From Cylindrospermopsis raciborskii Cr2010 (GTDB taxonomy: Bacteria > Cyanobacteriota > Cyanobacteriia > Cyanobacteriales > Nostocaceae), in assembly GCF_003367075.2 (NCBI RefSeq), contig NZ_CP065936.1:3030001-3062000 (forward strand): 32,000 bases of DNA. The letters are read 5' to 3'. The notes below the pieces were generated by a model. That model was not told where the DNA came from and made no database searches. It saw nothing but the letters and a program-made list of their open reading frames with translations. This document shows, piece after piece, positions 1-32,000 of the stretch (positions are counted from its first letter, which is position 1; every line of letters starts with the position of its first letter). The translations under genes were made by a program, and so were the position numbers.

Positions 1-1266
1 GATAGTGTTCAACCTCTAGCACCTACTAGAAAGTTTGTGATTGTTGGATATGAATCCCAGATGGTTAGGGATGCTTTAAGTAAAAATTCGGGTAAACATT
101 CTAATTTGGAGTTTGTGGAGCAGTCTGTGCAACTGGGTACTGGTCATGCTATTCAACAACTGCTTCCCTATTTATCTGATTATGATGGTAATCTGCTTAT
201 TTTAAATGGTGATGTTCCTCTACTCAAAACGGAAACCTTACAGCAGTTACTACAAACCCATCAGGAAAATGACAATGCTTGTACTATCCTCACTGCTAAT
301 CTGGCTCAACCGGATGGTTATGGCAGGGTTTTTTGCGATGATAATCAAATAGTTCACCAAATGGTTGAACATAAAGATTGTACACATATACAAAGAAAAA
401 ATAATCGTGTTAATGCCGGTATTTATTGCTTTAATTGGCAAAATCTGGCAACCATACTACCCCATTTGGATAATAATAATGTGCAAAAGGAATATTATCT
501 CACTGATGCGGTGGTTCAAGTCGGTAAGGTGATGGCCGTGGATGTGAGTGATGAACGGGAAATTTGGGGAATTAATGACCGACGACAATTGGCTGATGCT
601 TATCAGCTTTTGCAACAACACATCAAGGAAAAATGGCTCCTAGCAGGGGTGAGCATCACAGACCCAAGTAGTGTTACTATTGATGAAACTGTGGAAATGG
701 AACCAGATGTGATTATTGAACCTCAAACCCATCTGCGAGGAAAAACTTTAATTCGCTCTGGTAGTCGCATTGGACCTGGAAGTTTAATTGAGAATAGTCA
801 AATAGGAGAAAATGTTACGGTTCTATATTCCGTAATCACAGATAGTTTGGTGGAACAAGGAACAAAAATAGGACCCTTCGCTCACTTACGTGGTCATGTG
901 GAAGCTGGCGAAAATTGTCGTATTGGTAATTTTGTAGAATTGAAAAATACCCAACTAGGCGATCGCTCGAATGTGGCCCATCTTTCTTATTTGGGTGATA
1001 CAAGTACGGGCACACAGGTGAATATTGGCGCGGGGACAATTACTGCTAATTATGATGGGGTGAAAAAACACAGAACTAGAATAGGCGATCGCACTAAAAC
1101 TGGATCCAATAGTGTTTTAGTAGCACCAATTAGCATAGGTAATGATGTATATATTGCCGCAGGGTCAACGGTTACAGAAGATGTGGAAAATGATGCTTTG
1201 GTGATAGCTAGAAGTCGTCAGGTGGTGAAACCGGGGTGGAAAATCAAAAGGGAATTAGCGGAGTAA
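1..1266 (+). CDS. glmU: GlmU, bifunctional UDP-N-acetylglucosamine diphosphorylase / glucosamine-1-phosphate N-acetyltransferase; the 5' end lies outside the window
   Basis: Frame 1 is open from base 1 ([20 protein letters not shown]...), so the listed Met at 37 is internal. A nucleotidyltransferase part ([14 protein letters not shown]) is followed by long hexapeptide left-handed beta-helix repeats ([42 protein letters not shown]), which is typical of GlmU. Confidence 0.9.
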
Positions 1267-1311
1267 GACCTAACCTAGCTCCAGCTCTTCCCAGATCCTA
1301 ATTAAACTTGA

Positions 1312-1821
1312 TTAGATGTTTTGCTCGCTCAACTCACGGGTGATGTAGTCAAAAGGTTCATCTACAAAAGCAGCGTTGGCCACACCAGCAGCTATAGCTT
1401 GTTCTCTCGCTAAGTCTTTCATAATTTGAATGCCACGCACAGTAGAACCTATGGGTACATCTAAGGAGTTGTAGGTTTCTCTAAGACCTTGTAACACCCG
1501 TTCATCTAACACGTTCATATTGGCTGCAATCAGGGCATAAGTAGCATAACGAAGATAATAGTCCATATCACGTAAGCAAGCAGCATAGCGACGAGTTGTG
1601 TAAGCATTGCCACCCGGACGAATTAACTCTGGTAGTTCCTCAAATAGTTTAGACCCAGCTTGTTTGACAATAGCAGCAGCATTAGCATTAATAGCAGTAG
1701 CAGCTTGGACTCTGGATGTGCCACTGTCAAAGTAGGACCTGAGACTATCCAGTGCATTCCTGTCAAGATACTTACCAGCTAGGTCATAACTGTTGATTAA
1801 AGTTGTAACTGCATCGCGCAT
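1312..1821 (-). CDS. apcF: Allophycocyanin beta-type phycobiliprotein, most likely ApcF (beta-18 core subunit)
   Basis: The 169-aa product has the phycobiliprotein globin-like signature, including the chromophore Cys context RRYAACLRDMDYYLRYATYA. The N-terminus MRDAVTTLINSYD and the 169-aa length match ApcF as I remember it. ApcB cannot be excluded without an alignment. Confidence 0.8.
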   Translation of the reverse strand: MRDAVTTLINSYDLAGKYLDRNALDSLRSYFDSGTSRVQAATAINANAAAIVKQAGSKLFEELPELIRPGGNAYTTRRYAACLRDMDYYLRYATYALIAANMNVLDERVLQGLRETYNSLDVPIGSTVRGIQIMKDLAREQAIAAGVANAAFVDEPFDYITRELSEQNI

Positions 1822-2037
1822 TCTGTGTTTCTCCCAATAGTTAATAGTTACTATCTATGATTAGATATTAAAGTTGGTTCCACTCATCTGATATTTGTCA
1901 TTCCTTTAGAACTGGGGAATATCAAATAATCCATTAAATAAGAATTCTATGTTAAAGTTGACCCTGGTCATATAAAGTTTCTTATCTTGTAAAAATGGTG
2001 TTAAAAAACTTAACATAACCCAGAAACTTGAACAATC

Positions 2038-2051
2038 GTAACAAACAATAC
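2038..2051 (+). promoter_or_regulatory. NtcA box (GTA-N8-TAC) of an NtcA-activated glnA promoter
   Basis: The sequence GTAACAAACAATAC is a perfect GTA-N8-TAC. A TAnnnT-type -10 (TAGGAT, 2075-2080) starts 23 nt after the box. That puts the box centre about 41-42 nt upstream of a predicted TSS near 2086, which is the classical class-II activator geometry. It sits 130 nt upstream of the glnA ATG. Confidence 0.75.
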
Positions 2052-2180
2052 AACCTTGGTAGGACTCTAGTCTTTAGGATATTTCAGATGGTGTATTATG
2101 AGCTAAATTAACCCCCAGCAGTTAAAGTGCTTAGGTAAGGATTAGTGTAAATTAAAAGACTGGCTACAGAAGGAGTAACA

Positions 2181-3614
2181 ATGACAACCCCACAAGAAGT
2201 GTTAAAGATGATCCGAGATCAAAACATTCAAATGATTGATCTCAAGTTCATAGACACACCCGGAACCTGGCAACATCTAACGGTTTACCACAATCAAATT
2301 GACGAAAGTTCTTTCACCAGTGGTGTACCTTTCGATGGTTCTAGTATTAGAGGGTGGAAAGGGATTGAAGAGTCAGATATGACCATGGTGCTGGATGCTA
2401 GCACAGCTTGGATTGACCCTTTCATGCAGGAACCAACTCTCAGCATTATTTGCAGTATTAAAGAACCCCGCACAGATGAGTGGTATAACCGCTGTCCCCG
2501 GGTGATTGCTCAAAAGGCTATAGATTATTTGGGAACTACGGGAATAGGTGATACGGCCTTTTTTGGTCCAGAAGCAGAATTCTTTATCTTTGATGATGTG
2601 CGTTATGACCAAACCGCTAATGAAGGTTACTATCATGTAGACTCTGTGGAAGGTCGTTGGAATACTGGTAGAAAGGGTAAAAATGGGGAAGCTGATGGTC
2701 CTAACCTAGGTTACAAAACCCGCTTTAAGGAAGGTTACTTCCCCGTGCCCCCCACTGATACCTTCCACGACATGCGCACGGAAATGTTGTTGACTATGGC
2801 TAAATGTGGTGTCCCGATTGAAAAACAACACCATGAGGTGGCTACAGGTGGTCAGTGCGAACTTGGATTCCGCTTCGGCAAGTTAATAGAAGCTGCTGAC
2901 TGGTTAATGACCTATAAATATGTAATCAAAAATGTGGCTAGGAAGTACGGTAAGACTGTTACCTTTATGCCTAAACCCATTTTTGGTGATAATGGTTCCG
3001 GTATGCACTGTCACCAGTCTATTTGGAAGGACGGCAAGCCCTTATTTGCTGGTGATAAATATGCCGGTATGAGTGATATGGGTCTTTACTATATCGGTGG
3101 CATTCTTAAACATGCTCCTGCTCTACTAGCGATTACAAACCCAACCACTAACTCTTACAAACGTCTTGTTCCTGGTTACGAAGCACCTGTGAACTTAGCC
3201 TATTCCCAAGGTAACCGTTCTGCTTCCGTACGTATTCCTTTAAGTGGAGACAATCCTAAAGCTAAACGTTTAGAATTCCGCTGCCCTGATGCTACTTCTA
3301 ATCCCTACTTAGCTTTTGCTGCTATGCTTTGTGCTGGTATTGATGGAATTAAGAATAAAATTCATCCTGGCGAACCTTTGGATAAGAACATCTATGAACT
3401 TTCTCCAGAAGAACTGGCTAAGATTCCTTCTACTCCAGGTTCTCTGGAACTAGCTCTGGAAGCACTGGAAAATGATCATGCTTTCTTAACCGAAACAGGT
3501 GTGTTCTCAGAAGATTTCATCCAAAATTGGATTGACTATAAGCTGGTGAATGAGGTCAAGCAGTTGCAGTTACGTCCTCACCCCTACGAATTTTTCCTTT
3601 ATTACGATTGTTAA
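2181..3614 (+). CDS. glnA: Glutamine synthetase type I
   Basis: 477-aa product with GS-I motifs ([41 protein letters not shown]). A strong SD (AGGAG, 2171-2175) precedes the ATG. Confidence 0.97.
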
Positions 3615-3701
3615 TGCCAATCTTCTCTTAGGAATCTTTCTCCACAGTCAACTCCACCAGTATAGCTTTCGCTCCTACAAAGCTAACTCCAGACAACAAC
3701 A

Positions 3702-3740
3702 GGAGTACAACCGTAAACGGTTGTACTCCTTAATATTTTC
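3702..3740 (+). terminator. Rho-independent terminator after glnA; possibly bidirectional, shared with the convergent gifA
   Basis: A perfect 12-bp stem GGAGTACAACCG / CGGTTGTACTCC (3702-3713 / 3718-3729) has a TAAA loop and is followed by TTAATATTTTC. On the minus strand the same hairpin is followed by the T-rich TGTTGTTGTCT. Confidence 0.8.
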
Positions 3741-3848
3741 AGGCATGCGGAAACGTCCTTTATACCGTGTAGAAACGACACACTAAAAACACACCCTGCG
3801 CCCTTCATCAAGACAATTCTTAACGCACGCCCAGGTAATGAGGAATCT

Positions 3849-4049
3849 TTAGCTCATGGTCGCACCACTACGGCTATAAAGACTTTGAGTGGTAGGATCT
3901 ACTTTCCCTTGAATTGGACTCCAATAGTGGCAAGTTTCTTCGGGTAATCCCAACTCTTGGGCAGACCGCATTAACATTGATTGCTGACGGTTTTTAACTT
4001 GTTGGTGTTGACGTACCATTAAAGCACGGGACTTTTCTTGGATAGACAT
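3849..4049 (-). CDS. gifA: Glutamine synthetase inactivating factor IF7
   Basis: The 66-aa product has the core SRALMVRQHQQVKNRQQSMLMRSAQELG, and the C-terminal ...QGK...Y.RS.A..S pattern matches my memory of IF7 (Synechocystis GifA, Anabaena Asl2329). It lies tail-to-tail with glnA, as in Anabaena PCC 7120. Confidence 0.85.
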   Translation of the reverse strand: MSIQEKSRALMVRQHQQVKNRQQSMLMRSAQELGLPEETCHYWSPIQGKVDPTTQSLYSRSGATMS

Positions 4050-4120
4050 ATTTTTTTCCTCTTCTTTTTTGATGTGGATGGGTTTTCTGTTCCCACTTCT
4101 TCATAGTAACAGGGAATTCC

Positions 4121-4134
4121 GTAACTTAAACTAC
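4121..4134 (-). promoter_or_regulatory. NtcA box (GTA-N8-TAC) overlapping the -35 region of the putative gifA promoter, i.e. in repressor position
   Basis: The sequence GTAACTTAAACTAC is a perfect GTA-N8-TAC, 72 nt upstream of the gifA ATG. On the minus strand a TACTAT -10 (4108-4103) starts 12 nt after the box, so the box centre is about 31-32 nt upstream of the predicted TSS. That matches NtcA repression of gif genes rather than activation. Confidence 0.7.
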
Positions 4135-4241
4135 CAAATCCTAAATTGTTACAAAAATTTACAATCAAGTTATGGGTTTACAATAAGTAAGGAAAAAACG
4201 CCAAGCAATCTTGATCCTGGTATATTTAGTAAAATACTTTT

Positions 4242-5285
4242 ATGTTCAACGACTTGATAAAACTCAGCTATCAAACTTGCCAACAAGGAAAAACTTACTT
4301 TAGTCTGGCTCATAAATTCTTGGGTACGCGAGTTAAAAACCATCTTTACCCTAACTTGAACAAGTCTCAACCAATTTCTCAACAGGCGATCGCAAACCTA
4401 CAAGACAGACTCAATAGGTTATTAGAATCAGATTGGCAAGATGCCCAACAAGGTGTATATCCTTATGATTTACTATTTGACAATTCCTGGTTAGACTTCT
4501 GTTTATACTATCCTGTGATGTGTGTAGATATGCTCCAAGTATGGGAAAGAGCAAACCGTCAGCAATATCAAGATTTTTCCCAACCACAGGAAGAAAATAT
4601 CTATCCCAGCTACTATTTGCAAAACTTTCATCATCAAACAGATGGCTATTTAAGCGACCTTTCTGCCAACTTGTATGACCTGCAGGTAGAAATCCTATTT
4701 AGCGGGACTGGGGACGCCATGAGACGTCGTATTTTATCACCTCTCAAGCATCAAGTGAAAAAATTCTCCAATCATATCCGTATTTTAGATGTAGGTTGTG
4801 GCACTGGCAGAACCATAAAATTACTGAGAGGAGCAATACCTGAAGCATCTCTATTTGGCGTTGATCTATCCCCCAATTACCTGCGCAAAGCCAATCAACT
4901 TCTAGCTGAAAATTATACTGAATTACCCCAGCTCATCCAAGCCAATGCGGAAGAACTACCCTATTTGGATAATTATTTCCATGGGGTAACTAGTGTTTTT
5001 CTGTTTCATGAATTACCAGCAGCAGTGCGACAAACAGTAATTGAACAATGTTTCCGAGTTATTAAACCAGGAGGAGTTTTCATTATTTGTGATTCCATTC
5101 AAACAAGTGATTCTCCTGACCTAGTTGATATAATTAACAACTTCCCTCGCACATTTCATGAACCTTATTATATCAATTATAGTCTTGATGATTTAGTAGC
5201 AAGATTAGAGAAAGCAGGTTTTGAACACGTAGAAACCCAAGTACATTTCTTGAGTAAGTATATAATTGCTTGTAAACCTGTTTGA
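4242..5285 (+). CDS. Class I SAM-dependent methyltransferase
   Basis: 347-aa product with the motif I sequence ILDVGCGTGR, followed by post-I (FGVDLS) and the downstream LKPGGVFII-type motif (VIKPGGVFIICD). The substrate is unknown. Confidence 0.8.
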   Translation: MFNDLIKLSYQTCQQGKTYFSLAHKFLGTRVKNHLYPNLNKSQPISQQAIANLQDRLNRLLESDWQDAQQGVYPYDLLFDNSWLDFCLYYPVMCVDMLQVWERANRQQYQDFSQPQEENIYPSYYLQNFHHQTDGYLSDLSANLYDLQVEILFSGTGDAMRRRILSPLKHQVKKFSNHIRILDVGCGTGRTIKLLRGAIPEASLFGVDLSPNYLRKANQLLAENYTELPQLIQANAEELPYLDNYFHGVTSVFLFHELPAAVRQTVIEQCFRVIKPGGVFIICDSIQTSDSPDLVDIINNFPRTFHEPYYINYSLDDLVARLEKAGFEHVETQVHFLSKYIIACKPV

Positions 5286-5325
5286 CCTGTTTGATAAATA
5301 GAGTTGGGACAGCCAAAAACACGCC

Positions 5326-5353
5326 AGGAGAGACAGATAAACCCGTCTCTCCT
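5326..5353 (-). terminator. Terminator-like hairpin, better suited to the minus strand
   Basis: A 9-bp stem AGGAGAGAC / GTCTCTCCT carries a 10-nt loop. On the minus strand it is followed by GGCGTGTTTTTGG (a T5 run). On the plus strand no T-run follows it. Confidence 0.4.
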
Positions 5354-5705
5354 AGCATTCGGTGTTTAACCCAGGGAGAAGTCAAACCCGAAAATATGGT
5401 CAGAAAATATTTGGTTTGTTGCTGGAGTTCTGTTATCAACTTACGTCAATCTCAACAACCTTGATGCTTTTAGTAGTTACAGAGGTTATTGGGTGAACGT
5501 CAAGCCATTAACTAGTTGTATTTCTGTCAATACAAATCAATTGTGAACCTAAGAACAGAAAATGTAGTGCATTAACTGTGAATGTTTCTGTTATGGAAAG
5601 AGTACAAAAAATTAAACACCCATTAATTTTTTGGCTTTTAGCTGCAAGCAAAGACCCTTGAGGAAGGGCAAATGGTTCAACAAGTAGCTCTTAGGCTAAA
5701 TGTGT

Positions 5706-5939
5706 TTAAGCTAAAGAAATAAATCCCAAAAACTCTATTGACTCTTTGCGTCCACTACCACGGTGGGGTGCTGGTTCCTCGGGTTGATTAGGACTGGGTT
5801 TAGAACTGTCTGCAAGCAGTAAACCCCTTCCGGAATTAGAGGTTGACAACCGCGAAGGATTGGTGAACACAGTTTCGTGATGAAAAGCTAAGGAACCGAG
5901 TATCATACTTGATACTAAAATTGAAATGGCAGCACGCAT
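5706..5939 (-). CDS. patX: PatX-like small RGSGR-motif protein (candidate heterocyst-differentiation inhibitor)
   Basis: The 77-aa product has a hydrophobic N-terminus (MRAAISILVSSMILGSLAF), a Ser/Pro-rich linker (SSKPSPNQPEEPAP) and then HRGSGR, encoded at 5748-5765; I verified those codons by hand. A TCCGGA motif lies 57 nt upstream of the ATG. The genomic neighbourhood (glnA, gifA) matches my memory of asl2332 in Anabaena PCC 7120. Confidence 0.75.
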   Translation of the reverse strand: MRAAISILVSSMILGSLAFHHETVFTNPSRLSTSNSGRGLLLADSSKPSPNQPEEPAPHRGSGRKESIEFLGFISLA

Positions 5940-5996
5940 AGTAGATGTCTATTTTAGAACTCTCTGGTTAACTTATACTTACCTATCACCCATGAA

Positions 5997-6002
5997 TCCG
6001 GA
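5997..6002 (-). promoter_or_regulatory. DIF1-type motif TCCGGA at the -35 position of the patX candidate promoter
   Basis: The minus strand reads TCCGGA-N19-TATAAG (or N17-AGTATA), then about 35 nt to the ATG at 5939. This is the only TCCGGA I saw in an intergenic region of the window. A 6-mer can occur by chance. Confidence 0.5.
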
Positions 6003-6050
6003 CAATTTTGAAGAAATCGATTGACTTAATCTAAATTGAACCACACTCAA

Positions 6051-7841
6051 TCATATTATCTCAATATGTTTTGCAAGAATCCAGCTACCAGAAGAATTTA
6101 AACATCCTCTGATGCAAATCTTGCAATTGCGATTGAGAACTTGCAACTGTTGGTTAACAGATGACTCCAAAGTAACAATTTTCCAAGTTAGAAAAGACAA
6201 TTCCGGGCAATTTGTGATAGTAAACTCGTAATCTTGTTTACCGATTCGATTAAAAATTCCTATCCAACAATCATGGTTTAACTGATTATGTTCATCAATT
6301 GATAAACCTGAAAATGATGGAAATTCAACCAATGGATATCCCCCCCCAGAGGTTAAAATGTTACCACTTGGGGGATAGGTTTCCGGATGATTTAAAATGT
6401 CAATTTGCCACTTCAACCAGTCCGGATGATTTATGGGTAAATTGAATAGGGGAATAACTGCTATAGGTGAGTGCTTATCAGTTAATAAAGCCATTTGTAG
6501 CGTCTTCACTGGTAAATCTCTTGGTTGACAATTCAGCTCACAACAGAGTGCTGCTGCCATACCAGCAGCTTGTCCTATACCCATAACTACAGGTTGAAGT
6601 CTAGTTGCACCGTTAGCAATGTGAGACACGGAAATATTTTTCTCACATACCAGTAAACCATCTATGGATTTAGGGATTAAGGAGGAATATGGAATGGTGA
6701 AAGGAGTACCGGTCCAACGTCCTCCCCAGAGAAGAGACTTAGGTTGTAGGGGAAACTTTATGCCCGGATAGTGATGATCATTGGCATAGTTACCAATAGC
6801 AACCGTATCCTTCATAAGAGGTGCTACGGAACCGTTGGAGAGGGGCAAAAGATCCTGTTCACAGATGGTAGTAACCCCTTGTAAGCGACGACCTTCACGA
6901 AAATAGGGGTGAAGAGCAAAAGCTGGAGATACACTAGGAAAAGCTCCTTGGGCCAGACCATAACGCCTACCGAAACTGGTTTGAATGTAACGGGCGAAGT
7001 TTTGACTGTGCCAGAAACACTCTTGATAGAACTCATTCCTTGCTTTTGACTCTAACAACCGACTAGTTCCTTGACCGTAGTCATTACCACAAATCGGCCA
7101 GTTAATCATAAACCAATTTTGTGGCAAACGTCCATAGTTTAAAAATTTTTCTTTTCCATAGTTTTCCCAAGCTCCTACAAACAAAGCTGGGTCATAATTG
7201 GGTGCGGGAGGAATTTCTGGAGCGAGAACCTCCCCAAAATCCTCCATTATTACCACCCAAGTTGGTGCTTGTATGGGGTATGTTTCTGTGAGGGAGTTAA
7301 AACTGCTGGGGGCGCTGGGTTCTCCCCATTCAGATTGCAATTCCCAACCCCAACGATAAGGCACTTCTCCCAAAGCTAAAACGTCACCTAATTCCGTGCC
7401 ATCCAGAATTATTTGGGCATAAATAGTACAATCTGCAAAATTTACACCTACAATCCGATCTCCCTGGCGTAATACTTCTAGGGGAGTTCTGTAAGTAATC
7501 CATTGTAGATTAGGTAGTTCTTTTACCCAGTCAGCGAAAATTTCCGCTCCCACCTGGGGTTGATAACTAAAAAAGCTCACCCAGCTGTTATTTAGTCCTC
7601 CTGACTGTCGTTTTTGTAACTCCCGGATAAAATCTCCCCACATTCCTGTTTGGAAGGAATTTAATTCATTACCATCGGGTGCACATACACCAGCACTAGT
7701 TAACATCCCTCCCAACCAAGAAAACTCACTCACCAGAATGGTTTCACATCCCCTGCGAGCTGCTTGAATAGCAGCAGTGGTTCCCCCAGCTCCTCCACCC
7801 ACCACTAAAACATCAGTTTTATATATTTTGTCTAAACTCAT
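6051..7841 (-). CDS. FAD-dependent oxidoreductase of unknown substrate (FAD_oxidored-like)
   Basis: It has an N-terminal Rossmann dinucleotide motif, DVLVVGGGAGGTTAAIQAARRG. The track begins at a TTG (7850), but an ATG at 7841 (MSLDKIY...) is the more likely start. About 130 extra C-terminal residues have no motif I recognise. Confidence 0.75.
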   Translation of the reverse strand: MSLDKIYKTDVLVVGGGAGGTTAAIQAARRGCETILVSEFSWLGGMLTSAGVCAPDGNELNSFQTGMWGDFIRELQKRQSGGLNNSWVSFFSYQPQVGAEIFADWVKELPNLQWITYRTPLEVLRQGDRIVGVNFADCTIYAQIILDGTELGDVLALGEVPYRWGWELQSEWGEPSAPSSFNSLTETYPIQAPTWVVIMEDFGEVLAPEIPPAPNYDPALFVGAWENYGKEKFLNYGRLPQNWFMINWPICGNDYGQGTSRLLESKARNEFYQECFWHSQNFARYIQTSFGRRYGLAQGAFPSVSPAFALHPYFREGRRLQGVTTICEQDLLPLSNGSVAPLMKDTVAIGNYANDHHYPGIKFPLQPKSLLWGGRWTGTPFTIPYSSLIPKSIDGLLVCEKNISVSHIANGATRLQPVVMGIGQAAGMAAALCCELNCQPRDLPVKTLQMALLTDKHSPIAVIPLFNLPINHPDWLKWQIDILNHPETYPPSGNILTSGGGYPLVEFPSFSGLSIDEHNQLNHDCWIGIFNRIGKQDYEFTITNCPELSFLTWKIVTLESSVNQQLQVLNRNCKICIRGCLNSSGSWILAKHIEII

Positions 7842-7891
7842 TAAATTCAAAGTTAATTAAAGTTAGTATAGTGAAACATTGTACTCCACAA

Positions 7892-9322
7892 TTATCTACA
7901 GTTATCACAGTGTCCACAACGCCAATTTTCTCTACCTTTGTTAAAGCCAAAGGATTGTAATAAAAACTGCCAACGACAGTTTTTAGTTTTTAAAAATTCA
8001 ACCATTTGTTGAGCAGCGTTAAACTGTGTTCTGTTCTGATGAATATCCTTATCCAAAATTTGATAATGAAAAGGGTCATTCCAGAGTAGTTTTCCACTGC
8101 TATGGAGTAGGGAGAGTGCTGTCGCGCCATGTTGAAATTCTTTAACTACAGACTTAACTTCTCCCTGTAGTGGTAATTTTTTAATTAATTCTTGAGCTTT
8201 TTTGTATTGTTGTAATATTTGCTGCTGAAAAAACTGTTGTCTTCTTTGATCTTCTCCATCAAAAAAACCGGTTGGTTCACTGATAAAAGTTAAAACTTCT
8301 GCGACCATTCCATCTCTTCCTGCACGTCCAATTTCTTGAACATATTCTGATAATAAATATGGAGCATGAAAATGTATTATCCACCTAACATCAGCTTTAT
8401 TTATCCCCATGCCAAAAGCACAAGTACACACAACAAATGATTTTTTTCCATGCAACCAACTTTTTTCTATGGCTCGTCTTTCTTCCCCACTTAAACCCCC
8501 ATGGTAACTAGCTGTATCATAGCCAAGATTGATTAACCATTGAGCCAATTCTTCACTGTCTTTGCGAGTTCTAACATAAATCAATCCTGTTTGATGGGGA
8601 TGGAGTTGAAGGAACTTTAATAATTGCTGTTTTCTTGCTTTTGGTGTCCAGACAGTTTTGACAGTAGGTTGTAAATTTTGACGATAGGGATTAAGTCGAT
8701 AAATATCAGGTTGTTGTAATTGCAAAACATCCCTAATAATGTTTTGTGTACTGTGGTCAGCGGTAGCTGTAAAAGCTGCCACACTAATTTTTGTTCCCGG
8801 TGGTTTGGTGTTTAATAAAGCTGGACGCACGGCGGCTAAACGACGATAAACAGGTCTAAATGTTTCTCCCCATTGCACCAAACAATGTGCTTCATCTAAT
8901 ATTAAGGATGTAATTCCTATGTCGGGATGGGATATTTTTTCCCACACAGCAGAACTGAGGAGAGTTTCTGGTGATAAGTATAATAATCTCAACTCTTGTT
9001 TAGTAATAGATTTTAAAACCTTATAACGTTGACTAGCAGGTAATTCACTGTGCAGCAGATCTGCCTTTTGATTCCTTTGTTTTAGCTCTTCAACTTGATT
9101 TTCTATTAATGCGATTAATGGTGAAACTACCAGAGTTAAACCATTGTTTAAGAGGGCTGGAAGTTGGAAACAAATAGATTTTCCCGCCCCCGTAGGCATA
9201 ATAATTAAAGCATCTTTCTGTGAGAGCAAACTATTGACTATTTCCTCTTGCGGAGGACGAAAATTTTCATAACCCCAAATCTGTTTCAGGTTTTTACGTA
9301 TTTCTTCTGATGTTATTTTCAT
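7892..9322 (-). CDS. recQ: RecQ-family ATP-dependent DNA helicase, short form without WH/HRDC domains
   Basis: 476-aa product with helicase motifs I (MPTGAGKS), II (LDEAHC) and VI (QEIGRAGRDG), plus a C-terminal Cys cluster (CRWQ...CGHCDNC) that resembles the RecQ zinc-binding module. Confidence 0.88.
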   Translation of the reverse strand: MKITSEEIRKNLKQIWGYENFRPPQEEIVNSLLSQKDALIIMPTGAGKSICFQLPALLNNGLTLVVSPLIALIENQVEELKQRNQKADLLHSELPASQRYKVLKSITKQELRLLYLSPETLLSSAVWEKISHPDIGITSLILDEAHCLVQWGETFRPVYRRLAAVRPALLNTKPPGTKISVAAFTATADHSTQNIIRDVLQLQQPDIYRLNPYRQNLQPTVKTVWTPKARKQQLLKFLQLHPHQTGLIYVRTRKDSEELAQWLINLGYDTASYHGGLSGEERRAIEKSWLHGKKSFVVCTCAFGMGINKADVRWIIHFHAPYLLSEYVQEIGRAGRDGMVAEVLTFISEPTGFFDGEDQRRQQFFQQQILQQYKKAQELIKKLPLQGEVKSVVKEFQHGATALSLLHSSGKLLWNDPFHYQILDKDIHQNRTQFNAAQQMVEFLKTKNCRWQFLLQSFGFNKGRENWRCGHCDNCR

Positions 9323-9425
9323 AAAAAAGTGCTTATTGTTTTCCTGTAATTATCTTAGAACTATATAGTATTATATCACACTCATTTTACGGAGGAAGAG
9401 GTGATTTGTTATGATCTAATGGGAT

Positions 9426-9619
9426 TTGAGTACAAAGTCAATTATGAAAATCTGACTGTTAATTCCCCCAGACTATTGGCTGATTGGTGTTGAGGTTGAG
9501 TACATATAAACCGAACCTTCTATAAATAAATTCTCGTACCCTGCAAAATAAATTCTCGTACCCCCATACCAAAAAAATTTTATTTTCTTGACTGGGTAAG
9601 GGTTACAAGCTTTGAGTAC
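9426..9619. repeat. Three dispersed copies of TTGAGTAC in the recQ upstream intergenic region
   Basis: Exact 8-mers occur at 9426-9433, 9496-9503 and 9612-9619. Copies 1 and 3 share an extended GAGTACnAnGTnAAT pattern. Confidence 0.7.
9524..9563. repeat. Tandem direct repeat AAATAAATTCTCGTACCC x2 with 22-nt phase
   Basis: Exact 18-mers at 9524-9541 and 9546-9563, separated by TGCA. Confidence 0.85.
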
Positions 9620-9721
9620 TATGTTAATGATTTTAATATTTTCAATGACTGGGGCTAAATTTAGTGCTGAAATGGGGACTGATATAAACATTTATAGGAT
9701 TTACGCAGAGATTCCCCTCTA

Positions 9722-9763
9722 CCCCCCGAATTTACTAGACGTAAGTCTGGTGAACTAGGGGGG
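9722..9763 (+). other. Long stable hairpin with a GNRA (GUAA) tetraloop, about 50 nt upstream of the 9814 ORF
   Basis: CCCCCC (9722-9727) pairs with GGGGGG (9758-9763). The inner 10-bp stem is UUUACUAGAC / GUCUGGUGAA (two G-U pairs) and closes the loop GUAA (9741-9744). A 3x3 internal loop separates the two stems. Confidence 0.6.
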
Positions 9764-9813
9764 ACTTCTTAAATCTTGATTCTAAATTTTGCCTTTACAA
9801 ACCTCGATGTAAT

Positions 9814-10317
9814 TTGATGGATTTGCTAAATAATAACTTTTACCTAGCGAAGCGGAAAATGAAATTAAAAATTCTGAATCTGCTAGTAGTTGGTTTAGTT
9901 ACTTTTGTAGTACTTTCTCCAGGAATTATCATCTTTAATTTAATTTGGGGAAAGCATATAGAGTTAGTTAGAACACAGAATTTGTCTGAAGAATTTACCA
10001 AAATTAATCAGGAGCAAATTAATCAATGTTCTGATCCTTCATTTCTTCAGACTCAGAGTATTAATTATCCCCCATCTCTAGGTGATAGAATAACCGATAA
10101 AAGATTATTGCCAGTCCATAATTTTTTAGGTTCATTATATCAAATAGTCCAAAAATACCAAATTATGACTATTTTACAGTGGTTACTCGTCGCTGTACCT
10201 ATTGGTATTGGTTTGGCAATACTTGTTTACGATAGATATCTGGTTTATCGTAGTGCTGTTTTCAGGGCGCAGGTGGAAATGTTGGAAAGACTTTGGCAAC
10301 AAAGTATAGAACAATAA
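9814..10317 (+). CDS. Hypothetical membrane protein (two predicted TM segments)
   Basis: Hydrophobic stretches at LLVVGLVTFVVLSPGIIIFNLIW and ILQWLLVAVPIGIGLAILVY. The start is uncertain: TTG 9814, ATG 9817 or ATG 9859 (MKLKIL...). Confidence 0.55.
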   Translation: MMDLLNNNFYLAKRKMKLKILNLLVVGLVTFVVLSPGIIIFNLIWGKHIELVRTQNLSEEFTKINQEQINQCSDPSFLQTQSINYPPSLGDRITDKRLLPVHNFLGSLYQIVQKYQIMTILQWLLVAVPIGIGLAILVYDRYLVYRSAVFRAQVEMLERLWQQSIEQ

Positions 10318-10355
10318 TATCTTCCGGTCACTTATTCACCATGAACTAAATTACT

Positions 10356-10598
10356 ATGTCAGAAGAACGCCAAAATCAGTATTTTAATTTGATTGATGAG
10401 TTATTGAAATGTCCTAATGGTCAAGAACCAGAAGTGCTGGAAGCTCAACCAGAACTAATTGATTCTGGTTTGATACATACAATGCTACAAGTTGCAACCA
10501 TGTTTGCCCATGAGGGAAATCAAGATGGAGCGCAATTTTTGTTTTTTATAGCACGAGAATTGGCTAAACAGTTGGGTTTATATCCCGATCTTTCATAG
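10356..10598 (+). CDS. Small hypothetical protein resembling the N-terminal module common on cyanobacterial TPR/CHAT-type proteins
   Basis: The 80-aa product shows the pattern YFNLIDELLKCPNGQEPEVLEAQPELIDSGL...A..LA.QLG. I recognise this from many cyanobacterial proteins; it has no assigned function. Confidence 0.55.
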   Translation: MSEERQNQYFNLIDELLKCPNGQEPEVLEAQPELIDSGLIHTMLQVATMFAHEGNQDGAQFLFFIARELAKQLGLYPDLS

Positions 10599-10619
10599 GA
10601 TTGTAAGTCAGGATTTATT

Positions 10620-10931
10620 ATGCTATTGACTGCAACGGAAGCTGGAAAGATAGCCCTGGAGTTCCTATTAGCTGACTGGAACCTAGCAGAGGAATATCGA
10701 GATTGGTTTACTATTGTTCACTCCCGCTTAATGGGTGAGTATTGGTACACCGTAGAATTGGGTGTTGAGGGGTTCCCAGATCGATGGTTTATTCATGTTT
10801 ATGATTCTGGATCCTGTAACCCCAATTATAGTTTTAAATCCCCTATTTCTGGCACTGATGGCTATGTTGATTTGAAATCTTTACCACCGATTATTGCTGA
10901 TGTTTTGGTAGCTGAAAGGAATTCTCGTTAA
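10620..10931 (+). CDS. Hypothetical protein
   Basis: 103-aa ORF, 21 nt after the previous gene on the same strand, with normal-looking codon usage. No motif recognised. Confidence 0.5.
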   Translation: MLLTATEAGKIALEFLLADWNLAEEYRDWFTIVHSRLMGEYWYTVELGVEGFPDRWFIHVYDSGSCNPNYSFKSPISGTDGYVDLKSLPPIIADVLVAERNSR

Positions 10932-11080
10932 GGGACTTGGGGATCTGGGGTAAGGTCAGATATAAATAATATATAAATTGTCAGGTTTAAATAACAAAAC
11001 TATGTTATGATTATTTTCATAAATAGTGGTGATTAACGCTGATTAACACTGCAAAAATATCCATCAGAAATATCACTCCA

Positions 11081-11416
11081 ATGATTACTGAAGATATCTT
11101 AGCTCAAGAATTTGCCAGAATTGTTGACCATTATTATCCCGATTTGGGGGAAATATTGGCAATCTGTCATGTGAAGGTGGTTACTTCTTTTTGGGGAAGA
11201 CCTCCTAAACGTTTTCAATATGTGGCTATCTATTGTCCTGGGAATGTTATGCCTTTGGTACAATCACAAAGGGCAATTTTGAGAGAGGTGGCAGAAAATA
11301 TGGGTCTAATTCAAGTTGTTTGCATGAATGCTAAACGATTACTACGAGATCCATTATCTAACCTAAAACACTCGCAACCGCGACTATGGTTGGATCTACA
11401 CCTAGTATCGGCATAG
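11081..11416 (+). CDS. Hypothetical protein
   Basis: 111-aa ORF with no recognisable motif. Confidence 0.45.
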   Translation: MITEDILAQEFARIVDHYYPDLGEILAICHVKVVTSFWGRPPKRFQYVAIYCPGNVMPLVQSQRAILREVAENMGLIQVVCMNAKRLLRDPLSNLKHSQPRLWLDLHLVSA

Positions 11417-11428
11417 ATCCACCATAAT

Positions 11429-11463
11429 GGAAGACAGGAATGGATTTTCAGACCTGGTCTTCC
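11429..11463. terminator. Imperfect hairpin between convergent genes (possible weak bidirectional terminator)
   Basis: GGAAGACAGG / CCTGGTCTTCC form a stem with one bulged G and a 14-nt loop. There is no clear T-run on either strand. Confidence 0.35.
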
Positions 11464-11471
11464 ACCACTTT

Positions 11472-11879
11472 CTAAACAGGTTGAAAGTTTAGAGAAACAC
11501 CATTCATACAGTATCTTAGACCTGTGGGTTGGGGTCCATCATTGAAGACGTGTCCCAAATGTCCACCACATTTGCTACAATGAACTTCCGTTCTGGTCAT
11601 GAATAGGGATCGGTCTACGGTTGTGGAAATAGCTCCTTCTATGGGTTGAAAAAAGCTGGGCCAACCAGTGCCACTATTATACTTGGTGTCAGAAGTAAAT
11701 AGGGGTTGTCCACAACCAGCACAGACATAAGTACCTGGTTCATAATTCTTGTCTAGGGGACTAGTATGGGAACGTTCTGTCCCATGTTTTCGCAGCACCT
11801 GAAACTGCTCCGGTGTCAAAATGGATTTCCATTCCTCGTCCGGTTTGTCAATGATAAATTTTGTATCTTCTGTAGACAT
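11472..11879 (-). CDS. msrB: Peptide-methionine (R)-S-oxide reductase MsrB
   Basis: 135-aa product with two CxxC pairs ([18 protein letters not shown]), GTGWPSF and the catalytic RYCMN region. Confidence 0.92.
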
Positions 11880-11885
11880 AAGTAA

Positions 11886-12686
11886 TTAATTCCCTTTGGT
11901 TAACTTTAAATCCAGAATGGATAACTTATCTAGACCTTGAGCATAAGTAAGATTATACTGTAAAGGAGTAATACTAATAAGGTTTTGACGGATGACCTCT
12001 ACATCCGTGGGAAAGTTTTTAGGTAGGTTTAAACCCGCAGGTGGATCTACTTCTTCTAACACTTCCCCTGTTAACCAGTAATAGGTTTTGCCACGGGGGT
12101 CTACCCGTTTATCAAAAACATCAACATAGCGACGCACTCCTTGACGGGTTAAGGTGACACCGGCAATTTCTTCCCAGGGAAGGGGAGGAATGTTCACGTT
12201 GAGTAGCATTAAATCCGGTAAGGGTGCTAAATGGTCAACTAGTAGTTGGGCAAATTGAGCAGCTGGTTGGAAATCCTTGTGAGTGTGACTGGTGAGGCTA
12301 AACGCTATACTGGGAATACCTTCAATCATACCTTCCATGGCCGCAGAAACGGTTCCTGAGTAAAGGATTTCCGTTCCTAAATTGGCACCCTGATTAATTC
12401 CAGAGAGTACTAAATCGGGAGGAGAATCCAATAATGCCCAGAGTGCTAACTTGACACAGTCCGAGGGAGTGCCATCACAAGCCCAAGCTCGTATATTGGC
12501 ATCAAATACCCCTTCCACAATTTCTGCTCGAATGGGATGATGTAGGGTCAGTCCATGTCCCGTTGCTGAGCGCTCTCGATCTGGACATACTACAGTTACA
12601 TCGTGACCCGCCCTGGCTAAAGTGTTAGCCAAAGTACGAATGCCCAAAGCAGAAACGCCATCATCGTTACTAACTAGTAATCTCAT
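11886..12686 (-). CDS. surE: 5'/3'-nucleotidase SurE
   Basis: It has [10 protein letters not shown] at the N-terminus, followed by GINQGANLG and [11 protein letters not shown]. The track starts at a GTG (12710), but the ATG at 12686 gives the canonical SurE N-terminus. There are 6 nt to msrB, so the two are a probable operon. Confidence 0.9.
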
Positions 12687-12869
12687 TTTAGGCATTAAAC
12701 TCACTATCACAACTTTATCAAAATTTTGAGTCTAAAAGCGGTACCGTTTCTTTCTCACCTTTTCTTGTTCCTGAATCTAGTGCTTCAGGATTTCCAACTG
12801 ATCACCGAACTAACCGAACTAACAAAATATCTAGGACTCCATAAAGCGTTTTTTTTCTACGCAAAGCGC

Positions 12870-12898
12870 TTGACATTTGCTGTAGACCAAGTTATACT
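12870..12898 (+). promoter_or_regulatory. Near-consensus sigma70-type promoter, TTGACA-N17-TATACT
   Basis: TTGACA at 12870-12875, a 17-nt spacer and TATACT at 12893-12898. The predicted TSS is near 12905, giving a leader of about 125 nt before the pheS ATG. Confidence 0.6.
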
Positions 12899-13029
12899 CA
12901 AATAAGGGAGCAGTTTTACAAAAAGTGAGGTTGCTTGTCAAAAGTCAAAAAAATAATGGGCGTTTAGTCTAATCTAATCAAAACAGACTAACTTCTGTAA
13001 TGATGCAGCAAACATTTTAAGAAAAGTAA

Positions 13030-14022
13030 ATGACTAGTACTTTAGAAAATCAACTTTTAGCTTTACGTGAGGAAGCACAAACGGCGATCGCCCAAACTGA
13101 AACTCGGGAACGCCTGGAAGAGCTACGAGTTAATTACTTGGGCAAAAAGGGACAATTAGGAGTGCTTTTACGCAGTATGGGAAATATGAGCGCCGAAGAA
13201 CGTCCTAAAATCGGTGCGATCGCCAACACGGTTAAAGATAGCATCCAAGAAAGACTGGAGTTGAGAAGGAGGGAGTTAGAAGCTCAAGAGATTGAGAGAC
13301 AACTAGAGTTAGAGACTTTAGATGTGACTATGCCTGGCACATATCGACCTCAAGGAAAGATACATCCTTTAAATGGTATAATTGACCAAGCTATAGATAT
13401 ATTCATGGGCATGGGTTACACCGTAGCTCAGGGGACTGAAATGGAGACGGACTACTATAACTTTGAAGCTCTGAATACTCCTCCAGATCACCCAGCTCGT
13501 GATATGCAGGATACCTTTTATTTACCGGATGGAAATTTATTGAGAACTCATACCTCCTCAGTACAGATTCGCCATATGGAGAAGGAGGAACCACCGGTGA
13601 GAATTGTTGCTCCGGGGAGGGTTTATCGTAGAGATGATGTGGATGCTACCCATTCAGCGGTATTTCATCAGATTGAACTTTTAGCAGTAGATGAAGGTTT
13701 AACCTTTACAGATTTAAAAGGAACCGTAAAAGTATTTTTACAATCAATGTTTGGAGATCTACCCATAAGATTTAGAGCTAGTTATTTCCCTTTTACAGAG
13801 CCTTCGGCGGAAGTGGATTTGGAATGGAATGGTAGATGGTTAGAAGTGATGGGGTGTGGTATGGTTGATCCTAATGTATTGAAATCTGTAGGTTATGATC
13901 CAGAAATTTATAGTGGTTTTGCTGCGGGTTTTGGTGTGGAGCGTTTTGCCATGGTTTTACATCAAATTGATGATATCCGCCGTTTATATAACAGTGATTT
14001 GAGGTTCTTACGCCAGTTTTAA
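13030..14022 (+). CDS. pheS: Phenylalanine--tRNA ligase alpha subunit
   Basis: 330-aa product with class II aaRS motifs ([52 protein letters not shown]). Confidence 0.96.
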
Positions 14023-14064
14023 TGGTTATTGAATGGTAAATGGTAAATACAAATAGTACGGAAT

Positions 14065-14472
14065 ATGAACACAACATTAAAGGACTTCTTGCCAGCTTGT
14101 GAAAATTTAGGAACTTTACGACTAATTGTTACTAGCAGTGCTGCTGTTTTAGAAGCAAGGGGTAAAATAGAAAAGTTATTCTATGCGGAATTAGCTAAGG
14201 GGAAATATGCCAATATGCACAATGATGGGTTTGAATTTCATTTGAATATGGATAAAATTGTGGAGGTAAAATTTGAGACAGGGGAAGCAAAAAGGGGTAA
14301 TTTTAGCACTTATGCCATCAGATTTTTAGATGAGAAGAAAGAAGTGGCGCTGAGTTTATTTTTGCAGTGGGGTAAACCCGGGGAATATGAACCGGGACAG
14401 GTAGAAAACTGGTTACAATTAAGGGAACAATATGGTGAAGTTTGGGAACCTTTACCGGTTACGAGTTTATAG
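14065..14472 (+). CDS. ChuX/HutX-like putative haem-binding protein
   Basis: 135 aa. By-eye similarity to E. coli ChuX as I remember it: N-terminal TLKDFLPACENLGTLRLIV versus SLQEFLKTEPDGTLEVV, and a C-terminal TYAIRFLDEKKEVALSLFLQWG block. This is not verified by alignment. Confidence 0.45.
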   Translation: MNTTLKDFLPACENLGTLRLIVTSSAAVLEARGKIEKLFYAELAKGKYANMHNDGFEFHLNMDKIVEVKFETGEAKRGNFSTYAIRFLDEKKEVALSLFLQWGKPGEYEPGQVENWLQLREQYGEVWEPLPVTSL

Positions 14473-14576
14473 CCATGAAATCATGGAATATCCCGCCGAT
14501 GTTAACACCTATTTTACATGGCTATTCCTTGTTCACGCTTTGAATTCAAACAGTCAAATTATAACCAGATTGCCGT

Positions 14577-14996
14577 ATGTCAATATCTAATCCTACAAAC
14601 CTGACCGTAGCAGAAGCGAAAAAGATCCTGAACAAGTTTAACTGCTTAGATATAGCACCGGTTCTCAAACCCTTGGAGAAAGCCCTAACTCGGGAAGCAA
14701 TCATCCTGATGACAAAACGGTCTGACTATCAAATTTTAGGGATTTGTGCTGATAATGTTGAACAGGGAATATTAGCTATGAAAACCTATTCTCACGCTTT
14801 TGGTTATCAAGCACCGGATGATTTACCTCATCCAGAAGGTCCAGTGTATATCAAATTAAATGGTAAAAATGGACTGTGCTACTTAGATAGTTATGTGGGA
14901 CATCATCGTGGAGTCTTAGTTTCCTGTCAGTCCAACTATCCAGGTGGTGTGAATGAAATGTATGGACATTTACCCCTTGATTTATTTTTGGTTTAG
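14577..14996 (+). CDS. Conserved cyanobacterial hypothetical protein (possibly DUF1824 family)
   Basis: 139-aa ORF with plausible coding character. The family assignment is from memory only. Confidence 0.5.
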   Translation: MSISNPTNLTVAEAKKILNKFNCLDIAPVLKPLEKALTREAIILMTKRSDYQILGICADNVEQGILAMKTYSHAFGYQAPDDLPHPEGPVYIKLNGKNGLCYLDSYVGHHRGVLVSCQSNYPGGVNEMYGHLPLDLFLV

Positions 14997-15067
14997 GAAA
15001 TGGGGAATGGGAAATGGGAACAGTTATAAATACTTATACTTAATCGAATTAAAAACTGCCAAACTAT

Positions 15068-16999
15068 ATGAGTTTGATTACACTACAATTAGTTAAAAAA
15101 GACTTTGGTATTAAAGAGATATTAAAAGAAGCGACCTTTAGTATAGATGGGACTGACAAAGTAGGTTTGATTGGTACTAATGGTTCTGGTAAATCCACAT
15201 TATTAAAGATGATAGCGGGAATAGAGCCAGTAGATGGGGGGCAAATTCTGACTAATTCTGGTGCAAAGATTATCTATCTACCACAACAGCCAGATATGGA
15301 TGAAAATTTGACAGTTTTAGAACAGATATTTATGGATAGTGGTGAACATACAAAATTGGTAAAGGAGTATGAAGAACTTTCAGATAAATTAGCCCATTAT
15401 CCGGAAGATACATTATTAATGTCCAGGTTGTCAGAAGTAATGCAGCGCATGGATGCTACTGGGGCCTGGGAATTAGAAACCAACGCTAAAATTATTCTCA
15501 CAAAATTGGGGATTGGCGACTTTGAGGTGAAAGTTGGGACCTTATCAGGGGGTTATAGAAAACGTATAGCTTTAGCCACAGCACTATTAGCTCAACCAGA
15601 TGTTTTACTCATGGATGAACCAACAAACCATCTGGATGCTTTATCTGTAGAATGGCTACAAAGTTATTTAAACCGGTTTCGAGGAGCTTTGCTGCTGATT
15701 ACTCATGATCGGTATTTTTTGGATAAAGTAACTAATAGAATTATAGAAATTGATAGGGGTGATATTTATACATACTCCGGTAATTATTCCTATTATTTAG
15801 AAAAGAAAGCATTAGCAGAAGAATCTGCTGTAAGCAGTCAACGTAAACATCAAGGGATATTACGAAGGGAACTGGAATGGTTGAAAAGGGGACCTAAAGC
15901 TAGAAGTACTAAGCAAAAAGCCCGAATTCAACGCGTGGAGTCTATGAGAGAAACTCAATTCAAACAAGCTCAAGGTAAAGTTGACATTTCTACCATTGGT
16001 CGGCGGATTGGCAAAAAAGTGATTGAATTGAGTAATATTTACAAATCCTATGACGGAAAAATCCTAATTAATAACTTTAGTTATGAATTTAGTCCGGAAG
16101 ATAGAATTGGCATTATTGGTGGCAATGGTACTGGTAAATCTACCTTGATGAACATGATAACTGGAAGAACTTCACCAGATGCTGGTAGGGTGGAAGTTGG
16201 AAGTACCATTCATATTGCTTACTTTGACCAACATTCGGAAGAGTTAATATCAGCAGTTAATGATAATCAGCGGGTAATTGATTATATCAAAGAAGAGGGA
16301 GAATTTATCAAGATTGCTGATGGGACAAAAATTACAGCTTCTCAAATGTTAGAGAGATTTTTATTTCCTGGGAGCCAACAATATGCGCCTATTCATAAAC
16401 TTTCTGGAGGAGAAAAACGGCGTTTATTTTTATTAAGATTATTAATTAGTGCTCCCAATGTGCTAATTTTAGATGAGCCAACTAATGATTTAGATGTGCA
16501 AACCTTATCGGTTTTAGAAGAATATCTGGAAGACTTTGTGGGATCTGTCATCGTAGTTTCCCATGATCGATATTTTTTAGATCGAACAGTGGATACTATC
16601 TTTGCTCTAGAAGAGGGTGGTAACTTACGTCAATACCCAGGCAATTATTCAGTCTATTTAGATTACAAAAAATCTGAGGAGTTAACCCAACAAGAAACAA
16701 TTAATGGCAAGGATAATCGCAAATCCAAAAACCTCACTCAACCAAAACCTGGTGATCAAGAAGTACAGAATAAAAAACGTCGCCGATTATCCAATTGGGA
16801 AAAACGGGAATTTGAGCAATTGGAAGCTAAAATCGCCGATTTGGAAGCACAAAGAACTCTAGTGGAAACATCATTACTTGCTGTTACATCAGAAAATTAT
16901 ACCCAAGTACAAAACCTCTATGAACAAATGGAAGCGCTTAAACAAGCTATAGATGTTGCCACTGAGCGATGGCTAGAGTTGGCGGAAATGGATGTTTAG
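15068..16999 (+). CDS. ABC-F family ATPase (Uup/YheS-like; two ABC domains and a C-terminal coiled coil)
   Basis: Two Walker A motifs (GTNGSGKST, GGNGTGKST), two signature motifs (LSGGYRKR, LSGGEKRR) and two Walker B motifs (LLMDEPTNHLD, LILDEPTNDLD). There are no TM domains. The C-terminal tail is basic and coiled-coil. Confidence 0.92.
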   Translation: MSLITLQLVKKDFGIKEILKEATFSIDGTDKVGLIGTNGSGKSTLLKMIAGIEPVDGGQILTNSGAKIIYLPQQPDMDENLTVLEQIFMDSGEHTKLVKEYEELSDKLAHYPEDTLLMSRLSEVMQRMDATGAWELETNAKIILTKLGIGDFEVKVGTLSGGYRKRIALATALLAQPDVLLMDEPTNHLDALSVEWLQSYLNRFRGALLLITHDRYFLDKVTNRIIEIDRGDIYTYSGNYSYYLEKKALAEESAVSSQRKHQGILRRELEWLKRGPKARSTKQKARIQRVESMRETQFKQAQGKVDISTIGRRIGKKVIELSNIYKSYDGKILINNFSYEFSPEDRIGIIGGNGTGKSTLMNMITGRTSPDAGRVEVGSTIHIAYFDQHSEELISAVNDNQRVIDYIKEEGEFIKIADGTKITASQMLERFLFPGSQQYAPIHKLSGGEKRRLFLLRLLISAPNVLILDEPTNDLDVQTLSVLEEYLEDFVGSVIVVSHDRYFLDRTVDTIFALEEGGNLRQYPGNYSVYLDYKKSEELTQQETINGKDNRKSKNLTQPKPGDQEVQNKKRRRLSNWEKREFEQLEAKIADLEAQRTLVETSLLAVTSENYTQVQNLYEQMEALKQAIDVATERWLELAEMDV

Positions 17000-17017
17000 G
17001 TAGGTATTTTAATAGGC

Positions 17018-17200
17018 TTAATAATTTATGTCCCCTTCATCTTGCTCTATACTCGTTACCCAAGGAATACCGTTATTTACTGGTGAACTAATACTAATTC
17101 TGGCTTTGTTAGCAAAGCGCCTTAATTTGTCTCCTAAATAGGGAACTCTAGTCATGATGTTTTGGTAACTTTCAATATCGTGACAGATAATCATTAACAT
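17018..17200 (-). CDS. Hypothetical small ORF (60 aa)
   Basis: It lies between genes with a GGTGG 8 nt upstream of the ATG. No homology recognised, so it could be spurious. Confidence 0.3.
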   Translation of the reverse strand: MLMIICHDIESYQNIMTRVPYLGDKLRRFANKARISISSPVNNGIPWVTSIEQDEGDINY

Positions 17201-17399
17201 TAAAATACCACCATTAACTTTGAAGTACCAATGACAACTGGATAGTAAAAGGCGTACTTTATTTTCACATATTTTTTTTATAAACTGCTATACAAAACTT
17301 AATAAAGTTACTGATTGGATCTGATTAAACATTATAAATAATAATTTTCATTTAAGATTATTAGCTAACACCAGCAATAATAGAATTACTTGTAAGCTT

Positions 17400-17864
17400 A
17401 TGCCTAGTGGAATAATTATAAAGGTAAGTAGTTGGTTCCATCGTGACAGAATTGTTCGCAATTTGGAAATTTTTCAGGATATTATTGTTATTTCTCTTTG
17501 TCTTGGGTTATTTTGTGTCATGTTACTAAGGTTAGGGGATATGTTTATTTCCTTTATTCGTCCCCTTGATTTACGGGAAGTAACATCTGATATTCTGTTT
17601 ATTTTAATACTTGTAGAGTTATTTCGACTTTTAGTTGACTATCTGCAAGAACATAATATATCTGTAGGTGCAGCGGTAGAAATTACTATTGTTTCAGCTT
17701 TAAGAGAAATCATTTTGCGTGGAGTGTTGGAAATTCCTAAAGATCAAATTTTTGCTATCTCCATATTCTTATTGATATTATCAAGTGTTTTTATTGCCAT
17801 CCCCTGGATATCTAAAATATTAGGGCACGGCTACTCTAGACCAGATCACCATCAAGAAGGTTAA
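17400..17864 (+). CDS. PsiE-family (phosphate-starvation-inducible) membrane protein
   Basis: The 154-aa product has four hydrophobic segments. The central block ILFILILVELFRLLVDYLQEHNISVGAAVEITIVSALREIILRG parallels the E. coli PsiE core as I remember it. Confidence 0.5.
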   Translation: MPSGIIIKVSSWFHRDRIVRNLEIFQDIIVISLCLGLFCVMLLRLGDMFISFIRPLDLREVTSDILFILILVELFRLLVDYLQEHNISVGAAVEITIVSALREIILRGVLEIPKDQIFAISIFLLILSSVFIAIPWISKILGHGYSRPDHHQEG

Positions 17865-17967
17865 TATCAGCTATTTTGGGATTTGTAAACATCCTTGGGG
17901 AGGATGTAACTAAAAACCAAGTAGGTTAAATTTATTTGGGATGTTGTTATGCACTGGATTTATATTC

Positions 17968-18000
17968 GGGTTTGGTTAACGGCCAAACCCTTTCTATTTT
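17968..18000 (+). terminator. Rho-independent terminator after the PsiE-like gene
   Basis: An 8-bp stem GGGTTTGG / CCAAACCC with a 7-nt loop, followed by TTTCTATTTT. Confidence 0.65.
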
Positions 18001-18161
18001 ATAGCCTTATATTTCCACTAATATGGATATAACCGTACTGTTTCACATATTTCCTTAAACTTCAGTAAACCAAACCTTGTTTTGCAACATAGTTAGCCAG
18101 AACGCTTAGGAGATTTTTGATCAGTAAAAGTTAGGCTAGGTAGACGTTCTGGCCGACCTTT

Positions 18162-18350
18162 CTAATGGTTAGTCTTGAGGTTTTCTATCTTGAGGTTTTG
18201 TAAATGTTGCAGCAGAGAGTCAATTTCCGTCTGCAGACCAATAAATTTTTCTTGCTGTTCGTCCTGGTAGTAAGCCTTAGTTAGCTTTTTTACTAGCTCA
18301 CTGTGAGACTCGCAGGTCGCAACACTGGAAGATAAGGTTGACATTGACAT
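18162..18350 (-). CDS. Hypothetical small coiled-coil ORF (62 aa)
   Basis: Isolated ORF with a heptad-like C-terminal half. No homology recognised. Confidence 0.35.
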   Translation of the reverse strand: MSMSTLSSSVATCESHSELVKKLTKAYYQDEQQEKFIGLQTEIDSLLQHLQNLKIENLKTNH

Positions 18351-18583
18351 AGTTGTTATCTTTTTTCCTGAACTAAACTCACACCACTAAACATATTATA
18401 ATAAAGTAATCTTAATCTTTATTAAAACATTATATACTTCTGATTAGATATTCTTATCAGTCAGGTCTTTTGCAATCGACCGATCGTACCTTCTAGGCTA
18501 TGTGGTCCCTCACATGGTAAAGTGATTAAGACTATTAATTAATCCTCCCATTCCCAATTTCTAGTTAAGAAGTTTAGAATACT

Positions 18584-19675
18584 GTGACTTTGAGCTTGTC
18601 TGTTGCTAAATCTCATCGCCAACCTTGGCCAGGTCTAATAGAAGCCTACCGCGACTACTTACCTGTAAGTGCAAACACTCCAGTGGTAACCCTGCTGGAG
18701 GGTAATACACCCTTAATTCCTACACCAGCGATCGCACAGCGCATTGGTAAACAGGTTAAGGTATTTGTTAAATATGATGGTCTCAACCCCACTGGTAGTT
18801 TTAAAGATCGGGGAATGACTATGGCTATCACCAAAGCCAAGGAAGCAGGTGCTAAGGCAGTAATTTGTGCTAGTACAGGAAACACCTCTGCTGCTGCGGC
18901 TGCCTATGCCCAAAGGGGGGGAATGCGTCCCTTTGTACTGATTCCCGATGGTTATGTGGCTTTGGGCAAGTTAGCACAGGCCCTACTGTATGGTGCCCAG
19001 GTGTTAGCTATTCAGGGCAATTTTGATAAAGCTCTGGAAATTGTGCGGGAAATGGCAGATCATTACCCCATCACCTTGGTAAATTCCGTCAATCCCTACC
19101 GCCTGGAAGGTCAGAAAACGGGAGCTTTTGAGATAGTTGATGCTTTGGGTAATGCTCCTGATTGGCTATGTATTCCCGTGGGAAATGCTGGTAACATCAC
19201 AGCATATTGGATGGGTTTTTGTCAATATCACCAAGCAGGAAAATGCGATCGCCTCCCCCAAATGATGGGTTTTCAAGCAGAGGGAGCAGCACCTTTGGTT
19301 CAGGGTCATCCGGTGGCAAATCCGGACACCATAGCGACGGCGATTAGGATTGGCAATCCAGCGAGTTGGGAAAAAGCGGTGGTGGCTCAAACTGCTAGTC
19401 AGGGTAGTTTTAATGCTGTCACAGATGGGGAAATTTTGGATGCTTATCGTTTGTTAGCTTCTTCGGAGGGGATTTTCTGTGAACCTGCTAGTGCAGCTTC
19501 GGTAGCTGGGTTACTCAAGGTCAAGGATCAAGTGCCCACCGGTGCCACAGTGGTTTGTGTCCTCACAGGGAATGGTCTCAAAGACCCAGATACAGCTATT
19601 AAACATAGTCATGCCCAGTTTAAACAAGGTATACCAGCTAATTTAAATGCTGTGGCCCAAGCTATGGGTTTTTAA
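18584..19675 (+). CDS. thrC: Threonine synthase
   Basis: 363-aa product with the PLP-lysine motif [10 protein letters not shown] and the [14 protein letters not shown] and GNAGN motifs. It has a GTG start. Confidence 0.9.
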
Positions 19676-19709
19676 TCTATCCTCTCTGTTAATTAGGGGG
19701 CCTAAAAGC

Positions 19710-20171
19710 CTAAATAAATGTTGGCGTTTCCACCTTGGCTTTCCACTCGGTTAAACTATCAATGGCATCCCCCAATGCTGTAGTTAGATTAATTCGGGTT
19801 TTTTGATGGTTCTCTTGTTCTAACTTTAATGCTCGTACCAAGCGATCGCGTTCTTGTGTAATGTTCACGAGTTGATTTTTTAAATCCTCCATGGACATAA
19901 ACGCATTGATTTGCGGATCTATTTGGGTGGTTTCTCCTTCCTGGGAGTAAGTGCTTACATGTTGAAACAATTCAAATTCAGCTTTTAAAGCAGTAATTTG
20001 TTGTTGATACATAATTGCATCAGCGCGGCGTTGTTGGGACTCAGTATTATAGAGCTGTCGCCATTTTTCACAAGTTTCCCAGGCTTGATCATGTTCTTTT
20101 TGCAGTTGTAACATTTGCTGTTGAAGGTTTTGAATTTCTGATAACCATTTTTGTGTTAAATCTTGGTTCAT
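19710..20171 (-). CDS. Hypothetical coiled-coil protein
   Basis: I trimmed this to the ATG at 20171 ([19 protein letters not shown]...). The 209-aa version would overlap the ndk start on the other strand. The sequence is strongly heptad and Gln/Glu-rich. Confidence 0.55.
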
Positions 20172-20238
20172 ATTTCTTCCTGGAACTACTAGACAAAAGT
20201 GGTACATACCATTAACAATAATCACAGATGACTTTTTT

Positions 20239-20706
20239 ATGCCTTTGGAGACAGCTTTGGAACGCACTTTTATTGCCATTAAGCCTGATGGAGTCCAACG
20301 GGGACTTGCGGGAGAAATTATCCGTCGCTTTGAAACCAAGGGTTTTACCCTAGTGGGTTTAAAGTTTATGAAGGTCAGTAAGGAACTGGCTGAACAGCAT
20401 TATGATGTTCATAAGGAAAGACCTTTTTTTGCCAGCTTGGTTGAGTTTATCACTTCTGGTCCTGTAGTGGCTATGGTTTGGCAAGGTCAAGGTGTGGTCG
20501 CATCTGCTAGAAAAATTATCGGTGCTACTAACCCCCTAACCTCAGAACCAGGCACAATTCGCGGTGATTTTGGGATTAACATTGGTCGCAACCTGATCCA
20601 CGGATCTGATGCGATTGAAACTGCGCAACGAGAAATTTCACTATGGTTTAAGGAAGAGGAGTTGGTCAACTGGACACCTCATCTAGCTCCTTGGTTAGCA
20701 GAATAG
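20239..20706 (+). CDS. ndk: Nucleoside diphosphate kinase
   Basis: It contains [11 protein letters not shown], the NxxHGSD active-site region (NLIHGSD) and GTIRGDF. Confidence 0.95.
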
Positions 20707-20751
20707 ATTAGGGAGGAATGGGAAAATAGATTTCCTATTCTTCCTGTTCCA

Positions 20752-21489
20752 TTAAACCTGGGTTTTTTCCGTTTCCTCTATTTGTTCTGTTTGTTCTATT
20801 TCAACCTCACCAACAATATTCCGCTTAGAGAAACCCCAAACCAAAATTATAGCGATCGCACCGACCATTAACCATTGGGGAGGAACAAAGGCTTCGTTTA
20901 GGACTTTTAATAATAGACGTAAACCTACTAATGCTACAGTGATATAACCTGCATCTGCTAGGTTTTCATATTCGCCTAACCAGCGAATAAATAGCTCCGC
21001 CATAAATCTTAGTGTAATTACTCCAATAGTTGTACCTATTAAAACTAACCATGTTTCTTGGGAAACCGCTATGGCTGTAGTCACACTATCTAAAGAAAAA
21101 GCCAGGTCAGTAAAAGCAATTACAGGTATAGCTTGCCACAAAGATTTAAATCTTGGCCCATGGTGGTGATGATCTGATTTTTCCTGAGATGTAAAATGTT
21201 GGAATACCAACCATAACAGATAGAGAGCGCCCAACAATTCAAATTGCCAGAATTGTTGCACCCAGGTAGCTGTCAGTAGTAGACTGATTCTCAGGATGTA
21301 AGCTATAATCAGGCCCACATTTAGAGCCCGACGTTCTAGGGTTTTATCTTCCAGTCCCTGGGCAATTACAGCTAAAGCAATAGCATTGTCTGCAGACAAC
21401 ACAGCTTCCAGGAAAACCAGAACTGTTAGCACTATGGGTGCTTCTATACTAATATTAAACTGTAGGTACTGTGATATTTGGTCTAGCAT
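20752..21489 (-). CDS. TerC-family integral membrane protein
   Basis: The 245-aa polytopic product has the paired motifs LSADNAIALA and FSLDSVTTAIA, which are typical of the TerC family. Confidence 0.8.
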   Translation of the reverse strand: MLDQISQYLQFNISIEAPIVLTVLVFLEAVLSADNAIALAVIAQGLEDKTLERRALNVGLIIAYILRISLLLTATWVQQFWQFELLGALYLLWLVFQHFTSQEKSDHHHHGPRFKSLWQAIPVIAFTDLAFSLDSVTTAIAVSQETWLVLIGTTIGVITLRFMAELFIRWLGEYENLADAGYITVALVGLRLLLKVLNEAFVPPQWLMVGAIAIILVWGFSKRNIVGEVEIEQTEQIEETEKTQV

Positions 21490-21632
21490 TGCAATTTTCA
21501 GTCAGGAGGGATCTAAAATAGCAGCAACTGTGGAATATAGAAAATTTGTCGGTGTTTAGCCGTTTTTTCCAAAGTTATCAACGAGTGTACCATGATTTTA
21601 ACTAATTTGGGAACTAACGCTTGAAAGCTTAC

Positions 21633-22082
21633 TTAGTAAGTTGACTGATAAATGGGGAGAACGTCAACAATTAATCTACTGGCTAAATCAATTAAATCCA
21701 GATTACACAAATCTAGGTAATTACTTAAAATATCCTTCAGTACAGATACTTTTTCCTCCCCTGAATCAACCCCCAAATATGCTGTTAAATCTACTGCTAA
21801 TTCAAAAAGTGGCCTATCCCGCAAACTATGCCTAATTTTCACCGCGATTTTATCGTTACTTACCAAAAATTCCTTGATCTGATCCAACAACACATTTTCT
21901 TGTGCTACCTCTTCATTTTCACCCCACTTCTCTAACCAGTCCCCCTCCACATCTTCTACGTAAAGATGTACATAATTTACTCCATACTCTAACCACTCTT
22001 GCTGCATTCTGCGGGCCGCTGTTAAAATCTCAGCCAATTCATCCACTTGAGTAATGCTGTTCATTTCTTTTTGATTAAGCAT
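21633..22082 (-). CDS. Hypothetical acidic protein (149 aa)
   Basis: Asp/Glu-rich soluble ORF, 63 nt downstream of the 230-aa ORF on the same strand. No motif recognised. Confidence 0.5.
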   Translation of the reverse strand: MLNQKEMNSITQVDELAEILTAARRMQQEWLEYGVNYVHLYVEDVEGDWLEKWGENEEVAQENVLLDQIKEFLVSNDKIAVKIRHSLRDRPLFELAVDLTAYLGVDSGEEKVSVLKDILSNYLDLCNLDLIDLASRLIVDVLPIYQSTY

Positions 22083-22145
22083 AAATGCTGTTGTGAGCTG
22101 GTAACATTTTAGACAATTTGGGTAACGGACATCAAAAATCTATCA

Positions 22146-22838
22146 TCAGGAAAACTTTAAGTATTTACCCTCAGAAAGATGATCACTGTTATACAGCACC
22201 ACATTTACTGACTGACGAATAAAGTCATTGTTAGCAGGATCATAGCTTAGAAACAATCCTCTTTCTATTTCCCAAATTTGCAAGGCGTGTTGCCACTTGT
22301 CGTATTTTTTCGCATGTAACTCTTTACTGACGCTGGTAATTTGGATACAAAGTGGTTTATGTTGGTGATTACTCACTATTAGGTCTGTAGCCATGGAAAG
22401 ATCAGCAATATAGCGTTGCCAAACCTGACCCTCCCGACGTTCTATCTCTTGGGCCATTAGTCTAATAATATCATTATCCAACTGATTAAATTCCCCCCCC
22501 ATAATTTTTTTCTTCCAAATGTAAAATTTGGTATCGCTTGAGTTAATCCACCTAGGGAACAAATAACCATACCAATACCTTTCATTGGCGGTCATCTGCT
22601 CAAATTTTGCCTTTTTGGCCCCTGGGTCTGATGTTGATTGAATTACTAGCCAGATTCTTGAGTCTGTAATTACTTCCAGGAGAAATGCCAGCACATAGGG
22701 TTTGGCTGTTAGGGAACCGGGACGAATACATTTTACCCAACGATTGACCTCATCTAGTCTTTTGGCTAATTGGGGATCTATCGTCATGGCTATCTGACTT
22801 AATGACTTTAGTTGCTCCTTAATATCTTTTGCTTGCAA
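22146..22838 (-). CDS. Hypothetical protein (230 aa, Trp/Tyr-rich)
   Basis: A long ORF with no TM segment and no known motif. The listed start is a TTG (22838); the first ATG is at 22787 (MTIDPQ...). Confidence 0.55.
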   Translation of the reverse strand: MQAKDIKEQLKSLSQIAMTIDPQLAKRLDEVNRWVKCIRPGSLTAKPYVLAFLLEVITDSRIWLVIQSTSDPGAKKAKFEQMTANERYWYGYLFPRWINSSDTKFYIWKKKIMGGEFNQLDNDIIRLMAQEIERREGQVWQRYIADLSMATDLIVSNHQHKPLCIQITSVSKELHAKKYDKWQHALQIWEIERGLFLSYDPANNDFIRQSVNVVLYNSDHLSEGKYLKFS

Positions 22839-22856
22839 ACTAGGCCCTACTTTTGA

Positions 22857-22870
22857 GTAATTAACTCTAC
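22857..22870 (+). promoter_or_regulatory. Candidate NtcA box (GTA-N8-TAC) with a class-II spaced -10 on the plus strand
   Basis: The sequence GTAATTAACTCTAC is a perfect GTA-N8-TAC. CATAAT/TAATAT (22892-22899) starts 22-23 nt after the box, the same spacing as at glnA. The predicted TSS is near 22905, about 237 nt upstream of the acs ATG. No comparable -10 exists for the minus strand. Confidence 0.45.
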
Positions 22871-23141
22871 TAAACTGTTCTCAATCCACCTCATAATATC
22901 TGGATATATGGTTCATATTGTTCTTTTGTATTTCCGTTTCCTTCTTGTTAAAGTTTGGTTTAAAAAATTTCCATCTTGACCCAAGTATACTACACTTTAG
23001 CCATTCCGCCGTCTCTTAATAATTATTTACACTCTACTGAATGACTTGGCCTACCAATGCAATACTAAGTTTTTTAACAATCAATACTATTTGGCGAGAC
23101 TTTGTTATATATAGGTCTTGGTAATACCTTGAGAAGCAATT

Positions 23142-25112
23142 ATGTCTCAAATAACTATAGAATCAATCTTACAAGAAAAACGTCTCTTCCATCCCACCAG
23201 TAATTTTTCTCAACAGGCTAATATTAAAAGCGTAGAAGAGTATCAACGTCTCTATGATACGGCTAAGGCAAATCCTGAAGAGTTTTGGGCAGGTTTGGCA
23301 CAAAAAGAGTTACATTGGTTCACTAAATGGGATGCTGTCTTAGATTGGCAACCCCCCTTTGCCAAATGGTTTGTTAATGGCAAGATTAATATATCTTACA
23401 ACTGTCTTGACCGTCACCTGACAACTTGGCGCAAAAACAAAGCAGCTCTTATTTGGGAAGGTGAACCAGGAGATAGTCGTACCCTCACATACGCCCAACT
23501 TCATCGGGAAGTTTGTCAGTTTGCTAATGTCCTCAAACAATTGGGAGTTCAAAAGGGTGATCGGGTAGGTATTTATATGCCTATGATACCAGAGGCAGCT
23601 ATTGCTATGTTAGCTTGTGCCAGAATTGGTGCACCTCATAGTGTTGTGTTTGGTGGTTTTAGTGCTGAGGCATTGCGCGATCGCCTGAATGATGCACAAG
23701 CTAAGGTGGTAGTCACAGCTGATGGAGGTTGGCGGAAGGACACAATTGTAGCTCTCAAGGAACAAGTAGATCTAGCTTTGAGCAATAATTATGTTCCTAG
23801 TGTGACAGATGTGTTAGTGGTCAAGCGCACAGAACAGGAAACCCAAATGGAACCGGGACGGGACCACTGGTGGCATGATTTACAAAAAAATGCCTCCGCT
23901 GACTGTCCAGCTGAACCCATGGATAGTGAGGATATGTTATTTGTTCTCTACACATCTGGTAGTACGGGGAAACCTAAAGGAGTAGTTCATACTACAGGTG
24001 GCTATAACCTATATAGTCATATTACCACCAAGTGGATTTTTGACCTCCAGGACACAGATGTCTATTGGTGTACAGCTGATGTGGGTTGGATTACCGGTCA
24101 TAGTTATATAGTATATGGACCATTATCCAATGGTGCAACTACAGTTATGTATGAAGGTGCACCTAGATCTTCTAATCCTGGTTGTTTTTGGGATGTGATT
24201 GAAAAATATGGAGTGACTATTTTCTATACTGCTCCCACAGCCATCCGAGCATTTATTAAAATGGGAGAACATCATCCAAAAGCCAGAAATCTTTCATCCC
24301 TGAGATTATTGGGTACTGTGGGAGAACCCATCAATCCCGAAGCCTGGATGTGGTATTACAGGGTGATTGGTGGTGAACGCTGTCCCATTGTGGACACCTG
24401 GTGGCAAACGGAAACTGGTGGTATTATGATTACACCCCTACCCGGAGCCATACCAACCAAACCCGGATCTGCAACCCGTCCTTTCCCAGGTATTATAGCC
24501 GACATTGTAGATCTGGAAGGTAATTCCCTCCCCGATAACCAAGGTGGTTATTTGGCAGTGCGTTATCCCTGGCCAGGAATGATGCGAACCGTTTATGGTG
24601 ATCCAGATCGATTCCGTCGTACCTATTGGGAACACATACCCCCAAAAGAGGGCAACTACACTTATTTTGCCGGTGATGGTGCTAGAAAAGATGAAGATGG
24701 CTATTTCTGGGTCATGGGACGGGTGGACGACGTACTTAATGTCTCTGGACACCGTTTAGGGACTATGGAAGTTGAGTCTGCTCTGGTTTCCCATCCTGCT
24801 GTTGCTGAAGCTGCTGTGGTTGGTAAACCTGATCAATTAAAAGGTGAAGAAGTTGTGGCTTTTGTCACCCTAGAAGGAACTTACAAAGGGAGTGAAGAAT
24901 TAAGCAAAGAATTAAAACAACACGTGGTTAAAGAAATAGGAGCGATCGCCCGTCCTGGTGAAATTAGATTTACCGATGCTTTACCAAAAACCAGATCGGG
25001 TAAAATCATGCGTCGTTTGCTCAGGAGTTTAGCAGCAGGTCAAGAGGTATCCGGTGACACATCTACTTTGGAGGATCGCAGCGTGTTGGATAAATTGCGG
25101 GAAGGAAATTAG
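23142..25112 (+). CDS. acs: Acetyl-CoA synthetase (AMP-forming)
   Basis: 656-aa product with the AMP-binding signature [20 protein letters not shown], and the C-terminal acylation-site region [11 protein letters not shown]. Confidence 0.96.
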
Positions 25113-25250
25113 GAAGCAGGAGGCATTTTCCCATAGATATGGCATGGATGGCTGGAAATTATAAATCAAAATAGTGCCTAGATTCCTAAAGATTGTGCTA
25201 ACTATAGATTAGGAATTTCCTGCTCAATATTTATAGAGTCATATTCTATC

Positions 25251-28200
25251 ATGTCCAAATCTTCTCCTCCATCTTTCCCACAAAGCCCAAGTCAAACCCT
25301 ATGGTGGCTGTTTTTGACTCGTGGTAGCATAGCCTTGGGTGGGTCTGTGCTAATTTTATTAATTGGTGGAATGTGGTGGGTGCGGGGTTTTATCCACAAG
25401 GACCTAGTACCCTTAGCACAAAAGGGACTAACCTCAACTTTAAACCGTCCTGTGCAACTAGGAGCAGTGAAAGAATTTTCTCTAACTGGAGTGCGGTTTG
25501 CTGCTTCTGGTATTCCCCCAACTCCCACAGATTCCGATAGAATAGCTATCCAAGCAGTAGATGTAAGTTTTAATCCGTGGGATTTGGTAGTTAACCGTCA
25601 CCTAAAATTAGATGTTACTTTAATTGACCCAGATATTTATATTGAGCAGGATAATCAACAACGCTGGATTACCACCACTATTGCTCCTCCTGAAGAACCA
25701 GGAATTATTAAAACTGATTTAAGCAAGATAAGTATTCGCAACGGCAGATTAGTATTGGTACCAAATCAAAGATTGGAGACACCGGGGAGCGACACTAGTT
25801 CATCAGTTCCCATTACTCTTGCCAAACTGTATGGTAGGGTTCAGCTGTTAGATAACAATCAAAAATTTAAATTTGACCTAACTGGAAATAATCAAAGTGG
25901 TGGTGATATTTCTATAGCGGGAGATATGGAAACTAAACCAACACTTATGGGTAATGTAAATGTAAAAACTAAAGATTTATATATAGCCGATATTAGTCGT
26001 TTAATTCCAGCAGATATAAAAGTAAGATCGGGCAAGATTAATAGTGACATAAAAATCCAATTGACACCAGAAGATCCAGTTTTGTTATATGGCAATGCAA
26101 ATTTAGAAGGGGTAAATTGGCAATTAGGAAAAATACCACAACCTTTTAATAATACCCAGGGGAATATCAAGTTTCAGGGATCGGCAATTGAGATAGATAA
26201 TTTGGTGGGCAATTATGGCAAAATTCCTGTGGTGGCTAAAGGTTCAATTGACCAAAAACGGGGGTTTAATTTAAGTGGAGTTGTCAATGCTGTGAGCGCT
26301 TCCCAAGCTCTAGAAACATTAAAAATTAAGTTACCTGTTCCCGTGGGTGGTGTATTAAAAGCAGATTTACAATTTTTAGGTGATATTTCTCAACCCGTGC
26401 TTTTGGGTCAAGTAAGCAATATTAAAAATGCCCAAATTGATCGCCTGGATTTTGAGAAAGTCAGCGGCAAATTTGAACTAACTACCCGCACACCTCAGAT
26501 AGCTTTCAAAGAGATTCAAGTGGTATCTAGTTTAGGTGGTGAACTGACTGGATCGGGAAAAATTAATCTGGGTCAAATACCGGAAGTAAGCATGAATTTA
26601 AGTGCCAAAAATCTAGACGGTGACGCCTTATCTCGAGTTTATAGTCAGAGGAATAATGCTGATTTTCAAATCGGTAAACTATCAGCCACCGCCAATATAT
26701 CAGGAAAAACTAGCAATCTTCAGACCTGGGTAAAATGGCAAGCTCCACAAGCTACATACCCCCTAACTGGAGAAACAGTTATTAACCCCGATAACAGCAT
26801 TGATTTTCCTAATATCACCGTCAATATCAATGGCAATATAGTCCGAGCTTATGGAAATTATAATCGTCAAAAGTGGCAGGCGATCGCCCAAGCAAACAAT
26901 ATTAGATTAGCAAATCTTGAAAGCCTATTGAAAACCAAACTAGAAAATAACCTAGACAATATTAATTTAACCGACGCAGAGCTTAATGGTAAGTTAATTG
27001 TGTCGGGAACTTCTGACGACTTAAAAATTACTAATATTCAACCAGAGCAGTTAAATATCAATATTGCGGGTGGTAGAATAGGGCTTTCTCGTGTAGAACT
27101 AAATAACAATAAATTTACTGCCCACCTGGTCAGCGAGAATCTGCAGGTTGCCAAAATACTTAGGCAATCCCCACCCATTCTTAATTATCCTTTAGGGGGT
27201 AAATTAACTATTGTTGGTGACACAGAAAATATAAATCTCAAAACCTTAAATGCTAGTGGACAAGCGAAAGTACAAATCGACAATGGTAGAATTAACCTCC
27301 AGGAAATCAGAGTTAGTAATGGCAATTATCAAGCTAAAATAGCAATTGCTAACGTGCCTATACAAAAATTAGCATCCATGCCACCCGAATTAAAGGGAGG
27401 ATTAGGTGGTCAGTTAAATATTGCTGGATCTCTAGAAAATTTGCAACCAGAAAATATTCAAATAAATGGAGTAGCAGGAATAAATATTGCCGGGGGAAAA
27501 ATTACCGCTTCTGGAATTAAAATTAGTAAAGGTGCTTACCAAGCCATAGTCAGCGGTTATGGTGTAAAATTAAATCGGATCAATAAACAACTGTCCGGTG
27601 AAATTGGTGGAAAATTCCAACTAGCTGGTATTCTAGGGTCAGCTAAATTGGCGGATGTGCGTGCAGCAGGTGAAATAGAATTTAATCAAATTAGGGGAGG
27701 GATTAACTCACCCATAGTAGCTGGCATATATTGGAGTGGTCAGCAATTAAATATTGCCCAACTCAAGGGTAATAACTTCCATGCTAAAGGTTATATTTTA
27801 GCCAATGCCCAACAATCGGGAATGCCAGAACTTGGCGAGGTGAAAATTAGTTTGCAAGCCCAAGATTATGATTTTCAACAATTGCCATTTCCCGTTCCCT
27901 TAAAACTAAGAGGAAAGGCAGATTTTCAAGGTGAAATTACCGGTAAAATTACCACTCCCAATGTGGTAGGTAGGCTAGGTTTAAAAAATTTAGAGGTAGA
28001 GAAATTTTCCTTTGAACCATTATTAGATGGCAACATTAACTTAGTTCAAGGTCAAGATTTAACTTTGGATTTATCTGGTAAAACAGATAGATTAGCTGCC
28101 AACTTAAAGACTAATGACAATAGGAATAATCCATCGGGTAGGTTTTTATTCAAGTTGCAACAAATGTCAGTTGAGGGAAAATTGGAGGGGGAGAAATTAG

Positions 28201-30803
28201 CTATTGAAGCTAACAACTTACCCCTGGAAAAGTTAAACTTTAATTTACCAGATAATCCACTTATAGGTAAGGGAAGTATAGCTGGCTTATTGACTGGAAA
28301 CCTACAGATAAATTACAGGAATTTAGCAAGTAGGGGAAATATTGAGATCATTAAACCCCAACTAGCTAGAATTAAAGGAGACCTGTTTAAGACAGAATTC
28401 GATTATAACAATAATAATCAGAGAACTACTATTACAAATGGGGAATTTGTCAGTGGTGAAAGTCGCTATTTATTTGATGGTAGTTTCCAACAAACTCGTC
28501 AAGGACCGGAATTACAAAGTAAAATCAGGATCAGTCAAAGCAAAATCCAAAATTTACTCACCCTGGCACAAATCTTTGAACTTCAAGATTTGGGAAGAGG
28601 TTTTAGATTGCCAAAATATGGCGTAGCAGCTGATTTAAAAACCAACTCGCCCAGTAAAGTAAATCTATCTTTAGGAGAAAGAATACAAAAACTCGACAAG
28701 GTTGATGAAATTATTGCAGCAGAAAATAAAAATCGCTCCGATTCTCAACCTATTCCAGATTTGAAAGATATCAAAGGAACTTTTGGTGGTGATATTGATG
28801 TGAACCTAAGTGCAAGAACTGGAATAGCACTAAAATTTAAACTAGCAGGAGAAAACTTTACTTGGGGTAGACCAACCGAACCCGATCGCTTTTATAAAGT
28901 GGAAAAAATTCTGGCACAGGGCAATTTGGAGCGAGGGATTTTAAGTTTACAACCCCTGCGGATTCAAGAGAAAAACCAGCTCCTATCCTTTACTGGAAAT
29001 ATAGGTGGTGCAACACAGTCGGGAAAATTAACGGTTAACAATCTTTCCACAAAAATATTAAACAGATTTGTTAAATTGCCAGTGGGAATTGATGGTAATA
29101 TTAATGTCGATGCTGCGATCGCTGGTAGTTTAGCTAATCCTCAAACTAGAGGAGAATTAACAATTACAGAAGCACAACTTAACCAAAAGCCTATAGAGTC
29201 GGCAAATGCAAGTTTTAGTTATACTGATGGCCGTTTAAGGTTCGACAGTAAAATTTTGGCATCTGGTAGGGAACCAGTTGAGATTAATGGGGATATTCCC
29301 TATAAACTACCATTTGCATCCGTAGTACCAAATAGCAACATTATCCTAAACATGAAGGTGAAAAATGAGGGTTTAGGACTGTTGAATTTGTTTACGGATC
29401 AAGTATCTTTTGAAAATGGTGAAGGTGAAGTAAATTTAGCCATTCGGGGAACTCAAAGAAAACCAATAGTTAAAGGTATTGCTGCTCTAAAAAACGCCAC
29501 ATTTCTAGTGCCAAACTTAGTGGGCAAACTTACGGATGTTTCCGGACAAGCGGACTTCGACTTTGATAGAGTATCGGTGAATAATGTCCAAGGACTATTT
29601 AGTAAGGGTAAAATAGAAGTTGCAGGAGAAATTCCCATTTTTACTAGTAAAAATATCCAAATCAATAACCCTTTGAGTGTCAAGCTGGAACAATTATTAT
29701 TAAATATCAAGGGGTTATACAAAGGTACTGCTAATGGTAATTTAGTAATTACTGGATCTGCATTACAACCACTGATAGGTGGTGATATAGCATTATCAAA
29801 TGGGCAAGTTTTACTCACAGAATCTCAAACTGCTAATTCATCCCAAACTGAGGATGCAATTGATACTCCACTCTATCAAAATAACCTATTACCTATTCCT
29901 ACTAAACAGGTAAAACCTATCAATCAAAACAATAGTGGACCTGTCAGATTTCAAAACCTGCAAATTACCTTAGATCAGGGGATGCAAATAGCCAGTCCAC
30001 CTGTATTCAATTTCCTTTCCAGAGGAAAGTTAAATATCAATGGTGAATTAAATAATCTCATCCCCACAGGAAGTATTAGATTATTTAGAGGAGGAGTAAA
30101 TTTATTTACCACTCAATTTAATTTGATACGTAACTATGAGCACACCGCCACTTTTAGGGAGTTCAAACCCCGCATTCCTGAATTAGATGTGAAACTTTTT
30201 GCCAAGGTATTGGATGGGATCAAGACTACAGATCTAACCAGAGAGATTTCTACAGGATTATCCAAGTTAGAAACTATTCGGATAGAAGCACGGGTTAAGG
30301 GTTATGCAGATCAGTTGAATGATAATCTGGAAATGAAAAGTATTCCCTCCCGCTCCCAAACGGAAATTATTACTTTGCTCGGGGGATTAGGAAGTGAATT
30401 TGCTGATAACCAATCGCGTGGTGACACCACATTTGGTTTGATTAATATTGCTGGATCTGCTGTGGCAAATTATTTACAAATGGGGTTTAATTTTATTCGG
30501 GATGCTATTGGATTAAGCGAGTTACGGGTTTTTCCTACGGTTCTATCTCAGAAACCACAATCTAATAGAACTAATTCCAGTTTCATTAATTCAACTTTAA
30601 CTAATTCAACGGTGGAATTGGCTTTGGAAGCTGGTATGGATATCTTTGACAAGTTTTCTTTCTCAACTATTAAAATTATTACTACTCAGGATCCTTTACA
30701 ATGGGGTTTTAACTATAGACTAGACGATAATTTACGCCTTCGTGGGTCTAGTAATTTCACAGATGATACTCGTGGAGTAGTTGAGTTTGAAAGAAGATTT
30801 TAA
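25251..30803 (+). CDS. TamB-like translocation and assembly module protein (cyanobacterial homologue of plant TIC236; DUF490 C-terminus)
   Basis: 1850 aa with a single N-terminal TM anchor (LWWLFLTRGSIALGGSVLILLIGGMWWV). The body is very long, repetitive, beta-rich and Gly/Asn/Ile-rich. The C-terminal TamB/DUF490-like region ends ...LRLRGSSNFTDDTRGVVEFERRF. Confidence 0.8.
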   Translation: MSKSSPPSFPQSPSQTLWWLFLTRGSIALGGSVLILLIGGMWWVRGFIHKDLVPLAQKGLTSTLNRPVQLGAVKEFSLTGVRFAASGIPPTPTDSDRIAIQAVDVSFNPWDLVVNRHLKLDVTLIDPDIYIEQDNQQRWITTTIAPPEEPGIIKTDLSKISIRNGRLVLVPNQRLETPGSDTSSSVPITLAKLYGRVQLLDNNQKFKFDLTGNNQSGGDISIAGDMETKPTLMGNVNVKTKDLYIADISRLIPADIKVRSGKINSDIKIQLTPEDPVLLYGNANLEGVNWQLGKIPQPFNNTQGNIKFQGSAIEIDNLVGNYGKIPVVAKGSIDQKRGFNLSGVVNAVSASQALETLKIKLPVPVGGVLKADLQFLGDISQPVLLGQVSNIKNAQIDRLDFEKVSGKFELTTRTPQIAFKEIQVVSSLGGELTGSGKINLGQIPEVSMNLSAKNLDGDALSRVYSQRNNADFQIGKLSATANISGKTSNLQTWVKWQAPQATYPLTGETVINPDNSIDFPNITVNINGNIVRAYGNYNRQKWQAIAQANNIRLANLESLLKTKLENNLDNINLTDAELNGKLIVSGTSDDLKITNIQPEQLNINIAGGRIGLSRVELNNNKFTAHLVSENLQVAKILRQSPPILNYPLGGKLTIVGDTENINLKTLNASGQAKVQIDNGRINLQEIRVSNGNYQAKIAIANVPIQKLASMPPELKGGLGGQLNIAGSLENLQPENIQINGVAGINIAGGKITASGIKISKGAYQAIVSGYGVKLNRINKQLSGEIGGKFQLAGILGSAKLADVRAAGEIEFNQIRGGINSPIVAGIYWSGQQLNIAQLKGNNFHAKGYILANAQQSGMPELGEVKISLQAQDYDFQQLPFPVPLKLRGKADFQGEITGKITTPNVVGRLGLKNLEVEKFSFEPLLDGNINLVQGQDLTLDLSGKTDRLAANLKTNDNRNNPSGRFLFKLQQMSVEGKLEGEKLAIEANNLPLEKLNFNLPDNPLIGKGSIAGLLTGNLQINYRNLASRGNIEIIKPQLARIKGDLFKTEFDYNNNNQRTTITNGEFVSGESRYLFDGSFQQTRQGPELQSKIRISQSKIQNLLTLAQIFELQDLGRGFRLPKYGVAADLKTNSPSKVNLSLGERIQKLDKVDEIIAAENKNRSDSQPIPDLKDIKGTFGGDIDVNLSARTGIALKFKLAGENFTWGRPTEPDRFYKVEKILAQGNLERGILSLQPLRIQEKNQLLSFTGNIGGATQSGKLTVNNLSTKILNRFVKLPVGIDGNINVDAAIAGSLANPQTRGELTITEAQLNQKPIESANASFSYTDGRLRFDSKILASGREPVEINGDIPYKLPFASVVPNSNIILNMKVKNEGLGLLNLFTDQVSFENGEGEVNLAIRGTQRKPIVKGIAALKNATFLVPNLVGKLTDVSGQADFDFDRVSVNNVQGLFSKGKIEVAGEIPIFTSKNIQINNPLSVKLEQLLLNIKGLYKGTANGNLVITGSALQPLIGGDIALSNGQVLLTESQTANSSQTEDAIDTPLYQNNLLPIPTKQVKPINQNNSGPVRFQNLQITLDQGMQIASPPVFNFLSRGKLNINGELNNLIPTGSIRLFRGGVNLFTTQFNLIRNYEHTATFREFKPRIPELDVKLFAKVLDGIKTTDLTREISTGLSKLETIRIEARVKGYADQLNDNLEMKSIPSRSQTEIITLLGGLGSEFADNQSRGDTTFGLINIAGSAVANYLQMGFNFIRDAIGLSELRVFPTVLSQKPQSNRTNSSFINSTLTNSTVELALEAGMDIFDKFSFSTIKIITTQDPLQWGFNYRLDDNLRLRGSSNFTDDTRGVVEFERRF

Positions 30804-31714
30804 CGCTCTCGGGTAATTCCTATCTGTAAATAGGATAACCCTAGAATGATCAGGAATAGGACTAAACCAATAGTACAAGCGTACGTCAACTGTAGATTAC
30901 TAAATGCTTGCTCATATAAGTAATAAACAATTGTTTTGGAGCTATTGATAGGTCCACCACCAGTCATAATGTAAACTTCTTCAAAAACTTTAGTAGCGGA
31001 AATAGCGGAAATAACTGCTACTAGAGCTAAATAGGGACGCATTAGGGGAATAGTAATGTCTATATGTTGACGAATACCTTCAGAACCGTCAATAGCAGCA
31101 GCTTCATAAATGTCTTCGGGAATAGATTGTAAACCAGCTAGATAAATAACCATGTAATATCCCAAACCCTTCCAAATAGTCACAACCATAACGCTGGCCA
31201 GGGAAATGGGCACAATTCCTAAGATTTTATCTGGACTGGTTAACCAGGGAATCCCATCGGGAAAGATACCCAAGGTTTTGATTAATTGATTTAATAAACC
31301 ATTTTCTGCATATAACCATTTCCAAGCAATACCAGCAACTACCATGGAAATTACTACGGGTGTGTAATAAGCAGTTCTAAACCAACTCATTCCCCGTAAT
31401 TTTTGATTCACTAAAATTGCTAAAATTAAGGGTAGAATAACTAGAATTGGTACAACTCCCACCAGGTAAACAATAGTATTAACTAGGGTTAGCCAGAACA
31501 CAGGATCATACCATAACCGAACAAAGTTGTCAATACCTATAAATTTGGGGGACTCCCCAATATCTTGATAGGTGGTAAAACTCAGGTAAAAAGCTTGCAG
31601 TGCAGGTACAAAAACGGTTAAGCTTAGCAAAAACAAAGCAGGTATTAAAAAGAAGTAGGGGGTCAGTTTTTGTTTGATTCTATTCCAGGTTTTGAATGTT
31701 AGTTGATTGGTCAT
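30800..31714 (-). CDS. Carbohydrate-type ABC transporter permease (MalF/UgpA-like)
   Basis: The 304-aa product has 6 TM segments. Its EAA loop, EAAAIDGSEGIRQHIDITIPLMRP, is typical of binding-protein-dependent transport permeases. Confidence 0.85.
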   Translation of the reverse strand: MTNQLTFKTWNRIKQKLTPYFFLIPALFLLSLTVFVPALQAFYLSFTTYQDIGESPKFIGIDNFVRLWYDPVFWLTLVNTIVYLVGVVPILVILPLILAILVNQKLRGMSWFRTAYYTPVVISMVVAGIAWKWLYAENGLLNQLIKTLGIFPDGIPWLTSPDKILGIVPISLASVMVVTIWKGLGYYMVIYLAGLQSIPEDIYEAAAIDGSEGIRQHIDITIPLMRPYLALVAVISAISATKVFEEVYIMTGGGPINSSKTIVYYLYEQAFSNLQLTYACTIGLVLFLIILGLSYLQIGITRER

Positions 31715-31938
31715 GGCTTTGTTACTATTGTTGATCAGGATTTAACTATGTTTAAGTTTCCTATAGGTTTTGTATAGATTTCCGATTCTGAATTAATTGT
31801 AGTAAGATTTAATCGCAGTGATGCTGATTAGATGAGGAATAGATTGATTCATTGACATTGATATAGTAATCACTAAAAGAGTTAGCTGCTTAACTTACCA
31901 TTATTTCCCAGATAGATCCCAACAATCCTGAAATCCAC

Positions 31939-32000
31939 ATGTCGCAATTAAGAGATTCTCTGCGTCGCACCAAAATCGTTGCTACCATCGGACCTGCTAC
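31939..32000 (+). CDS. pyk: Pyruvate kinase; N-terminal 20 codons only, continuing beyond the window
   Basis: MSQLRDSLRRTKIVATIGPA matches the conserved pyruvate kinase N-terminus (R/K-TKIV-x-TIGP). Only 62 nt are visible. Confidence 0.6.
   Translation, partial: MSQLRDSLRRTKIVATIGPA

What the first reader, a model, noticed from the sequence alone, without database searches (positions are those of the whole stretch)
5706..6044. Candidate patX: a small RGSGR-motif protein with a DIF1 (TCCGGA) promoter motif
The 77-aa ORF has all the hallmarks described for the PatX family. It has a hydrophobic N-terminus, a Pro/Ser-rich linker and an HRGSGR motif near the C-terminus (codons 5748-5765). RGSGR is the HetR-binding pentapeptide shared with PatS and HetN. 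TCCGGA (5997-6002), the DIF1 motif associated with induction in developing heterocysts, lies 57 nt upstream of the ATG, with a TATAAG -10 about 19 nt further downstream. Upstream of DIF1 I see only a degenerate NtcA-like GTG-N8-TAG (6031-6044). Genes of this size are routinely left unannotated or called hypothetical. Its position close to glnA and gifA agrees with my memory of asl2332 in Anabaena PCC 7120.
Basis: partly seen in the sequence, partly recalled or inferred. Interest (0 to 1): 0.7.

Follow-up and report, generated by a model that had tools for sequence, protein, structure and literature searches.

The report
Known PatX heterocyst-inhibitor peptide gene

Summary
A 77-aa ORF (5706-5939, minus strand) carries HRGSGR at 5748-5765, and TCCGGA lies at 5997-6002, 57 nt upstream of the ATG. 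NCBI's curated PatX model scores 77.4 bits against a cutoff of 30. The exact protein occurs in Cylindrospermopsis raciborskii genomes and is tagged Pfam PF28278 (PatX). RGSGR is the only RG[ST]GR in the six-frame translation (0.06 expected) and is invariant in every orthologue found. TCCGGA starts at exactly -63 from the ATG in all 85 loci with upstream sequence. The gene order glnA-gifA-methyltransferase-patX-FAD oxidoreductase matches Anabaena PCC 7120. Two refinements. The "degenerate NtcA-like" sequence is the remnant of a canonical NtcA box that other genera keep at -91..-78; here an 11-nt insertion specific to the Cylindrospermopsis/Raphidiopsis clade splits it. Stucken et al. (2010) already flagged this gene as the only RGSGR candidate in the species. 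The presence of hetR rests on the literature, not on a test here. Verdict: already known, low interest. Minor unexplained extras are the lost NtcA box, a divergent allele in non-heterocystous strains, and nucleotide-level invariance of the mRNA 5' end.

The parts
5706..5939 (-). patX coding sequence (77 codons plus stop at 5706-5708)
   Evidence: ORF list. NCBIfam NF047413 PatX, 77.4 bits against cutoff 30. The exact protein is in C. raciborskii assemblies with PF28278. 18 different nucleotide versions encode (H)RGSGR across orthologues, which shows selection at the protein level.
5886..5939 (-). Predicted Sec-type signal peptide (residues 1-18, MRAAISILVSSMILGSLA; likely cleavage after S-L-A)
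   Evidence: Mean hydropathy is 2.09 for residues 3-19. MRAAIS.LVSS is nearly invariant. The PCC 7120 PatX signal sequence was shown to drive export and to be required for activity (PMC12756182). The cleavage site here is inferred; SignalP was not run.
5766..5801 (-). Pro-rich linker KPSPNQPEEPAP (residues 47-58)
   Evidence: K47, P50 and P53 are invariant; P48, N51 and P56 are at least 90% conserved.
5748..5765 (-). HRGSGR (residues 59-64), the predicted HetR-inhibiting hexapeptide
   Evidence: RGSGR is invariant in all orthologues; H59 is conserved in at least 90%. It is the only RG[ST]GR in the six-frame translation. The hexapeptide HRGTGR of PCC 7120 PatX binds HetR with Kd 88 nM and blocks DNA binding (PMC12756182).
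5709..5747 (-). C-terminal tail KESIEFLGFISLA (residues 65-77), hydrophobic and dispensable in some lineages
   Evidence: It lies mostly beyond the protein stretch matched by the NCBIfam profile (residues 1-66). It is absent or replaced in Dolichospermum (…RRGLDG) and in the Raphidiopsis allele (…KESINL).
5997..6002 (-). DIF1 motif TCCGGA, the -35 element of a sigma-HetZ-type promoter
   Evidence: It sits at -63..-58 from the ATG in 85 of 85 loci. Sigma-HetZ recognises T-35 C C G G A-30, and ChIP-seq places sigma-HetZ upstream of patX; that paper concludes patX is directly activated (PMC13342950). Expression from the DIF1 promoter of patX depends on hetZ (PMC7377430).
5976..5979 (-). -10 element AGTA (sigma-HetZ 'TGnA' with the permitted T-13 to A), 17-nt spacer from TCCGGA
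   Evidence: AGTA in 79 of 85 loci, AGGA in 5, AGCA in 1. The composite pattern TCCGGA-N16/17-WGNA matches here. Published mutagenesis shows T-13 can be replaced by A. The sigma-70 consensus scan finds no promoter in 5400-6150.
5966..5968 (-). Predicted transcription start (about 27-29 nt upstream of the ATG)
   Evidence: Inferred from sigma-HetZ geometry (A-10 at 5976; consensus TGNA-N7-9-tsp). Not measured.
5907..5965 (-). 5' leader plus codons 1-11, conserved at the nucleotide level beyond what coding requires
   Evidence: Majority-base fraction is 0.93 for the leader and 0.98 for codons 1-11. Degenerate third positions of codons 2, 3, 5, 6 and 7 are invariant in 72 of 72 unique sequences. 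No structure or pairing explanation was found.
6017..6041 (-). Remnant of an NtcA box split by an ~11-nt insertion (insertion about 6020-6030; 5' half GTT at 6039-6041; 3' half mutated to CGA at 6017-6019)
   Evidence: Other genera have GT-N10-AC at -91..-78 (75 of 85 loci; GTA-N8-TAC in 59). The gapped alignment shows an 11-nt insertion only in C. raciborskii and R. brookii D9, and also in R. curvata NIES-932; C. curvispora has a further 32-nt deletion. NtcA ChIP-seq places a bound region with box GTAGTGCTTTTTAC upstream of asl2332 in PCC 7120.
5644..5669 (-). Terminator-like hairpin and T-rich tail about 37 nt after the stop codon
   Evidence: Consensus scan: GCCCTTCCTCAAGGGT followed by CTTTGCTTGC. 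It implies a monocistronic mRNA of about 320 nt. This is inferred.

Best explanation
The ORF is the patX orthologue of Cylindrospermopsis (Raphidiopsis) raciborskii. The proposed mechanism is as follows; every step after identification is inferred by homology with Anabaena PCC 7120. In cells that start to differentiate, HetR turns on hetZ. The sigma factor HetZ then reads the TCCGGA (-35) / AGTA (-10) promoter and starts a short monocistronic mRNA about 27 nt upstream of the ATG. The 77-aa pre-peptide is exported by Sec through its N-terminal signal sequence. A periplasmic peptidase of the PatP type cuts on both sides of the motif and releases an HRGSGR-containing peptide. That peptide reaches neighbouring cells, binds HetR, stops it binding DNA, and so suppresses differentiation there. 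In this lineage the direct NtcA input that other genera have at this promoter appears to be lost. According to a published genome analysis, PatX may also be the only source of the RGSGR signal, because patS, hetN and hetL are reported absent.
For: Identity: NF047413 PatX equivalog, 77.4 bits against cutoff 30, full-length match. Homologues are named PatX and carry PF28278. RGSGR is invariant and H59, the signal-peptide-like N-terminus and the Pro linker are conserved. RGSGR is kept through 18 synonymous codon combinations. Promoter: TCCGGA at exactly -63 in 85 of 85 loci and AGTA at -40..-37 in 79 of 85, matching the published sigma-HetZ consensus TCCGGA-N16-17-TGnA with the allowed T-13 to A. 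No sigma-70 promoter is present. Synteny: the FAD oxidoreductase lies directly upstream in 84 of 86 loci and gifA/glnA lie downstream in about 60 of 86, the same order as asl2332 in PCC 7120. Mechanism in the model strain: export is required for activity, PatP cleaves PatX, and HRGTGR binds HetR with Kd 88 nM. Expression from the patX DIF1 promoter depends on hetZ, and ChIP-seq places sigma-HetZ upstream of patX. Host context from the literature: hetR, hetZ and patU3 are present in CS-505 and D9; patS, hetN and hetL are absent; this gene (CRC_02157/CRD_02133) was proposed as the RGSGR source. hetR is reported in all 8 compared genomes.
Against: Nothing contradicts the identification. The limits are these. 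No expression, export, processing or HetR-binding data exist for this organism. hetR, hetZ, patU and patP could not be checked in the same assembly: two HetR searches did not bring the C. raciborskii HetR into the 120 listed hits, and hetR is not in the window. The NtcA box that PCC 7120 and most genera have is disrupted here, so regulation may differ. Abreu et al. report a 'hetN' in these genomes, contradicting Stucken et al., so 'sole RGSGR source' is uncertain. The local Pfam copy gave no hit; PF28278 appears only in precomputed annotations.
Confidence: 0.9

Rival explanations
1. It is a true patX orthologue, but in this lineage the PatX-HetR module mainly controls something other than intercalary heterocyst spacing. 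Candidates are confining differentiation to trichome ends, or an older filament-level function such as akinete formation, necridia or fragmentation control. This refines the main explanation and is not exclusive of it.
For: C. raciborskii forms only terminal heterocytes. Non-heterocystous, nif- and hgl-less strains (D9, CENA303, R. curvata NIES-932) still keep an intact patX ORF with RGSGR, TCCGGA and AGTA. The NtcA box that links patX to nitrogen status in other genera is split here. The literature already proposes a pre-heterocyst role for PatX in filamentous cyanobacteria.
Against: Cylindrospermum and Richelia sinica, which I take from general knowledge to form terminal heterocysts, keep the NtcA box, so its loss does not track the terminal pattern. 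The sigma-HetZ promoter, which drives (pro)heterocyst-specific expression in the model strain, is fully intact. There are no functional data for this organism.
Confidence: 0.25
2. It is a decaying relic: a patX remnant no longer under selection in a streamlined genome with simplified patterning.
For: dN/dS between the window and R. brookii D9 is 0.38 for patX, against 0.01-0.20 for eight... seven flanking genes. The NtcA box is lost. The Raphidiopsis allele has H59Y and a rearranged 3' end.
Against: The 77-aa protein is 100% identical in C. raciborskii assemblies and runs from many sources (73 contigs, 168 index blocks). The ORF, RGSGR, TCCGGA and AGTA are intact in all four species-level lineages of the clade. 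dN/dS is still well below 1 and rests on only about 21 substitutions.
Confidence: 0.04
3. It is a chance ORF that happens to contain RGSGR next to a chance TCCGGA.
For: TCCGGA alone is not rare (8 in the window against 3.9 expected). Short ORFs abound.
Against: RG[ST]GR is expected 0.06 times in six frames. The curated HMM hit has E=1e-21. The ORF, motif and promoter geometry are conserved in more than 80 loci.
Confidence: 0.005

Closest known systems
PatX (Asl2332) of Anabaena/Nostoc sp. PCC 7120 (Elhai & Khudyakov 2018; Khudyakov et al. 2020; Xu et al. 2025)
   Same: 77 aa. N-terminal Sec-type signal sequence, Pro-rich linker, H-R-G-(S/T)-G-R close to the C-terminus and a short tail. DIF1 (TCCGGA) -35 promoter. 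The same neighbours (glnA, gifA, methyltransferase downstream; FAD oxidoreductase upstream).
   Different: The motif is RGSGR here and RGTGR in PCC 7120. The NtcA box upstream of DIF1, which is bound by NtcA in PCC 7120 ChIP-seq, is split here by an 11-nt insertion. hetR is about 7 genes away in PCC 7120 but is not within this 32-kb window. The host reportedly lacks the partner systems patS, hetN and hetL.
CRC_02157 (C. raciborskii CS-505) / CRD_02133 (R. brookii D9), proposed as 'patS-like' by Stucken et al. 2010
   Same: By description this is the same gene in sister strains: the only CDS in those genomes with RGSGR in the C-terminal region.
   Different: It was named before the PatX family was defined. 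I did not retrieve the CS-505 sequence itself. The D9 allele (L007) is 70 aa with YRGSGR and a replaced C-terminus.
PatS
   Same: It supplies an RGSGR peptide that inhibits HetR and is transcribed from a DIF1/sigma-HetZ promoter.
   Different: PatS is a 13-17-aa peptide with RGSGR at its very C-terminus and no signal peptide. Here the protein is 77 aa, has a signal peptide, and has 13 residues after the motif.
HetN
   Same: It contains an internal RGSGR required for patterning.
   Different: From general knowledge, HetN is a protein of about 287 aa in the short-chain dehydrogenase family, expressed late. It shows no sequence or size resemblance to this ORF.

Membership tests
PatX | Scores above the curated cutoff of the family HMM (NCBIfam NF047413 equivalog; Pfam PF28278) | tested here: met
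   77.4 bits against cutoff 30, E=1e-21, profile positions 1-68 of 69. PF28278 is precomputed for the exact protein. The local Pfam copy returned no hit.
PatX | Small protein with an RG(S/T)GR pentapeptide near, but not at, the C-terminus | tested here: met
   77 aa, RGSGR at residues 60-64 with 13 residues after it. The motif is invariant in orthologues.
PatX | N-terminal hydrophobic Sec-type signal sequence | tested here: met
   Hydropathy is 2.09 over residues 3-19. There is a basic residue at position 2 and an S-L-A motif before F19. The segment aligns with the experimentally exported PCC 7120 signal region. No dedicated signal-peptide predictor was available.
PatX | Pro-rich segment preceding the motif | tested here: met
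   KPSPNQPEEPAP, with invariant K47, P50 and P53.
PatX | DIF1 (TCCGGA) promoter at -35 in heterocyst-forming species | tested here: met
   TCCGGA at -63..-58 in 85 of 85 loci, with AGTA 17 nt downstream. The TSS itself was not measured.
PatX | Co-occurrence with hetR in the same genome | not testable with these tools
   hetR is not in the window or its flanks, and the C. raciborskii HetR was not among the listed hits. The literature reports hetR in CS-505, D9 and six further C. raciborskii genomes.
PatX | Conserved genomic position | tested here: met
   FAD oxidoreductase upstream in 84 of 86 loci; gifA, glnA and apcB-like downstream in 59-61 of 86. The order matches PCC 7120.
PatX | Suppresses heterocyst differentiation through HetR in an RG(S/T)GR-dependent way | not testable with these tools
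   This needs overexpression or peptide-binding experiments. It has been shown for PCC 7120 PatX.
PatS | 13-17-aa peptide ending in RGSGR, with no signal peptide | tested here: not met
   77 aa, internal motif, hydrophobic N-terminus.
HetN | Short-chain dehydrogenase/ketoacyl-reductase fold of about 287 aa with an internal RGSGR | tested here: not met
   There is no SDR family hit; the only family hit is PatX.

The most novel reading that the evidence does not exclude
In the Cylindrospermopsis/Raphidiopsis clade, patX is possibly the only source of the HetR-inhibiting peptide. An 11-nt insertion that splits the otherwise conserved NtcA box has uncoupled it from direct NtcA (nitrogen-status) activation, leaving purely sigma-HetZ-driven expression. 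This rewiring would contribute to the clade's unusual terminal-only heterocyst placement. A related possibility is that the nucleotide-level invariance of the leader and first 11 codons across Nostocales marks an undescribed post-transcriptional control of patX.
Probability: 0.12. Interest if true: 0.55.

Novelty: already known. Interest (0 to 1): 0.2.

Why it matters
As an identification it matters little. PatX is a defined family with curated NCBIfam and Pfam models, and this very gene was singled out in C. raciborskii in 2010. Its practical value is as a correct annotation where older records say 'hypothetical protein', and where one record starts the ORF at Met12. The by-products could interest people working on heterocyst patterning. 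This bloom-forming species makes only terminal heterocysts and reportedly lacks patS, hetN and hetL, so PatX may carry the whole inhibitory signal. Its promoter has lost the NtcA box that is bound in the model strain. Non-heterocystous relatives carry a distinct allele (H59Y, new C-terminus). The patX mRNA 5' end is constrained at synonymous sites across the order for reasons not yet explained.

Tried and rejected
1. TATAAG (5972-5977) as the -10 box. It is not conserved (TATCAG in most genera). The conserved element is AGTA with a 17-nt spacer, which fits sigma-HetZ.

2. GTG-N8-TAG (6031-6044) as an NtcA site. It lacks the essential AC half and is not conserved in D9. It overlaps the displaced 5' half of the ancestral box.

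3. Direct proof of hetR in the host. Two whole-database HetR searches (PCC 7120-like query and T. azollae query) listed 120 hits each with no C. raciborskii entry. tblastn found no hetR in the window or in the C. raciborskii flanks. I fell back on the literature.

4. RNA structure in the conserved 5' region. The fold is no better than shuffles (z=0.44). A stem of 13 positions, 11 of them paired, that would put the AUG in the loop (5945-5957 / 5915-5927) is specific to this species: 8-11 of 13 pairs form elsewhere, without compensatory changes. The leader near-palindrome AGAGTTCTA/TAGACATCT also degrades without compensation.

5. Pairing of the patX 5' region with the heterocyst sRNA in the same window. 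It is weaker than random controls.

6. The second TCCGGA inside the CDS (5829-5834) and the two other TCCGGA-N16/17-WGNA matches (6421-6446 +, 15379-15405 -). They lie inside or antisense to coding regions and I treat them as chance; their conservation was not checked.

7. The antisense ORF 5926-6024 (+). By inspection of the consensus, it is not conserved: there is a stop after 18 codons in other genera.

8. Terminal-heterocyst habit as the cause of the NtcA-box loss. Cylindrospermum and Richelia sinica keep the box.

9. The local Pfam scan of the ORF gave no hit.

10. Neither the PCC 7120 patX promoter sequence nor Elhai & Khudyakov 2018 could be obtained.

Full report
**Observation.** The minus strand of the window holds a 77-codon ORF at 5706-5939 encoding MRAAISILVSSMILGSLAFHHETVFTNPSRLSTSNSGRGLLLADSSKPSPNQPEEPAPHRGSGRKESIEFLGFISLA.
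- HRGSGR occupies residues 59-64 (5748-5765).
- TCCGGA is at 5997-6002, with 57 nt between it and the ATG.
- TATAAG is at 5972-5977 and GTG-N8-TAG at 6031-6044.
- RG[ST]GR occurs only once in the six-frame translation of the 32 kb, where residue frequencies predict 0.06.
- TCCGGA by itself is unremarkable (8 sites against 3.9 expected). Its significance comes from comparison with other genomes.

**Identity.**
- NCBI's curated equivalog model NF047413, 'heterocyst-inhibiting protein PatX', matches the ORF end to end (profile 1-68 of 69) at 77.4 bits against a cutoff of 30, E=1e-21.
- A whole-database search returned 26 relatives, all carrying the precomputed Pfam family PF28278. Several are named PatX.
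- The 100%-identical cluster comes from Cylindrospermopsis raciborskii, where older records such as strain S07 call it 'hypothetical protein'.
- The exact protein is encoded in at least five NCBI C. raciborskii assemblies with the same gene order as the window.
- The local Pfam copy gave no hit.
- In an alignment of 22 homologues, RGSGR, K47, P50 and P53 are invariant. H59 and the N-terminal MRAAIS.LVSS are at least 90% conserved.
- Across 77 unique coding sequences, (H)RGSGR is encoded by 18 different codon combinations, so the peptide is what is selected.
- Residues 3-19 are strongly hydrophobic (mean Kyte-Doolittle 2.09), preceded by Arg2 and followed by S-L-A|F. This is the layout of a Sec signal peptide.

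**Context.**
- The window reads glmU, apcB-like, glnA (2181-3614), gifA/IF7A (3849-4049, minus strand), a methyltransferase (4242-5285), patX, an FAD-dependent oxidoreductase (6051-7850, minus strand) and recQ.
- Published descriptions of PCC 7120 give the same order: alr2328 glnA, asl2329 gifA, alr2331, asl2332 patX, all2333 (PMC7761841; Picossi 2014 supplement).
- A scan of one genome per species returned 80 loci across Nostocales.
- The FAD oxidoreductase lies directly upstream on the same strand in 84 of 86 loci. gifA, glnA and the apcB-like gene lie downstream in 59-61 of 86.
- In Dolichospermum, Cuspidothrix and Aphanizomenon, hetR itself lies about 5 kb downstream of patX.
- hetR is not in this window.

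**Promoter.**
- TCCGGA starts at exactly -63 from the ATG in all 85 loci with enough upstream sequence (75 unique sequences). There is not a single indel between about -77 and the ATG.
Within it, AGTA at -40..-37 (window 5976-5979) is present in 79 of 85 loci; AGGA occurs in 5 and AGCA in 1.
- This fits the promoter recognised by HetZ, recently shown to be a sigma factor. The published consensus is TCCGGA-N16-17-TGnA-N7-9-tsp, where T-35..A-30 is the DIF1 motif and T-13 can be replaced by A (PMC13342950).
- In Anabaena 7120, sigma-HetZ was found upstream of patX by ChIP-seq, and expression from the DIF1 promoter of patX depends on hetZ.
- The composite pattern occurs three times in the window against 0.58 expected. 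Only the patX instance lies at a conserved intergenic position.
- A sigma-70 consensus scan finds nothing in 5400-6150, and it finds a terminator-like hairpin at 5669-5654.
- I therefore predict a start at about 5966-5968 and a monocistronic mRNA of about 320 nt. This is inferred, not measured.

**NtcA box.**
- Other genera carry GT-N10-AC at -91..-78 (75 of 85 loci; the full GTA-N8-TAC in 59).
- In PCC 7120, NtcA ChIP-seq lists a bound region directly upstream of asl2332, classed 'ACTIVATED', with TSS 2811259 and box GTAGTGCTTTTTAC. So the box is a genuine NtcA site in the model strain.
- All C. raciborskii copies and R. brookii D9 lack it. A gapped alignment shows an 11-nt insertion (about 6020-6030) that separates the 5' half (GTT, 6039-6041) from a mutated 3' half (CGA, 6017-6019).
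- R. curvata NIES-932 shares the insertion, and C. curvispora has an additional 32-nt deletion there.
- As a control, the window keeps canonical boxes at glnA (GTAACAAACAATAC, 2038-2051) and gifA (GTAGTTTAAGTTAC, 4121-4134, minus strand), both close to the PCC 7120 boxes.
- The loss does not track the terminal-heterocyst habit in general. Cylindrospermum and Richelia sinica, which I take from general knowledge to form terminal heterocysts, keep the box.

**How it most likely works.** What is shown here is the orthology, the architecture and the promoter geometry. The rest is inferred from PCC 7120:
- The PatX signal sequence drives export, and export is required for activity.
- The periplasmic peptidase PatP (Alr1666) cleaves on both sides of the motif.
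- The hexapeptide HRGTGR binds HetR with Kd 88 nM and abolishes its DNA binding (PMC12756182).
- Applied here: sigma-HetZ transcribes patX in differentiating cells, the pre-peptide is exported and processed, and an HRGSGR peptide inhibits HetR in neighbouring cells.

**Host.**
- Stucken et al. (2010) found hetR (CRC_03184), hetZ and patU3 in C. raciborskii CS-505 and in D9. They found no patS, hetN, hetL, hetC or ccbP.
- They proposed the single CDS with a C-terminal-region RGSGR (CRC_02157 / CRD_02133) as the likely PatS substitute. By description that is this gene.
- Abreu et al. (2018) found hetR in all eight genomes compared, but they also report 'hetN', which conflicts with Stucken et al..
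- I could not confirm hetR in the same assembly. Two HetR searches listed 120 hits each without the C. raciborskii protein.

**Comparison and novelty.**
- The ORF meets every PatX feature that could be tested here: HMM score, size and motif position, signal peptide, Pro linker, DIF1 promoter and synteny.
- It fails the defining features of PatS (a 13-17-aa peptide ending in RGSGR) and of HetN (an SDR-family protein).
- It differs from PCC 7120 PatX in having RGSGR rather than RGTGR, in the split NtcA box, and in not being linked to hetR.
- The family is defined and curated, and this gene was flagged in this species in 2010.

**Side observations.**
- Non-heterocystous strains (D9, CENA303, R. 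curvata NIES-932; CENA303 and D9 lack nif and hgl) share a 70-aa allele. It has H59Y and a 3' rearrangement that replaces the last eight codons with NL-stop and shortens the gap to the methyltransferase gene from 421 to 149 nt. RGSGR, TCCGGA and AGTA are retained.
- dN/dS between the window and D9 is 0.38 for patX, against 0.01-0.20 for seven neighbouring genes.
- The leader (-26..-1) and codons 1-11 are conserved at the nucleotide level beyond what coding requires. Degenerate third positions of codons 2, 3, 5, 6 and 7 are invariant in 72 of 72 unique sequences.
- I found no RNA structure, palindrome covariation or sRNA pairing that explains this invariance.
- Rfam detects a heterocyst sRNA family member at 17938-17993.

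Noticed in passing
window 17938-17993 (+): Rfam RF02596 'Cyanobacteria heterocyst sRNA' matches over its full length at 71.2 bits (gathering score 35.7). It lies between a PsiE-like ORF (17400-17864) and thrC. There is no exact TCCGGA within about 60 nt upstream; instead there is an inverted repeat CATCCTTGGGGAGGATG at 17890-17906.
   Followed up: partly
window 6017-6041 (-); L007, L087, L091: An 11-nt insertion specific to the Cylindrospermopsis/Raphidiopsis clade splits the NtcA box (GT-N10-AC) that 75 of 85 patX loci keep at -91..-78, and that NtcA binds in PCC 7120 by ChIP-seq. C. curvispora has a further 32-nt deletion at the same place. The glnA and gifA boxes in the same window are intact.
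   Followed up: yes
L007 6001-6213 (R. brookii D9), L087 6001-6213 (R. curvata NIES-932), P0004 (CENA303): Strains that do not form heterocysts share a 70-aa patX allele. It has H59Y (YRGSGR) and a 3' rearrangement that replaces the last 8 codons with NL-stop and removes about 270 nt of downstream spacer. The motif and the sigma-HetZ promoter are retained. dN/dS against the window allele is 0.38, compared with 0.01-0.20 for neighbouring genes.
   Followed up: partly
window 5907-5965 (-), and the same segment in 72 unique orthologous sequences: The 26-nt leader and codons 1-11 of patX are almost invariant at the nucleotide level across Nostocales, including fourfold-degenerate third positions. 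Codons 12-25 vary normally. No RNA structure, palindrome covariation or pairing with the local heterocyst sRNA explains this.
   Followed up: partly
L091 5968-6201 (C. curvispora CP060822.1): The NCBI gene call for PatX starts at Met12 (66 aa), but the full 77-codon ORF from the conserved ATG is intact. This is probably a start-codon mis-annotation.
   Followed up: yes
window 6051-7850 (-) and 84 of 86 related loci: An FAD-dependent oxidoreductase (PF12831; all2333 in PCC 7120) lies immediately upstream of patX on the same strand in almost every locus, ending about 110 nt before the patX ATG. This adjacency is much more constant than the downstream neighbourhood. Its function is unknown.
   Followed up: no
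L023, L025, L027, L032-L034, L037, L041, L045: In Dolichospermum, Cuspidothrix and Aphanizomenon, hetR lies about 5 kb downstream of patX on the same strand, replacing the methyltransferase-gifA-glnA neighbourhood. In C. raciborskii the two genes are unlinked: there is no hetR within the 32-kb window or the fetched flanks.
   Followed up: partly
window 9814-11416 (+): A run of small ORFs (167, 80, 103 and 111 aa) has no family hit. They were found by tblastn only in the C. raciborskii loci. R. curvata NIES-932 has different genes at this position next to recQ (KAP NTPase, cupin), so this is a variable region.
   Followed up: no
literature: PMC2821919 versus PMC5834425: Stucken et al. 2010 report hetN absent from CS-505 and D9. 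Abreu et al. 2018 report hetN present in all eight Cylindrospermopsis/Raphidiopsis genomes. Whether the latter 'hetN' carries RGSGR decides whether PatX is the only inhibitor source.
   Followed up: no
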